A stretch of DNA of 64,000 nt, taken from the IMG/VR virus record IMGVR_UViG_3300028591_000095, positions 32,001 to 96,000 of that record; one strand, 5' to 3'. The number at the start of each line of letters is the position of its first letter. Within the stretch, counting starts at the first letter, position 1. This document shows positions 1 to 64,000 of the stretch, piece after piece. Position numbers and translations under genes: made by a program. Below the pieces are notes generated by a model. The model did not search any database. It was not told where the DNA came from and saw only the letters and a program-made list of their open reading frames with translations. This DNA comes from a virus (lineage: Duplodnaviria; Caudoviricetes).

Positions 1-1997
1 GCGAATATGGTTCTTGCAGTACCGGATAATGATGATAATGGTAAACTACTTTCATCACGACTGTTGTCAATGTCATAGATTCTAAGTTCACTTCCATCTG
101 TTGTGACATATGCTATTTTGTTAACACCATACATGCAGCAACCACATTTACACGGGAAATTAGTTTCTACGATCGGATCAACACGAAGATCATGTATCAT
201 ACCTGCTGATATTGATGGTTGTGATGAAAATACTATTCCTGCAGTTGTTTCTGTAGCAAATACTACACCACTGGAATAATTAGTTCTTGTTGGTGATGCT
301 AATGTACCATTTGGAATTGTTGAAGTATCCCAAACAGATCTCCTTGGTGTAGAATCTACAACGAACAACCATTTGTCATATGTCGTAGCATACTTTATAT
401 TTCCGGTACTCATATCCTGATGGAAGTTTACATCGAATCCGAATATCTCAGATTTGTTGTTATAGTAGGAATCATCTTGACCACCCCAAACATATGACCA
501 ATGATATGTCGTATTGAATATTGAACATGTTGGTTTTGAGAAACCACTATCGGTTACAAACTTATTCGGAGTTGTCATATATCCAGAGTCTGCAGCATCC
601 TCAGTAAGTTTCAAATGGAAGTCCTTATAACCTCTAAGAGGTTGGATATTTATACTGTCTGAGTTGGTTATCCAGAACCGTTTATTTTGTGCAGCTACTG
701 GGATATTGTCATGGTCTTCGATTCGGATCCAATCATTGTTAGGTATGTTAGGACCTTTCCAGTATTTATCCGTAGCGTAAACAACCTCAATGTTACCACG
801 AATCTTTATGATAGGATCTGATATATTTGGATTTAAGAAGACATATAATGTTTCAATATTATCACCATTCGTGTAGTACATCACGGTCCGGAATCCGACA
901 GTCATCAGCGTTTCATCATATTCATGACGAGAGTCATTATAATAGTATACACCTGTATTATTCCACTCACCAGTACCTACGAAAGGATTGAACATCTTAA
1001 CATCAGTAACAACTAACTGGGTGAAAGGATATTCAACACCGAACCTCTCCGAAAATCCATAATCATTCTCAGGGGTGTATGACCAGAATGGACCTATCTC
1101 AAATGAAATAGGTTCCGTCAAACGTTGAGGTTGTGCGATTAACATTCCAGTGGTGTATGCGTAGAAACCATCTATGTATTTTTCATATTCAGTGTTATTT
1201 TGTGTAACCAACACGTTCTCCATCAGAGCGGTCTTAGTTACAGTTGAATCAACAATAGCTGATCTTGAATATGTTGAAACGGTTCTACTTTTATAGCCAT
1301 TAGTATTAGAATGATTTACACGCTTATATGTACCAACCGTTGGTATCTTCATTCTGTTCATCATGAGATTTCCAGTTGTGATAATTGAGAATGTGTTAGC
1401 AGCGAAGTTGTCTGTAATAAGACTCTCGAGGAATGAACAGCAGAAATATACTGTGATTTCAAGAATCTCATTTGGTTTCTTAATCATTGCAGTACGTTGA
1501 CCTTGGTTATCATATACGAATGAATGAGTCCACAGTTCATTCCAGTTAGTACCAATACCATATTCAGTGATGGTAACATTCGCAGATATATCAGTGATAT
1601 TTGCTGGGAAGTAACACACTAAGTATCGACTAACTGTCGTAATGCGTCCATCTGTGTCAGTTTCACCAGGTGCATAAAACATTGGGTATGTATGTGATAC
1701 TGTTGTATTGCTAGTCGTCGCAGCCAGTCCATTAAACAATACAGCTGTCATGATTGTACTGGTCTTATCAAATGACTGAGTACCTTCGCCGACATACAAC
1801 TTTGTCGGAAAGCTGACGTCTACGTCATTCGCAAAGAACCGAGCAAATCCGTAATCAGTTAACAGATTCATTCCATACTTTGTATCAGTAAGAGTACCAT
1901 CAAACGTGTATGTTTTAGCAACATACACGTTTGATACATGACCTGATACGGATTCCATATTCTTTATGAATTCATATAAACCTTTTATATCTTCCAT
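1..1997 (-). CDS. Virion tail/baseplate-associated structural protein (partial, runs off left edge)
   Basis: Not in the ORF track because it is truncated. Manual translation from ATG 1997 (RBS AAAGGAG) reads MEDIKGLYEFIKNMESVSGHVSNVYVAKTY... and stays open to position 1. Beta-rich and Thr/Tyr-rich, with an ITEYGIG segment reminiscent of tail-fibre N-terminal domains. Directly downstream of the RBP-like gene. Confidence 0.6.
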   Translation of the reverse strand, partial: MEDIKGLYEFIKNMESVSGHVSNVYVAKTYTFDGTLTDTKYGMNLLTDYGFARFFANDVDVSFPTKLYVGEGTQSFDKTSTIMTAVLFNGLAATTSNTTVSHTYPMFYAPGETDTDGRITTVSRYLVCYFPANITDISANVTITEYGIGTNWNELWTHSFVYDNQGQRTAMIKKPNEILEITVYFCCSFLESLITDNFAANTFSIITTGNLMMNRMKIPTVGTYKRVNHSNTNGYKSRTVSTYSRSAIVDSTVTKTALMENVLVTQNNTEYEKYIDGFYAYTTGMLIAQPQRLTEPISFEIGPFWSYTPENDYGFSERFGVEYPFTQLVVTDVKMFNPFVGTGEWNNTGVYYYNDSRHEYDETLMTVGFRTVMYYTNGDNIETLYVFLNPNISDPIIKIRGNIEVVYATDKYWKGPNIPNNDWIRIEDHDNIPVAAQNKRFWITNSDSINIQPLRGYKDFHLKLTEDAADSGYMTTPNKFVTDSGFSKPTCSIFNTTYHWSYVWGGQDDSYYNNKSEIFGFDVNFHQDMSTGNIKYATTYDKWLFVVDSTPRRSVWDTSTIPNGTLASPTRTNYSSGVVFATETTAGIVFSSQPSISAGMIHDLRVDPIVETNFPCKCGCCMYGVNKIAYVTTDGSELRIYDIDNSRDESSLPLSSLSGTARTIF

Positions 1998-2000
1998 ACA

Positions 2001-5000
2001 TCATACTCCTTTCTCATTTAATGTGATTTTTATAAGTGAACGGTAATCTATATCATTTATACAACGCTTGATTGTACCATCGTATGTTTCCAGTTCAAGA
2101 TCGAATTCACCAGGGTGAATGTTAGCATATGCATCGTAGAATGTGATATATTTTGGATCATACTCATATGCTTCTTCGTATTGTGCTATAACAGGATAAA
2201 TATGATCATTGTATTTATATCCAAGATTGTACTTAATATCATCACGGTAGTTAGCGGTGAACAACTTGAAATATGGTACGAAGTAATATGATTTGAATGT
2301 ACATGGGAACACTTGCCAGTTGTTAGTATTACTTGTTGATTGTGATTTGAATTGATACATGTGATGAATTGATTTGAATTGATCAGAACCATCACTGTGG
2401 AGTCTACATAAGTAAATATTGTAATCATCTGCCAAAGTATAGTATAATGTACCATTCGCAATTACTAACGTTTCTGGAGCATTTGATGTTGGTAATGATA
2501 CAACTCGAACTCGTTCAAGTGTATTGATATCCAATATCTCAACAACTGCAGAGCCACCCGAAACAGCTTGACCCACGTAGATATAGTTGTCATCTTTACA
2601 CAACGATTGCCAACCAGTACCATATTGAGATTTCACTGAGAATGTTTCAGCGACTCTATCATATACAAGCAGATTGCTATTTGAACTTGTAGAACCTTTG
2701 ATCAGGTATTTATCGGTAGCAATCCAGTCAAAAGCATCCCAATCGCTAGTATACGCAAAACTGTCACTAATATTTTGGGTTTTTGTATTGAATATAACAA
2801 AACCTCCCTTTGTTGCAACAGCAAACTCTTCTATTGATACCCAGAACATCTTTCCACGTCCGGTAATTGTTGTCGGTAATACCGTAAGTTTTGTAATGTC
2901 TGTAGTATCTGCACGGTTTATTCTGATTATATATTTCTGATCAGTCTTCGCAGTGATGTATACGTAGTTACTATCAACAAGGAAGCCTCCAATATATGTG
3001 GTATTACCTGAGTATGGTAATCCAAGTACAGAGTTAGGAAGTTCAAATAAAACAGAATATTCTTTTGATATCAATGTGAACTTTATCAAACGAACAGTTG
3101 TACCATTGACAGCCATCAGTGTATACAATTCACGATTGTATTCCAATGTATTTGAATAGTAGATGTCAGTGATTGGTGTGGTTCCATCCAACAACGTTGG
3201 ATCACTGTAATCATTATATCTATTAGGAACACGCTCATTCTCACCGACAATCATTAGATCAATATGATCCAGATGTTTGTATGGGCGAATTGGAGGATGT
3301 AATCCACATGCTTTTGTGTTAGTTGATGTAGTATAAATGTTGTAAATATTATTCTGCACTGTGGGTACATTGAACATATCGAATGTGCATTTGAATTCAA
3401 TTCTATCACGTGTTTCTTTGGTTGTCACTGTGTATTGAAGTGATGGATCACATGTAATATCAAGAGTACATGAATCTACTAAATATGGTGTATCGATGGT
3501 AGTTTTCATTGTTAATGTATTCGGAATAACTGATATAGTTATACTATCATACATATCATCTTCATCGTTGAGATATATTGTATATGGGTTAATTAATCCT
3601 GTGTCGTTTTGTAGATAAGCTGTACCGTATTGATTTAATGTATCAACTGTAATCTCAGTAATCTCTTCATTGTATTCCCATTCATGTGTCTCTTTATTGT
3701 ATGACTTAATACCTTCGATATCTTCACATAAAATTCGGACTGCTAATACTTCAACAGCTGTAATCTTTACAGATGTAACTCCAACAGGTTCTTGACTTCC
3801 TCCAGCAATAAGAGCTGTATCAGTTAAGTAATAGCGTTCATCAGGGATGTAACCAGATGGTTTATATGAGCTATCAGTAAGAACGTATCCGCTACCACCA
3901 GAACCAGCTTGATCATCATCACCACTTCCATCAGGTACAGTACCGGAACCGCCATACCAGCCTCCACCACCAGAACCACCGTATCCGCTATCTTTGTAAA
4001 GTCCAAGACCACCATAACCAAAACCACCACGAGCACGTTCATCACCTGATTGAGGTGATTCAGTTTGGGTACCTGGTCCTGCATTACTACCATATCCACT
4101 ACCACCATCTTTTGTGGTACCTGATAAACCTCCACCTTGACCACCTTTACCATCACCACCACCAACACCAGCACCTCCACCAGCGACAATGATTCGTGAT
4201 AATAAAGATTGTTCAAGGTTTGCGATAACTATTTCAACTACAGTCTTTTCTGATACCGGATCTCCAGCATTTAATCCACCATATCCATATGTAGATATAG
4301 AACCTTCAATGAATTGATCAGTTACAAGATCATACATACCAATAGCATCATCTGAATCACGTTTGCATGGTAACAGATATCTTTTATAAATACCATTCTC
4401 ATACATTTTGAATGAATACAGTTTTAATCTACCAATATCAGTTTGGGGATTTCCACTTGTATTGTTATTAAATATAAACATTGAAAATTTGCCATCAACT
4501 TGTTCAGTTGCTTCTGATTGAATACTTCCAATGAGTATACCTTGACTGTCATACCATGATGCAGTTGTACCGTCTACAATAATCGTGATGTCTTGACCAT
4601 ATACTAATCCAGATCCTTCTGTTTCATATGTATTACAACAGAAAACGGGAATATCTCTACTATCGAACCTCATGAAGAAATTGAGATTACTATCATGAGG
4701 ACCAATTCTACTACCGAATATCGATTGATATGCTTGATAGGTATTTTGTGTTAAACAACATTTACACTCAACGATCGTATTCGCTTTATGCGTGTAACCA
4801 GTATTGATGTATCCTCGATTATTCTCCTTATTCTCAATATATGTTAACTCTGTATATCCATCAGGTATAGATTTTTCGATTGTAATTTGTTCTGGTCTGA
4901 TAAGTCTGATATCACTACCACCACCAGATGCACTCCAACAACCTGAACGAGATGAATAGTTATCAACGTTTCCTCCGTTGTATGTTGCTGTAGGAAATCT

Positions 5001-7319
5001 GGTGTTCCAATAAGTTCCTGCAATGGAGATATCAGCAGTTACAGCATGTGCAGGACTACCTCCAGCAACCATAAATACATTAGTATCAGTGTCAAGAGTT
5101 AATGTTCCTGCGGCATAACCACCTTCTGATTCACGACCATATCTACGAGCATTACCCCAACCACCATTACATTCCAGACGGTATGTTCCCGGTGGTAATG
5201 AAACTTGCTCCATTCTACCGGTGCATATCGAGTATACAACATCATTCCGTCGTATATTATTTACTTTTCTTGCAATGATGATTTTAGCTGTATCTGAACG
5301 AGCAGATTCCATGAATATGTTAGAGAAGTAATAATCACTCATGGTGTATCCATCCATATAACCAGATGGTTTATATGAGTTGGTAGTGAGAACGTATCCA
5401 CTACCACCTCCACCGCAACCTATTGTGTGTTCTCGGTTGCTGACACCCATAGTACAGTAACCACCATACCAGCCTCCACCACCACCGGGTTCTCCTTCAG
5501 CACCACAATTACCGGTACCATAGTTGTGTTTCAATAAACCATCCTGACCACGACCGAATCTCCAACCATTCGTTTGGGTAGGATAACGGTATCTATTGAA
5601 ACCACTATCTGAATTTGGATAACCACCAAACACTCCACCACCGGAAGCCATGTCACTCATTTTGGCTATTGTGGCTTCCCAGAATTGTCCACCTCCGCCA
5701 CCACCAGCGACAATGATTCGTGAATTTAACGACGGTGATGACTTAGTATTGTATGTGAATGTACGTGTTGGAATTGTTGTGTAGTTGTATGGTGAGAATG
5801 GTAAATTTCCAGGACCGTAACTGTTACCCGCTGTACAGTATATCATTAATCCAAGACTAATGTCTGTGGTGACACCGCTATTAACAGTAAACTCAATAAA
5901 GTTTACTGTAGTATTACGAAGATCACCCATGGTATAGTCTAAGACATAAGTGTCATTTGGCAAGTCATCGATGCTGTAAGTTTTTCTGATGGTTGTGGTT
6001 GTACCATCATCATATCCGAATTTGATAGAGAATCCTGATGGAAGTGCGATAGTATTTCTGAAATGTACACAAGCAGGTCCACCATAACTTTTTGAATCAG
6101 GAACATTACAAGTTTCAAGCAATGGGAATCTATATGTAGTATTATCGCTTGCGGTACCTGATATAGTATATTCACCATTGACAACTGCGAAGGTGACATC
6201 ATTAACAGTTGCTGTTGTATCTACAGGACATGGTAACTTGTTCAGTCTCTGTTCATACTCAATAAATGTGTCACCTATGATATCATAAAAACCAGAGATC
6301 GAACTTCCGTTTTCAGTCTTAACAACTGGAACGAATTTATGTACATCAGAATCATCTTCTCTGATAGTAAGATAATAAATTCTCGCATTGGCAAGATCCT
6401 CCCAGAAAGGAGTACCAGTACCACTCGCACGATGAGTTCCAAACACACCTAACGATGGTACTGGATATGAACTGTTATCAAAATCAACTGGTGCGAATGT
6501 AGTATGATCATCATTTGATGAATGGTATATTGTATCAGAACCATTTTCATGCCAAGTAGCTTCAGTCTCACCCATATTGACAATAACACGAGTGTTGTAT
6601 AACGCAGGGTCGGTACTGCCTGTTGTAATGTCAACCTGTTGGGAACCTGGACAATTGAATCTATATTTCCAAGTACCATTATTGCGTATCTGGAATGAAT
6701 ATGTAGCCCAATAGTCAGATGCTTGTGTACCCATACCAGTATTATCACAACCAACTAAACTCTGATATGAGTTTCCACCAGCGGAATCGTCAGCATAGAA
6801 TTCAAATTCTAGTGTTGTAAGATGATTAACATGATAACCTGTATCAAGACCTTGACTTGATGCACGCAGATATTCCATTGCTGAATATTGTGCTGGTAAT
6901 GTCACCTCATGTTCAATATATTCATCTGGATCTATATTCAGACGAACATCGGAAGCTCCACCACCGCCAGGTCCACCATAATATGATGCCGTGTTTGCTA
7001 AACCACCGCGGCCGCCACCGTTATATCCACCGGGTGCGAATGTGACTTTATCCGAGTTAGTATTTGCACCATCACCACCGACAACAGCATACATTGTGGT
7101 GGTTTCTGCAAGATCCAGTATACCCATTGACAAACCTCCGTAGGGTTTCTCTTGATCACGACCTGAATCACTTGAATACATACGACCACCACGAGCGCCA
7201 TAACACATCATCAGATATGTATCAGGTTGAAGTGTAAACTCTTCAGGTTCTCCTGTGTATTGGAAATCGTGTATTACTTCGAATAATTGATCTTGGTAAA
7301 CATACAAAGTTCTACTCAT
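2001..7319 (-). CDS. Tail fibre/receptor-binding protein with two ALK/LTK-like glycine-rich domains, ConA/LamG-like inserts and a C-terminal propeller-like region
   Basis: Two copies of the Gly-rich signature (GGYNGGG..GGGGASDVR / SRIIVAGGGGG..GGGGGWYGG..GGGSGYV). LamG-like segments (YINTGY..KLYSFKMYE..PCKRDSD..GMYDLV). Short repeated beta-strands in the last ~350 aa. Confidence 0.7.
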   Translation of the reverse strand: MSRTLYVYQDQLFEVIHDFQYTGEPEEFTLQPDTYLMMCYGARGGRMYSSDSGRDQEKPYGGLSMGILDLAETTTMYAVVGGDGANTNSDKVTFAPGGYNGGGRGGLANTASYYGGPGGGGASDVRLNIDPDEYIEHEVTLPAQYSAMEYLRASSQGLDTGYHVNHLTTLEFEFYADDSAGGNSYQSLVGCDNTGMGTQASDYWATYSFQIRNNGTWKYRFNCPGSQQVDITTGSTDPALYNTRVIVNMGETEATWHENGSDTIYHSSNDDHTTFAPVDFDNSSYPVPSLGVFGTHRASGTGTPFWEDLANARIYYLTIREDDSDVHKFVPVVKTENGSSISGFYDIIGDTFIEYEQRLNKLPCPVDTTATVNDVTFAVVNGEYTISGTASDNTTYRFPLLETCNVPDSKSYGGPACVHFRNTIALPSGFSIKFGYDDGTTTTIRKTYSIDDLPNDTYVLDYTMGDLRNTTVNFIEFTVNSGVTTDISLGLMIYCTAGNSYGPGNLPFSPYNYTTIPTRTFTYNTKSSPSLNSRIIVAGGGGGGQFWEATIAKMSDMASGGGVFGGYPNSDSGFNRYRYPTQTNGWRFGRGQDGLLKHNYGTGNCGAEGEPGGGGGWYGGYCTMGVSNREHTIGCGGGGSGYVLTTNSYKPSGYMDGYTMSDYYFSNIFMESARSDTAKIIIARKVNNIRRNDVVYSICTGRMEQVSLPPGTYRLECNGGWGNARRYGRESEGGYAAGTLTLDTDTNVFMVAGGSPAHAVTADISIAGTYWNTRFPTATYNGGNVDNYSSRSGCWSASGGGSDIRLIRPEQITIEKSIPDGYTELTYIENKENNRGYINTGYTHKANTIVECKCCLTQNTYQAYQSIFGSRIGPHDSNLNFFMRFDSRDIPVFCCNTYETEGSGLVYGQDITIIVDGTTASWYDSQGILIGSIQSEATEQVDGKFSMFIFNNNTSGNPQTDIGRLKLYSFKMYENGIYKRYLLPCKRDSDDAIGMYDLVTDQFIEGSISTYGYGGLNAGDPVSEKTVVEIVIANLEQSLLSRIIVAGGGAGVGGGDGKGGQGGGLSGTTKDGGSGYGSNAGPGTQTESPQSGDERARGGFGYGGLGLYKDSGYGGSGGGGWYGGSGTVPDGSGDDDQAGSGGSGYVLTDSSYKPSGYIPDERYYLTDTALIAGGSQEPVGVTSVKITAVEVLAVRILCEDIEGIKSYNKETHEWEYNEEITEITVDTLNQYGTAYLQNDTGLINPYTIYLNDEDDMYDSITISVIPNTLTMKTTIDTPYLVDSCTLDITCDPSLQYTVTTKETRDRIEFKCTFDMFNVPTVQNNIYNIYTTSTNTKACGLHPPIRPYKHLDHIDLMIVGENERVPNRYNDYSDPTLLDGTTPITDIYYSNTLEYNRELYTLMAVNGTTVRLIKFTLISKEYSVLFELPNSVLGLPYSGNTTYIGGFLVDSNYVYITAKTDQKYIIRINRADTTDITKLTVLPTTITGRGKMFWVSIEEFAVATKGGFVIFNTKTQNISDSFAYTSDWDAFDWIATDKYLIKGSTSSNSNLLVYDRVAETFSVKSQYGTGWQSLCKDDNYIYVGQAVSGGSAVVEILDINTLERVRVVSLPTSNAPETLVIANGTLYYTLADDYNIYLCRLHSDGSDQFKSIHHMYQFKSQSTSNTNNWQVFPCTFKSYYFVPYFKLFTANYRDDIKYNLGYKYNDHIYPVIAQYEEAYEYDPKYITFYDAYANIHPGEFDLELETYDGTIKRCINDIDYRSLIKITLNEKGV

Positions 7320-7351
7320 GTAAGTTCACCACCTTTCTATTTAAATTGATA

Positions 7352-7753
7352 TTATGTGAGATTATAAGGATCATCTGCTGAGTTGTAAATAGCAACCAGA
7401 GTATCCTGTGGAAGACTGTTGACTTCTTCCTGAGTAGGATCTGAACCATATGTGACAATAGATGATTCAAATCCAACGAGTTTGAGTTTGACACTACCCT
7501 CAGTACCATCACCACGATAGTCAGTTTCAAAATCAACTGCAGTATATGTCATCAATACACGGTATACAGTTTCATTATATACTACAAGGGTATTACGTTC
7601 GTAAGTTGTACCAGGTGTATAGTCAACGATAGTGGCATTGCCTCCACCTCCACCAAGTTCAAGTTGTTTAAGCTTCTCGGTAATACTTGCAAGTTTTAAA
7701 GTATTAGCTTCAATCTGTTCCTGCAAGTCAGTAAATATTTTAGGCAGTTCCAT
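7352..7753 (-). CDS. Small virion protein: coiled coil + Gly linker + CBM5/12-like carbohydrate-binding module
   Basis: N-terminal heptads, GGGGG linker, then YTPGTTYERNTLVVYNETVYRVL, which resembles the CBM5/12 pattern W/YxxxxxYxxGxxVxYxGxxY. Confidence 0.5.
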   Translation of the reverse strand: MELPKIFTDLQEQIEANTLKLASITEKLKQLELGGGGGNATIVDYTPGTTYERNTLVVYNETVYRVLMTYTAVDFETDYRGDGTEGSVKLKLVGFESSIVTYGSDPTQEEVNSLPQDTLVAIYNSADDPYNLT

Positions 7754-7764
7754 AATTAACCTCC

Positions 7765-7974
7765 TTATTCTTCAGGCTGTTGCTCTTTCAGCCATTCATC
7801 GATTATGTGTTCAATTTTATCTAATAACTCACCATTAGCTCTTTCCGCAGTGAGTATCGGTGTTAAGAATTCATCCATCATTGATACGAAGAATTCATAT
7901 GTCATAACATTACACATAGTACCATCGGCATCGGGTAATTGGAATGTTAAAGGTTTATTTGGATCAAAAGCCAT
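7765..7974 (-). CDS. Hypothetical protein (first gene of tail operon)
   Basis: Strong RBS AAAGGAGG; late-promoter-like motif upstream. Confidence 0.6.
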   Translation of the reverse strand: MAFDPNKPLTFQLPDADGTMCNVMTYEFFVSMMDEFLTPILTAERANGELLDKIEHIIDEWLKEQQPEE

Positions 7975-7997
7975 TATAAAACCCTCCTTTATGTAAG

Positions 7998-8011
7998 ATT
8001 ACCGATTGGTT
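7998..8011 (-). promoter_or_regulatory. Putative late promoter AACC-N6-TAAT
   Basis: ACCAACCAATCGGTAATCTT is near-identical to the element upstream of the RNAP gene at 62723-62736 and resembles the AR9 late consensus AACA-N6-TA. Confidence 0.55.
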
Positions 8012-8135
8012 GGTCTGGTATTTTCGAAACATACAATAAAATCATTGTGATTTATTTTTATAAATATAAACAAATAAGTATTATTCTTATCCAACGAATA
8101 ACAAGAGATATACAAATGAAAGTGAGGTACGCAAA

Positions 8136-8318
8136 ATGAATATCACTGTTTACAATAAAACAAATGGTCAAGTTGTTGCAGAACTCATGTCTGCTACAAC
8201 AGGTGACGTTCTTAAGTTCATCCAGAAAGGTTTTAAAGTTGTCGATAACATGACAAAGGAAGAACTTACAGAATCAGCAGTATTGTCAATGGTTGGTACA
8301 TCCGAATGTGTGATATAA
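8136..8318 (+). CDS. Hypothetical protein
   Basis: 60 aa, RBS GAGGT, typical codon usage. Confidence 0.6.
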   Translation: MNITVYNKTNGQVVAELMSATTGDVLKFIQKGFKVVDNMTKEELTESAVLSMVGTSECVI

Positions 8319-8332
8319 ATTCATACTTTCGA

Positions 8333-8351
8333 TATACATATCATTAGAATG
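8333..8351 (+). promoter_or_regulatory. Putative early promoter (TATWYAYATYATT-N3-RTG), copy 1
   Basis: TATACATATCATTAGAATG; one of 7 copies. Confidence 0.65.
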
Positions 8352-8396
8352 AATAGGACAGAGTCCATTCAAATAAAAATCAAAGGAGAAATCACA

Positions 8397-8834
8397 ATGG
8401 CTGGTATTTTTAGCATGGGTGCTTGGATAGCATATGGTAATTCAGCACTCAACAATCAGAAGGGTAAATCATCAAATCTTCAGGATGCATTCCGTGCAGA
8501 CCTCAAGAAGAACATCGCAAAGGCTGGATACCCTTCAAAGGACGAAATCGGAATCATCGATGAGATTAATGACTTCTCATTCGATAACACTCTCAAGCAG
8601 ATGCCTCAGCTCGTAGCTGACTACATGAGAGACGAGAACAGAAAGTTCAACCTCCCTGCACCTGATGGCAGCTGTACAACAGCATCAATCGAAATCGTTC
8701 ACAAAGAGTCTCAGACCAAGAGCGGTGTTGCAAAGCTCGGTGGTGGCAAAGATCCTATTCCGTGGGAGAGCACAATCAAAGAGCATGACGAGTATTCACT
8801 CTCTAACAACAGAGACGCATTCAAAGTTAAGTAA
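8397..8834 (+). CDS. Early hypothetical protein, possibly a divergent HU-like DNA-binding protein
   Basis: RBS AAAGGAG before ATG 8397; strongly biased codons. The C-terminal beta-arm-like segment only weakly resembles HU. Confidence 0.55.
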   Translation: MAGIFSMGAWIAYGNSALNNQKGKSSNLQDAFRADLKKNIAKAGYPSKDEIGIIDEINDFSFDNTLKQMPQLVADYMRDENRKFNLPAPDGSCTTASIEIVHKESQTKSGVAKLGGGKDPIPWESTIKEHDEYSLSNNRDAFKVK

Positions 8835-8876
8835 TCTTCTCACAATCGATGTTGATTTCCTTACGAACACATTAAA

Positions 8877-8898
8877 GGACGGGGCATTAGCCCCGTCC
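8877..8898. terminator. Intrinsic terminator hairpin between convergent genes
   Basis: GGACGGGGC-ATTA-GCCCCGTCC. Confidence 0.75.
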
Positions 8899-8908
8899 CA
8901 AGTGTGTT

Positions 8909-11900
8909 TTAACCACGTATCAAACTCTTAATGACATCTGGAACTTCTTCATCATACATATCGGATTCATCCGCTGTAGTTTCAGTTGTACCAGTTGTCT
9001 TAATAGCGTCCAGTTTAGCAAGTATCTTGTTGAGTATTTTTTCTGTTCGAGGAGATCTAGTTGTGAATTCTGACTTAAGTAGATAATTCAACAGATCAGT
9101 TCTACTAAGATCACTTGTGTCATTGTTGATACCTGAACCTTGGATAGTGTAGTTGTTTACTGTATATGAACCCTCTGAACCGTAATTGAGCATCTGATCT
9201 ATTACGTTATCACTCAGAGGTGGAATATCATTAGCTACGGTTGTTACATCTCCGGAACCGTAGATACCGCCAGGAACGAAGAATCCTGAATCTGTAGTAT
9301 TATAATCGAAATCACCACATGCACCAATCATTGAATTAAGTTGTGCGAGAGTCTTTTCCGTACCTGAAGCAAGAACTTCAACTGGACGGTTCTTGTTCTT
9401 GATAGTCTTATCGTAAGACATACCAAGCGTTGTCCATTTAAGATTATGACCGTTTCTCTTGTACCTTCCATCAGTGTATACTGATCCATGTGTGTAGTAA
9501 TGTTTAAGATCATCATTTGACATTACCTTGTTAGTATCCAGCCATTTCTGACCATATGCAGGTTTGTAGAATTTGGTACTTGTATCTGTACCCACCCAGT
9601 TATTTATCTTTGCATCTGATGCGGAGTTAACCGGATTAACAGTTGTTGTCGTATATTTATGATCGTTCTTTTTATTGATTGCAGTTGCTGAATCTGTAAA
9701 GTCCGAACTATGACCCCAACCACAGTAAGGACGACCATCTGAAGCACGACCTCCAGCATATACAAATACCCATGAACCCCATGTAGTAACCTTTGTATAT
9801 GATTTGTTGTTTTGTAATTTACACGATAACTTACTACTGTCTGAATGATCGAGATATAGATATACATCTCCATGTCCCTTAGTGAGTAATTGACTATTAG
9901 ACCATGTAGTTCCACCATTATGGTTCTTTTTCATAGTCTTATAAAGAGTCTGAACCTCAGTGTTTGTAGCCCATACTCGAGTGTCTGTATTGCTAGCTTC
10001 AGCATCACCCTGTTCAAGTTCTTCATCATAATCATAATCTCCAAAATCACTATAGCTTGAAGTAGAGTATGAAGAACTAAGTGCATCTGCACTATTGTTG
10101 ATGTTAGTCTGTACTGTGCTGTACATGTTCTTGTAGTAATCAGGTAAGTAATCAGCATACTCGCCAAGTATACTACTTAAATCAAATCCAGACACAGTAC
10201 CACCACCGCCAGCTACAGTTGTACTTCCACCACCAGCTGCATAACCACTGGACTGACCATTATCAAGCATCCAGTTATATGCATCAACGGCTGTACGCAT
10301 ATGCTTCGCAAGCTGTGCTGATGTGTACCAGTTCTCAGGCACGAGTGCATTTGCAACGTAATGACCCATTGACTCAGCGATATCAGTTTCCGCATATGGA
10401 CCCCATCTATCATTTGCACCAAGTTTAGGAGCATGACCAAGAGCTTGAGTAATTCCAGCTTTATAATCGTTGAAGTTAACATTCTTTGCACGTGAGAATG
10501 TAGAATCTGCATCGAAGTATTGCTTCTTGATATATGGAAGCTGATCAGCTAATGTTGAACCATACTTAGTTTCATGACCACCACGATATGCATTCTTCGA
10601 ATCTGGAATCCAGTTCATCAAACCGAACGCAGCTTGACCGTTCTTATCAAATGTAACTGCTGTAAGTGATTTCTCACCGGTAAGTTTCTGAGCGGCATCT
10701 TCATGGATACCAATAGCAGCAATCATAGCGGTTTGTGCCGCAGTAAGTCCTGCTTTCTTAGCTTGATTCCAGTAACCACCAGATGTGAGTTTTGCTGGAT
10801 ATGGAGACCAGAATACCGGAGCAGCTTTCATTGCAGCTGACAACTGGATCTTACCCTGTTTACCTCCTGCAAACTCACCTGTCGAACCACTGGCATCACC
10901 AGCGTCAGCACCTTCTTCAAGTGCACTACCAGATTTACCACCGACATATCGAAGAATGGTTGTTGGTATACCACCACCACCTTCTCCGGCGTATCCAGGA
11001 CCCATAGTCCATAACAGATAATTCTTCCAATTCTCATCTCTATCAAGATATGCTTTAGCTGCACCAGCACCGAGTTGTCTAAGTCTCTGACCACCAGCAT
11101 CTTGGTCACCTGCATCGTAACCATATGCGTTCGGTTGATCACCTTTGATATACAAACCGACGTGTTTCGGAGTTGTGAGAATGTCGCCAGGTTTGAGTTT
11201 CTCAGCACTATATGGGATGAACTCCCAGTCATTTGAAAGAGATCCATCAGAATTATAAATCAAATCATTCTTAGTTTTACCAGTAAGATCATGGGTTGTC
11301 CATCTTCTGGTACTACCATTCATAGTTCCTTTGAATGAGTAACCCATATAGTTCATTGCAGCACTGATCATGCCTGAACAGTCTGGATGTAATTCAGGAA
11401 GTTCTACACCACTACGAGTTGTGATAGGACCATGGTTTGCATTCGAATATATTGCTCCAAGTTTCTTAGCAGCACCTTCCCATACTTGAGCAGCAGCCTC
11501 GTAAAGATCTGATGTTTGTCCGGTCATGTTACCACCACCACCGCCACCACCAGAACTTCTTCCACCACCACCAGCTGTAGCAGCAGATGCCTGAAGAGCT
11601 TCACCGAGTTTCTTAATAGCGATTGATGCTTTCTTGGATTTAACATAATCACTATCATCTGATTCTACCAAATATTTGAATCCACCGGATACTATAGGAT
11701 TACCAGCTTCGTCATGAACGATATTACCAGCAGCGTCTTTCTGATAAACAACGTATGGTTCGTAATATCCCTTACTGTTAGCGACCATAGTATCATAACG
11801 ATTCCGAAGGTCTTCACTGATCTTATCGGATACAACCATTGAAATGTATTTATTTCTTACAGTCGATTTACCATTCCATTCATCAGATATACGCTTTTCG

Positions 11901-14900
11901 TATTCCTCTAAAGTTTCATCATCTCTTATAGGATTATCTGTACGATAGAGATCCATCGCAGTCATAACCTTAGTCTGATAGTCTTCCTTAGAGAGTTCTT
12001 CCATTGCTGTCTTAGCGACACTAGCTTCAGAGTATTCTTGTTTCTTCTCATTAGCCATGTTAGTAATATCAGATGATGCATCTGTATTAAATATATTACT
12101 GAAAAGATTTGTCATTCCCTTCAGTGTTTCCATAGCTGATTGAGTTGCTGTAGATAATGAATCCATTGTTATCATATCACCGTTACCATAGATACCCATC
12201 AACGATGAACCTGCAATATCATTTGCATTTCTACGCTGAATCTTACCCGTTAACGGATTAGATACATATACACCACCGTACTTGTCCGTACCAATTGCAT
12301 TCATGTAATGAACGTTTCCAGTACGTGTTCCATATGCTGATCCACTGCCTACGAGAGTTATTGGATTATTAGGTGAAGCCTTCTTGAGTGAACGCATTGT
12401 TACTCCACCTACGGTTGTATTCATACCCAGAGCATTTGATGCAGCTAAATATCCGCTAACAGATGTTCCTCTCGATGGGTCATACGCACCATTTGATGTC
12501 ATAGAACCTGCAAGCTTTCTAGCATTGATGTTAGAACCAGTTCTACGATTATATGCTTCAGCAAGTGCTACTGGACCACAACCACGACGTGCCATGTTAA
12601 GATAGTTTCCGTATGATGTTTGAGCATCACCACTACCAATAATCTCAGCTGTAGCCTCATCATTAATATTCGAATAAGGTATATCACCTTCAGAATAATG
12701 ATACGGACCATTAGCTATGACAGTTGTATCAACAACTTTAGTGGTTTTGGTTGAAGTCGGAACAGTTTCATTTGTAGCAGCTTTTAATGATGCACCAACA
12801 GTTGCTGCTGATACAAGTGCAAGCTTTGTATTCTTTATAGCAGACAAACCTTTTTCCTCAGTTGATTGACCATCTGCAAGAAGTTGATCGGTATCTCCCA
12901 TCATCTTCTTACCGAGTTCAGCAATCTTGTTATTCTCGTCAACCCATGGGAGTAATGCGAATGCTTCACCGATTGCATGGATTATCTTACCGAGACCACC
13001 AACGATACCACCAGAACTACTCTTAGCAGCGCCATATTGTGCAGTAGCCAAACCAGTTTGAATTTCAGCTTCATCAGCAATCTTGTTTGTGTTAGAAACC
13101 ATCTCAAGTGTACCATGTTTGAACATCGATTTCTGCATCTCGATATCCTCTTCACGATTCTTGTCAGCTTTCTCTTCAGCAAGTTTTCTAGCATCGTCTT
13201 CTTGTTTATAACGATCACCAAGGAACTCAATGAGTCTATCAGTATCATTATTAACTGCTTCTCCATCGACTGTTGTATTTTGAGCCTCAGTAGCAACTGC
13301 AGTTCTCGAAAGTGTTTCAGCATCTTCAAGCGACATATCACCAGTCATGATGCGCTCGATGATATTACGAGACTTATCAGGATCATTAGGATAAATCATT
13401 TGAGCTAAACGTTTAGCTTCTCTTTCCTTCTCAGCATGAGTAAGTTCAACAGGAATAGTTGATTTAACTTTACCTTGTTCATAGAATGAACCATCAAGTT
13501 TAGCATCAAGATAAGCATTCATCTTCTCTGAACCATGAATATCATATGCTGAATAACGAGGTGTACCATCTTCATCAATACTGCTGGCACCATATGGAAG
13601 TGTGGTTGTAGTATTTTGTTTATTAGAATTGGTATTTGATCCTGTACCGGCTGTAGTATTAGAAGAATTAGATTCATTACTTTCTTCTTCAGGATCATTA
13701 TCCGGAATACCCATACGTTGCATATACTTAAAACGTTTCTTTCTACTGCCTGGATGAACGATGAACGCCAGAGCTTCAGCAAATTTGTTGATTATCTTCT
13801 GAATGAATCCCATAAATTTGGTTAATGGTTTTGCAATCATCGATACAATTCCACCAACAGCCTTAGCAATACCAGCAATAATTGGTGACAATACTTTGAG
13901 GATTGTATTTACAGATCCAGCTATGACTTCAAGTAATGGTCCGAGTGCAGTGAGTGTGTCAGCGATTGGTCCTGTAATTGATGCAACGAGCTCTTGTAAT
14001 GTACCTGTGAGTATCTTAAGAACTGGCTTTACAGTTTTAACGAGTTCCTTGAATACACTGTTGAGAGGTTTAAGTATAGCAGTGAGAGTTTGTTTGATTA
14101 ATTGCATAATAGCTTTAGCACCACTCATACTAGCAATGATTTGCATAATCATTCCTGAGATATTCATGATTGCACCTATAGCACCACCAAACATCTTACC
14201 AAGACCACCAAGAAGTTTACTACCGTAGCTTTCTTGCTTACCATCAGCTGCAGCATTTGTCATTGTTGCCGTTCGATGTTCATCGTCAGCACTTGTTGCA
14301 GCTGCAGAACTATTCTGCATACTACCAACATCAACAACGGTTGCTTGTAATTCATTAGAATGTTTAACATCTGCAGTTTGAGCTGATGTATCTCGAGCAG
14401 CTTCAGCTTCGTTTCCTTTGACAGTTTCTTCCTTGAGTGAATCAACTGCATCAACGATTCGAGTTGTTTGTTCTTCTTGCTTCTGTTCAGCTTGCTGTTG
14501 AGTATCTTCAGCGACAGTAGTTTGTTCAGTTCTGGCAGGTGCATTCCAGTCACCATAACCACCATCTGCAACAGGATTTATTACGACTTGAGATTGTCCA
14601 GGAGCTGACCAATCTGTTCCATCTGCAACACCAGGTTTCATTTCGATAGGTTCAGTCTTTTCTTCTTTCTTAGAAGATTCACTAGAAGTTTCTTCACCAC
14701 CATTTTTCTCAACTTCAATCAATTCATGAAGTTGATCACGTATCTCTGTAAGAACTGAGGTTTGTTGACCCTTGAGCATTTCCTCCATTGCACGCTGTTC
14801 AGCGAGTCCTGGATTCTGTGCTTCCTCTTTAGAACGCATTCTCTCACGAGTCTTGTCGAATGATGACATGAATCCCTTACCGAATGAAGTGTTTCTGAAT

Positions 14901-17900
14901 TTATCTATCTGACGTTTAAAGAAGTCTCCATTATTCCACCAATCGGAAATCTTACCAGCAAAGTCTTTGAGTTTATTAAAGACACCCTTACCGAAATTTT
15001 TAAGTTTTTCACCTACGAACTTGAAAGCACCTTTGATTTTACCAGTAATAAATTTTCCTATTGACTTAACTTTATTGATTACAGCAGTACCAACTTTCTT
15101 AGCAATATCTATAATCGGTTTACCTATTTCTTTGAGTTTCGGAAGAATGATTTCTCTACCGATAGCGGTTATACTTTTATAGACATCTGATGCACCAGAA
15201 CCAAAACTCTTGATACCTTCTACTGTACCAATAGCACGTTTCTTGAATCGGTTAACCATGAACGTCACAATTGGTGAAAGGAATTTCTTTGCTTTACCAA
15301 CTACTTTTCCTACAAGAACTGAAATACCTGTAATCAATGGAGCAAAGAAGTTTTTCAACATTCCTTTTCCACCAGATAACAAACGACCCAGCAATCCAGT
15401 ACCAGATGCTTTCTTAGCACTACGCTCGAGCATTCCAGATACTGATGTTCTAAGACGGGCTTTCAGTTTCTGATCCTTGATACGAGAGATCTCCATCATG
15501 ATAGCTTGTCTGTCAGCAGTACCATCACCATCTTCAAGTGCACTCTCCATCAATGACAATACGAGATTCATCTGAGCTTTGTCTTCTTCAGATATTTCTT
15601 CTCTATTACCATATGCTCTGGCTTTATCAAGTGACTTCTGTAAAGAGTTATCAATGAAATTGTCAGTTCTGTCAATAACCGTAGATCCAGCTTCTCTAAT
15701 TTTATCCTTTGCCATTCCAAAAAGTTGATCTCCGGTTCTATGCATAAATGAATTTATAGCTCCTGATATTCTACCAGATCCGTACAATCCAACAACTGAC
15801 GAACTTCCAACAGAACCGATTGGACGTTTGTGAATTCTACCATCGATTGGATTTGATATTATAACATTACCATTTCCATCAGTACCAATGACATTCATAA
15901 AATGATTACTGCCTGGCATTGTACCAAAATCATCACCAGAACCAAGAACTGTGATTGGATTTCCAGGTGTTGCAGTACGAAGAGACATGTTGCTAACCTT
16001 ACCAGCAACCAATGGTTGACCGTACATGTTAGATGCTTTAATAAAGTCTGAAACGTTCATACCGTTTGTTGGACTATATAAACCTCTACGTGCTAAAGCT
16101 TCAGCGAGTGCAACAGGTCCACAACCATGCTGTGCTATTCCGAGATAGTTTCCATAAGATGTCTGATTGAATCCAGAACCATGACCACGGTATTGTTCTG
16201 TAAGTTGTTCAAGCTTTTCTTGCAACTGGCTTATCTCTGCAGCATTGTCGGATGTTAAAGAATCACGAAGATTTCGAGCTCGATCAAAGATCGATGAATC
16301 ATTTCCACCATGTTGATGCTTGAGTTGATATATTTTTTCTCTGAGCTCTTTGATCTCATCAGCGAGTGCTTCTTTCTCATAGAGAGCTTTGATCTCAGTA
16401 ATACCAGCTTCTTTTACATCACTATCGGTTACAACACCTGCCAATGATGTGAGTGGAGATCCAGTGCTTGTATACTTCTTACGACGATCACGATCCTCTT
16501 TATATTTTCTATTGACAGCATTTACAAATTCACGACCACCAGAACCAACTGCAATACGTTGTAATACTTTAGTTACAGCCATTGACCAGTTGACACCGTG
16601 TTTAGGAGAACTTGAACCTATGATCTCAGCTGTCATTGAAATAACATTTGTGTCGAGATCTTTAAGTTCCTTTACAGTGAGACTATTTTTTCCACTTGTA
16701 TTGAGATTCTGAACATATACAGCTTGCAATACTCTTTGAATCATTTGTACATCTGTATTAGATATATCATCTGTCTTTGATTCATAAAGATCCTGCATTG
16801 CAGTTCTACTTAAATCAGAATTCCAATCACGGAAATTTTCATTGTTGAGTTTACCCCAGTTCTCATCTTTGTATTGCTTACGGTTTGCGGTTTGATCTTC
16901 ATCCCATAACCGTTGTTGATAAGAATTCAGGGTGCTTGTACCCATTGACAAACTACCAGATTTGTCAACATTATAATTTATACCAGTAACACCTCTGGCA
17001 ATTATACGAAGATATTCCGGAATGGTTTTGATGATAGTCGTCTTTACGAAGCCATCAAATGCAACAGGCTTTTCATTATATGTATTGGCTACTTCAGATC
17101 CCCAATTCTGATTTTTAGGACCTCTACGAAGATCACCGAATAATACTTTAAAAGGACCGCTGGAGATCATATTTTCCAAACCACTTTGAACAGCTTCTCC
17201 AACTTTATCATTCAATGATTTTAAAGTTGAATTAATTGATTCACCGCCGAGAATATCAAGTTTCTTAGAACCAAGAGTTTTCTCGAGAATTGATCTAACA
17301 TAGTCTTCAGGTTTGCCTAAGAAATCTGTGATCTTTGCATTCTTTCTATCTTCATCGTTACCAAAAGACATAAGAGTGCTAGCAAGACCTGCGATACCAC
17401 CACCTTGTTCTTTGCTATAGTTATATATACCACCGAGAGACAGTTTACCATTAGAATCGTATAAACCCCTTTTTTCTTCACTCTCAGTTTTAAGAGTATA
17501 TACATTAGCAAATGCATCGAGCTTCTTAGATATTCCTATGAGTGTTGAATTGATATTATTGACTGATGCAAGTAATTCAGAACTACGCTGATTCAATGTT
17601 GTTATTATTTCAGCAGTAGACGCTAAACGACTCTCATTATGCTTAGCTGCAATGGAGTACATTGCATTTGTTTGACGTTTGCTGATTTTATCCATCTCAT
17701 CTTTATCTAAAACATGAGACGAAGGTTCATCATCCTCGTTATCATCGAACCCAGCATCAAATCCTGGATCAAATTCATCGTCTACATCGCTTTCTTGTTC
17801 TTTCTGATAGAACCAGTCACGAATATTTCTGAAATTAATACTACGCTTCAGACTTCTAAGAGTCTCAATCGTAGTTTTAGATGAACCCATTACTTCAGTA

Positions 17901-18013
17901 CGAAGTTCATTAGCGTCATTAACCAATGCTATCGAATTGCTGAAGTAATCTTTACCATAATCAGCGGCGGCATCTTTGAGTAACTTGAGACTCTGAGACA
18001 ATAAGTTTGGCAT
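8909..18013 (-). CDS. Tape-measure/tail lysin polyprotein (2x C39-like peptidase, NlpC/P60, lysozyme-like, SH3-like)
   Basis: 3034 aa with long amphipathic TMP-like helices. GCGPVALAEA..H(F/Y)MN occurs twice; also PDCSG..LKPGDIL..HVGLY (NlpC/P60), IGIHED..AFGLMNW..LADQL (phage lysozyme-like) and GSWVFV..YCGWGHSS (SH3b-like). Confidence 0.8.
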   Translation of the reverse strand: MPNLLSQSLKLLKDAAADYGKDYFSNSIALVNDANELRTEVMGSSKTTIETLRSLKRSINFRNIRDWFYQKEQESDVDDEFDPGFDAGFDDNEDDEPSSHVLDKDEMDKISKRQTNAMYSIAAKHNESRLASTAEIITTLNQRSSELLASVNNINSTLIGISKKLDAFANVYTLKTESEEKRGLYDSNGKLSLGGIYNYSKEQGGGIAGLASTLMSFGNDEDRKNAKITDFLGKPEDYVRSILEKTLGSKKLDILGGESINSTLKSLNDKVGEAVQSGLENMISSGPFKVLFGDLRRGPKNQNWGSEVANTYNEKPVAFDGFVKTTIIKTIPEYLRIIARGVTGINYNVDKSGSLSMGTSTLNSYQQRLWDEDQTANRKQYKDENWGKLNNENFRDWNSDLSRTAMQDLYESKTDDISNTDVQMIQRVLQAVYVQNLNTSGKNSLTVKELKDLDTNVISMTAEIIGSSSPKHGVNWSMAVTKVLQRIAVGSGGREFVNAVNRKYKEDRDRRKKYTSTGSPLTSLAGVVTDSDVKEAGITEIKALYEKEALADEIKELREKIYQLKHQHGGNDSSIFDRARNLRDSLTSDNAAEISQLQEKLEQLTEQYRGHGSGFNQTSYGNYLGIAQHGCGPVALAEALARRGLYSPTNGMNVSDFIKASNMYGQPLVAGKVSNMSLRTATPGNPITVLGSGDDFGTMPGSNHFMNVIGTDGNGNVIISNPIDGRIHKRPIGSVGSSSVVGLYGSGRISGAINSFMHRTGDQLFGMAKDKIREAGSTVIDRTDNFIDNSLQKSLDKARAYGNREEISEEDKAQMNLVLSLMESALEDGDGTADRQAIMMEISRIKDQKLKARLRTSVSGMLERSAKKASGTGLLGRLLSGGKGMLKNFFAPLITGISVLVGKVVGKAKKFLSPIVTFMVNRFKKRAIGTVEGIKSFGSGASDVYKSITAIGREIILPKLKEIGKPIIDIAKKVGTAVINKVKSIGKFITGKIKGAFKFVGEKLKNFGKGVFNKLKDFAGKISDWWNNGDFFKRQIDKFRNTSFGKGFMSSFDKTRERMRSKEEAQNPGLAEQRAMEEMLKGQQTSVLTEIRDQLHELIEVEKNGGEETSSESSKKEEKTEPIEMKPGVADGTDWSAPGQSQVVINPVADGGYGDWNAPARTEQTTVAEDTQQQAEQKQEEQTTRIVDAVDSLKEETVKGNEAEAARDTSAQTADVKHSNELQATVVDVGSMQNSSAAATSADDEHRTATMTNAAADGKQESYGSKLLGGLGKMFGGAIGAIMNISGMIMQIIASMSGAKAIMQLIKQTLTAILKPLNSVFKELVKTVKPVLKILTGTLQELVASITGPIADTLTALGPLLEVIAGSVNTILKVLSPIIAGIAKAVGGIVSMIAKPLTKFMGFIQKIINKFAEALAFIVHPGSRKKRFKYMQRMGIPDNDPEEESNESNSSNTTAGTGSNTNSNKQNTTTTLPYGASSIDEDGTPRYSAYDIHGSEKMNAYLDAKLDGSFYEQGKVKSTIPVELTHAEKEREAKRLAQMIYPNDPDKSRNIIERIMTGDMSLEDAETLSRTAVATEAQNTTVDGEAVNNDTDRLIEFLGDRYKQEDDARKLAEEKADKNREEDIEMQKSMFKHGTLEMVSNTNKIADEAEIQTGLATAQYGAAKSSSGGIVGGLGKIIHAIGEAFALLPWVDENNKIAELGKKMMGDTDQLLADGQSTEEKGLSAIKNTKLALVSAATVGASLKAATNETVPTSTKTTKVVDTTVIANGPYHYSEGDIPYSNINDEATAEIIGSGDAQTSYGNYLNMARRGCGPVALAEAYNRRTGSNINARKLAGSMTSNGAYDPSRGTSVSGYLAASNALGMNTTVGGVTMRSLKKASPNNPITLVGSGSAYGTRTGNVHYMNAIGTDKYGGVYVSNPLTGKIQRRNANDIAGSSLMGIYGNGDMITMDSLSTATQSAMETLKGMTNLFSNIFNTDASSDITNMANEKKQEYSEASVAKTAMEELSKEDYQTKVMTAMDLYRTDNPIRDDETLEEYEKRISDEWNGKSTVRNKYISMVVSDKISEDLRNRYDTMVANSKGYYEPYVVYQKDAAGNIVHDEAGNPIVSGGFKYLVESDDSDYVKSKKASIAIKKLGEALQASAATAGGGGRSSGGGGGGGNMTGQTSDLYEAAAQVWEGAAKKLGAIYSNANHGPITTRSGVELPELHPDCSGMISAAMNYMGYSFKGTMNGSTRRWTTHDLTGKTKNDLIYNSDGSLSNDWEFIPYSAEKLKPGDILTTPKHVGLYIKGDQPNAYGYDAGDQDAGGQRLRQLGAGAAKAYLDRDENWKNYLLWTMGPGYAGEGGGGIPTTILRYVGGKSGSALEEGADAGDASGSTGEFAGGKQGKIQLSAAMKAAPVFWSPYPAKLTSGGYWNQAKKAGLTAAQTAMIAAIGIHEDAAQKLTGEKSLTAVTFDKNGQAAFGLMNWIPDSKNAYRGGHETKYGSTLADQLPYIKKQYFDADSTFSRAKNVNFNDYKAGITQALGHAPKLGANDRWGPYAETDIAESMGHYVANALVPENWYTSAQLAKHMRTAVDAYNWMLDNGQSSGYAAGGGSTTVAGGGGTVSGFDLSSILGEYADYLPDYYKNMYSTVQTNINNSADALSSSYSTSSYSDFGDYDYDEELEQGDAEASNTDTRVWATNTEVQTLYKTMKKNHNGGTTWSNSQLLTKGHGDVYLYLDHSDSSKLSCKLQNNKSYTKVTTWGSWVFVYAGGRASDGRPYCGWGHSSDFTDSATAINKKNDHKYTTTTVNPVNSASDAKINNWVGTDTSTKFYKPAYGQKWLDTNKVMSNDDLKHYYTHGSVYTDGRYKRNGHNLKWTTLGMSYDKTIKNKNRPVEVLASGTEKTLAQLNSMIGACGDFDYNTTDSGFFVPGGIYGSGDVTTVANDIPPLSDNVIDQMLNYGSEGSYTVNNYTIQGSGINNDTSDLSRTDLLNYLLKSEFTTRSPRTEKILNKILAKLDAIKTTGTTETTADESDMYDEEVPDVIKSLIRG

Positions 18014-18051
18014 ACACTCACATCCTTTCTTATTAATATTTGCTATGGAAG

Positions 18052-18065
18052 CTTACTTTGGCGTT
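18052..18065 (-). promoter_or_regulatory. Putative late promoter AACG-N6-TAAG
   Basis: Between terminator and TMP RBS; fits RACN-N6-TA. Confidence 0.35.
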
Positions 18066-18073
18066 TAAGTTAA

Positions 18074-18095
18074 GGGTGGGGATATATCCCCACCC
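18074..18095 (-). terminator. Intrinsic terminator hairpin
   Basis: GGGTGGGGAT-AT-ATCCCCACCC, immediately after the stop of 18099..18860. Confidence 0.7.
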
Positions 18096-18098
18096 CAT

Positions 18099-18860
18099 TT
18101 AGAAGAATATAACAAGATCTTCAACATCATCAAGATGGAATGTTTGTTTCCATTCCTTGATAAGTTCATCTCTAGCTGCTTGAGCTCCAGCCCACTCCTC
18201 AATCTTGATTGCAATCTCTTTATATGCCGAACCAACATTTACGATGTTCTTCAATTGAGCATATAATGAACGTTCAACATCAAGAGTTGCAAGTTGCATG
18301 AATGATTCTACTTGAGATTCTGGAATGGTTTCACCAGACAAATCGTGATAACAATCTGCAGTGAAATGAATGTATGCATTCTTAGGCATATCAATCAATT
18401 GGATTGTATTATAACCTAACCATTTAGATGTAGCAGGTTGAGATGTAACACCAGCATATTTATTAATAGCTGCACCGGTGTTTACAGCATTGAGTATATC
18501 CTGAGGATAGTATGAACCAAAACCAACGAATGGTGAACCTACTGTGAATGTGTTTGAAGTAACTTCACCATTCTGATATTTATCCGATGCATACTTTGCA
18601 TCCGCTGTAATGACTTTGGTTGAACATATCTCAGTTGGTAATAAGTATATACCAAGATTACCACTACCAGGATATTTCTCAGTAAGATGTTCTCTGAAAT
18701 CATAACACTCACGTTCCCAAGGTTTGAAACGTGAGAATGTTCTGATGGATGTTTGGATTATCTCAGACAATACAACTTCAACGGGTTGTTTGAATGGGAG
18801 TGCAATTGCATTCAATCCATGAGACATCTTGATATCTGTTATGCAATCGGAGATATTCAT
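18099..18860 (-). CDS. Neck/head-completion-like virion protein
   Basis: Size, context and C-terminal pattern (..SAYKEIAIKIEEWAGAQAARDELIKEW) resemble T4 gp13-like neck proteins of jumbo phages. Confidence 0.45.
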   Translation of the reverse strand: MNISDCITDIKMSHGLNAIALPFKQPVEVVLSEIIQTSIRTFSRFKPWERECYDFREHLTEKYPGSGNLGIYLLPTEICSTKVITADAKYASDKYQNGEVTSNTFTVGSPFVGFGSYYPQDILNAVNTGAAINKYAGVTSQPATSKWLGYNTIQLIDMPKNAYIHFTADCYHDLSGETIPESQVESFMQLATLDVERSLYAQLKNIVNVGSAYKEIAIKIEEWAGAQAARDELIKEWKQTFHLDDVEDLVIFF

Positions 18861-19417
18861 TATTCATCATCACCCTTTTTGATCTTGTGAATAACAGGTG
18901 TGTTTTTGTTTTCGAATGCTTGAAGAATACGCTGATCGAGTGTCTTTGAGAGTGGAGTATATCTTGTAGATAACCACACATAAATCTTAGCATCATCCTT
19001 AAAGACTTTCATCAGTTTATTATACTGATTATCTGTCATCTTTAAGATAGAATATTCCTCAGAGCCGAATTTATAATCAGCTTCGAGTAATGCTTGAAGA
19101 CGTTTTGTATTCTTGAGAAACTCTTCGTTGATCTCTTTCATGTCTGTGAGATTGAATGGTTTTCTGTACTTGATATCAGTGAACATATCATCGTAGAACT
19201 TATGAGTTGATGACATAAGTTTATCTGCATATTTGTTATCACCGTTCTCTTTGTACTTGAAGTATCCTTCAATATAGTCAGCCATATCTCCAGTAATCTT
19301 ACCATAATCGAGTATGGTATATTCAGCAGGATCTTTAGCATTATCATAATTACGGTTGATGTCTTCAAAGAGTGAACGGTTGTCTCTTATTACATCACCT
19401 ATACTACTTTCGAACAT
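18860..19417 (-). CDS. Hypothetical virion protein
   Basis: Translationally coupled within the structural operon; RBS GGAGGT. Confidence 0.6.
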   Translation of the reverse strand: MFESSIGDVIRDNRSLFEDINRNYDNAKDPAEYTILDYGKITGDMADYIEGYFKYKENGDNKYADKLMSSTHKFYDDMFTDIKYRKPFNLTDMKEINEEFLKNTKRLQALLEADYKFGSEEYSILKMTDNQYNKLMKVFKDDAKIYVWLSTRYTPLSKTLDQRILQAFENKNTPVIHKIKKGDDE

Positions 19418-19431
19418 TGATCAGTACCTCC

Positions 19432-22029
19432 TTATATTTTCTCGATCTGCCAGATTCTGGAAGATTTATTGATTGGACGGATTCTAAGTATCTTTGTAAG
19501 AAGATCTGAAAGCTGTCGTTGACCATCAACCAGATACTGACGTGAATGAGGAACTATATAACGATCATCATTTGTATCGATTACCGTCAGATAGAAATCA
19601 ATGAGTTCCAATTTAGAGCATACATAACCTGCCAACATAGCCTGATCATTTGAATCCTTTATAGCATTCATTTCAACCGTTACATATGAAGCTATTCCAC
19701 GAACATCAATTGCTTTGAGTTTCTTAGGTCTCTTCAACATAAAACCTTCATGAATTGGACTGAGTAAAGGATTATGATTGTCATCTGGAGCCGCATTCAA
19801 ATCATCCGGAACAACTTCTTTCACCTTTGCAGATTCAGTAATCTTTTTAGTAAAAGATTTATCATCCTTTATTGGTTCTGGTAATTTATAACCAAGCTCT
19901 TCATCGTCAGTTTGTTCTGTTTGCATTTCAGGACCTGATGAGAACATTGGTGCTGGAGTTGTTGTGTCTTCTTCCATAGTTGTATTGACATTGTCACCAT
20001 TAGAAGGCATCTTACTCAACTCAGCTGTATTGGATTCTTCATCAGCTTTATAATCAACATCTGAAGAATCATGATTAGCAGTGTCGTCGATCTCAAGGAA
20101 ATGTGTAAGACTGAGGGGCTTACGAGTTTTATACTCTGGAACAGGTTTAGCAGATTCGGTTACATATTCCTTTATCATACCATTATTCCTGTCTCTGATA
20201 TTCTTGATACGAATTTCGTGTTCTTTTGCTACAGCTTTATCAAAGTCTTGGAATAACTTGATAGCTTTATCGAAACTTTTCAACATGCGTTCTTCAAACA
20301 AATCGAGATTAACCTCTCCGGTTATTTCATCTTCAAGCTGTTTAAGTTTATCAATCTTTTCACCAAAGTCATCGATGTACTTTTGCATTTTGTCAAAATA
20401 CTTTTTGTGTATATCTGATGTAGCTCTTAATTTGTCAGCTGCTAATTTAGCTTTGTTTTCAAACTTTGGACCTTTACATAGAACATAGACTGATGAATAT
20501 CTTGATACAATCTTTTTAGTTAATTCATCTGATGATTCGTATTTAGTGGATAATTCTTTTATATGTTCTTTTATTGTCTTTCCGAATAACTTAGTCTTTT
20601 CTCCAGTATGAAGTATCTTGAATATAGCTTTTGTGATACCGACTGATATTTTAAGTAAGCTAACGATCTTGACTGTTTCTATATGTATATACTTAACGTG
20701 AGATTCCAAAAATTTTACAAGACCTTCGCCGTTATCATCTGTGTGTTTTGCTGCATATGCATCTGCGATATATTCTTCTGGATTGTTACCATGAGATGAC
20801 ATTTCCGGACCATATGTACAAACAATCTCACTTGCCTTATCAAATTCGTCTGCCATATCATCTCTATTCAATGATACATAGAAATGACCTTCTTCATGTC
20901 TGATAGAATCAACGAATTTATCTGTATTTCCAAGCAACCTGTTCAACGGAATATGAATTGTTGGCTCAGGTTTTTCAATAAAGCAAAGACCGTGGATATC
21001 ACTCTGCCAAGAGTTTATAGCAACTTTACATTTCAGCTTCTCTCCAGGTTTACCGTTCTTGACAGGAATATCAGTAACAAATGTTTTAGTCTTTGGATCA
21101 TATCCAATCTTTTTCAAAGATTTGAATACACCTTCCTGAACATATTGCAGTTCCTGAAGAATTTCATACTCTTCTTGAGTGAACTGGTATTCCATAGGTT
21201 CATCTGCAAGCATCTCAAGATAGATTGAACATGCTTCCTGAGTGAGTTCATCATCTTCATTATTCTCATCTTCGTCATCGTCATCAGCGACATCAAGATT
21301 GTCTTCAGCCTTAGAAGGTTCATCATCAGAATCTCTTTCATCTTCAGCATCATTATGGTCACCCATTATAGATGTTGCAGAACCCCAGTCGTCATTCCAA
21401 TCGTCATCAGTGATAGAATCTTCTGGAGATATGTCAGCATCTTTGAAACTATTGATCTCATCACGAAGCTGCTGGATATCAGCAGTGAAATCCTTATCAT
21501 AACCAAACTCATGACTATCATTACCAAGATAATCATCAACAACATCCTTTACATCTTTGAATTCTTTACTATCTTTCTTAAGTAAATCATCTATGACGTT
21601 ATTGCCGTTATCTACATCGGTATCAGATACATCAACATCACCATCTTCATCCATGGCACCAATGGTTGAACCAACCATTTCTCTGATCTTATAAGGATTC
21701 TCCAAACCTTTATTTGTCATTGCATCGATTGGCATCTTAGTCTTAACGATGAATCCTGCATACTTATCAACTTCATCAGCATCTTCGAATATTGTACCAG
21801 TTGATATAGCCTTTGTGATATTACTTTCCTGAGTGAAAGTTATATCATTTGGACAGAGAATCTGAACTTCATCTTCCCTGTTCTTATAGATTCTGACATC
21901 CTTTCCCGGATATGTCATCATGTTAATCTTGTTCTTCTCAGGATATATAACATTAGCCATCTCACATACAACGGAATATTGATGAGAATCCATTGCAGCT
22001 TTAATGTATTTCTCAAAAGAACTATTCAT
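19432..22029 (-). CDS. Internal head protein with zincin-like metallopeptidase module
   Basis: Acidic propeptide-like region; several QE/TE|A,S,G sites; IRHEEGH..NPEEYIADAYA zinc-binding pattern. Confidence 0.55.
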   Translation of the reverse strand: MNSSFEKYIKAAMDSHQYSVVCEMANVIYPEKNKINMMTYPGKDVRIYKNREDEVQILCPNDITFTQESNITKAISTGTIFEDADEVDKYAGFIVKTKMPIDAMTNKGLENPYKIREMVGSTIGAMDEDGDVDVSDTDVDNGNNVIDDLLKKDSKEFKDVKDVVDDYLGNDSHEFGYDKDFTADIQQLRDEINSFKDADISPEDSITDDDWNDDWGSATSIMGDHNDAEDERDSDDEPSKAEDNLDVADDDDEDENNEDDELTQEACSIYLEMLADEPMEYQFTQEEYEILQELQYVQEGVFKSLKKIGYDPKTKTFVTDIPVKNGKPGEKLKCKVAINSWQSDIHGLCFIEKPEPTIHIPLNRLLGNTDKFVDSIRHEEGHFYVSLNRDDMADEFDKASEIVCTYGPEMSSHGNNPEEYIADAYAAKHTDDNGEGLVKFLESHVKYIHIETVKIVSLLKISVGITKAIFKILHTGEKTKLFGKTIKEHIKELSTKYESSDELTKKIVSRYSSVYVLCKGPKFENKAKLAADKLRATSDIHKKYFDKMQKYIDDFGEKIDKLKQLEDEITGEVNLDLFEERMLKSFDKAIKLFQDFDKAVAKEHEIRIKNIRDRNNGMIKEYVTESAKPVPEYKTRKPLSLTHFLEIDDTANHDSSDVDYKADEESNTAELSKMPSNGDNVNTTMEEDTTTPAPMFSSGPEMQTEQTDDEELGYKLPEPIKDDKSFTKKITESAKVKEVVPDDLNAAPDDNHNPLLSPIHEGFMLKRPKKLKAIDVRGIASYVTVEMNAIKDSNDQAMLAGYVCSKLELIDFYLTVIDTNDDRYIVPHSRQYLVDGQRQLSDLLTKILRIRPINKSSRIWQIEKI

Positions 22030-22073
22030 TATAGGAACACCCGCTTTCTTAAAATTTATAAAGGAGAATTATT

Positions 22074-22565
22074 ATGACTACAACAGAACTCATTTGCATC
22101 ATAATGTCATCAGTTAGTATCATCATCAATCTGACGATACTTATCAAAACATCGATTGTTCGTAAACAAACACTTGATGATTTCAATGATATAAAATTGT
22201 ATATGTATGAAATCATGCGTCGTGAATCCAATCTATCCTATATGTTTGATGACATGCATGAGAGCGTTGAATCTTTATCATCGGGTTTTGACAATGTCCA
22301 GAAGTCTTTTAACACAGCATTGAATGAAAAGATATGTATGAGACATTATCCATTACCAGATGAGATCCGACAGATTGAAGGTGTAATGGACGACCAGATC
22401 AATCAGATCATCGGACTTACAAAGAAACAACGCATTCCTAACAAAGATATGTATGAGACAATTATTACCAATTTATGTAAAACATTTCCAGATATCGATG
22501 TCGAATACATTGTTACAAAACTCACAGCATATCTTGAAGCTAGTGATATAATAAAACTTGAATAG
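22074..22565 (+). CDS. Hypothetical membrane-anchored coiled-coil protein
   Basis: N-terminal hydrophobic helix LICIIMSSVSIIINLTILI; RBS AAAGGAG. Confidence 0.6.
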   Translation: MTTTELICIIMSSVSIIINLTILIKTSIVRKQTLDDFNDIKLYMYEIMRRESNLSYMFDDMHESVESLSSGFDNVQKSFNTALNEKICMRHYPLPDEIRQIEGVMDDQINQIIGLTKKQRIPNKDMYETIITNLCKTFPDIDVEYIVTKLTAYLEASDIIKLE

Positions 22566-22566
22566 G

Positions 22567-22591
22567 ATAGTCGGGGTTAGTCCCCGACTAT
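22567..22591 (+). terminator. Intrinsic terminator
   Basis: ATAGTCGGGG-TTAGT-CCCCGACTAT followed by a T-rich tract. Confidence 0.75.
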
Positions 22592-22603
22592 TCTTATATT
22601 CTA

Positions 22604-22622
22604 TATATACATTATTTTTATG
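22604..22622 (+). promoter_or_regulatory. Putative early promoter, copy 2
   Basis: TATATACATTATTTTTATG. Confidence 0.65.
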
Positions 22623-22691
22623 AACAACCCAGGTGATAAATTTCATTTCGGTTGTTACTATATAATGATTTCAAAAAAGGAGGAAATCTAA

Positions 22692-23582
22692 ATGTATATC
22701 AAACCTTATCTTATCGAAAAGAATACCAATGGTGACATCGTCTCATTGACAACCAAGAAGGTATTCGATATCGATGTTCACAAAGCCATATTCATGGTTG
22801 ACAATGAACCTGTTGAAATTAGTTCATGGAGATCTCCACAATGGCTTTTCACCAAAGGAATTCTTCTGTATCTGGGTATAAAGAATGAACCTTTACCAGA
22901 TGAAGAAATATCAATGACTATCAAAGCAGCACGTATGAAGTTCGGAAAACATGTCAATGGTATTGGTCATTATTCAGAGTATCCGCACAGATTCAATGAT
23001 GACATGAAAATTGACATCACACTTGGTGAGTTATTCGATGACATGATCAAATGGTATGCTGATAACAATCCCGGCGTTCAGCTTGTAAGACCAATTGAAT
23101 CTATGTCAAAGTATATCGAACCAAACCGTTTCGACGCTCGTCACATAGTAAATGTAAAATCATTCAGTGAATACTTTACTGCTGGTCATCCATACTTCAT
23201 CAAATGGGGTACTCATCCTAAGGCTGCTAAGATGGGTGACAATTGTGGACGTGGTTCATATTGTATGTGCATTAGAGCTAACAGTGGTGGACTTACATTC
23301 ACATATGCAGCTGCAACATATGTAGGAAACTATGTAACTGAATATGCTGATGTATATGTCAAGGATGTATACACATATGGTATGGAGTTCTATGAATGCT
23401 ATAACCACATCCAGTTACTTGATCTTGTCGATCTGATCAAAGCAAACCCATCTAAATACAAGGGTAAGAAGGATTACGATTGGTCTGATAAAGAGAATGA
23501 GTCTTTCGTTCATTACATCACATTGCATGATGACGATGATTGTGACGAAGAATCCGAAGATGCATTCGATGTAAGTGACTAA
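22692..23582 (+). CDS. Early hypothetical protein
   Basis: 296 aa, RBS AAGGAGG. Confidence 0.7.
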   Translation: MYIKPYLIEKNTNGDIVSLTTKKVFDIDVHKAIFMVDNEPVEISSWRSPQWLFTKGILLYLGIKNEPLPDEEISMTIKAARMKFGKHVNGIGHYSEYPHRFNDDMKIDITLGELFDDMIKWYADNNPGVQLVRPIESMSKYIEPNRFDARHIVNVKSFSEYFTAGHPYFIKWGTHPKAAKMGDNCGRGSYCMCIRANSGGLTFTYAAATYVGNYVTEYADVYVKDVYTYGMEFYECYNHIQLLDLVDLIKANPSKYKGKKDYDWSDKENESFVHYITLHDDDDCDEESEDAFDVSD

Positions 23583-23612
23583 TCAACAGACCTATGAAAG
23601 GAGGTGAAGCCA

Positions 23613-23981
23613 ATGAAGGTCGTTATCAAAGATCCCCAGTATAAGAAGCAGGATAAAAGTACCCAACGGTCAATTGATATAGGGATTGAGAAACTCAAGA
23701 AGCGGTTATCAACTTATATAGATCAGGGTAAAACTCTTGAGACAATATTTGGGGACAACGTATTGATCCATGATTGTTATGAGGGTGGATACTACGCATA
23801 CAAATGTCATATCAACAAGATACAGTTGAGATTGTTGTATACGTTGAATAAAGATAAGCTCATCATATTCGCTCACTGGATCAAGAAAGCAAATTACCAA
23901 ACACCGAGCAAGACATACATGAACTATTTCGAGAATGTCTGTTCTGGATTACAGAAAGGAGTGAGAACATGGACTCAATAA
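23613..23981 (+). CDS. RelE/HigB(Gp49)-like fold protein
   Basis: ~120 aa basic protein ending in GYYAYK..IQLRLLY..KLIIFAHWIKK, like the RelE/Gp49 R-L/I-L-Y..H-F-x-K-K pattern; RBS GGAGGTGA. Confidence 0.45.
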   Translation: MKVVIKDPQYKKQDKSTQRSIDIGIEKLKKRLSTYIDQGKTLETIFGDNVLIHDCYEGGYYAYKCHINKIQLRLLYTLNKDKLIIFAHWIKKANYQTPSKTYMNYFENVCSGLQKGVRTWTQ

Positions 23982-24655
23982 CTATTAAAAGGATGGTACC
24001 AAAGTTCGACACAGATGCAATCCGTGTTGATTTACCATATCAAATCACTATGTACGGAAATACATATGTTGGTGTATTCTACATGATAACTGAAGACCGA
24101 CTCGAATTCAAATACTTCGATAAAGATGGAAAGATTAAGTTCATAATAATCCTTCCAACAGTCGATGACATCGAGGTGTTTCCATTCAGAAGTTTATCAA
24201 GTGATGTTAATATCGAACTTCCGGAATTGAAGAAAAATGAGATTCCTGTGGTTTCCAAAGAGGATGTTCCGGTTGAATCTGTTGAACCGGATATGAAATC
24301 ATTCTATATATGTGACATGCGTGTAGGTGAGTACAAATATCATCCATTATTCGTTCGCAACAATGGTGATCTTGTAATAAATTACGATTTCATGGAAAAG
24401 TTGTTATATGATGATAATGTCTTAATTACTATCAGATTAGGTATTAAAGGTCATTCATATGCAACTCATACATTCGAATCAAAAGACGTAAGAATTCATG
24501 TTGGTGGAACTACACTGACGGGAAAAATCCTTGATGAATATCGGAATACAACCACATGTGTTGAAATCAGAGCTGATGATTGGAAACGATTGGAATGGGC
24601 TAATGTATATATTAAAAACAGAAAGGATGTAACGAATGATCGTATTGACAAATAA
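23969..24655 (+). CDS. Early hypothetical protein
   Basis: Coupled ORF with RBS AAAGGAG. Confidence 0.65.
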   Translation: MDSITIKRMVPKFDTDAIRVDLPYQITMYGNTYVGVFYMITEDRLEFKYFDKDGKIKFIIILPTVDDIEVFPFRSLSSDVNIELPELKKNEIPVVSKEDVPVESVEPDMKSFYICDMRVGEYKYHPLFVRNNGDLVINYDFMEKLLYDDNVLITIRLGIKGHSYATHTFESKDVRIHVGGTTLTGKILDEYRNTTTCVEIRADDWKRLEWANVYIKNRKDVTNDRIDK

Positions 24656-25205
24656 ACCTCAGACTGAGGAAAAGTATCAGTATTCGTCAACATTCGTTAG
24701 TGTTTGTGAGGACGCATATGTTATGCGTCTCCACAGCACTAATCCGGATGAAGATGATATTGATGTAATTATGAATGAGGACGAGTTGCAAAAGATGTCA
24801 ACCTGTCCAAAAGGTTGTAAACTTGCATATGAGTTTGCATCAATCATGCAAAGTGGTAACCAAATCTACTCCCTGGAAATTGAATACAATAATGGTGAGT
24901 ATGGAAGTATATACATTGAAGAATGGGATAGATTCAGAGATTTCATCGGTTGGAGTAAAGCAAAACCAAACTGGATGAATACATATTCATACAAAATTCA
25001 TACATACAAGCAGTCATATATAAAGACGAGACCAATAGTATGTGATATTCCATCCGACTGGGAATACTCTAAAACAATATCATATTTATTGGATCTCTTT
25101 AAAGATGATCTTGAGAAACTCAAACCAGAAATAGATGAGAAATACGACCAAATGGAATACGAAGGACAGGAGTTTGAATATACAGTAGGAGGTAATAACA
25201 TATGA
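24636..25205 (+). CDS. Early hypothetical protein
   Basis: Coupled ORF with RBS GAAAGGA. Confidence 0.65.
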   Translation: MIVLTNKPQTEEKYQYSSTFVSVCEDAYVMRLHSTNPDEDDIDVIMNEDELQKMSTCPKGCKLAYEFASIMQSGNQIYSLEIEYNNGEYGSIYIEEWDRFRDFIGWSKAKPNWMNTYSYKIHTYKQSYIKTRPIVCDIPSDWEYSKTISYLLDLFKDDLEKLKPEIDEKYDQMEYEGQEFEYTVGGNNI

Positions 25206-25474
25206 TGGTTAGAGTTCATGTGCTCCTCGATCTGATTAGATCAACATGGGAAAAACAAAACGACAGTAATGAAGGTAGATATAGAATTGATATAATTACA
25301 TGTTCACCGAATGAATATGTCAGTGAACCAGAAGAACATCTCGGAGATCTGATATGTTCATTTGTATCAGATTATAAACCTGAATTGTTTTTGAAGGATA
25401 CTATATTACAAAAATATGTAAAAGAAATCGCAGCAAGAGATAAAAATTATATATTAATAAGAATCGAGGACTAA
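25202..25474 (+). CDS. Early hypothetical protein
   Basis: RBS AGGAGGT; ATGA overlap. Confidence 0.65.
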   Translation: MMVRVHVLLDLIRSTWEKQNDSNEGRYRIDIITCSPNEYVSEPEEHLGDLICSFVSDYKPELFLKDTILQKYVKEIAARDKNYILIRIED

Positions 25475-25476
25475 TA

Positions 25477-26004
25477 ATGAATGCAAATCAAAAAATAGTA
25501 AGTAGTTTTGAATACTCTGGAATGGATCTTGACATGTTCAAACAGCATGCTCTCAACTATCTGAGAAGTGAGATTCAGAAATCTAATTTCACAGTATTCC
25601 AGAGTGATTTCGGTTTCATGAACAACGACACTCCATTCACACTTGTCATTGGTCGTGATAAAGACAATAACTTCGAGATTGTATGGTGGCTTAACGATTG
25701 GGGTACATTCGAAATCGAGACCCCAGTCAAGCACCAGGTCGCGAAGTATTGGAAGCTCAAAACCAAATCCGATCAATTAAATTTACCTGATTGGAAAAAG
25801 CACACCGCCAAATCATTAATCAATAAATACGGATGTTTACCATTAGCGAATACATTCGTATTTCAGCATAAGCAGTTAATTCCTGTAAAGGAGCTTGACT
25901 ATGAGCTCAAGGAATTATTGAAGGAATATGATCTTGGCTTCAACCCAAATGACGCTGGTATTTGGGAAGGTAAGATCGCATGTTTATACAGGGAGGATTT
26001 TTAA
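25477..26004 (+). CDS. Early hypothetical protein (paralog of 26052..26594)
   Basis: Shares FxIETPxKxxVAKxWK and AxxLxxxYxxLP motifs with the next ORF. Confidence 0.65.
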   Translation: MNANQKIVSSFEYSGMDLDMFKQHALNYLRSEIQKSNFTVFQSDFGFMNNDTPFTLVIGRDKDNNFEIVWWLNDWGTFEIETPVKHQVAKYWKLKTKSDQLNLPDWKKHTAKSLINKYGCLPLANTFVFQHKQLIPVKELDYELKELLKEYDLGFNPNDAGIWEGKIACLYREDF

Positions 26005-26051
26005 AATGGAACAGAATTTCATGATCATCGAAATCACAAAAGGACAGCTGG

Positions 26052-26594
26052 GTGATGACAATGGTTGATGATTCAAAACTTATCATCAGAGGATATGACA
26101 TAGAGGCATATTCAGTACCAACGATTGCACACATTATGATATTTGAAATTGCAGATTATGCTAGAACAGAGTTAGAACAAGGCGAGACTGCAATATTCCA
26201 GACCGGAGAACCATTTTATGGTTGGAAGGGTCCGTTAATGATATATGTGACCAACAAAGGTAGAACATTCGACATCAAGTTGATTGTTTCTGAGAAGACC
26301 AAGTTCATTATCGAGACCCCAACAAAAGAACGTGTTGCGAAACGTTGGAAAGTTGATATCCCTGTAAAGCCAAGATATATTAAAGGTAAGAATGCATACG
26401 AGCTCATGTGTTTATATCCTGGACTTCCATATCACAAATTAATGCATTATGTTCCAAGACTCGATATCAAACGAATCGATATTGAAACAGAACTGCATGA
26501 AGTCCTGACCAACGAACTGTATTATGACAAGGACTTCAAACTGGTTTATCCGTGTCATAAAATGGCGATTATATTCAAAGGTAAAATCGATTAA
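26052..26594 (+). CDS. Early hypothetical protein (paralog of 25477..26004)
   Basis: Same shared motifs; exact start uncertain. Confidence 0.6.
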   Translation: MMTMVDDSKLIIRGYDIEAYSVPTIAHIMIFEIADYARTELEQGETAIFQTGEPFYGWKGPLMIYVTNKGRTFDIKLIVSEKTKFIIETPTKERVAKRWKVDIPVKPRYIKGKNAYELMCLYPGLPYHKLMHYVPRLDIKRIDIETELHEVLTNELYYDKDFKLVYPCHKMAIIFKGKID

Positions 26595-26600
26595 ATATAT

Positions 26601-26621
26601 TGGGGTGGTAATCCCACCCCA
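26601..26621 (+). terminator. Hairpin (terminator/attenuator-like)
   Basis: TGGGGTGG-TAATC-CCACCCCA; no U-tract, directly before the next RBS. Confidence 0.4.
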
Positions 26622-26634
26622 GAAAGGAAATACT

Positions 26635-27129
26635 ATGGATTTAATAAAAGTAAAAATAAAAGTATTAACAACCGAGTTATCAGTAGCCGATGTAGATACA
26701 AGATTCTGTACACCATCTCAGTTTGAATTAAATGCTACAAAAGATATTATAACAGATCCTACATGGAGTTGGCATCCGTGTTATAGGGTTGATACATATC
26801 GATCATTACCACATCACCATGAAGAATATACTGTACATTGTACAAAGCTTGGAACGTTGACAAAGATCAAACAGAACTTCCGTACATCAATGGTAGATCC
26901 TGATGCTCCTGTGCTGATGTTAAATGAACTTCAAATCAAGAACTTCATGAAATGGTATGGTGGCACAATAGAGGATAATGAAGGATACATCGTATGGCTG
27001 TCAGATGATGAGGATTTCATCATTGAACGTGTATTCCCTGATAAGTCTTACTCAGCATTCTATCCACTCAGAGTGTCTGGTAAATGGTATCCTGATTATC
27101 AGAAGTATACTACATGGTGGAAGAAATAA
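26635..27129 (+). CDS. Hypothetical protein
   Basis: Start revised to ATG 26635 after RBS GAAAGGA. Confidence 0.6.
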   Translation: MDLIKVKIKVLTTELSVADVDTRFCTPSQFELNATKDIITDPTWSWHPCYRVDTYRSLPHHHEEYTVHCTKLGTLTKIKQNFRTSMVDPDAPVLMLNELQIKNFMKWYGGTIEDNEGYIVWLSDDEDFIIERVFPDKSYSAFYPLRVSGKWYPDYQKYTTWWKK

Positions 27130-27137
27130 AAAGGCTA

Positions 27138-27156
27138 CCCGGGCATAATGCCCGGG
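27138..27156. terminator. Bidirectional terminator
   Basis: CCCGGGCAT-A-ATGCCCGGG between convergent genes. Confidence 0.7.
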
Positions 27157-27213
27157 AAACCTCTTGTTATTACATTGCGCTTTGTTATATATTAATTATT
27201 TTTTTCGCCGTGA

Positions 27214-29313
27214 TTACTTAACGAGACCAGCATTGCTGTCCGGTACGAGTGCAGTATTCTTAGCAATGATTCTTGCATCAACACCCTGAACAGTGATCAT
27301 CTGATACTGTGAAGATGTTGTGATAAGAACTGCCTGTCCGCCAGGTGAGTTGATATCCTGGTAACCTGCATTCTCAGGAGAGTTTGTCAGGTGACGAGCA
27401 AATCTGAGGTGCTTGTGAGTAATGTGGAACTTATCCATCGGATATGCACAGATCTTCCAGAAGTATTCCTTTGACTTCATGCCAGGCTTGTAGTCAGGAT
27501 CACTTGTCTGGTATGCATCGATGAGTGTGTATGCAGGAACACGGTTAGAAGCAACAACACGAATCGGAACTGACTCGTCTGTCATTACACCGAATGCATG
27601 GTTCATCTTTACACCACCGATTTCTGTAGACTGCTGAGTTGTCCATGTAACGAACTTCTCAAGAAGTCTTGCACTCTTCGGGTTGCTGTAGATAACGAAG
27701 CCGAGGTTGTCGAGCTTACCCTTATCGCAGAGCTCATAGATGGTAGAAGCAATTGCATTGTGAAGTGCATTTGTTCTGTACTCGAACGGATCACCAGCGA
27801 ATGAAGGTGAGATGAATGTAGGATCGAAGTCAACATACTCAGTGTGAGTATAGGAATCAAGATTCCAGATGTTGCTGTCAGCACCATCCCACTCAGCGAA
27901 CTCTTCGTCGAGCTTCTCAAGGATGTACTGATCCTCGAACATTTCCTGAGCTGTAACAAGCTCCTGAACGAGTCTGTTGTAGAGGTTGAAGTTGAGTGAA
28001 GCATTAGCCTCAGCAAAGTCTTCAACTGTGAATGGAAGCTGGAATCTGCAGCCATCACCGATTGTCCACTTTCTGATCTCAGGATACTCACGGAAGCCGA
28101 TTGTTCTGAGGTTTGTCTCATTTGAAATATAGCCATTGATGTAGAAGCCCTTGATAGTGCCACATGCAGAAGCATTTACATAGCCCTTAACGAAGTCAAC
28201 AACACCGCTGAGTCTGTCGTCAAATGATGTAGTTACACCAGTAGGCTTGTTTGTTACAGGATCAACAACTGTAAGAACCTGTGTAGCATCGATACCACCG
28301 TTGAGGAATACACCACCGTTCTGGATATCAACCTGGATACCACCGCGAGGAAGTTTGATCTTAGCATTTGTAATAGCAGCTACTTGTGAGTAGTAAGTAT
28401 CAGCAGCCCATGTAGGAGCACTACTACCAGTTACTGCAGAATATGTATCTGTCTGAGAATCGTATGTGTAGTAATCAGTATATTTTGTAGACCAGTCTGC
28501 AGGCTCCTCTGTTGTTACAACATATGAAGCAGGAACATCAGCAACAACGTACTTGACGTGGAAGTCATAGCTGAGTCTTGTTCTGGGAGTCTTCACGAAG
28601 TTTGTAGGATGATTACCGTTCTCATCGAGGAGGTACTGAGCATCGAGAAGCTGGAGCTTCTTACCAGGTGCAGCAGCGATAGCAGCAAGAGTAATAGGAG
28701 TTGTGTCATCCAGACGGAGACCCTTACCTGTATACCAGAGTTTCTTCCAGAGTTCTGTATCAAAGTAAATTCTTGGTGTCTCGTACTCTTCACCAGTCTC
28801 ATTGTTTACGAGGTACTTTGTGAAGATACGCTGCTCGATGTTTGTTGAACCAGCTGTAGCAACAGGAATCAGATCCTTACCGAGGAACTTGATGAACTGC
28901 TTAACGAGTGCCGGGAAGTCGAGAGTTGAGAGAGGAAGATATGTAGATACGTTGTAACTTTCCTGAATGAAGTTGTTAACTGCACCATCCCAAGCTGAAG
29001 AAAGCTCGTCTGCAACAGACTCGAGGTGGAGACGCTCAACTTCACTCTCTGTAGGATAGGTTCTGATCTCGTCACAGATAGGATCGAGGTAAAGAGCCTT
29101 GTACTCCTGCATGATCTCAGGATGATCGAGCATCTTTCTGAAGTCAACAGTTACGTTGATATCATGTGAATCTTTCAAAGTATTTACAGCGGATTCCAGA
29201 TAGTTATCAGCAGTTTCTCTGATAGCTAAAAGATCAGACTCTGTAGCATTATTAATCATAGTCTGCTGTTCCTGGAACCAAGAACCACGAGCGGGTACGC
29301 GTGCGTATGCCAT
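27214..29313 (-). CDS. Major capsid protein precursor
   Basis: ~700 aa with the strongest codon bias in the window. Propeptide ends near FIQE|S and is followed by LPLSTLDFPALVKQF..KDLIPV, like T4 gp23/jumbo-phage MCP N-arms. Same operon as the prohead protease. Start at ATG 29313 by RBS AAGGAG. Confidence 0.75.
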   Translation of the reverse strand: MAYARVPARGSWFQEQQTMINNATESDLLAIRETADNYLESAVNTLKDSHDINVTVDFRKMLDHPEIMQEYKALYLDPICDEIRTYPTESEVERLHLESVADELSSAWDGAVNNFIQESYNVSTYLPLSTLDFPALVKQFIKFLGKDLIPVATAGSTNIEQRIFTKYLVNNETGEEYETPRIYFDTELWKKLWYTGKGLRLDDTTPITLAAIAAAPGKKLQLLDAQYLLDENGNHPTNFVKTPRTRLSYDFHVKYVVADVPASYVVTTEEPADWSTKYTDYYTYDSQTDTYSAVTGSSAPTWAADTYYSQVAAITNAKIKLPRGGIQVDIQNGGVFLNGGIDATQVLTVVDPVTNKPTGVTTSFDDRLSGVVDFVKGYVNASACGTIKGFYINGYISNETNLRTIGFREYPEIRKWTIGDGCRFQLPFTVEDFAEANASLNFNLYNRLVQELVTAQEMFEDQYILEKLDEEFAEWDGADSNIWNLDSYTHTEYVDFDPTFISPSFAGDPFEYRTNALHNAIASTIYELCDKGKLDNLGFVIYSNPKSARLLEKFVTWTTQQSTEIGGVKMNHAFGVMTDESVPIRVVASNRVPAYTLIDAYQTSDPDYKPGMKSKEYFWKICAYPMDKFHITHKHLRFARHLTNSPENAGYQDINSPGGQAVLITTSSQYQMITVQGVDARIIAKNTALVPDSNAGLVK

Positions 29314-29385
29314 AATTAAATACACTCCTTATTGTAAATTTGGTGATTTTTTATACTCACCATAGTATTTGTAGTTAGAAAGCAA

Positions 29386-29964
29386 CTAATCTTCATCAGT
29401 TTTAACTTTCTTGAGATTTGAATCAATCGAATTCAGCAGAGCAGTATATAAAGCGTTCAGCTTGTTATAATACAATCTGTTCTCTCCATACGCTGTATCT
29501 ACGAAATCGTTGACAACATAGCTTTGTCCAGTGAACAAAGCTGTTTTGAGGTCGGTGATGAACGGTTGGATTTTATGACTTATATCATACGGAAGAACTG
29601 ATTGGAGTTTGTCAATGTTCTTCAATATGTTCTCAACCTTCGAGTTGCGATCGATAAACTCTTCATACAAACGTTGATTGAGAATATTACTAGCCTTCTC
29701 CGTTATAGAGGTATCATCTTTCTGATCATCCTCATTGTTGTTTTCATCACCAGTGTCACCATTCATCATAGTTTCATCTGAATCCATAGGCATATCGCCC
29801 ATATCATCAGAAGTCGGAACTGGTCCGACGAGATCCTGATCGCCTGCTGGAGCTGTGTCCGTAGAACCTTGATCTGCAGGAGCAGGTTGTTCATCCATAC
29901 CAGGATCGAATGGTTCCGCAAGGTCACCTTCTGCTTCCATTACAAATGTAAACAGATCTTTCAT
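29386..29964 (-). CDS. Acidic head/scaffold-like protein
   Basis: FVME|A site, acidic flexible N-half and helical C-half; directly upstream of the MCP. Confidence 0.5.
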   Translation of the reverse strand: MKDLFTFVMEAEGDLAEPFDPGMDEQPAPADQGSTDTAPAGDQDLVGPVPTSDDMGDMPMDSDETMMNGDTGDENNNEDDQKDDTSITEKASNILNQRLYEEFIDRNSKVENILKNIDKLQSVLPYDISHKIQPFITDLKTALFTGQSYVVNDFVDTAYGENRLYYNKLNALYTALLNSIDSNLKKVKTDED

Positions 29965-29980
29965 TGGATTCACCTCCGAA

Positions 29981-32683
29981 TCAAGCTATACTATTTGGAT
30001 GGGCTAACTTGGAAGCACGAGCTGTACTAGCCATTTGCATCAGCTTATTTCTTTGACGCATTAACTGATATTTTTCTTTGGTTAAAGCAGGATTGCTATC
30101 ACCATAACGTGTATGAGAATCGATACTCTCAATTTTATCATTGATAATTTCAATCTCAGTCACAAGTTCATTTTGAACTTCGCCTTTCAGACGGTTCTTA
30201 TCAATTGCGCTAAGAACCTGACAAGTTGCAATAGCAGCTGCCAAATATCCACTGATGGTAGCACTAATACCAACCAATCCAAGTTTGAGAGCAAGTCTCG
30301 ATGCTTTATACAGCGCAGTGCGATAACTTCGGCTCTCGACTATTTCGGCTTTCACTTGGTCCTCATTGCGTTTGATCAACGAATCAACAACTTTTGTCAT
30401 CCATTGTTTAGCTCGTGATACAGGCTTAAGGACAGCTTTTGTAGTGTTTATGCCTTTTTGAACTCTTTGCTTTATCTTTTGCTGACCAGATAAAAGTTTT
30501 CTGTCTCTATCCATAGCTCTAGTTAAAGCGTCCTCCTTTGGAGGTGTAGCACCTGCTGCTTCCGATAGGGGCTTTACTGATTCGAGAATGTTAAACATTT
30601 CATGAACGGGAATACCGTTCGAAAGTTTAGCACCCGTAGCAGCAATATCTGAAGAAGTGTTGCTATTATTATAATTGTTGGTATATGCGTTGTGGGAGTC
30701 TGTAGTAGTGGTATTAGTTGATGTATTATGAGAGTCACGAGTTGTTCGTTTATCTCTTGATACATCTTTATTATGTGATGAATCGTTATGAGAATTGGTC
30801 ATGTTGTTAGAATCGTTCTGCACATTAGAGTTGTTATTTTCTTCATGTTTGTTCTGAGAATTGTCGGTAGTTGTTTGTGTATCAGTTTTTGTATTATACG
30901 AATCACGATTGAAAGAGTTGTTGTACGTGATGTTGTATACAACTGATCTACCATCTTTTCCGATATTGCCATCATATCCTCTACCCAACATTCCTTCAAG
31001 ACCATCCGATGTATTTGTATCCATTCTTTCATCGATAGAATTTATCAATTCATCATATGGGTTTTGAGGAATTCCTATTGGTAGATTGACATCAGTTGTT
31101 GGAGGCTGTTTAGGAGCACCCAGTTCATCACTCATCTTAATGCGTTGACGGATGTAATTTGGAAGAGCACCATCATCACCAGTATCAGTATCAAATTCCT
31201 GAATGGCATTATATGATTCACCAATCCAGTTGTCAACATCGATTTGAGAAAGTCCTTCATTGAACATTGAATCGTTCATTGTAGCTATCTCATCATACAA
31301 AATCGACTGATATCCTTCGCAATATTGAATATCAAGAAGTGACATGTCTCCGAATTCACGTTCCATGATGGAAGTATATTCTTTGACGGTTTCTGATTTA
31401 TTCAATCCATTATCTTTCTTCATATTCTCAGTATCATTATACTTCATAGCTTCACGAGAATTCTTGTTGATTCTTGCACGGACTGTTTTGATGAATTCAT
31501 CAACAGTTCCTTGCTTACTGGGCATGAGATTGTACATCAGAGTCAGATAGATATGAGAATCGAATATATTAAATAATGTAAGAAGAGTGTTATTGTTAAT
31601 TGAGCAACTCTCATCATTCATAAGATTCAATGTCATGAAGTCTTCAATGAATTTGATTGTTGCTTCTTTGTCAGCTTTAAAGCAACTGAACAGATCATAG
31701 TTCTTGAAACGTCCAGCACCTTTATTCTGTTTGATGATAGATTCATATGAATCGGTATATTTCTTCATTGTATCTTTATCTATTTCAGATGAAGATTTCT
31801 TTGGGTTGGTTAATGTTTTAACCAGAATGAATGGTGCAACTGTTTTACCGATGAAGTCAGTCATACCTTTATTAGGTTTGCTGAATAACAACATCAAGTC
31901 TGCAGTTGAGTTACACTCATTCAATGCTTTAACCATATCCTTTGCAAGTTTGGTGAATTGCTGCGAGATTATCCATTTACCATTTGCATATTTCAGATGT
32001 CGGGGTTTATCATGTTCAAAGAAATCAATCTCAGCAGCTTCCTGTTTAGTCTCATCAACGAGAATCTCAGTGTTCTTGAGATCAGCATGTTTCTTGATAC
32101 GTTCACTCTCAACAACCTGATCCATCTTATCAGGTAACTGAATCTGGTCATTGTTGAATACACCAGATACATACTTCTCAGGATCGAACAATGATATGTT
32201 GATGTCATCATTCAATGCAGTTCTGAGTTCATATAACTCAAGAGGTTCTGAGAATAATTCAATTACATCTGCATACTTCGAAGGATTTGTGAACAGCTCA
32301 AATGTATAGATACCATTTACAAGCTTTCCAAAATCCTCAAAGTTATTTGAGATGAGTTCGAGTGCTTTGCAACCGATAACAGCATAAACCTTATCTGCTA
32401 AAGATTCAGGTAACTGACTCATGACATCTGGACCATTGTACTCACCTTCATGAGATGCAATGTCTTCAATCATTTCATTCAGTTTGCTACTGTCTTGGAC
32501 TAATTCTGGATCAACATTATTCAACCAACTCAGGATACCAAGTAAAGTTCCATCAAGCTGTATATCAGATTCTACAGTTGGGAAGTTTTTCTTTGTGAAG
32601 TTGGAAGCAACAAAATCATTGATTGAATTGATTGCAGTTCCAACATTATCAAAGTATTCTTTATTGATGATAATCTTATCCAT
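29981..32683 (-). CDS. Internal head (ejection-like) protein
   Basis: 900 aa with several xxE|A/S sites, an Asn/Thr/Ser low-complexity stretch and a C-terminal hydrophobic hairpin plus coiled coil. Confidence 0.5.
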   Translation of the reverse strand: MDKIIINKEYFDNVGTAINSINDFVASNFTKKNFPTVESDIQLDGTLLGILSWLNNVDPELVQDSSKLNEMIEDIASHEGEYNGPDVMSQLPESLADKVYAVIGCKALELISNNFEDFGKLVNGIYTFELFTNPSKYADVIELFSEPLELYELRTALNDDINISLFDPEKYVSGVFNNDQIQLPDKMDQVVESERIKKHADLKNTEILVDETKQEAAEIDFFEHDKPRHLKYANGKWIISQQFTKLAKDMVKALNECNSTADLMLLFSKPNKGMTDFIGKTVAPFILVKTLTNPKKSSSEIDKDTMKKYTDSYESIIKQNKGAGRFKNYDLFSCFKADKEATIKFIEDFMTLNLMNDESCSINNNTLLTLFNIFDSHIYLTLMYNLMPSKQGTVDEFIKTVRARINKNSREAMKYNDTENMKKDNGLNKSETVKEYTSIMEREFGDMSLLDIQYCEGYQSILYDEIATMNDSMFNEGLSQIDVDNWIGESYNAIQEFDTDTGDDGALPNYIRQRIKMSDELGAPKQPPTTDVNLPIGIPQNPYDELINSIDERMDTNTSDGLEGMLGRGYDGNIGKDGRSVVYNITYNNSFNRDSYNTKTDTQTTTDNSQNKHEENNNSNVQNDSNNMTNSHNDSSHNKDVSRDKRTTRDSHNTSTNTTTTDSHNAYTNNYNNSNTSSDIAATGAKLSNGIPVHEMFNILESVKPLSEAAGATPPKEDALTRAMDRDRKLLSGQQKIKQRVQKGINTTKAVLKPVSRAKQWMTKVVDSLIKRNEDQVKAEIVESRSYRTALYKASRLALKLGLVGISATISGYLAAAIATCQVLSAIDKNRLKGEVQNELVTEIEIINDKIESIDSHTRYGDSNPALTKEKYQLMRQRNKLMQMASTARASKLAHPNSIA

Positions 32684-33546
32684 TATCTGATCCCCCTTAA
32701 GATTGAAAGGGCTTCTCTTCTGATGTCACTCTTAAGAGGAATGATGATCTTGGATGTGTCTGCTTGTTCCATTATAATGGAAGCATCTTTGGAGATTGTC
32801 ATAATCTCATTTGGAGTTATTTCAAATGACTCACAAACAACTGCCATGTTCTCATCCTGTTCACAGCAATACTTTGCAAGTTCCTGAAGGAATACAACTC
32901 TTCCTTCACCTTCGTGGTGTGGTTCGTATGATTCCTGATGAACAGCTTCGATATCTGCAACAGCTTCCTGATGTGATGGAAAATCAACCATGTCGAATGT
33001 GATAACCTTCGATACTCTCATATTCGGAGCATTCATTGGAGCATTAGGAATCATGGTTCCCATAAGTCTCACACTGAACGCAGGAACACCACCAAGATCG
33101 ATGATCTCTGATGCAACAGCTCTACCGCACTCTGTAGATGGATGTGTTGTGATTGTAGCTTTATACAGATCACCAACGAATTCGTCATCACTTATGAAAT
33201 GAGATGTTCTCATTGGTTCTGGAATTGTCATACGAATATCGGAAAATTGCTGTCCCTTGACTTCTGGGTTTGGGTGATTCAGCTCGCCTCTCCACATCGA
33301 TCGCTCCTTGAGATTGTTAATACGTTCGTCGTTCTGTATGACATTTCGTGCATTCTCTTTGTCATATCTACGATGCATACGGTTCTGATGACCGAATGAC
33401 CAAAGTGGAGACTTGAACACACAATATGGAAGACCGTTGCAAGAAGTCTTGACAGTAAGACCTTTACGTTCAAGACCAGAACTGATAGGAGCTTCCTGTA
33501 CAAAGCATGAAGTCTCATACTTGTTGGTCTGTGTACTCTTAAGCAT
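32683..33546 (-). CDS. Prohead core protease (T4 gp21 / S77-like)
   Basis: NR..RRY, GELNHP, SHFI, FSVRLMG and ITFDMVDFPSH motifs of the gp21 family. Start at 33546 or 33594. Confidence 0.85.
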   Translation of the reverse strand: MLKSTQTNKYETSCFVQEAPISSGLERKGLTVKTSCNGLPYCVFKSPLWSFGHQNRMHRRYDKENARNVIQNDERINNLKERSMWRGELNHPNPEVKGQQFSDIRMTIPEPMRTSHFISDDEFVGDLYKATITTHPSTECGRAVASEIIDLGGVPAFSVRLMGTMIPNAPMNAPNMRVSKVITFDMVDFPSHQEAVADIEAVHQESYEPHHEGEGRVVFLQELAKYCCEQDENMAVVCESFEITPNEIMTISKDASIIMEQADTSKIIIPLKSDIRREALSILRGIR

Positions 33547-33599
33547 ATGATTCAACTTCTTTCTTATTAGATTTTCAACAACCATAATTGTCATTGAAT

Positions 33600-33613
33600 G
33601 TTATCCTTTTGTC
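33600..33613 (-). promoter_or_regulatory. Putative late promoter GACA-N6-TAAC
   Basis: Upstream of the head operon; fits RACN-N6-TA. Confidence 0.35.
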
Positions 33614-33628
33614 ACAAAAAGATTTACG

Positions 33629-33650
33629 CATCCGGGGATATCCCCGGATG
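33629..33650. terminator. Palindromic hairpin/terminator
   Basis: Perfect palindrome CATCCGGGGATATCCCCGGATG followed by TTTTTT. Confidence 0.65.
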
Positions 33651-33675
33651 TTTTTTCGATAATAATGTTATTCCA

Positions 33676-33694
33676 TATTTATATTATTTAAGTG
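33676..33694 (+). promoter_or_regulatory. Putative early promoter, copy 3
   Basis: TATTTATATTATTTAAGTG. Confidence 0.65.
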
Positions 33695-33903
33695 GAATAC
33701 ACAAACGAACTATTCTCATTGGAGGTGAGGATTATGGATGAAATAATCATCATTAATGATTCTACAATGTCCCAAAGCGACGTTGAAGAGAATATCCGTA
33801 TTTGGCTAGACTAATAACCAAATACACACCGACAAAACTTTCCGGATATCATTGAGAAATCCGTCATACGAAATAAAACCATTAACATCGTTTGTGTATT
33901 CCA
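33693..33903 (+). ncRNA. Candidate structured RNA (~210 nt) containing a 26-codon sORF
   Basis: Perfect 16-bp terminal inverted repeat (33693-33708 / 33888-33903) plus several nested internal stems; begins at the early-promoter motif. Confidence 0.5.
33734..33814 (+). CDS. Small ORF MDEIIIINDSTMSQSDVEENIRIWLD
   Basis: Perfect RBS GGAGGTGA at 33721-33728. Confidence 0.4.
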   Translation: MDEIIIINDSTMSQSDVEENIRIWLD

Positions 33904-33998
33904 ACTTATTAGATTTGTAAATGTATCATGATATTTAAATAGTATGATATACAATGACAATCTGATATTATTATATTACGAAAGGAAATGATTATATT

Positions 33999-34703
33999 AT
34001 GAAAACATCTGAAAAGGCATGGCAATTAATTAACAAATACTTTAGGTATCTTTCATCATCTACTGAAATTGAGGAAGATGCTGCAACAGCGTCAAAATTG
34101 ATATCGGTCGTCCGGAGAAGTGATGATGCCATATACCAGATGATTGGAATCACATCTGACACACAATCCGGAGAAAAAATATTCCAGTTCAAATCACTTA
34201 ATCCCATTATAAAGAACCATAATGGAATCGCGGGTTGCTCGATGGAGTATGATTATTGTGAAATCACTGAATCTGAATTCGATGAAAAGTTCTACACATA
34301 TGAAGATTGGGAACATGGATTCTTAAATCTCACTATTGCAGAAATGAACAAAGAGATTTTTAAATTCCTTCACCCATATTTCATAACAGCTAAACAGGAT
34401 TGGACATTTGAGTTATCTTGTAAGGGATCTATAATGAGCATAAAATTCTGGGGTTATGGGGCTTATAAATATGAAAAACTAGTGATCCGTATTGACAAAA
34501 TAAACAAAGTGCAAATAAAATTATATGGAGATGGACATAATGAATCTATTACAGTTTTCGATTATGACAATAAGGTCACTAAAATTAATCCAGTTCCATA
34601 TGGAACACTTATTGAAGAAGATATGGTGAAACTCTGTGGCAAAGTCACAGAAGTTATGAGAAGAAATCCAATCAATAAACGCGAGGGGTATGATAAGAGA
34701 TGA
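33999..34703 (+). CDS. Early hypothetical protein
   Basis: 234 aa ORF, RBS GAAAGGA. Confidence 0.65.
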   Translation: MKTSEKAWQLINKYFRYLSSSTEIEEDAATASKLISVVRRSDDAIYQMIGITSDTQSGEKIFQFKSLNPIIKNHNGIAGCSMEYDYCEITESEFDEKFYTYEDWEHGFLNLTIAEMNKEIFKFLHPYFITAKQDWTFELSCKGSIMSIKFWGYGAYKYEKLVIRIDKINKVQIKLYGDGHNESITVFDYDNKVTKINPVPYGTLIEEDMVKLCGKVTEVMRRNPINKREGYDKR

Positions 34704-35077
34704 GATCAGTAGCAATCCATGTGAAAGAGAGTTGCATTCGTGCATTTGAGAATTACATCAATGACGACCGATTTAAGGAACAACTCCAGAAAGGTGTATT
34801 CATTATGAGTAATCTGTTCGATGAAGGTGATACTCGTAATGAGTTTGGTAAAGTGGTTGATATACAGCATGAAGACGGTACTGATGAATTCGATCTTTTA
34901 TATCAGCAGAATGAAATGTATGAGAATTACTGGATCGAATGTGTGACACCTGTGTTGGATGTCGATTGCACCAGTAGTGGTGTTGTACTTGATAATGATT
35001 ACTTTCCTACTGAAGAGAATTTCACAATCAATCGTATTGTGAAATTCTTTCCAACATTCTTAAGAAGTCATAAGTAA
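34700..35077 (+). CDS. Early hypothetical protein
   Basis: ATGA-coupled acidic ORF. Confidence 0.65.
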   Translation: MRSVAIHVKESCIRAFENYINDDRFKEQLQKGVFIMSNLFDEGDTRNEFGKVVDIQHEDGTDEFDLLYQQNEMYENYWIECVTPVLDVDCTSSGVVLDNDYFPTEENFTINRIVKFFPTFLRSHK

Positions 35078-35081
35078 TTAC

Positions 35082-35104
35082 AAGCTCCCCATTACGGGGA
35101 GCTT
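35082..35104 (+). terminator. Intrinsic terminator
   Basis: AAGCTCCCC-ATTAC-GGGGAGCTT followed by a T-tract. Confidence 0.8.
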
Positions 35105-35134
35105 CTTTTTCTTGTCTATTATTCTTACATTCCA

Positions 35135-35153
35135 TATATACATCATTATTATG
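35135..35153 (+). promoter_or_regulatory. Putative early promoter, copy 4
   Basis: TATATACATCATTATTATG. Confidence 0.65.
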
Positions 35154-35198
35154 GACAATACGAGAGTATTGTTACATTATATGAAAGGATGTGATATA

Positions 35199-35435
35199 AT
35201 GAAAGTCTTCAGACTCGATGATGGCTCGACAGGTCTGGAACTTGATCATGGTGACATGGATAAGTATCACGTAATCATTCAGAATCTGTTAGCTATCCCA
35301 AACCTGTCGGAAATTCACTTTAAGAATTTGACAGGTAAGGAAGCAATGCAAGTCCGCCAGTCATTATGGAGATTCGTAGAAGTGTCAGATTTTTACGACA
35401 TCGACATTACACTTAGAAGAAAGGAAGAGATATAA
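35199..35435 (+). CDS. Early hypothetical protein (monocistronic)
   Basis: Start revised to ATG 35199 after RBS GAAAGGATGTGA; has its own promoter and terminator. Confidence 0.6.
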   Translation: MKVFRLDDGSTGLELDHGDMDKYHVIIQNLLAIPNLSEIHFKNLTGKEAMQVRQSLWRFVEVSDFYDIDITLRRKEEI

Positions 35436-35440
35436 ATATT

Positions 35441-35467
35441 ATATGTGCCCCATTACGGGGCACATAT
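35441..35467. terminator. Bidirectional terminator
   Basis: ATATGTGCCCC-ATTAC-GGGGCACATAT followed by a T-tract. Confidence 0.8.
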
Positions 35468-35473
35468 TTTTTG

Positions 35474-37618
35474 TTATGCAAATGATTCTGTTACAGTAAC
35501 ATTACCCTGATTGATAATATCCTGAATATGTTGATCGACATCTCCAGCACGGTTAGGATCATATGTTGAAGAAATTCCTTCGTTTTCGATGTCTGTTTCT
35601 AACATCGATGAGAAGTTATTCTTGATCCATGTGAGATATTCTTTAACAGCAGGATCGAGACCTTTCTGTTTAAGAGCATTCTCAGCAAGCTTTGCAGCCG
35701 CATGGTTACGTTCACTATTGGTTGGATATGGAACTCTCAGAATTGTAAACATTTCTTTTTCAAGTTTTGCAAGCTCATTAAGTTTCTGAACATTGTTTAC
35801 TGTATTAGGTGTGAAGTTCTTACTATGTCCCTTAAGATTCTTGATATAGAATGTTAATGGGAAATTGTAAATACCAGCAAACATATCAGCCCATGATTCT
35901 TCAAAAGCCTGACCGTTCTTATACGCATCATCAAATAATTTCTCAGTTGATTTGTTAATAGCACAAATTCCAGTTCTAGATAAATTAATGAAGCTGATTA
36001 TGAATAAGAATCCGGAAATACCACCAGCTGTTGACATTAATGCCAAACCGAGAATGAATGATATAACTGCTGATACGAGAGCGAGAAGTGGGCTTTGAGT
36101 AAACTTCTTAAACTTCTTTAGTCTGGAAATATGTTTGCGATACTCAGCAATGAGTTTATCGATATCATCTTCAGACATTTCAGAAGCATTGGTTTGATCA
36201 ACGAGATGCTTGATATCAGCTTTCTGCTGTAATGATGTAAGTAACATCATATACTTAACAAGAGCTCTGCGTTTCATAGGATTCTTCAGATTAACAATAT
36301 CGAAGTTTCTCAAAGAATTAACATACTTTGTTGCGATCTCGCGTTTACGTTTTGCAGATCTACAAGAAGCCATGAGTGCAATTGTAGCAGTTGTGTTTAC
36401 GATGAATGAATCTGTAACAGTTCTGATCGAATCTGCAATACAATGGAATATTTCATGAAGTAATACGGAAACGACGGTTTGACCGAACAACTTTTGGTCA
36501 ACTGGAGCATCTGAGAACAAACCATAATTCTCAACAGCACACCAGATTGACATACCGTTGAGTTTGAATCCTTTCGACTTAGATACCATAATCTGCGTCT
36601 TATGTTCATCTTCTTTATCGAAAATGTGAACACCGGCATTTTCATAATCCTGATCACGTTCTTTAAACCATTTGATTGAAAGATGACAATCGAATTGCTC
36701 TTCAAGTTCACGAACAGCTTTATGATAGTTAGGATTGTTTATGAATTTTGTAATGTCAATATCTGTAGAGAATTTGACATTACTCTGTTCAGCACGAGCT
36801 TCATTGAAATACTTTACAGCTTTGAGTATGTGTTTATTATCAAACTTCATATGTTTGATATCTTCAGGTTTGATGATTTTTTGCTTTGTCTGTTTAGCTT
36901 CCTGGTAGAATATTGAATCAGTAGGTTTGATATCAAATCCCATTTCTGAGAATATATCATAACCAAGATGAACAGAGTTATCATATTCAGTTATCAGATC
37001 AAGTAAATCATCTGATACATCAACTGATTCACCGACATCAGTCATTTCTGGTTCAGGAGTATTATCAGCTGGAGCTGCATCAGAAGTGATATCATCAGAA
37101 TCTGAGAAATAAGAATTAACATCTTCTTTCTTCTTAGAATTGTCATCAGATTTTTCTGGGATCTCTCCATTACGTTTCAGGTCAGCAACTTTCATCAAAG
37201 CACTTTTTGTCATTGGACGATCAACGATTCCAGAATCATAAACGATGATTTCGTCACCTTCATCAGTCTCGAAACGTTTAACAACTTTACCTTTATTTGG
37301 ATCGCCATTTGCAACAGCTGTGTCAAACTTACTCTTCTCAATAGCATTAGACTGGAAGTCATTCAACTTACTGTCAACTCTCTGAGAAATGTAATCCAAC
37401 ACTGAACCTATTGCACATACGATGGATTGTGTATTTGCATTGGCATTCTTTCTGTTCGGTGCAATGATAGTATCATTGACAACCTTGATAGATTGCTGTG
37501 TATCATCCTGAAGTATATGTGATGGTGGTATACAATACATTGCACCAACAGCTTCAAGTGCTGTGATTAAATCAGGAGATTCATTAATCACTTTCTCTAT
37601 CATTTCCTTATTGAGCAT
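35474..37618 (-). CDS. Internal head protein with M48-like zinc metalloprotease domain and hydrophobic hairpin
   Basis: FYQE|A site; VLLHEIFH..(TM-like hairpin)..FEESWADMFA..YPTNSER. Confidence 0.55.
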   Translation of the reverse strand: MLNKEMIEKVINESPDLITALEAVGAMYCIPPSHILQDDTQQSIKVVNDTIIAPNRKNANANTQSIVCAIGSVLDYISQRVDSKLNDFQSNAIEKSKFDTAVANGDPNKGKVVKRFETDEGDEIIVYDSGIVDRPMTKSALMKVADLKRNGEIPEKSDDNSKKKEDVNSYFSDSDDITSDAAPADNTPEPEMTDVGESVDVSDDLLDLITEYDNSVHLGYDIFSEMGFDIKPTDSIFYQEAKQTKQKIIKPEDIKHMKFDNKHILKAVKYFNEARAEQSNVKFSTDIDITKFINNPNYHKAVRELEEQFDCHLSIKWFKERDQDYENAGVHIFDKEDEHKTQIMVSKSKGFKLNGMSIWCAVENYGLFSDAPVDQKLFGQTVVSVLLHEIFHCIADSIRTVTDSFIVNTTATIALMASCRSAKRKREIATKYVNSLRNFDIVNLKNPMKRRALVKYMMLLTSLQQKADIKHLVDQTNASEMSEDDIDKLIAEYRKHISRLKKFKKFTQSPLLALVSAVISFILGLALMSTAGGISGFLFIISFINLSRTGICAINKSTEKLFDDAYKNGQAFEESWADMFAGIYNFPLTFYIKNLKGHSKNFTPNTVNNVQKLNELAKLEKEMFTILRVPYPTNSERNHAAAKLAENALKQKGLDPAVKEYLTWIKNNFSSMLETDIENEGISSTYDPNRAGDVDQHIQDIINQGNVTVTESFA

Positions 37619-40055
37619 TATTTCCACCTCCATTATTCTGTTCCTCGTTAGGTTTTGAGTTCGGAGTACCTTCTTGCTTATATGCTTGAACGATGTCTCT
37701 GTATACTGAATAAGATTCCTTGTAGAATTTATTCGATATTACATTCGCTGCAGTTGCCGCATAGATGTTTGCAAGCTTCATAAGAGCTTCTTCAGCATCA
37801 GTTAAACCCTGAGAATCTTGTTGTGGGTTGTTTCCATTCTGCTGTTGATTCTGTCCTTGCTGTTGATTCTGTGTTTCGATACGTTTCTTAAGTGCATCTG
37901 CAGCTTTAGTCAATGAATCAGATATGGGTTTGAGCTGTTTAAGAGCGTTCTCAGCTTCAAGAATATTCTCACACAAATCAAGGAACATTTTGTCAGTAAC
38001 TGGTAGAGCCTGATTATTATTCTGAGGAGTTTGCTGCTGCTTATCATACAGAACAAAGTTCTCAACTTCCTGTTTCATCTGTTCATCAGACATCTGTGGA
38101 TCGATCTTCATTCTCAGATCCTGTGGAAGTGCTTTGATAAATAAGTCCGTTGCCAGATGACCAGCTTGTATATTTCTAGTCTTAGCATCGGTGACAGAAT
38201 TAGTCAAGTTTGTTATTGCATCAACATCGAGATGTCTGATCTTTTCAAGGTTGATATTGTACATCGGGAAGTTATTTACAGTGATATTGAAGTTCTTGGC
38301 TTTAAGAGCACCAGCAATTTCTTCATTGGTGGCTTTGTTATTCTTTACCCAAGTGATTTCCAAACGATGCATGTTGAGGAACTTCGGAGCAATATTAGCA
38401 AGCTGATCATGAATCCAACGAATCAATGCTGAGATTCTTCCCTGAAGCTTCATTGAAATATTCTTGGCTTTGTTCTGAAGAGTATTATTATCTCTACCAA
38501 CAACATTGACCTGTGGTTTAGCAGCTGTGTTGGCTTTGTTCTCACCCTGACCGGAATTTGGCTGTTGGTCATCAACTTCCATAACGAATGATTCTGTATA
38601 CAGATATCCAGGTATCATTGTATTTGGCATACTATCAGAGTTATCAACAACGAGTGTGTTGTTATGATAGAGCTTGAGTATACATCTTGTGAGTATCTCA
38701 CCAAGTACAGCAAGAATATCTTTAGTGATTTGATTATCATCAATCTCGTTATTTTTGTATGCTGAAATGATTCCAAGCATTACATTTCCAACATTGATGA
38801 TGTGGTTTGCGATCTCTTCATTCTTGGAGAGATGTTTGTCGCCGTATATATGATATATAGTATCCAGAGTATTAAGTATTGGATGTGTTGCCTGATTACC
38901 TGGATTATCACGACGATAATTTCCATCGTAGAACAGATCACCATATACAAGTTTATCCAACCAATTTACATCAGTATGGAAATCAGCCACTTCATATGGA
39001 TCTTCGTATGTACGCTGTCCGGTCTTCTGATTGATCCATGAATCACCAGGCTGTTTGAAAGTATCACGCCTGTGCTTAAGTAACATTGGAACTATCGAAC
39101 TAGCACCAGGAATGTCACATATAGTATTGAGATTCACATACTTGATCAGGAGCTGTGCAATAGGTGACTTCGGATTCTTGATGATGTAATAGAGTGCTGA
39201 AGCCACATCATGGAAATCAGGAGTCATATCAGCAAGTACAAGTTCACGGAAGTTACAACCGAATGGAATCTTAGAACGAAATACTCTTGTATCTGTCTGA
39301 AGAAGACAACATTCAGTCACTGTAGATTCTTCATCAGACTTTGTGTTGTATGATGACTTAGGAACAACGTAGTTCTTCATACCACATATTGTGATAGTAT
39401 TCAATGTAACTGCAAAGATGATGAATGACTGAAGGATTCTTGTGAATGCAGATGCTTTGAGTGGTTGAGAAAGTTGCCATACTGGATCCTTATCAATGAT
39501 ACCGGGAAGTGCTTTAACAATGTTCTTCATTACACCAGAGAAATGAAGATCATTTACTTTCTTCAGATCAGCTTTGATGTTCATCTTCTGAATACCAATT
39601 TCATAGTTTGACTTCAAGTATGTTGGGAATACTTCATTATGAGCGATAGTGAGAAGATCATCAAGCATGAAGTCCTTGACATCTACATATGATTGGGTGA
39701 ATGCACCGAGTACGTTTGTTTCATCAAATGGAGTGTCACCGTGCTCTTCAAGGAATCTGTATACAGATTCAACTGCAAATTTCTGCATATCATCAATGTT
39801 GTATTCAAGCATTCCAATGCGGAATGATTTTACAAGATTTGATGTAAATGTAGAAATGTCATTTGGTGTGATCAGACGAACTGCATATTTATTACTGCAA
39901 TATCCGTATTCACAATCAGCTGAAGAATGTACGGCTTTGTTGAGTTGGTCCAATGCTGTCTGATAAAGTTTCATTGCTTTTTCAAACTTCTCATTGAAAT
40001 GATCAGTGAACTCAAACTTTGGACGTGTGTCCTTTTTGTCCATTATATTATTCAA
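37608..40055 (-). CDS. Internal head/virion structural protein
   Basis: 815 aa, YTE|SFVME|V site, Q/N-rich linkers; structural-strand operon. Confidence 0.5.
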   Translation of the reverse strand: MNNIMDKKDTRPKFEFTDHFNEKFEKAMKLYQTALDQLNKAVHSSADCEYGYCSNKYAVRLITPNDISTFTSNLVKSFRIGMLEYNIDDMQKFAVESVYRFLEEHGDTPFDETNVLGAFTQSYVDVKDFMLDDLLTIAHNEVFPTYLKSNYEIGIQKMNIKADLKKVNDLHFSGVMKNIVKALPGIIDKDPVWQLSQPLKASAFTRILQSFIIFAVTLNTITICGMKNYVVPKSSYNTKSDEESTVTECCLLQTDTRVFRSKIPFGCNFRELVLADMTPDFHDVASALYYIIKNPKSPIAQLLIKYVNLNTICDIPGASSIVPMLLKHRRDTFKQPGDSWINQKTGQRTYEDPYEVADFHTDVNWLDKLVYGDLFYDGNYRRDNPGNQATHPILNTLDTIYHIYGDKHLSKNEEIANHIINVGNVMLGIISAYKNNEIDDNQITKDILAVLGEILTRCILKLYHNNTLVVDNSDSMPNTMIPGYLYTESFVMEVDDQQPNSGQGENKANTAAKPQVNVVGRDNNTLQNKAKNISMKLQGRISALIRWIHDQLANIAPKFLNMHRLEITWVKNNKATNEEIAGALKAKNFNITVNNFPMYNINLEKIRHLDVDAITNLTNSVTDAKTRNIQAGHLATDLFIKALPQDLRMKIDPQMSDEQMKQEVENFVLYDKQQQTPQNNNQALPVTDKMFLDLCENILEAENALKQLKPISDSLTKAADALKKRIETQNQQQGQNQQQNGNNPQQDSQGLTDAEEALMKLANIYAATAANVISNKFYKESYSVYRDIVQAYKQEGTPNSKPNEEQNNGGGNNAQ

Positions 40056-40237
40056 AACAATCAGCTCCTTTTATAAAATTTAATCGTCTGGGTTCAATAT
40101 AGTTTCGAATCCCAATGTAGATTACATCCTCGTTTTTATCAACTCATCAATAAGTCAGGGATATTCCATTACCATCTTCCCTATGATGGTCCTGACTTGA
40201 TAACTCCAATAACTAAAGCGTTTGTTTGTTTAATGTC

Positions 40238-40259
40238 GACCCCGGGATTACCCGGGGTC
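40238..40259 (-). terminator. Intrinsic terminator hairpin
   Basis: GACCCCGGG-ATTA-CCCGGGGTC after the RNAP subunit gene. Confidence 0.7.
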
Positions 40260-40267
40260 ATCATTTT

Positions 40268-41011
40268 TCAGTCTTCAGTAAATTGAGCTCTAACGAGTCC
40301 TGTATTATAGTAAGCTTCTGATACAATATCAGTCTTAATACCCATTGCTTTCAAGAACAAGTCAGTCTTAAGCAATGTGGGTTTATCAAGTGAATTGGTT
40401 TTGATATCCGCAAGTTTACAACTACCCGATTCAGATATCTTCTCAAGCATGTTTTCATACTCGATCATGTTATCACCACGAACACCACAAATCTCGGACA
40501 GAACATTATCAGCTCCAATACCAATAAGGATTTCATTCTCGATTCCAGAGAATGTACCACCTTTGGATTCACCCTTAGCAATACCTGTAAGATCATCACG
40601 ATCCAAGTCATTAATTACACCGGTTGATTTTTTGGTCTGGAGTTGTTGTACAGTCTTGATATTGAGATATCCAACCAGTACAGGAGTACGAGTTCTGATT
40701 GGACGATTTGGGTTTGATGATACATGTGGAAGATATACGTACTCGTACAACTTGAGATTCATAGCGTCTGCAGCTTTCTCAATGTTCTCATATTTGAGAG
40801 TCTTGCGTTTATCATACTCTTCAATGTCAAGTCTGATATTAGCTTTTGGATCTGCTAAGAACTGAGTAACCCATTGTGTGAACTCAGCATCATTCATGTG
40901 AGAAAATACCGCACGATATTTATTAGCATTATCTCCAGAAGGATCCATAGCATTTAATGTACGATATATGAGAGTCTCAATTTGACCACGCTTAGATTTT
41001 ATATCAGCCAT
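40268..41011 (-). CDS. Phage multisubunit RNA polymerase beta subunit, C-terminal fragment (probably virion RNAP)
   Basis: VLVGY..QQLQTKK..RDDLTG..KGG..SGIE..L..GA..LSE..RGDN aligns with the RpoB C-terminal region; phiKZ/AR9-type split subunit. Confidence 0.75.
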   Translation of the reverse strand: MADIKSKRGQIETLIYRTLNAMDPSGDNANKYRAVFSHMNDAEFTQWVTQFLADPKANIRLDIEEYDKRKTLKYENIEKAADAMNLKLYEYVYLPHVSSNPNRPIRTRTPVLVGYLNIKTVQQLQTKKSTGVINDLDRDDLTGIAKGESKGGTFSGIENEILIGIGADNVLSEICGVRGDNMIEYENMLEKISESGSCKLADIKTNSLDKPTLLKTDLFLKAMGIKTDIVSEAYYNTGLVRAQFTED

Positions 41012-41023
41012 TTATATCACCTC

Positions 41024-42346
41024 TTAACCGATAACACCCTTCTGTATAATGTAACCCTGATTTTCAATTTTTGCAGGTGTGATAGGTGTATTATCATCTA
41101 TGCGATTAGTTTTACAATCAAATACGTTTTCAAATCCAAGAGTCTTTGCAGGTATTGATTTTATATTAGGATATACGCTCATATCTCGTATATCAACTAT
41201 AAATTTCGAATCTTCATTCGTATTGAATTCAAGTCTTTTAGTTCCAACATTATAGTCTCTATGTTGATAACCTTGAGCAATTCCTTGACGGTTCATATCT
41301 GTGACTTTATTGAGCATGTCCGAAGCAGTCATACCTCTACCAGATGTATTACCGTTAACCTGACGCTTCATATCCTTTGTAATCTCAACACAATCATTCA
41401 GAATAACCGCTTGAGTTTTAACAGATTGATTCATCAATTGCTGTCTGACTGAACTTGTAGCAGTTTGTGCATTGTTTGCAGCTTGATTAGCTTGTTGTAA
41501 TGATTGATTTACAGACTGATCGATTTTTTGCTGTTGTTCTTGAATCTGTTTAATCATTGCTTGGAAATCACCAGCTTTAATTGTCACAAATCCATCCTGT
41601 TGAGTTGGCTGAGATGTTTGCTGTTGGGTGTTTGGTTGATTCTGTGGAGTTGGTTGTGTAGGATTCTGCGGTGTTGGTTGTGGGGATGGTTGTGGAGTAG
41701 GTTGTTGTGGAGTAGGTTGTTGAGATTGACTCAACTCTTGTTGCTGTTTTTCAAGTAAAGTCTTTTTGATCTGTAAAGCTTTCATCTTCTTTTCAATTTC
41801 AGCAAGCTCAGCTGCGATCTGTTTAAATTCTTGCTCATTCTGCTGATTATCAGGTTGACTCAATGCTTGAACAGCTCTCTGGTTCACTTGTGTGTATTTT
41901 TGAACTTCCTGTTGAAGTTGCTGTGTCTGTGGTGGAGCTTGTACCTGGGTTTCAGGTGGTATCTTCTTTGTGTTGAGAACTACAAAGTTTGACGCTTTCT
42001 TACACCAACCAAGAAGTTTATTGATACCATTCTCAATCTTGTTTGAAAGATTTTGAACAAAGTTATCATTTGAATTGTTTGTAGCATTGCTGATTTTCTG
42101 ACCAACTTTGTCAACAGCTGCGTTACCTTTCTGAATAGCATTATCAAATCCTTTGTCAATCTTTTGACCAACATTTGATACGCCTTGTGTAACAGCTCTT
42201 CCAGCTTTCTGGATATTATCTTTGAAACCAGCTTCCATGCAATAGAATTCCATCACATATTCTTTTTCATATGATTTCATTAATGCCATAAGCACGTTAT
42301 ATTCAGACTCCAGAATTACGTATTCTATTTCCATAGTCATAGACAT
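41024..42346 (-). CDS. Gln-rich internal head protein
   Basis: Shares its N-terminal leader with 42837..43958; QPTP repeats. Confidence 0.55.
   Translation of the reverse strand: MSMTMEIEYVILESEYNVLMALMKSYEKEYVMEFYCMEAGFKDNIQKAGRAVTQGVSNVGQKIDKGFDNAIQKGNAAVDKVGQKISNATNNSNDNFVQNLSNKIENGINKLLGWCKKASNFVVLNTKKIPPETQVQAPPQTQQLQQEVQKYTQVNQRAVQALSQPDNQQNEQEFKQIAAELAEIEKKMKALQIKKTLLEKQQQELSQSQQPTPQQPTPQPSPQPTPQNPTQPTPQNQPNTQQQTSQPTQQDGFVTIKAGDFQAMIKQIQEQQQKIDQSVNQSLQQANQAANNAQTATSSVRQQLMNQSVKTQAVILNDCVEITKDMKRQVNGNTSGRGMTASDMLNKVTDMNRQGIAQGYQHRDYNVGTKRLEFNTNEDSKFIVDIRDMSVYPNIKSIPAKTLGFENVFDCKTNRIDDNTPITPAKIENQGYIIQKGVIG
41640..41722 (-). repeat. Coding tandem repeat (QQPTP/QPSP/QNPT linker)
   Basis: Repeated GGTTGTTGTGGAGTA-type units. 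Confidence 0.7.
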
Positions 42347-42358
42347 ATAGATTCCTCC

Positions 42359-42832
42359 TTATATAAATATTTTATTTGAGTATAATTGGTTGAGTTCATC
42401 GAATGAAACTCCAATTACAACTTTCTTTGATTTGGAACCGATTGCCATTCTGTCACTGCCTTCAATCTGTAATATCAATGCAGGATTTCCTTCAAGCTCG
42501 TCAATAATACAATCAATGGTGATATCGGTTATTGACAAACGATTACACTGTTCCTCAAGTTCTTCCCTGATCTTCTTAGGAATAGATTTATCATCAGCAT
42601 ATTCGAATAAATATGATTCGATGTTGATACCCAATTCAGGTATCGATGGATACTGACCTGGTTTCATTAATAGGAGCGTCAGTATGATGTTCACAGCCAT
42701 TTCGAATGTGGAGATGACTTTTGGTTTAGAAGCTGAATCATATCCCATAGTTGCATCATAACCTAAGGTCTGAACAGATGATGGATACTTTCTATTGATC
42801 TCTTGGAGCGTAATACCTTTTTCATCTAACAT
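42359..42832 (-). CDS. Baseplate wedge protein, gp25/GPW-like
   Basis: ILTLLLMKPGQYPSIPELGINIESYLFE matches the gp25 family signature. Confidence 0.75.
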   Translation of the reverse strand: MLDEKGITLQEINRKYPSSVQTLGYDATMGYDSASKPKVISTFEMAVNIILTLLLMKPGQYPSIPELGINIESYLFEYADDKSIPKKIREELEEQCNRLSITDITIDCIIDELEGNPALILQIEGSDRMAIGSKSKKVVIGVSFDELNQLYSNKIFI

Positions 42833-42836
42833 AATA

Positions 42837-43958
42837 TCATTCCTTTCTTATGACAGGGATATTATCTATCGATACCAGTTCCGTCAGTTGTCGTTTCAAC
42901 AATGCATCGTCTCCACTACCAGGGGTTACATCCCATTCTCCATTGGTTTCATGAGCATTATTGAAATATGTTGCTTCGAAACAGTCAAATGCCCATTTAC
43001 ATAATGACTTAAGGTCAATTTGCGGAATTGAGCCATCAACTAAATCGGATTGTCTAATTGTATAACCAAACGATGTCCATATTTCTCGACCAGTAGCATC
43101 ACGACCATATTTAATATGATCACCACCATAACTTTTATTCACACCTAAGTCTTTATCAAACTCACCACCAAATTCTCTACACAAATCACCGACATACGCG
43201 CTTACCATTATCCAGCAATATCCATTTTGACAACTGTATTTGAATTGGTAAGATCCGCGTTCTGGGTCTGCACGAACAGAATGTTTAGCAGCACTGCTAG
43301 ATGTTGCTAGGAATGCACAAGCGCTTTTAAAGTCGGTACAAAGTGTTCTAATGCTGATATATTTTCCACCTTGAACCGATCCATTTGGAGTTCCAACTTT
43401 TTCAAAAGATTTCTTTAAATTCTCAATAATATATTTCGTTTCTTCAAGAGATTTATTAGTTGAAATCTGTTCTGTTATATTCTTATTAGCTTTAGCAAGT
43501 TCTTCAAGAATTTCCTTACAACGTTGAACATTTGCAATATTCTTCTCGTTCTCAGCTTCATCGAGATATTGTTGAACGGTTGTTGTCATCTTTTCAACAG
43601 CTTTCAAATAATCAGCAAGTGTTTCATTGGATGCTTTTTCAAGATTACCCATAGAATCTTTCAATTTTGAAAACTCTTCTGAACTTTCATCTATGAGCTG
43701 TTTCAAATCTCTGAGATCAGGTTTCGGATCAACTGGTTTGGAATCATCTTTACCGAATAAACGTCTTATCTTCTTTCTGATCCAATCAATTATTCTACGA
43801 CATAATGCAACGAGTCTTTTCAGCAAACCTGGTTTAGATTCACCATCAGCTTCCATATAATAAGATTCCATAAGGAATTCTTTTTCATATGATTTTGATA
43901 ATGACATGAGTACATTGTATTCTGATTCAAGAACAATATCTTGTATATTCATTATCAA
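42837..43958 (-). CDS. Internal head protein with shared N-terminal leader
   Basis: IVLESEYNVLMSLSKSYEKEFLMESYYMEA leader followed by a coiled coil. Confidence 0.55.
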   Translation of the reverse strand: MIMNIQDIVLESEYNVLMSLSKSYEKEFLMESYYMEADGESKPGLLKRLVALCRRIIDWIRKKIRRLFGKDDSKPVDPKPDLRDLKQLIDESSEEFSKLKDSMGNLEKASNETLADYLKAVEKMTTTVQQYLDEAENEKNIANVQRCKEILEELAKANKNITEQISTNKSLEETKYIIENLKKSFEKVGTPNGSVQGGKYISIRTLCTDFKSACAFLATSSSAAKHSVRADPERGSYQFKYSCQNGYCWIMVSAYVGDLCREFGGEFDKDLGVNKSYGGDHIKYGRDATGREIWTSFGYTIRQSDLVDGSIPQIDLKSLCKWAFDCFEATYFNNAHETNGEWDVTPGSGDDALLKRQLTELVSIDNIPVIRKE

Positions 43959-44240
43959 TCACTCCTTTTTTAATTCATCACGTATCATTTCACATATCAC
44001 TGAGGCATCTTTGCCTTTCATATAGAAATCATACAATTTCTCAATCAATAATGTCAGTATGATTGATGTTGACTGTGAAGCATTTGCAAACACTAATTCA
44101 CTTGATAATGATACATTAGATCTCATTATCGTTAATAAGTATTCATCTGATTTATTTGATATATCTCCTTTAGTAGATAATGTAATCACTTCTGGAAATC
44201 TATCAATTATCATCTGAATGGTTTCATGTACTTTACTCAT
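43959..44240 (-). CDS. Hypothetical protein
   Basis: Start revised to ATG 44240 (RBS GGGGTGA), which removes the overlap with the upstream gene. Confidence 0.55.
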   Translation of the reverse strand: MSKVHETIQMIIDRFPEVITLSTKGDISNKSDEYLLTIMRSNVSLSSELVFANASQSTSIILTLLIEKLYDFYMKGKDASVICEMIRDELKKE

Positions 44241-44250
44241 ATAATCACCC

Positions 44251-45000
44251 CTATTCAGGACGATTGTTTGGTGATTCAACATATTCATTATCGAACTCAT
44301 CATAGTTCTTATCAAGAATCTTGATGTAATGCATTCCAGTTCGTTTGCATTCATTTCTCATCATTTGGTCTTTTCTTGCTTCGATATCACGATTATGTTC
44401 CATGAATGATGTGTTGAAGTTACCTTGTTTAATCTCAACATGGAGATTCAATGATGGAATGAAGAAATCTGGAATGTACAGATGTTTGGTTCCGTCTCCC
44501 CATTTGTAATGGAAATCTACTGGGGATGGAGCAATGATATCATCAGGACTCCAGTCCATGCTCTTGAGATGATTCAAGAAATCAACTTCGTAATTACCGA
44601 TAACTCTGAACTTATGATTCTCATCCCATACATAATCACGAGCATCAGCATGATTCATCATCATCTTACGTTGTTGAGCTCCATCATTCAACAGATGTTC
44701 TTTTCCATACACATTAACCATTCTCGATTTCATCATCTTGACGTAAGCTTCCTTACATTTCGGATCATCACAAAGTCGAGCATATTTTAATGTATCATCA
44801 TTGAATGCGACTCTACGTTTACGACACATCAAACACAAACGTCCCATCGGTTTATTGACGAATAATGAATAAGCAAACTCGTATCCATCATCACAATCCT
44901 GAGGAATTTGGTCATTGTGTTTATAAACAACATGATCACAATACTTATGTTTATCATCAAATGATCTGTCACAGAATAAACATTTTACTCTACGACTCAT
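44251..45000 (-). CDS. Zn-finger PD-(D/E)XK nuclease (TnsA-N / T4 gp4 head-completion nuclease-like)
   Basis: N-terminal CxxC..H..H finger and CxxC..C..C; HLYIPDFF..VEIK catalytic motif. Confidence 0.7.
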   Translation of the reverse strand: MSRRVKCLFCDRSFDDKHKYCDHVVYKHNDQIPQDCDDGYEFAYSLFVNKPMGRLCLMCRKRRVAFNDDTLKYARLCDDPKCKEAYVKMMKSRMVNVYGKEHLLNDGAQQRKMMMNHADARDYVWDENHKFRVIGNYEVDFLNHLKSMDWSPDDIIAPSPVDFHYKWGDGTKHLYIPDFFIPSLNLHVEIKQGNFNTSFMEHNRDIEARKDQMMRNECKRTGMHYIKILDKNYDEFDNEYVESPNNRPE

Positions 45001-45025
45001 AGTCAAACCTCCTTTAATAAAGAAT

Positions 45026-45039
45026 ATTATAGTTTGGTC
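45026..45039 (-). promoter_or_regulatory. Putative late promoter GACC-N6-TAAT
   Basis: Back-to-back with 45042-45055. Confidence 0.5.
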
Positions 45040-45041
45040 TC

Positions 45042-45055
45042 AACCAATGTGTAAT
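45042..45055 (+). promoter_or_regulatory. Putative late promoter AACC-N6-TAAT
   Basis: CAACCAATGTGTAATCT; compare CAACCAATCGRTAATCT at 7998 and 62723. Confidence 0.5.
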
Positions 45056-45097
45056 CTATCTCTGATAGAATTAAACTAACGAAAGTGGTGATATTTA

Positions 45098-45625
45098 ATG
45101 AGAGTAAATGTAATGGGTAAAGGTGTTTGCCCTGTTCTCGGTTCGATCTTGCCAATCGTAAATGTTGATATTGATGAAGGAACACTTCTGAGACTTGTTA
45201 ACACACGTACAATCCGTGTATTTGATGCAATCACAGGACTTCAGATTACATCAAGAAATTACAAGAATATCATAATGTCAAGAGTAGTAGCTCCTAAGGC
45301 ACAGGTTGAAACACCCGTTGAACCCGTCAAGGTCTCTCCAAATCCATCGACTGCTAAGAAGAAGTCAACAAAGAAGTCAACCAAGGAAGAGGCTCCCGCA
45401 ACAGTGGAAGCTGTACCAGAGGTTGCTGCAGAGGAGACTCCTTCCGAACCTGTTGAGGCTCCAGTAGAAGTGCAGTCAGAGCCCCAGCCAGAAACTCCTG
45501 AAACAGAAACTCCAGCTGAGACAACAGACACAACCGACGATACAACAGAAGATTCGTCAGCTGAGACTGAATCAGAAGATACTGAGCAGACCACATACTC
45601 ATCAAAGAAGAAGAAGAGAAGATAA
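45098..45625 (+). CDS. Hypothetical protein with small N-domain, acidic disordered tail and basic C-terminus
   Basis: E/T/P-rich tail ending in SKKKKRR. Confidence 0.65.
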   Translation: MRVNVMGKGVCPVLGSILPIVNVDIDEGTLLRLVNTRTIRVFDAITGLQITSRNYKNIIMSRVVAPKAQVETPVEPVKVSPNPSTAKKKSTKKSTKEEAPATVEAVPEVAAEETPSEPVEAPVEVQSEPQPETPETETPAETTDTTDDTTEDSSAETESEDTEQTTYSSKKKKRR

Positions 45626-45629
45626 GATA

Positions 45630-45649
45630 GGGCGGGGTTAACCCCGCCC
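45630..45649 (+). terminator. Intrinsic terminator
   Basis: Palindrome GGGCGGGGTTAACCCCGCCC. Confidence 0.75.
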
Positions 45650-45669
45650 AATTCTTTTATGTCTCAAAA

Positions 45670-45683
45670 AACCAAACCGTAAA
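45670..45683 (+). promoter_or_regulatory. Putative late promoter AACC-N6-TAAA
   Basis: Upstream of the 45709-49289 operon. Confidence 0.45.
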
Positions 45684-45708
45684 ATTATACTTTAAAGAAG
45701 GTGATAAA

Positions 45709-46902
45709 ATGGATGAATTCATAAATGAATTTGATTTTGGTATTGATGAAGCGATGACATTTATAATGGAATCTGCTGAAACGAATCTCAGATTGAGAAA
45801 AGAAATCATCGAACCAATCATGAAGGTTCTTGATACCAAAAAGGGTTCTGATGAATATCTGAAGTTTGGTACTGAATTTATTGAAGCTAATGCTGAAATG
45901 CTTGCAAGAGAATTTCCAACTAAACGTGTATCATTCCCAAAGAAATACGTTGATAATATATTCAGTGTATTTGGATTTGATAAAGATGAATTCAAGAAAA
46001 CATTCAAAGAATTATGTGCTGATATCAATGGTAGTGACTTCAAGACTGTAATGGCTACTCCAACGAACATAATTCATACGATTGTTTTATTCTATTCAGA
46101 TATCACATACAATCGTTATGTTAGAGACTCAGCACGTCAACAACTTGCATTGACTGTCTATCACGTTATGTTCAATAAATTCTATCATGGTTTACCAGAT
46201 GAGAAAGTCATGGCATATACATATCTTCATCTTAATAGAAACTGGGCTATCATTAAAGCTGAAGATATGATGACATGGATATCTGATATGGTTGATTCTG
46301 CATATGGATTCTATAAAACCCAACTCACACTGAATACTTCTGCACACACAATCATCAAGTTCTTGAATAGACTCAGAGCACAGATGCGTCAGTCAATGGC
46401 ACAACTTGCAAATGTTTACTTTAAGAATCAGACTGAAGGCAATCGTGTTAATGAAGATTCTACAACTGGAGACAATGAATATATTGTATCTGATGATACA
46501 TCTCAAATCCGTAGTAAACTCATGCAGTTGTTGAAACGTGGTGATACTCTGTATACTACTGAAAGTAATTTGTATACTGGAGTTGGCAGACTCAAGAATG
46601 TTTCATCAAAAGCATTATTTGAATTAGCCCAGCAAGTATCTCATAGAGATATCAGTGAATTGATTGATTTAATATTCTACGTGTTCATAGTAAAAGAAGG
46701 ACATAAGGTTGAAGAAATCAATTCATCTGCATACATCGGTGAGATAACAAACTTACCAACCAAAGTTGATCGTTGTATTCCTGGAAAACCTATCATTGCT
46801 CCATATGTAAAGAAATACAAGGTCAAGAAAGAATTGATCGTCGCATATATCTGTCTTATTGCAACATGGATAATGATGAGGATCAATGACGTTACTAAAT
46901 AA
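45709..46902 (+). CDS. Hypothetical (likely virion) protein
   Basis: 397 aa helical protein with a FIME|S head-type site near the N-terminus. Confidence 0.6.
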   Translation: MDEFINEFDFGIDEAMTFIMESAETNLRLRKEIIEPIMKVLDTKKGSDEYLKFGTEFIEANAEMLAREFPTKRVSFPKKYVDNIFSVFGFDKDEFKKTFKELCADINGSDFKTVMATPTNIIHTIVLFYSDITYNRYVRDSARQQLALTVYHVMFNKFYHGLPDEKVMAYTYLHLNRNWAIIKAEDMMTWISDMVDSAYGFYKTQLTLNTSAHTIIKFLNRLRAQMRQSMAQLANVYFKNQTEGNRVNEDSTTGDNEYIVSDDTSQIRSKLMQLLKRGDTLYTTESNLYTGVGRLKNVSSKALFELAQQVSHRDISELIDLIFYVFIVKEGHKVEEINSSAYIGEITNLPTKVDRCIPGKPIIAPYVKKYKVKKELIVAYICLIATWIMMRINDVTK

Positions 46903-46916
46903 AAGGAGATGATAAT

Positions 46917-48785
46917 ATGGCTAGAGCATTAGGCGATTTGAGTCCTGCAGTTGGTGGTGATGGTGTTATCAACGAAGATGATCTTCAAGCATATCAGGAT
47001 GCCATTGATTTAAACAGAATCCATTCGCATTGGGATAACGTTGAAGACCCTGAAGATCCTGGTCATCGTATTAACAAAATCATTGACATCGATAATGGTG
47101 GTTTGTTAACAGATCAAGCTCGTGTTGCATCATTACACAGAACTGGATTTATATCCAATATCGATAAACTTCTGATTTCATCTTTTATTAATGATCCACA
47201 AGGTGAAACTCTTGAAGCACATATCAATGCTATAGATTCAAAGGAAGTTATTCCTGTACCGGATCCATCCGTTAAGACTCTTGAAGAACTCAGAAGAAAT
47301 ATCACTGATCATATTCAAGAACTTGTTATCTTCCAAGCTCAAGCATTTCTTGAATTGCAGAAGACGGGACCTTCAAGCTTACACGACGTTGAACAGAAGA
47401 TGCAACGTGTATGGGCTGATGCATATAAGTATGATTATGATACAGCAGCTCAGACTGATGCTAACATGGAAGCTGCATTAGAAGTTGATGGAAGCAAATA
47501 TCCTGAGGATGATGGACATAAGAAACTCCCACAGAACATCTATGGTCTCATCGATAGTATCATCAGAGCTCTTACAAAGGTTCAGCTTGATAATGTAATA
47601 TCAGAATATTGGAAACCTAGTGAGGCTCCTACAATATCAGATCCACCTACACCCGAGCAACAGACTAAAGTTATCGATCATATATGGAATGAAACAGGTG
47701 TCGAGAAAGGTCTTTCATTCTACAATGAATGGAAGGATGTTGAACCTTCACCAGAGCCAGGACCAGAACCGACTCCTACTACAGACTTGGTACCTCCAAT
47801 TCCAACAGCAGCAGCACTAACTGGAGATCTTGCTACATGGGTTTCTAATTCAGCAAATGCATCAGATCTTCAAGCAGTCATCGATGCTCAACATCCACAT
47901 CAGATTATTACATGTGCATTCAAATCTGGTGTTACAAATGCATCTACAACGAAATCTGTTGAACTTACATGTTGGCAATATTCATCTGGTACATGGGCAA
48001 AAGCTAAGGATAAAGATGGAAATGATATGGAATTTACCGAAGGCTGTTATGTAGGTGATGCTGGTATCTTCCCAGTATCAGAACTCAAAGAAGGAGATAA
48101 TGCTAAGAAAAATAGAACTCCAGCAGGTGCATTCCAGCTTGGTAACTATACAACCAATACAGACGAGGTTGGTGCATTTGGTATTGATACTGCTTGGGGA
48201 ACTGAAACACCTGACATGCACTATCGTGTTTTAAATGCTAATAATGTACACTGGATTGATCGTGATGGTTGGCTTGCTGGTTTGAAAAACTGGTACAACA
48301 TGTTTGCTAACTGTGATGGTCAACGTGCACTTATTCAGTATAAACGTTTCGATTGGGATACAGGAGTTTCAGGTGGTGTTGCTGATAAAGATGGTAATAA
48401 GTATTCAACTGCAAGTACGGAATTCAAGTATGGTCAGTTCTATACAGTTTCACCATTAGTAGATTCATCAGAATATAAAGAAAATCTGTATGAAGAAACT
48501 TCGAGTTATGGAAGTAAATATTCTTACAACCATGCAGTTGTTATCAGATTCAATATGCCACCACATGTAACTAGACCAGTATTGCCAAAAAACACAGATG
48601 AACAACAGCCAGCATATACATCTGATGGTATTGGTGCTGGATCGGCATACTTCTTACACACATCCAATGGTTCAAATACTGGAGGATGTGTATCTGCAAA
48701 CGATAACGATGTCGTGAAGATAATCAAGTGGTTGAAGCGTAATGATAACCCTTACATTCTCATCAGACTTCCCTCAGGATCATAA
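46917..48785 (+). CDS. Dockerin-like domain + L,D-transpeptidase (YkuD) family cell-wall enzyme
   Basis: N-terminal GDL..DGVINEDDL / ASLHRTGFISNIDKLLI duplicated dockerin-like loops; P/T linker; EGD..RTPAG.F..YNHAVVIRFN..GSAYFLH..TGGCVS (catalytic His/Cys). Confidence 0.7.
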   Translation: MARALGDLSPAVGGDGVINEDDLQAYQDAIDLNRIHSHWDNVEDPEDPGHRINKIIDIDNGGLLTDQARVASLHRTGFISNIDKLLISSFINDPQGETLEAHINAIDSKEVIPVPDPSVKTLEELRRNITDHIQELVIFQAQAFLELQKTGPSSLHDVEQKMQRVWADAYKYDYDTAAQTDANMEAALEVDGSKYPEDDGHKKLPQNIYGLIDSIIRALTKVQLDNVISEYWKPSEAPTISDPPTPEQQTKVIDHIWNETGVEKGLSFYNEWKDVEPSPEPGPEPTPTTDLVPPIPTAAALTGDLATWVSNSANASDLQAVIDAQHPHQIITCAFKSGVTNASTTKSVELTCWQYSSGTWAKAKDKDGNDMEFTEGCYVGDAGIFPVSELKEGDNAKKNRTPAGAFQLGNYTTNTDEVGAFGIDTAWGTETPDMHYRVLNANNVHWIDRDGWLAGLKNWYNMFANCDGQRALIQYKRFDWDTGVSGGVADKDGNKYSTASTEFKYGQFYTVSPLVDSSEYKENLYEETSSYGSKYSYNHAVVIRFNMPPHVTRPVLPKNTDEQQPAYTSDGIGAGSAYFLHTSNGSNTGGCVSANDNDVVKIIKWLKRNDNPYILIRLPSGS

Positions 48786-48803
48786 TGAAAGGAGTTGAAT
48801 ATT

Positions 48804-49289
48804 ATGGCTAGAATATTTGGTGATTTCAATGACGATGGTACCGTAGATGCAAGAGATTCATCTGCTATCGGTGGTTATGTCACAACTCTTAAGAAATGTG
48901 GAACTCCTGAATCTATACCAACTCAAGAGGATATTGATGCTGGTGATGTTTTGAGATTTGGTAAACTCAATATGTATGATTCGAAAGCTATATTGACAGT
49001 ATACGCAATTGACAGTACACTAGAAAGAGATTGGGTTTGTCCAAAAACAGAACCATCTAACTGGGCTACAGCATATAAGAAGTTTTATTACACTGATCCA
49101 CAGACTCAAGAGAGAAAACCTATGAGTGCAATGACACAGTGTCCTTCATTCGATCCTGGTGGAACTGGTTATATCGGTCCATATTGGATCCATGGAAACT
49201 TTGCAGCTAATGTATTTCCTAAGAAACATAATGAGGAACATGATATTGATTACATCGATATCAGTAACTACATATCTGATTTACCATAA
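48804..49289 (+). CDS. Ruminococcus-type dockerin protein
   Basis: GDFNDDGTVDARDSSAI..PTQEDIDAGDVLRFGKLNMYDSKAILTVYAIDST fits the GDxNxDGxVDAxDASxIL..YA..ST dockerin pattern; C-terminal TEPSNWATAYKKFYY module. Confidence 0.7.
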   Translation: MARIFGDFNDDGTVDARDSSAIGGYVTTLKKCGTPESIPTQEDIDAGDVLRFGKLNMYDSKAILTVYAIDSTLERDWVCPKTEPSNWATAYKKFYYTDPQTQERKPMSAMTQCPSFDPGGTGYIGPYWIHGNFAANVFPKKHNEEHDIDYIDISNYISDLP

Positions 49290-49374
49290 CTCACAAGTAA
49301 TCTCATTAGCTAGACTTCCAATATAGGTAGCCGTTGGAACCTCCTTTGAAAACTAATGGGATTTTAAAATATAT

Positions 49375-49396
49375 ACACCCCGGTTTCCCGGGGTGT
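49375..49396 (+). terminator. Intrinsic terminator
   Basis: ACACCCCGG-TTTC-CCGGGGTGT followed by a T-tract. Confidence 0.8.
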
Positions 49397-49413
49397 TTTA
49401 TTTTCTCTTTTTG

Positions 49414-49432
49414 TATTTATATCATTATGGTG
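49414..49432 (+). promoter_or_regulatory. Putative early promoter, copy 5
   Basis: TATTTATATCATTATGGTG. Confidence 0.65.
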
Positions 49433-49480
49433 TACGAAGGAACTCATTTGTACAAAAATTTATCTAGGAGGTTAATCATT

Positions 49481-50161
49481 ATGGGTGTACAGAATGACAG
49501 TAATTTTGAAGGAAGCGTATTTGAGAAATCATTGAACTTTCATAACAAGGATAAGAGTATCGATGACAAACTCAAGGAGCTTCCTAAGTCTGATGGTGCA
49601 TGGCAAAAATGTATCGATGATAACATCGTACCAACTAACCCAGTATATACTGGTGAAGCTAAGGAGGAACCAAAGACTGTTAAGAGACCATCAAAACCTG
49701 AATATTATCTCAACATTGCATCAGTGGTTGCAACACGTTCTACATGTATACGTAGAAAGTTCGGTGCTGTAATAGTAAAGGATGATACAATCATATCAAC
49801 CGGATATGCAGGAGCTCCTCGTGGTCGTGAGAATTGTTGTTCCAGAGGAGAATGTTTCAGAATGGAAAACAATATCCCAGCTGGTACAAGATATGAAGTA
49901 TGTAGATCTGTACATGCTGAAATGAATGCAATCATCAACGCTGATCCTATAAAACGTAAAGGTGCCACAATGTATCTTGTGGGTCTTGAGAATGATGGTT
50001 CATATACAGAAGCAGATTGTTGTTCAATGTGTAAGAGAATGGTAATCAATTCTGGAATAACAAAGATGGTATTCCGTACAAAGGACAAAGGTGTTAGAAC
50101 AGTGGTTGTTAATGAATGGATTGCAAATGATGATTCATTAACTATACATGAGGGATATTGA
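49481..50161 (+). CDS. dCMP deaminase (ComEB-like) with N-terminal extension
   Basis: RSTCIRRKFGAVIVKD..STGY.GAPRG, HAEMNAII and CSMCKR Zn ligands; start at ATG 49481 (RBS AGGAGGT). Confidence 0.88.
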   Translation: MGVQNDSNFEGSVFEKSLNFHNKDKSIDDKLKELPKSDGAWQKCIDDNIVPTNPVYTGEAKEEPKTVKRPSKPEYYLNIASVVATRSTCIRRKFGAVIVKDDTIISTGYAGAPRGRENCCSRGECFRMENNIPAGTRYEVCRSVHAEMNAIINADPIKRKGATMYLVGLENDGSYTEADCCSMCKRMVINSGITKMVFRTKDKGVRTVVVNEWIANDDSLTIHEGY

Positions 50162-50162
50162 T

Positions 50163-52193
50163 ATGAATGAATTTGAAAAGTATTTGAAAGAACATCACAT
50201 TGAAAGTATCGGAACTCCTCCTCCGGATTTACGTAAAGTATTTCCGGAAGGAGCAATGATGTTCAATGTAACATATCGAAGACATCCTGAAGAATTTGAA
50301 GTTGTGTATCTTGATCCAGCGACTAATCGGTTAGAGGTTGCATACATTCCTGCAATTGTAGATATCTGGTTTACTAAACCCGAATTCAGATATACAATGA
50401 AGGATTCATGTATTGAGCCATACTTCAAAGACAAGATGAGATATCAACACAAGGATGATGATGCATATCAGATACCACAGATAGAACTTGATAAAACTTA
50501 TCGAGTTTGGTGTAAAGTATCTCAGATTCCAAAGATGATATATCAGCACGCTGGTAAAGCAAAGATGTATTCTGAAGATGGCTCACATCTGATAGATACA
50601 ACATATGCTGAATTCTATGAAGAGAATATGGGATCTGCATATACATTCGGAACCTTCACCAAACGAATGTGCCAGAATCCATGGTCATTTAAGTGTGACT
50701 TCCAACCAGATGTATACTTCAGAGATCGTTGGGTTCATGAATTCGGTGATGTTTGTGATACATCAAAAGTCACAGCAGCATTTCTTGATATTGAGATTGA
50801 TGTTCTTGATGTTAATATAAATCTTAAGAATCCAAAGGATAACCGAGCTCATGTATCAATGGTAACATCAATATTCCCTAAGGATAAAATGGTGTATGTT
50901 GATATACTTGAACCTAGACCATTAAATGACTTTGCTCAACATCTACATGAGAAAGTGATCCCATTACGTAATAAGATGGTCAAAGAATATGAATGGATTA
51001 AATCTCATCAGAAAGAATTCATTGATATGATTCTCGGTCATGAATCTACATCCAATTGTCCAGTACGTATTGATGAAGACATGGAGAATCTCAAATATCT
51101 TCAGGGGTATACTGTAAACCTTGGATTGTTTGAACAGCGTGAAGGTAGACCATTCATTGAAGCTGAAGCTCGATTGATAGATAACGTGTTTGCACATGTA
51201 AATCTTCATAGACCAATGTTCATGTTTGCATGGAATGCTCCGTTCGATATCAATTATCTTCCAAACCGATTACAATATATTGGTTATGACCCGGGTAGTT
51301 CAGTTGTACCAGAAAACTTCAAATCGAAAGAGATTAGATATGAACCCGATAAAACAAATAACTTCTCAATGAAGAACAGTCGTGACTGGTTCTATATAGC
51401 ATCTTATACACAATACTTATGTCAGGAACGTCTGTATGCTGGAATAAGAAAGTCTCAGTCTGAAGAACCTTCATATCAGTTGACTGCTATAGGTAAGAAG
51501 GTGGCAAAGATTGAGAAGTTGACTGATACTAAATCCGGTAAATTCTCCGAGTTCTTATACACAGACTTCATCAAGTTCGTATTGTATAACGTTCGTGACG
51601 TTGTTATTCAACTTGCAATAGAAACCAAAGTAAGTGATGCGAAAACGTTGTACGCTCGATCATATGACTTCGTTACAGCATTCTCAAAATGTTTCCAAGA
51701 AACACATATCGTAAGAAACTCAAAAGCAAATCTGTATGAAGTATTTGGATATGTAATGGCTAACAAAGTTGTCGTCGATAAAACTATCGATGGTGCTTTC
51801 CAGGGAGCTTATGTTGCTGATCCATTAAAGAACTCAGTAACAATGGTCATGTCTGGTCGTGGAATGAACTGTATCATTTACGGCTCTGCAGATTTGGATG
51901 CTACAGCAATGTACCCATCTCAGAAGATGGCATATAATCTTGGTAAGATGACACTTATCTACAAATGTAGAATTGATAATAACCTTTTCCGAAATAAGGT
52001 TTGCAGGAACTTATCATACAACCAGAAATATACGTGGAAAGATTCTGACAAGAATGAACATGAAACTGATTTGTCTGGTCCATTATTCAACTCATTTAAA
52101 AATCACAATGTATGTTCATTGATGCATAATTGGTTTAATGCACCTACTGTAACTGAACTCATTGCTCATACACATAAAGTGTTAACATATTAA
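50163..52193 (+). CDS. Family B DNA polymerase, N-terminal (3'-5' exonuclease + motif A) part of a split enzyme
   Basis: FLDIEID (ExoI), AWNAPFD (ExoII), YNVRDV (ExoIII) and DLDATAMYPS (motif A); motifs B and C are absent. Confidence 0.82.
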   Translation: MNEFEKYLKEHHIESIGTPPPDLRKVFPEGAMMFNVTYRRHPEEFEVVYLDPATNRLEVAYIPAIVDIWFTKPEFRYTMKDSCIEPYFKDKMRYQHKDDDAYQIPQIELDKTYRVWCKVSQIPKMIYQHAGKAKMYSEDGSHLIDTTYAEFYEENMGSAYTFGTFTKRMCQNPWSFKCDFQPDVYFRDRWVHEFGDVCDTSKVTAAFLDIEIDVLDVNINLKNPKDNRAHVSMVTSIFPKDKMVYVDILEPRPLNDFAQHLHEKVIPLRNKMVKEYEWIKSHQKEFIDMILGHESTSNCPVRIDEDMENLKYLQGYTVNLGLFEQREGRPFIEAEARLIDNVFAHVNLHRPMFMFAWNAPFDINYLPNRLQYIGYDPGSSVVPENFKSKEIRYEPDKTNNFSMKNSRDWFYIASYTQYLCQERLYAGIRKSQSEEPSYQLTAIGKKVAKIEKLTDTKSGKFSEFLYTDFIKFVLYNVRDVVIQLAIETKVSDAKTLYARSYDFVTAFSKCFQETHIVRNSKANLYEVFGYVMANKVVVDKTIDGAFQGAYVADPLKNSVTMVMSGRGMNCIIYGSADLDATAMYPSQKMAYNLGKMTLIYKCRIDNNLFRNKVCRNLSYNQKYTWKDSDKNEHETDLSGPLFNSFKNHNVCSLMHNWFNAPTVTELIAHTHKVLTY

Positions 52194-52199
52194 TGTTGT

Positions 52200-52223
52200 G
52201 GATGGCGGGAATTCCCGCCATCC
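52200..52223 (+). terminator. Palindromic hairpin/terminator
   Basis: GGATGGCGGGAATTCCCGCCATCC. Confidence 0.7.
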
Positions 52224-52246
52224 ATGATAATTCAATTGTATAAAAC

Positions 52247-52260
52247 AACAACCTTATAGC
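52247..52260 (+). promoter_or_regulatory. Putative non-early promoter AACA-N6-TAG
   Basis: Matches the AR9-type late consensus; lies between the terminator and the topoisomerase RBS. Confidence 0.4.
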
Positions 52261-52287
52261 TTTTTAAATATAGGAGGTCGTGATGAA

Positions 52288-54603
52288 TTGAAACCTAATG
52301 AATTGTATACTCCAATCAAAGATGAAGAATTTGGAAACCCAAATATGACTCGAGCTGATTTAGGATCATTAGCATCAAGATATTATTGTCTGTACGGTGT
52401 CAATGTAAATATGGCAAGAGCAATTCCGTCAAATGTTGATGGATTGAAACCGATTCACAGAAGAATCTTATATACCATATATGATAGATATGGTAGAGAT
52501 CAGTTTACTGTTGGATCTGCTATCGGTGATGTAATGCATCTTTCGCCCCATGGCGACCAAATGGGTGATGTATTCGCTGGATTAGCACAGGACTTTGGAA
52601 ACAACATTCCATTGATAGATTCATCGGATGGTGGTAATGCGGGTAATGCTGTTAATGGTAGTGACGCTGCATCTCCAAGATATCTTCAAATGAGATTGTC
52701 GAAGTTTGCTGTAGATGTGTTGTTTAAGGAATTCGATAGAAAGGTGAATATGATTCCATCATATGATGGTAAGACAGTTGAGCCAGTAACATTACCAGCA
52801 AGAATTCCTCTGATTCTGCTGAATGGTTCTCTGGGAATAGGTCTTGGATTCTCTACAACAATCCCACCATATAATCTCAATGAAGTAATCAATGCTACTA
52901 TCAAGCTGATAAAGAATCCGGATGCTAAGATAAGATTGGTACCTGATTCACCAACTGGATGTGATGTAATAATCATTGATGATAATCATTTCATATTCCA
53001 GTCATCATTCGAGATAAACAATCGTAATTATGAAATCACTTTCAAGAATACTCCATATGGAGAGTTCCTTGATAACATCAGAGAACGTCTGAATGAAATC
53101 CAGGATTCAACTAATCCGATACCAGAAATCTTGACAGCTGATGATGAGTCTCAATTGCTTGAAGGTGAAGTTCGTTATGTTGTAAGATGTAAACCATGTA
53201 ATCTGTATCAGGTATTGAATAAGTTGTTCAAGCGTGTTGCAGGTTTCCGTAGTGGTATTGCAACCACAAACATGCAGGTCATTGAACCTAACTTCAAGAT
53301 GGAAGCTTATAGTGTAAAGCAGATACTGATATCATGGATCAACAATCGTATCATGGAGAAGCGTACATGGCTTCAGAGAGAACTTATTGCACAGACTCAG
53401 AAGTTCAATCAGAACGTTGGTAAAGCATTCATGTTATCACCAAAGAATCTGAATACTACTATCAAGATATGTCGTGACGCTGATAGTGAAGAAGATGCTA
53501 TACAGAAACTTGTTAAACATTATGCTGGTAAGGTATCATCATCTCAAGCCAAGCTTGTAGTTGATATTCCTTTACATAAATTATCACTCAAACGATATGA
53601 GGAGACAGTTAAGATCATTGAGGAAATCAAGGTCGAGATTGAAAGACTCCGAAATATCATCAGCAATCCAGAGAATATCAAAGATGAAATCATCAAAGAT
53701 ATGAATGAAATCAAGAGTGAATACGGTTACAGTAGAAGAAGTACAATTCTGAATACTGGAGAGAAAGAAGTCGTAAACATCGGTGTTGTACAGACATTGG
53801 TAGACGGATCCGTGATATTCTCGGAGACTGAAAACCCACAGCATTTATCTTCAGATGTGATTCCTATTAATGGTAATGACGTTTGTTTGATCGATGACAA
53901 AGCCGGTTACATTTGGGCAGATACAACCAAGGTGCCACATGATAAACCTGTAACAATGACCTCTATTGGTCGTGGTGGTGCAATGAGTCGATGTATCGTA
54001 GCCGTTTCGAATCAGTCAAACAACATAATCCTATTATCGAACAAGGGAAGGATTAAGTACATGCCAGTATCCAGAATACCATCTAACACAGCAAGAAAGC
54101 CATTGGTTAAGCTTGATGAAGATGAACACTTGGTATCCGTTTTAGAAGTACCAGATAACACATTGTCAGATATATTGATATATACGAATGATGGTAATGG
54201 TAAACGTATACAGACAACGGACTTGAACAAAGTATTATCAGTAGATGCAAACGGACAGTTCATTATGAGTGGTTTTGATGTAGCTGGAATGTTCTGTGTT
54301 AATTCAAACAAACCGTTCCTGGCATATGTAACAAAGCTTGGAAGAATCAGAATCAACCATTCGAAGTTCTTGACAGCAACTAAGAAGTTTGGCGAATGCA
54401 AGCCAATAATCAAGCTGTCTCCTCAGGATGATTTAGCAGCCGTGTTCTGTGTTGACAAGGATCAGAAACTCATATTACATCATGCGGACAGCAGGGTGTC
54501 AACTGTCAACATAGAATCCTTACCAGTATTGACAATGGCAGCTCCACCGGAACGTCCTAAACATGTGCCAGGCGTTAAAGTTTTACGTGTGACATTACAA
54601 TAG
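52288..54603 (+). CDS. gyrA: Type IIA topoisomerase subunit A (GyrA/ParC-like)
   Basis: RAIP..DGLKPIHRRILY, PHGD, AASPRY catalytic Tyr, EPVTLPARIP, IPPYNL; C-terminal pinwheel-like repeats; TTG start. Confidence 0.88.
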   Translation: MKPNELYTPIKDEEFGNPNMTRADLGSLASRYYCLYGVNVNMARAIPSNVDGLKPIHRRILYTIYDRYGRDQFTVGSAIGDVMHLSPHGDQMGDVFAGLAQDFGNNIPLIDSSDGGNAGNAVNGSDAASPRYLQMRLSKFAVDVLFKEFDRKVNMIPSYDGKTVEPVTLPARIPLILLNGSLGIGLGFSTTIPPYNLNEVINATIKLIKNPDAKIRLVPDSPTGCDVIIIDDNHFIFQSSFEINNRNYEITFKNTPYGEFLDNIRERLNEIQDSTNPIPEILTADDESQLLEGEVRYVVRCKPCNLYQVLNKLFKRVAGFRSGIATTNMQVIEPNFKMEAYSVKQILISWINNRIMEKRTWLQRELIAQTQKFNQNVGKAFMLSPKNLNTTIKICRDADSEEDAIQKLVKHYAGKVSSSQAKLVVDIPLHKLSLKRYEETVKIIEEIKVEIERLRNIISNPENIKDEIIKDMNEIKSEYGYSRRSTILNTGEKEVVNIGVVQTLVDGSVIFSETENPQHLSSDVIPINGNDVCLIDDKAGYIWADTTKVPHDKPVTMTSIGRGGAMSRCIVAVSNQSNNIILLSNKGRIKYMPVSRIPSNTARKPLVKLDEDEHLVSVLEVPDNTLSDILIYTNDGNGKRIQTTDLNKVLSVDANGQFIMSGFDVAGMFCVNSNKPFLAYVTKLGRIRINHSKFLTATKKFGECKPIIKLSPQDDLAAVFCVDKDQKLILHHADSRVSTVNIESLPVLTMAAPPERPKHVPGVKVLRVTLQ

Positions 54604-54608
54604 TTTAT

Positions 54609-54631
54609 AATGGGGGGATCTTCTCCCCATT
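54609..54631 (+). terminator. Intrinsic terminator
   Basis: AATGGGGGGA-TCT-TCTCCCCATT. Confidence 0.6.
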
Positions 54632-54659
54632 CATTTTATAAAGAAGGAAGGAATGTATC

Positions 54660-54875
54660 ATGAATATTTTTAAAAAGAAAGAACAGCCCTCAAACAACAC
54701 AATCTCTACGGAAGGAGAAAACAAACAGTTGACATTGTTTTCATATCTGATATACAATCGTGCTGAGAATAAGTTCACTGGAAGTATTAAGCTTACAGAA
54801 GACCAAGCTCAGGAATTGAATATGCAGATGAAGTATAACGATGTCGACAACAACATATCTTTTGTCAGGAGTTGA
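54660..54875 (+). CDS. Hypothetical protein
   Basis: RBS AAGGAAGGA. Confidence 0.55.
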   Translation: MNIFKKKEQPSNNTISTEGENKQLTLFSYLIYNRAENKFTGSIKLTEDQAQELNMQMKYNDVDNNISFVRS

Positions 54876-54879
54876 TATT

Positions 54880-55134
54880 ATGAAACAAGCTATCATTGAT
54901 ATGGGGAAGAAGTATAATGTGACAGCGTTTGAATATAATGACAACATTGATGAGCGTAGTAATCTGAGAAGTCTCGTACATCTGTTATTTGTAATGAATC
55001 GTGATGACGATCTTGGAAGATATTCATTCGGTACAATAGATGGAAAACTCTCAGAAGAACAGATCGAAGATATACAGAAGATAGATATGGGGATAATGAT
55101 TCATAAAGACCTTGTTAATCATGTGATGAAATAA
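54880..55134 (+). CDS. Hypothetical protein (paralog of 55148..55453)
   Basis: KKYNV..LSEEQIEDIQKIDM shared with the next ORF; start revised to ATG 54880. Confidence 0.6.
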   Translation: MKQAIIDMGKKYNVTAFEYNDNIDERSNLRSLVHLLFVMNRDDDLGRYSFGTIDGKLSEEQIEDIQKIDMGIMIHKDLVNHVMK

Positions 55135-55147
55135 CAAAATAAATGGA

Positions 55148-55453
55148 ATGGAATTGATTAGTATGGATGAAAAGAGATCAAGTCGTCTCATAGGCAAACT
55201 GACGACAATTGCAATGCTCGCAAAGAAATATAATGTAGTGTATACACCACTCGATGATTACATGAGTACACTCTCACATGTAATCAAACTCATAAACCAA
55301 CGTAATCTGTATTTGGGAGGAGAATCAAAATGTGTAATAGTTTATTTTCCTTTAGCATACAAAATTCGACCACTTACAGTATTACTCACAGATGAACAGA
55401 TTCATGATATAAAGAAGATTGATATGTGCATTTCTATTGAAGAAAAGAGTTGA
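55148..55453 (+). CDS. Hypothetical protein (paralog of 54880..55134)
   Basis: KKYNV..LTDEQIHDIKKIDM. Confidence 0.55.
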   Translation: MELISMDEKRSSRLIGKLTTIAMLAKKYNVVYTPLDDYMSTLSHVIKLINQRNLYLGGESKCVIVYFPLAYKIRPLTVLLTDEQIHDIKKIDMCISIEEKS

Positions 55454-55480
55454 TGTAATATTAAATTCAAAATAATAATT

Positions 55481-57937
55481 ATGAATACCTGTGTGGCAGT
55501 CACACCAGGTGAAGCAGCTTTGGATAACTTAGGACCTCTCGTAAATATGTTAACATATGAAGATGACTTCACTGAGCAAACTGTCACATTAGGTATCATG
55601 ATGGATAAGAGAAACGATACTTTGTATATACACAAAGGAATCGACATTGAGTTCCTTAGAAAGCTTCTCATAAACACAACGATTGTTGAGGATCTTGATT
55701 ATGAAGGTGAAGATATGAAGTTCCAGTTTGAAGAACTCATAGCTCCGCGTAATGAAGAACAAGTCGATGTTATCAATTTCATAGCTGGTGAGAAAGACTT
55801 CGAAGATAATCGAGATGATTCAAGATTGTTTGTTGTAAAGAAACCTGGTTTCGGCAAAATGCAACCATTCTTTACCAAGATAGCAACACCTGATGGATAT
55901 GTCAAAATGGCTGATATTCGTCCTGGTAGTACCGTATTTAATGAAAACGGTAATGAATGCAAAGTGTTAAAAATATTCGATCATGGTCCACAAAAAGTAT
56001 ATCAGATCAAATTCTCTGATGGTCGAATGACATATTGTGGTGATGAACATCTTTGGCGTGTAAAAGAAGATGGTGAATGGCATACCAAACCATTATATGA
56101 AATCCGTAATTCATATATGTCATACATGACCAGATGCAAATATCGTTATGAGATTCCTAAGAATGGTTTCATTAAATATCCATGGCATTTTTCTAAGGTT
56201 GACCCTTTCACATATGGAATATGTGTTGGATTAGCAAATCATAATAAGAAGCATTTGACATTCGATGTTGAATATTATCAACTTGAAAAAGTCCGTTCTA
56301 TTGTAATGGATATATGTAATATCAATGATTGGGAATATCGATTCGAAAACAATTCATTTGAATTCTTGGACAAAACCATGCGTTGGATTAAACATGATGA
56401 AATATTCTACAATGGTACTTATTACATTCCGAAGAATATGAAATATTCCTCTACACGTTTAGCATTATTAGGTGGAATATTAGAATCAATGGTATGGGCG
56501 AATAACGCAAGAGTTATTTCATCAAATCGATTAGAATTATTGAATGATATTATTGACATATTCCGTTCATGTGGATGTTATGCCAAATTGAAGATTAGTA
56601 AATATAGTAATATCGCAAGTATCGAATTTGGTTTATCTCAAACGGTAATATGTGAAACATGTGAAGACTGTCGTAAGTATTTCAAACGTTGGTGGAATAC
56701 ATATACCAAACGTAACAAAGAACCAATCTACATCAAAGACGTTAAAGAATTCGGTACATATCAATGTAGATGTATCCAAGTAGATAGTCCTGATAAGTTA
56801 TATCTGACAGATGATTATGTAGTTACTCATAATACATATTGTACTGGATATGGAATCGGTCTGTATAAAAAGAAAGCTCTCATCATAATGCATCGAGATT
56901 CGTTACGTACACAATGGAATGAATCATTATACATGATGAATGGATTTGAACATAGATTCGTTCATGAGATTGCTGATACAAAAGAATTGTATGATATTGC
57001 ATGCGGTAATTGGGATAAAGATTATGACATATATCTCATAACTCATGCAACATTCCGTGCTGGATTAAAACGTATCGGGGACTTGAAGCTTGCACAGAAC
57101 ATTGTCAAGAATCTTGGTATCGGTGTAAAGATAATCGATGAAGCACATCTTGAATTCAAAGATATATTACTACTTGATATTGTATGTAATGTCAAACGTA
57201 ATATCTATCTGACAGCTACTCCAGGTCGTAGTCAACGTGAAGAAAATAAAATCTATTGGTATGTATTCAAAGGAGCTAACTTCTACGCTCCATCTACTGA
57301 ATTGAATAACAACATGCCGAAGAAATGGATGAACTATGTGACAGTCAGATTATCATCAGAATGTAATCCTAATATCTATCGATGGAGAGTCAATGGTGGT
57401 AAAGGAATGAATGCTGTATCATACGGCAAATGGGTTATTGAATACGATAAAAAGAAACGTCATTTCAAATGTTGTAAAGAACTTGTGATGCAATGCTTTG
57501 ATCGTGATCAAAATGCCAAAGTTCTCATATTGATACCATTGATTTCATTATGTGATAAACTGATGGATTTCCTTATTGATGAACTTGATAAGGAAAATCA
57601 ATTCAAGTATGCATTGACTATAAGAACTATCAACTCGACTAATTCAAAATCTGATAATGAATATAACAAGAAAGCTGACGTGATTATATCTACCTTAGGA
57701 AGTATGGGTGTTGGTACTGACGTTAAAGGTTTGACTGATATAATCAACATGACTCCATATTGTAGTAAGCTCACAGCTGAACAATCTCTTGGACGTGTTC
57801 GTTATTCTGGTAAGATAGGTCATTACTATGACATCATTGATACATCTGTGCCAATGGACAAGTATTGGTGGAGAGCTCGTTCAAAAACATTGAAGAGACT
57901 TTCTAAGAAAGATGAAATACTTGATTGGAATGAATGA
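55481..57937 (+). CDS. SF2 DExH helicase (UvsW-like) with intein
   Basis: Walker A PGFGK|T is split by the intein; IIDEAH, LTATPGR and QSLGRVR motifs. Confidence 0.85.
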   Translation: MNTCVAVTPGEAALDNLGPLVNMLTYEDDFTEQTVTLGIMMDKRNDTLYIHKGIDIEFLRKLLINTTIVEDLDYEGEDMKFQFEELIAPRNEEQVDVINFIAGEKDFEDNRDDSRLFVVKKPGFGKMQPFFTKIATPDGYVKMADIRPGSTVFNENGNECKVLKIFDHGPQKVYQIKFSDGRMTYCGDEHLWRVKEDGEWHTKPLYEIRNSYMSYMTRCKYRYEIPKNGFIKYPWHFSKVDPFTYGICVGLANHNKKHLTFDVEYYQLEKVRSIVMDICNINDWEYRFENNSFEFLDKTMRWIKHDEIFYNGTYYIPKNMKYSSTRLALLGGILESMVWANNARVISSNRLELLNDIIDIFRSCGCYAKLKISKYSNIASIEFGLSQTVICETCEDCRKYFKRWWNTYTKRNKEPIYIKDVKEFGTYQCRCIQVDSPDKLYLTDDYVVTHNTYCTGYGIGLYKKKALIIMHRDSLRTQWNESLYMMNGFEHRFVHEIADTKELYDIACGNWDKDYDIYLITHATFRAGLKRIGDLKLAQNIVKNLGIGVKIIDEAHLEFKDILLLDIVCNVKRNIYLTATPGRSQREENKIYWYVFKGANFYAPSTELNNNMPKKWMNYVTVRLSSECNPNIYRWRVNGGKGMNAVSYGKWVIEYDKKKRHFKCCKELVMQCFDRDQNAKVLILIPLISLCDKLMDFLIDELDKENQFKYALTIRTINSTNSKSDNEYNKKADVIISTLGSMGVGTDVKGLTDIINMTPYCSKLTAEQSLGRVRYSGKIGHYYDIIDTSVPMDKYWWRARSKTLKRLSKKDEILDWNE
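55859..56833 (+). mobile_element. Class 3 intein (325 aa, Met1) with degenerate LAGLIDADG region
   Basis: Starts MQPFFTKIATPDG; block B CGDEHLW; block F CRCIQVDSPDKLYL; ends VVTHN|T. W-C-T triad present. Confidence 0.85.
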
Positions 57938-57965
57938 ATAATCCCCGGGAATTCCCGGGGATTAT
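57938..57965 (+). terminator. Palindromic terminator
   Basis: ATAATCCCCGGGAATTCCCGGGGATTAT. Confidence 0.75.
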
Positions 57966-57989
57966 ATTTCCTATTATTATTAAAAACGA

Positions 57990-58008
57990 TATATATATCA
58001 TTATTATG
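57990..58008 (+). promoter_or_regulatory. Putative early promoter, copy 6
   Basis: TATATATATCATTATTATG. Confidence 0.65.
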
Positions 58009-58179
58009 GTCTAGGGAAGATGTATTCATCTGGACGGACTAATAAGACATACCTCGGAACAATGAGGATCTTATTAGGAACTTCAAATGAAGCTCTTTAT
58101 CCGAAAACCAACCGGCGTGAGGAGGCCCAAATCTCCGCCATCCAAAACTACAATATTTATGCAAAGGATGGTAATTCAC

Positions 58180-58932
58180 ATGAAAATCATGGACGTTAAG
58201 GTTTATCTTGAAGTAGTAGCTCTTCTGGCACTTATTATCGCAATGGTGACAGGATGCTGTAAAGTAGGCAAAGGCGCAAGAGTCACAATTGACAACACCA
58301 AACTCGCAATTGCTGAAGTCACAGTTCCGAAGCCATATCCCGTAATAGGTACAGCATTATCAACAGACTTCGTGAAAGTAACCTACACCACAGACAGTAA
58401 CTTCATACCCATTTCAGTCGAATCAACAGTGGATACGACAGAAACAACATCGATTGAAACGGAAGAGATGACTGAACCTGTGGCACTCGAAATGAATTTC
58501 AATGCCGATACGAATATCGAGGATGACATGAATGTCGACGTTACGGAAATGTCATTCGAACCTAACGACTACGGTGTATATCCGTCTGTAGCTTCGGGCT
58601 ACATAACAGAAGAGGAACGCATATTCCTCTGCAATACGGTTGGTACCGAATACGGTAGTGACTGGGTTAGTCTTTATGACAAAGCTTTAGTTGTGGACAC
58701 TGTAATGACCAGAGTAGAACAGGGCTGTTGGACAAACGGTCTGGAGTCTAACGTGTACAATGTCCTCACGGCACCCAATCAGTACGATCCGTCTTACACA
58801 GACGGCTGGATGCATGACAACGTTACAGAATCATGCATCGATGCTGTGGAGTATTACTTCCAGCACAAAGATGAGTTTCCGCATTACACATCTTTCTACG
58901 GAGATGGTGTGGAAAATCATTTCTACTATTAA
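58180..58932 (+). CDS. SleB/Hydrolase_2-like cell wall hydrolase with N-terminal membrane/lipoprotein anchor
   Basis: LLALIIAMVTGC anchor; acidic linker; LCNTVGTEYG..KALVVDTVMTRV..NVYNVLTAPNQY SleB-type motif. Confidence 0.7.
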   Translation: MKIMDVKVYLEVVALLALIIAMVTGCCKVGKGARVTIDNTKLAIAEVTVPKPYPVIGTALSTDFVKVTYTTDSNFIPISVESTVDTTETTSIETEEMTEPVALEMNFNADTNIEDDMNVDVTEMSFEPNDYGVYPSVASGYITEEERIFLCNTVGTEYGSDWVSLYDKALVVDTVMTRVEQGCWTNGLESNVYNVLTAPNQYDPSYTDGWMHDNVTESCIDAVEYYFQHKDEFPHYTSFYGDGVENHFYY

Positions 58933-58956
58933 GCAACCCTGAAGGGAGATGGGTCT

Positions 58957-59187
58957 ATGAAGAAGGGCACACAGATTTGGCGGGTGGTAGTAGATAAGGG
59001 TTCAAGAGTTAGCATCATGGACTCTGATCGAAATCCTGTAAAAGTAACGCGATCTCAGAGAAACGCACTAATTGACTGGAAAAACGAAAAGTTCTTGGTG
59101 AACATTATCAAGGAATTTTCCAATAACAAGATATTGCATCCTGAATTCACCATCGTACAGAATGGTGAAATCGTGTTTAAAATGTGA
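58957..59187 (+). CDS. Hypothetical protein
   Basis: 76 aa ORF before the terminator. Confidence 0.5.
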   Translation: MKKGTQIWRVVVDKGSRVSIMDSDRNPVKVTRSQRNALIDWKNEKFLVNIIKEFSNNKILHPEFTIVQNGEIVFKM

Positions 59188-59192
59188 GTGTA

Positions 59193-59217
59193 TATGCAGG
59201 GCTTCGCGCCCTGCATA
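59193..59217. terminator. Bidirectional terminator
   Basis: TATGCAGGGC-TTCGC-GCCCTGCATA between convergent genes. Confidence 0.75.
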
Positions 59218-59226
59218 ATACCTTCT

Positions 59227-59619
59227 TCATGGCACATCGATGTCAGTGTCGTTCGGAGCATCTGCTTCCACTGGGTGAACGACGTTGGCGAATTCATCAG
59301 TTGTTAAGGAAATATCATCATTCGAAGGAACATCTTCGTTTGGTGATTTTCCTTTTTTGTTAAGCTGTTTGCCTACCTGGTTAATACCTACTGCACCAGC
59401 ACCTGTTGATATACCAATGAATACAGCTTCAATGATGTTGTTTCCCATCTCAACATCTGTAAAGTAATATCCACAAACACTAAGGATGATTCCATAGATG
59501 ATTGCGAATATAGGAAGATAATACGAGATGTCTTTCTTGAAGAGTGATGCTATATACTTGGTAGTCGAAACGAGTATGGTTACGAATGATGATAAGGTAA
59601 TGATACTGAATTCTAACAT
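59227..59619 (-). CDS. Holin
   Basis: Three hydrophobic segments with YLPIFAIIYG..AVFIGISTGAGAVGINQVGKQ, typical of Firmicute phage holins; acidic tail. Confidence 0.75.
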   Translation of the reverse strand: MLEFSIITLSSFVTILVSTTKYIASLFKKDISYYLPIFAIIYGIILSVCGYYFTDVEMGNNIIEAVFIGISTGAGAVGINQVGKQLNKKGKSPNEDVPSNDDISLTTDEFANVVHPVEADAPNDTDIDVP

Positions 59620-59695
59620 ATTAATCAGCTCCTTTTATTATTTGGACTTATGTCCATTACTAGAAGGTACTTATATTTCAAAGGAGGAAACCCTA

Positions 59696-60724
59696 ATGAA
59701 CAATAAAATGCTTATTGTACATCACACTGATGCAGATGGTCATTGTGCTGCAGCGTTGGTCAAGTATGAACTTGCGGGACCGAACGTCATCAATTACTAT
59801 GCATACAACTATGCAGGAGAAATCAAATGTGATGTTGATAGCGGTACAACAGTTTATCTTGTTGACATCAGTATGAGTAATGATGTAGAAACATTCATCA
59901 AGTCGTGTCTTGATAATCAGTGCAAGATTATCCACATCGATCATCACAAGACCAGTGTTGATTACTACAACGAGAACAAGGTTGATGATCCTAAATGGGT
60001 TTATTTTGTACATGATGAGAATGATGAAAGAAATGGTGCTATCAGTGGATGCTTACTCACATTTATCTACTCATGTATGAATAGTGATAAGAGACAACAT
60101 CCAATGGATGCTGATTTCGATCTCACTGAACTCAGAGACCATCTCATCTTTGATGGTAATACTGATATGGAATATCGCGTTCCTTATCTTGTAAGACTCA
60201 TCGATGATCATGATGTCTGGAGACATAAGATGAAGGAAACTAAACCTTTCGCTTATGCTTACAAGAGAATGCCAAAGGAAATCACAATACCTGAGAATGA
60301 AGACTTCTGGGAAGCTATCTATAATGATAATCACAGAGTTATATTTGCAGCAATTCAATCAGGTGAACGCTATGTACAGGATGAAGAAGAATCTAATGCA
60401 ATACTCAGAGAGACGGGTGGATTCGAAACCGACATCTTCGGAAACAACTGTTACTGTCTGAATAACCTCAAAGCTGGATCTGATCAGTTTGGTGATGAAT
60501 ATGCTGATCATGATATGGTTTGTCGTTTTGCATATACTGGAAAAGGTTGGAGCTACTCACTGTACAGCAGTAAAGAAAATGTAGACTGTTCTGAGATTGC
60601 TAAACAGTACGACGGCGGTGGACATCGTGGAGCTGCAGGTTTCAAACTCGACTATTGTATATTCGGTGGTCAACCTCCAAAGAAATCACTGTGGCAAAAG
60701 ATCAAAGAGTTCTTTATGCATTAA
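59696..60724 (+). CDS. DHH/DHHA1 phosphoesterase
   Basis: HHTDADG, LVDIS, IDHHK and GGGHRGAAG motifs; start ATG 59696 (RBS AAGGAGG). Confidence 0.85.
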   Translation: MNNKMLIVHHTDADGHCAAALVKYELAGPNVINYYAYNYAGEIKCDVDSGTTVYLVDISMSNDVETFIKSCLDNQCKIIHIDHHKTSVDYYNENKVDDPKWVYFVHDENDERNGAISGCLLTFIYSCMNSDKRQHPMDADFDLTELRDHLIFDGNTDMEYRVPYLVRLIDDHDVWRHKMKETKPFAYAYKRMPKEITIPENEDFWEAIYNDNHRVIFAAIQSGERYVQDEEESNAILRETGGFETDIFGNNCYCLNNLKAGSDQFGDEYADHDMVCRFAYTGKGWSYSLYSSKENVDCSEIAKQYDGGGHRGAAGFKLDYCIFGGQPPKKSLWQKIKEFFMH

Positions 60725-60730
60725 AAGTAA

Positions 60731-60750
60731 TCCCCCGGGAGACCGGGGGA
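60731..60750. terminator. Bidirectional terminator
   Basis: TCCCCCGG-GAGA-CCGGGGGA. Confidence 0.75.
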
Positions 60751-60755
60751 TATCT

Positions 60756-62705
60756 TTAAATCTTTACTATGGTTTCCAGTGGAGTCTCACGTTGTTTACG
60801 ATTGTTCAATGTTGAACACAATCCCTTCTTAACAGAGTTGGATACATCCTGGAACAGTAATCCTGATAAGAAGTTTGATGTTTGAACCAATGTTCGGAAA
60901 TTATCTTTTTTGTACGAGAGTTGGTTAACTGATGGATCTTTACCATACACCTTGGCAAATGTATCGAAGTCTTCTGTACGACATGTACGACGAACCAACA
61001 TCTCATAGATGATTGATGGTGACTCGAGATCTATCTTATTCATAGCCAGACAGTTGAAGAGCATCTGTACAAGTAATGAATAAGGAATCTGAGCTACCTT
61101 TGAATACAAGAATATCTGATTGATGAAGTATTCAACATTTACAATGTTCTGACGAATTGCAAGCTTTGTAACAGCTGAGTCAGGTTCATATGTTATAATA
61201 GTATAGTCACTGTCTTCTTGTGGTTCAGCATACAAATTAAACGTCAACAATGATGGAATTGTAATCAAGGTTGTTGCAATCTCTTTATCATTCTTATCAT
61301 AGAACTTTGCAGGTACAACACCAAGACATGCAATGTATGTGGGTTCACGCTCGAATCCTACGAGATCCACATCTCCTTCAGTTTCATCTTTGATACGTGG
61401 GATGAATATTCTCATCTTTTCTTTATTGAACAGGTATCCATCTTTGATATAAACCTTATCTGTATCTGAAAGCATTGTCTTCTCAACCTTCATAGCACCA
61501 GCAGATTGAGAAAGATTGTGTTTTGATTTCAGCTTGATATTCAGGATTCTATCTGTAAACTGTGTACACAACAAACCGATTCGTGTAACACCGAATTGAT
61601 AGAACAATGGACCAGCACACTTAGCACAAATAAGATCATGTGTACAACATGCTGGTGAGCAGAGTTTAACTGTTTTACCCATATATGATCCAATGTTCTT
61701 ACTTGTCAATGTGACAATCTTTGAACCATCAACAATGTTGCGTTCCAATACATATGGAGCTGTTATATCATCGATTGTGAGTGGGATTGTTGCTTTAGTA
61801 CCACAGTCTGATTTAGGATTCGGATCAAGTTCTTCAGACTGAAGTAATGCCATCATCTTTTTTGACATGTAACCTGCATCAGCTGTACCAACGGCTGATG
61901 GATATGCACCAGCAACAATTGAGTTTGCGAACGCTGGGATACCTGTACGATCAATACCATCCATCATGGAGTTCTTTACAACATCATATCTCTGAGTGAT
62001 ATCATTGAATACAGCACCACGCATAACGTTGATTGTTTTGTAGTTATTATCCAAATCATATACGCCGGAGTTGAATAGATCATTTACTTCTCCAGCAGTC
62101 TTAAGATTCTCTCTAACGAGTTTCATGAGATCAGCTTCAATTGCATTGGATCTCATAACCTGTTGAATAGGATCGTTTGAATTGAGTTCGTTTGCGTATT
62201 GTCTGAACAACTCTTCTTTACGTTTGTTAACGTTCTCCATAGGTCTGAGTAATGATCCGGATACTGCAGTTCCTAAGAAACAACAAACCCATGCTGCAAG
62301 TCTATCACGAGAATCGATTACGTTAGCTTGATCAGTTGTTGTAATCTGGTCAGTAACAACTAACTCTGCGATCATTCTCTCAAACTTACCAGTTCCTTTT
62401 TTACCAAGAGGAATATTCCAATACTTTGTTACTTGAATAACATGAGACCCTTCAAGAACATAACGGTTGAACAACAACATACCGAGTGAAGTTTCAGTTG
62501 GACCAATTACATATGGATATTCTTCTGGAGTTAACATTATATGAGCATTGCAATCGAAGTTTGCATATTTGAAAGTATTTGATTCACGATCATGATATGA
62601 TGCGAACATGTCTTCGATGAATGCTTTGGTGATTTGTTCAACTGGGGTTGACAATAATTTCTGTTTACCCAGTTTGGTATTCTGAGCATCAGCCATAACT
62701 ACCAT
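60756..62705 (-). CDS. Phage multisubunit RNA polymerase beta' subunit, C-terminal fragment (probably virion RNAP)
   Basis: Bridge-helix-like AVGTADAGYMSKKM, DCGT, Zn site SPACC..ICAKCAG, trigger-loop-like IGLLCTQ..LKSKH. No DxDGD motif, so it must be encoded elsewhere. Confidence 0.8.
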   Translation of the reverse strand: MVVMADAQNTKLGKQKLLSTPVEQITKAFIEDMFASYHDRESNTFKYANFDCNAHIMLTPEEYPYVIGPTETSLGMLLFNRYVLEGSHVIQVTKYWNIPLGKKGTGKFERMIAELVVTDQITTTDQANVIDSRDRLAAWVCCFLGTAVSGSLLRPMENVNKRKEELFRQYANELNSNDPIQQVMRSNAIEADLMKLVRENLKTAGEVNDLFNSGVYDLDNNYKTINVMRGAVFNDITQRYDVVKNSMMDGIDRTGIPAFANSIVAGAYPSAVGTADAGYMSKKMMALLQSEELDPNPKSDCGTKATIPLTIDDITAPYVLERNIVDGSKIVTLTSKNIGSYMGKTVKLCSPACCTHDLICAKCAGPLFYQFGVTRIGLLCTQFTDRILNIKLKSKHNLSQSAGAMKVEKTMLSDTDKVYIKDGYLFNKEKMRIFIPRIKDETEGDVDLVGFEREPTYIACLGVVPAKFYDKNDKEIATTLITIPSLLTFNLYAEPQEDSDYTIITYEPDSAVTKLAIRQNIVNVEYFINQIFLYSKVAQIPYSLLVQMLFNCLAMNKIDLESPSIIYEMLVRRTCRTEDFDTFAKVYGKDPSVNQLSYKKDNFRTLVQTSNFLSGLLFQDVSNSVKKGLCSTLNNRKQRETPLETIVKI

Positions 62706-62722
62706 CCTTTCTTAACATAAAG

Positions 62723-62736
62723 ATTATCGATTGGTT
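62723..62736 (-). promoter_or_regulatory. Putative late promoter AACC-N6-TAAT
   Basis: ACCAACCAATCGATAATCTT. Confidence 0.55.
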
Positions 62737-62759
62737 GGTTCTAGAATTTTATAATTCGA

Positions 62760-62778
62760 TATTTATATCATTTAAATG
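62760..62778 (+). promoter_or_regulatory. Putative early promoter, copy 7
   Basis: TATTTATATCATTTAAATG. Confidence 0.65.
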
Positions 62779-62828
62779 GAATAGAGAACAAGGTACTCGT
62801 TCCAATATATTTATAAGGAGGAATCTAA

Positions 62829-64000
62829 ATGGGATATAATAAATTCTTATTCCCGATGATGATGTTACTGAGAAAGGCTAAACCCGATGAATCTATTATC
62901 AATGAATTGATAAAGAAACGTGTTTGGTACTCTCTGGACATCTCAACAATCTATCATGACATAACCCCAGTGCTTTCAGTCATAACACCTAACACGGCTC
63001 CAAAGTCTGTATATGTGGATGAAGAAACAGAAGATGAACTGTTTGCAATGTATCATACACCTTATGGACGTTCATCAGCAAATATCGTGTTTTATAAAAA
63101 CACACCTATTCTCGTAGTAAAGACACATAATGACAAACAGAGTATGTCTGACTATAGTCTCGTAACCTTCAACAATAAGCATTGTAGACTTGCGGTTATG
63201 GAGTTTGTCAAAAAGTGTTACAAAATGAGACATAAATATGCAGTAAGACCATTCGTTGGTCAGATCAATATTGTTGATTACGGTGGACGCAATGGACAAT
63301 ACTTCAACTGCGACAAGAAGACATTTGCTGACGTATTCTTACCGGATGAACAGCAGAATGCCATCGTAAATGGTATCAATGATTTCATTAATAAAATACC
63401 GTGGATGGAAGAAAATCGAATTCCTACTCATTACGGAATACTTCTGTATGGAACACCAGGCTGTGGAAGAACATCTATCATCAAGGCTATAATTAATAAC
63501 TGGAATATCAGACCACATTATATTCAGACTCTTGAAGATCTTCCTGAGTTAGTAATGTCACATCTTCCAAAAAGAAAATCACCAACTGATGAAATCCATA
63601 TGGTAATTTGTGAGGATATTGACTGCACTCTGTTCAATCGTCAGAAAGGATTCGAAGACTCAGACGATGAGCCAAAAGAAATATTCTCAACCGGTGATAT
63701 GTCTGCTCATCCAAGACATAGAGAAAGAAAGAAATCATTGTCTCAGGTTCTTAATAGTATTGATGGTCTGGTTGCGCCTCACAATACGATCTTCATATTT
63801 ACAACCAACCATATCGAGGAACTTGACCCAGCTCTTATCAGACCAGGTCGTATGGATCTCCATCTGGAGATAAAACCTGTCTGTGAAGAAACATTAAATA
63901 AATTCTGTCTCAAATTCTTCGGTAAAGGAATTCCAAAAGACTTCAAATGCAAAGAGGGAATTCTGTTCTCTCAGTTACAAACAATCATAATGGGTAATGG
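62829..64000 (+). CDS. BCS1-like AAA+ ATPase (partial, runs off right edge)
   Basis: Manual translation from ATG 62829 gives GILLYGTPGCGRTS, ICEDID, LSQVLNSIDG and FTTNHIEELDPALIRPGRMD. Confidence 0.8.
   Translation, partial: MGYNKFLFPMMMLLRKAKPDESIINELIKKRVWYSLDISTIYHDITPVLSVITPNTAPKSVYVDEETEDELFAMYHTPYGRSSANIVFYKNTPILVVKTHNDKQSMSDYSLVTFNNKHCRLAVMEFVKKCYKMRHKYAVRPFVGQINIVDYGGRNGQYFNCDKKTFADVFLPDEQQNAIVNGINDFINKIPWMEENRIPTHYGILLYGTPGCGRTSIIKAIINNWNIRPHYIQTLEDLPELVMSHLPKRKSPTDEIHMVICEDIDCTLFNRQKGFEDSDDEPKEIFSTGDMSAHPRHRERKKSLSQVLNSIDGLVAPHNTIFIFTTNHIEELDPALIRPGRMDLHLEIKPVCEETLNKFCLKFFGKGIPKDFKCKEGILFSQLQTIIMGN

Follow-up and report, generated by a model that had tools for sequence, protein, structure and literature searches.

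In rumen and gut Ruminococcus, cellulosomes and amylosomes are assembled through cohesin-dockerin pairs. The group-4 dockerins of R. flavefaciens bind the cell-surface, wall-anchoring cohesin of ScaE, and a Gly-Arg dyad matters for this binding (PMC5301203). They have an internal two-fold symmetry with the dyad in both repeats, which gives a dual binding mode, and R. flavefaciens hangs a cysteine peptidase on ScaE through a group-4 dockerin (PMC5301203). The sequence-only reading of the present locus had stated that R. flavefaciens dockerins of the matching pattern bind the wall-anchored ScaE cohesin, and the literature agrees for group 4 (PMC5301203), to which the ScaH dockerin belongs.

On the phage side, the papers searched include no work on a dockerin that occurs naturally in a phage or on its function. 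They contain passing mentions only, of genes annotated as dockerins in the Vibrio phage VvAW1 and in a jumbo phage from a brine pool. Among phage lysins, PlyC is a two-gene lysin.

Layout of the three-gene unit

The window (the whole stretch of 64,000 nucleotides analysed here) contains a three-gene unit at 45650-49400 with a strong intrinsic terminator at each border (Table 1). The intergenic gaps are 14 nt and 18 nt, and every ORF is preceded by a strong Shine-Dalgarno site of its own. Judging from gene lengths in relatives, ATG 49481 is probably the real start of the gene downstream of the unit. A late-promoter-like motif had been suggested ahead of the unit, but no k-mer of at least 10 bases from the upstream region recurs elsewhere in the genome. 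The unit adjoins the structural gene block, its transcription points away from that block, and it forms the head of the replication gene block.

The 397-aa protein fell within the span that the sequence-only reading called a dockerin operon, but it has no dockerin. No match to it was found among isolated phages, and it is 80-82% identical in distant relatives, whereas the dockerin genes are only 27-52% identical. The other two ORFs begin with MARALGD (p622) and MARIFGD (p161), and thus share the start M-A-R-x-x-G-D that had been noted before.

Table 1. Coordinates of the features discussed, numbered from the first letter of the window.
Feature	Coordinates	Strand	Basis or remark
Intrinsic terminator, 8-bp GC stem and T run	45630..45649	+	Ends the upstream 175-aa gene; 5' edge of the unit
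397-aa conserved protein, phrog_2921, function unassigned	45709..46902	+	Gene 1 of the unit
p622, 622-aa ORF	46917..48785	+	Gene 2 of the unit
p622 residues 1-100, degenerate dockerin-like module	46917..47216	+	hhalign, Pfam in relatives, VIA-align
p622 residues 101-275, helical core	47217..47741	+	Conservation; AF2 helices
p622 residues 276-300, Pro/Thr/Glu-rich linker	47742..47816	+	Alignment of relatives
p622 residues 301-622, YkuD-fold L,D-transpeptidase/carboxypeptidase-like domain with large insertions	47817..48785	+	Pfam, VIA-align
p161, 161-aa ORF	48804..49289	+	Gene 3 of the unit
p161 residues 1-75, Ruminococcus-type dockerin module at the extreme N-terminus	48804..49028	+	Pfam, AF2, Foldseek, VIA-align, profile
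p161 residues 76-128, Trp/Tyr-rich module (P-x-N-W ... Y-K-K-Y-Y ... A-P-x-W)	49029..49187	+	hmmsearch, BLASTP, conserved columns
p161 variable tail, C-terminal Leu-Pro nearly invariant	49188..49289	+	Conserved columns
Intrinsic terminator	49375..49396	+	3' end of the unit; within the TTG-extended frame of the next gene
Copy of the Trp/Tyr module in the major capsid protein (about residues 265-313)	28385..28530	-	hmmsearch, BLASTP

Modules of p161 and p622

By profile and predicted fold, p161 opens with a genuine dockerin of the Ruminococcus type, in agreement with the sequence-only reading. Against Pfam Dockerin_1 (PF00404, curated cut-off 22.9 bits) p161 scored 22.4 bits as a protein, just under the cut-off, and 24.5 bits in a six-frame search, and its counterparts scored 23.4-25.9 bits in four of the five related virus records. 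Both loop-helix repeats and the spacing between them are present, while only loop 1 (GDFNDDGTVDARD) is a canonical Ca-binding loop. Loop 2 (GDVLRFGKLNMYD) is degenerate, as had been noticed earlier: its Ca positions 3 and 5 are both hydrophobic. Since this is the case throughout the p161 family (Leu/Met at position 3, Phe/Ile at position 5), a single Ca site is probably left. In the AF2 model, residues 1-60 have a pLDDT of 77-92, and the top 33 Foldseek matches to the predicted fold are all dockerins. VIA-align placed dockerins at ranks 1-13, with the R. flavefaciens ScaH dockerin (8ajy_D) at Z 12.0 and rmsd 2.0 over 82 of 84 residues; unrelated chains had Z of 4.1 or less. Moreover, the p161 family profile matches ScaH-Doc at E 7.4e-10, while its matches to clostridial dockerins are four orders of magnitude weaker, and it reaches bona fide Dockerin_1 proteins in a search of 1.84 billion representatives.

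At the recognition site of repeat 1, about half of the lineages keep x-Arg, which is Ala-Arg in p161 and Gly/Gln/Ser-Arg in others. Repeat 2 has Met-Tyr at the dyad position and never Arg. The single binding mode that the sequence-only reading suspected would fit a dyad in repeat 1 only and a degenerate loop 2.

Dockerins are normally found on secreted proteins, but p161 has no signal peptide: its N-terminus (MARIFGDFNDDG) has no hydrophobic stretch, and the maximal 19-residue Kyte-Doolittle mean is 0.53 and is not N-terminal. The same is true of p622, where the maximum (1.04) also lies away from the N-terminus. Both absences had been read correctly from the sequence.

The second module of p161 matched the major capsid protein in an hmmsearch against all genome ORFs (E 6e-6), and the capsid copy is kept in the capsid protein of a relative (L029). 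The module also matches repeats of fibre-like phage proteins. These likenesses, together with the adjoining structural block, would suit virion display, in which p161 and/or p622 are part of the particle and the dockerins catch host cohesins as a first, reversible attachment. For example, p161 might sit on the capsid through its Trp/Tyr module, and p622, if on the particle, would be an entry wall enzyme. We consider this quite unlikely. The direction of transcription and the place of the unit at the head of the replication genes argue against it. Since the capsid copy is present with or without the module on the small dockerin protein, the two modules are uncoupled. Furthermore, inspection by eye found in p161 and p622 none of the prohead-protease motifs that have been reported for this genome, and no other ORF of the 166-kb record, fibres included, has a canonical dockerin loop.

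The module of p622 is the more degenerate of the two, as the earlier reading said. In repeat 1 (GDLSPAVGGDGVINEDD) the first Ca loop is broken by SPAV, and about 35 residues are inserted before repeat 2 (SLHRTGFISNID). Pfam gave no Dockerin_1 match to the p622 N-terminus itself at E up to 1. The relatives of p622 scored 12.6 bits (model positions 2-56), and P0087, a relative of the short form whose first loop is canonical, scored 21.4 bits. With hhalign, the N-terminus matched the first repeat of the p161 family with a probability of 91% (E 9e-7), and VIA-align against 8ajy_D gave Z 5.2 on a low-confidence model (pLDDT about 50). The x-Arg dyad is absent, and this counts against the explanation preferred below, as does the interrupted first loop.

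The helical core is the best-conserved part of the p622 family. AF2 predicted helices, with a pLDDT of 71-82 for residues 204-260 only. The core is also found in enzyme-less short forms, which stop at the linker (Gly-rich in distant relatives). Because some relatives carry the core without the enzyme, its conserved job must lie elsewhere than in catalysis, another point against the explanation preferred below. The core could be an interaction surface, and the two leaderless proteins with homologous N-termini look as expected for a common address tag. Thus the dockerins might bind a divergent cohesin-like or other domain encoded by the phage, for example tethering the L,D-peptidase to a phage protein, with host cohesins uninvolved. 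We regard this as improbable. It leaves the specific likeness to Ruminococcus group-4 dockerins unexplained, and neither the 166 kb of the record nor one 182-kb relative yielded a Pfam cohesin, which is a weak argument, as these records are only 62-68% complete and divergent sockets escape detection. The sole cohesin-profile match in the record (11.9 bits) is at chance level and lies inside the DNA polymerase.

The C-terminal domain of p622 was absent from the sequence-only reading. Against Pfam YkuD (PF03734, cut-off 23.4 bits) it scored 23.6 bits as a protein and 26.8 bits in frame with its neighbours, a small margin over the cut-off. In VIA-align the top ranks were 19 L,D-carboxypeptidase/L,D-transpeptidase entries (Z 6.8-11.4), including Pgp2 (Z 11.4), Csd6 (Z 11.2), Bd1075 (Z 10.2) and L,D-transpeptidases (Z 9-10). 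The YkuD core strands mostly have a pLDDT of 70-93 in the AF2 model. His581 (48657-48659) and Cys591 (48687-48689) do not vary among 13 homologues, the most distant of which have 34% identity, and the motif L-H-S ... T-G-G-C-V-S suggests that they are the catalytic pair. No sequence relative of the enzyme domain was found outside these phages.

Variation among relatives and the probable host

The related jumbo phages proposed for a survey in the sequence-only reading do carry the gene pair: it is conserved in a clade of AR9-like phages of roughly 250 kb, whose sample names point to the ruminant gut. Compared with the nearest relative, DNA identity falls from 99-100% in the flanks to 56-92% exactly across the p622 and p161 genes. 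The pair itself has a dS of 0.41 and a dN/dS of 0.1-0.3; the dS of the flanks is 0.013-0.044. In these alignments the gene pair is a recombination hot spot and a fast-swapping accessory cassette, and the identity drop with raised dS may be read as the signature of an arms race. The corresponding slot of one relative (L023) contains a dockerin together with a holin-like gene (59 aa, two helices) and an endolysin with Peptidase_M15_3 and PG_binding_1, which points to the wall and to lysis.

No member of the family has an intact second Ca loop, and the dockerin module is at the extreme N-terminus in every relative; some encode it as a stand-alone protein of 93-97 aa. One stand-alone dockerin (P0030) matches ScaH-Doc, the CttA X-dockerin and R. 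bromii Amy16, the first two being its best PDB matches. It is unlikely that the modules have no cohesin partner and are instead calcium-dependent elements of folding or stability, or bind another envelope component; the peptidase, for example, might be inert in the low-calcium cytoplasm until release. A stabiliser role is hard to square with an invariably N-terminal and even free-standing module, and the recognition-site Arg and the Ruminococcus-type Y-A-x-x-S-T signature are retained. On the other hand, the p161 family has lost its second Ca loop, p622 has a strongly degenerate module, and proteins that carry dockerin-type repeats but have no known cohesin partner are common; these points also count against the preferred explanation. 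Several of the best matches in the representative library are multi-repeat proteins with PEP-CTERM or planctomycete signals. Calcium-dependent EF-hand-like sites are also known in phage lysins, LysGH15 among them (PMC4022735).

The Amidase_2 endolysin, encoded elsewhere in the phage genome, is 63% identical to the endolysins of two Ruminococcus phages. Therefore, the host probably has cohesins. The strong Shine-Dalgarno sites are further host evidence, and the nearest isolates are AR9-group jumbo phages that infect Bacillus and Staphylococcus. From such sequence comparisons the host is probably Ruminococcus-like. A contig of one relative was binned in a Spirochaetaceae MAG without a Pfam cohesin, which counts against the preferred explanation; this placement is probably a mis-binning. 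The genome also encodes an M23 peptidase elsewhere, and since it has this enzyme and a canonical amidase endolysin, p622 is dispensable as "the" lysin. No holin adjoins the unit or was found in the 166 kb of the record, which also has no homologue of the holin-like gene of L023. The other wall enzymes and the missing holin likewise count against the preferred explanation.

Proposed role and comparison with known systems

On sequence and model evidence, the phage probably uses sockets of the host itself to bring p622 and p161 to the host envelope. Our preferred explanation, to which we give a probability of roughly 0.4, is that leaderless dockerin proteins are released at lysis and dock on host wall cohesins, holding an L,D-peptidase on the peptidoglycan. 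As ordinary lysis proteins do, the two proteins would collect in the cytoplasm, and a breach of the membrane or the bursting of the cell would let them reach the envelope. In the calcium-rich exterior, the dockerins would plug into wall-anchored cohesins of the ScaE kind on a Ruminococcus-type host. Docking would keep the L,D-peptidase on the peptidoglycan, and the dockerin would therefore be a stand-in for the wall-binding domain of a lysin. There the enzyme might trim stem peptides or open 3-3 cross-links beside the ordinary amidase endolysin. p161 would be a non-catalytic plug for the same kind of socket, which may stop progeny from sticking to debris or tether the Trp/Tyr module at the socket.

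For the clade as a whole the picture is more tentative. Possibly these jumbo phages of Ruminococcus-type bacteria took over the plug and socket of their host, with one protein bringing an L,D-peptidase to the cellulosome anchor and the other blocking or re-using the socket. The fibre-degrading surface would then be remodelled, detached or masked, with the dockerin as the wall-binding domain of the lysin. In this sense we infer, as was first suggested from the sequence, a "hijacking of the cellulosome" by the phage.

If the modules bind host cohesins, these phages take advantage of the surface machinery with which key rumen bacteria degrade fibre, and the dockerin is a new kind of lysin-targeting domain whose grip on a protein socket is potentially very tight and calcium-switchable. 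In that case the dockerin type could help to assign hosts to uncultured rumen jumbo phages, and orthogonal dockerins, as well as an uncharacterised wall enzyme of the YkuD fold, would be naturally available in the cassette. Without cohesin binding, the modules are a modest addition to the non-cellulosomal dockerin-like modules.

Among known systems, the group-4 (type III) dockerins of R. flavefaciens FD-1 (ScaH-Doc 8AJY, the CttA and ScaB X-dockerins and peptidase-Doc) are the best profile (E 7.4e-10) and fold (Z 12.0) match of the phage module, in a comparison that covered PDB chains only, whereas FD-1 has about 220 dockerins in all. The two share the inter-repeat length, Y-A-x-x-S-T after the helix and, in about half of the phage lineages, the Arg of repeat 1. 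However, the phage modules are phage-encoded and sit at the extreme N-terminus of proteins without a signal peptide, and they are asymmetrical, as repeat 2 has no dyad and a degenerate Ca loop.

The fold of the p622 enzyme domain matches YkuD-fold enzymes at Z 7.5-11.4 (Csd6, Pgp2, Bd1075, LdtMt2 and YkuD, and also DpaA and the T6SS effector Tlde1). Similar to these, p622 has an invariant His/Cys motif and a Pfam YkuD score over the cut-off. In contrast to them, its domain is about 320 residues long, of which only about 130 align, indicating large insertions, and it has no NTF2-like or PG-binding partner domain.

No description of YkuD as an endolysin domain was found in the literature. The catalytic fold thus sets p622 apart from the modular endolysins of Gram-positive phages, and the phage already has an Amidase_2 endolysin. 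Nevertheless, p622 resembles these endolysins as a putative leaderless wall-active enzyme with a flexible linker and a targeting module, and in L023 a classical holin-like gene and an endolysin occupy the corresponding slot. As in PlyC, a small non-catalytic companion (p161) is encoded alongside the enzyme. Unlike in the modular endolysins, the targeting module is N-terminal and would bind a protein socket instead of a wall polymer.

Organization of the dockerin unit and its proteins

Three tightly packed genes code for p397, p622 and p161 (see table), and the terminators on either side mark them as a discrete unit. As the sequence-only reading had described, p622 and p161 are adjacent and both start with MARxxGD, and no signal peptide was found in either. 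The late-promoter-like motif which that reading placed ahead of the unit was not confirmed: no motif of at least 10 bases from the upstream region recurs in the genome, and a sigma-70 promoter scan was at chance level. In distant relatives p397 is 80-82% identical, on par with the topoisomerase, and it probably has a core function unrelated to dockerins. Its C-terminus is a nearly invariant hydrophobic helix (LIVAYICLIATWIMM). Atlas look-ups of p397 and of the p161 C-terminus gave no usable match. Downstream, a TTG-started dCMP deaminase ORF (49334-49480 stretch) crosses the terminator hairpin at 49375-49396. The true dCMP deaminase start is probably ATG 49481, behind AGGAGG, in agreement with the 224-250-aa products in relatives.

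Features of the dockerin unit, related modules and wall enzymes (window positions unless stated)
Feature	Position	Strand	Description
p397 gene	45709-46902	+	397 aa, phrog_2921, own Shine-Dalgarno site
p622 gene	46917-48785	+	622 aa, starts MARALGD, own Shine-Dalgarno site
p161 gene	48804-49289	+	161 aa, starts MARIFGD, own Shine-Dalgarno site
Terminators bracketing the unit	45630-45649; 49375-49396
Capsid copy of Trp/Tyr module	28385-28530	-	inside major capsid gene 27214-29325, roughly 50 residues
Amidase_2 endolysin candidate	virus record 6911-7723 (L031 6911-7723)		25 kb upstream of window
Peptidase_M23 protein	virus record 101587-102159 (L033 6586-7158)	-	191 aa, 5.6 kb past window end
Slot content 1			core + YkuD, then dockerin + Trp/Tyr module
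Slot content 2			core alone, then 156-aa dockerin protein of p161's small family (P0024)
Slot content 3			core alone, then 97-aa dockerin
Slot content 4	L023 7989-9328 (logan SRR11450174 contig, 69 kb)		97-aa dockerin, 59-aa protein, endolysin

The dockerin HMM search that had been proposed from the sequence was run, and Dockerin_1 (Pfam) scored 22.4-24.5 bits on p161; four of five relatives reached 23.4-25.9 bits (cut-off 22.9). An AF2 model was built from a 17-sequence alignment of the p161 family (A3) and had a pLDDT of 77-92 in residues 1-60; with this model, the top 33 Foldseek matches were all dockerins. VIA-align superposed it on the Ruminococcus flavefaciens ScaH dockerin with Z 12.0 and rmsd 2.0 (82 of 84 residues), and 12 further dockerins ranked next before any unrelated chain appeared, at Z 4.1. 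Similarly, a six-member p161 profile searched against 1.84 billion representatives returned 12 family members and then Pfam-confirmed Dockerin_1 bearers. Against PDB sequences, the family profile aligned over the whole module with ScaH-Doc (E 7.4e-10), the second-best match being a Clostridium thermocellum dockerin (8e-6). Judged by these profiles and the predicted structure, p161 is a real dockerin protein, and its description as a Ruminococcus-style dockerin was borne out. Loop 1 of p161 is canonical, and the suggested degeneracy of the second Ca-loop holds across the family, since Ca positions 3 and 5 are hydrophobic in every member. A search for longer proteins bearing a close dockerin found none.

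By hhalign (91%), p622 and the p161 family have homologous N-termini, and in relatives this part of the protein gives a weak match to the full Dockerin_1 model. The homology agrees with the earlier description of a more degenerate dockerin in p622. His581 and Cys591 are invariant across the 13 p622 homologues, all of which are metagenomic and align end to end. Pfam YkuD matches the C-terminal 320 residues barely above the cut-off. In the predicted structure, this domain matches the L,D-carboxypeptidases Pgp2, Csd6 and Bd1075 at Z 11.4-10.2 and also many L,D-transpeptidases at Z 7-10. Foldseek with the whole p622 model gave weak matches only, and the YkuD-fold matches came from a different aligner. 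Two relatives code for roughly the first 250-280 residues of p622 alone, without the enzyme. The first shares 42% identity with p622 residues 1-280 and stops at the start of the Pro/Thr linker; the other (P0087) has an uninterrupted first loop and a Dockerin_1 score of 21.4 bits. These short forms indicate that a dockerin with a helical core is the basic protein, to which the enzyme has been added. They also weaken the idea that p622 is the endolysin, as do the Amidase_2 endolysin and the M23 peptidase encoded elsewhere.

The Trp/Tyr-rich module of p161 (residues 76-128) was modeled by AF2 at pLDDT of about 45-70. When its profile was searched against the 1,581 ORFs of the genome, it matched the phage's own major capsid protein (E 6e-6). 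The capsid module is homologous to the p161 C-terminal module and to repeats of fibre-like phage proteins, one of which contains two copies, and one p161-family member carries a second copy ahead of its dockerin. The capsid motif reads E-P-A-D-W-S-T-K-Y-T-D-Y-Y ... A-P-T-W-A-A-D-T-Y-Y. The module is kept in the capsid protein of a 65%-identical relative although the small dockerin protein of this relative lacks it; thus the two modules are uncoupled, and a coupling between them was rejected. Alongside the sharing of this module with the capsid protein, display of the dockerin proteins on the virion was considered as an alternative, which we judge improbable.

Variable slot and recombination

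In all relatives, the 397-400-aa gene is followed by variable content and then by a dCMP deaminase and/or a DNA polymerase gene. The constant element of this slot is a small dockerin, and wall enzymes have come to accompany it twice, independently. In the fourth arrangement, the 59-aa protein has two hydrophobic helices and is holin-like (phrog_13256), while the endolysin combines Peptidase_M15_3 with PG_binding_1 (phrog_894, E 1e-30). Distant relatives are 35-52% identical in p622 and 27-29% in p161.

The flanks share 99-100% DNA identity with the closest relative, whereas identity falls to 56-92% precisely across p622 and the start of p161 (46917-48850), with a sharp boundary; for the two dockerin genes it is 56-96%. 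The dS of p622 is 0.41 versus 0.013-0.044 in the flanks, about 10-30 times that of neighbouring genes, with a dN/dS of 0.1-0.3. These nucleotide comparisons indicate that the p622/p161 allele was imported by recombination and is maintained by purifying selection, as is typical of genes involved in interaction with the host.

Phage, wall enzymes and host

The DNA belongs to an AR9-like jumbo phage that is uncultured. Genes in the window include those for phiKZ/AR9-type split beta subunits of RNA polymerase, for a head protease and a capsid protein, and for a DNA polymerase, a topoisomerase and a dCMP deaminase. The window spans bases 32001-96000 of the virus record, which has 166,640 bases and is about 62% complete, and near-identical proteins were found on contigs of 213-261 kb. 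Among isolates, the Bacillus phages AR9 and PBS1 and jumbo phages of Staphylococcus come closest, with about 30% identity in one RNA-polymerase subunit. A tblastn search of 50,697 phage records with p622, p161, p397 and the capsid protein as queries gave no match. Relatives came from IMG/VR and from records labelled TONG22 and STEW19, which we take to be buffalo-gut and cattle-rumen studies.

Among 54 further ORFs of the genome, we found one Amidase_2 protein, with an SH3-like tail as judged by eye, and one M23 peptidase, a possible virion-associated wall enzyme. Over 220 residues, the Amidase_2 protein shares 63% identity with the endolysins of two Ruminococcus phages from human faeces, NatCom_23091 and NatCom_29429; with the endolysin of Faecalibacterium phage Mushu it shares about 50%. 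A related jumbo phage contig carrying both dockerin genes (CAYYEN010000001.1, 41 kb) is binned in a Spirochaetaceae MAG, a species-representative genome. The sole dockerin of this MAG lies on that contig, and no cohesin was found in the MAG. The contig is probably a binning artefact, which could mislead host predictions; a Spirochaetaceae host was rejected on the position of the dockerin and on the endolysin, which points to Ruminococcus. Given the likeness of the endolysin, the strong ribosome-binding sites in the phage and the probable mis-binning, sequence comparison indicates that the host is probably a Ruminococcus-like member of Oscillospiraceae. Cohesin-dockerin systems are well known in this family.

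Proposed role and comparison with Ruminococcus dockerins

On the established part of this picture, namely architecture, conservation, recombination and likely host lineage, a mechanism can be proposed. Once released, either through the lysis lesion or when the cell bursts, the modules would attach to host cohesins that are anchored in the wall. p622 would act on peptidoglycan at those cohesins and so assist the amidase endolysin, while p161 may occupy cohesin sockets. The dockerins could instead bind a partner encoded by the phage, but this is quite unlikely. A cohesin search of the 166,640-base record gave only a chance-level match of 11.9 bits inside the DNA polymerase, and no cohesin was found in relatives, although these records are incomplete. 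It is unlikely that the dockerin modules work without any cohesin partner.

For binding to host cohesins, the closest comparison is with R. flavefaciens FD-1, in which group-4 dockerins (those of ScaH, ScaF, ScaI, CttA, ScaB and a cysteine peptidase) become attached to the cell surface by binding the ScaE cohesin (PMC5301203). This agrees with the ScaE partner that the sequence-only reading had named for R. flavefaciens dockerins. A stand-alone dockerin in a relative (L027) has two canonical loops; in the PDB it is matched best by ScaH-Doc, the CttA X-dockerin and R. bromii Amy16. The literature searched yielded no work on natural dockerins of phages. The phage proteins carry leaderless N-terminal dockerins, one of them fused to a YkuD enzyme and both in a lysis-type slot. 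A Gly-Arg dyad in each repeat of the group-4 dockerins adds to binding (PMC5301203), whereas in the phage family x-Arg occurs in repeat 1 only, in about half of the lineages including p161 (Ala-Arg), and never in repeat 2.
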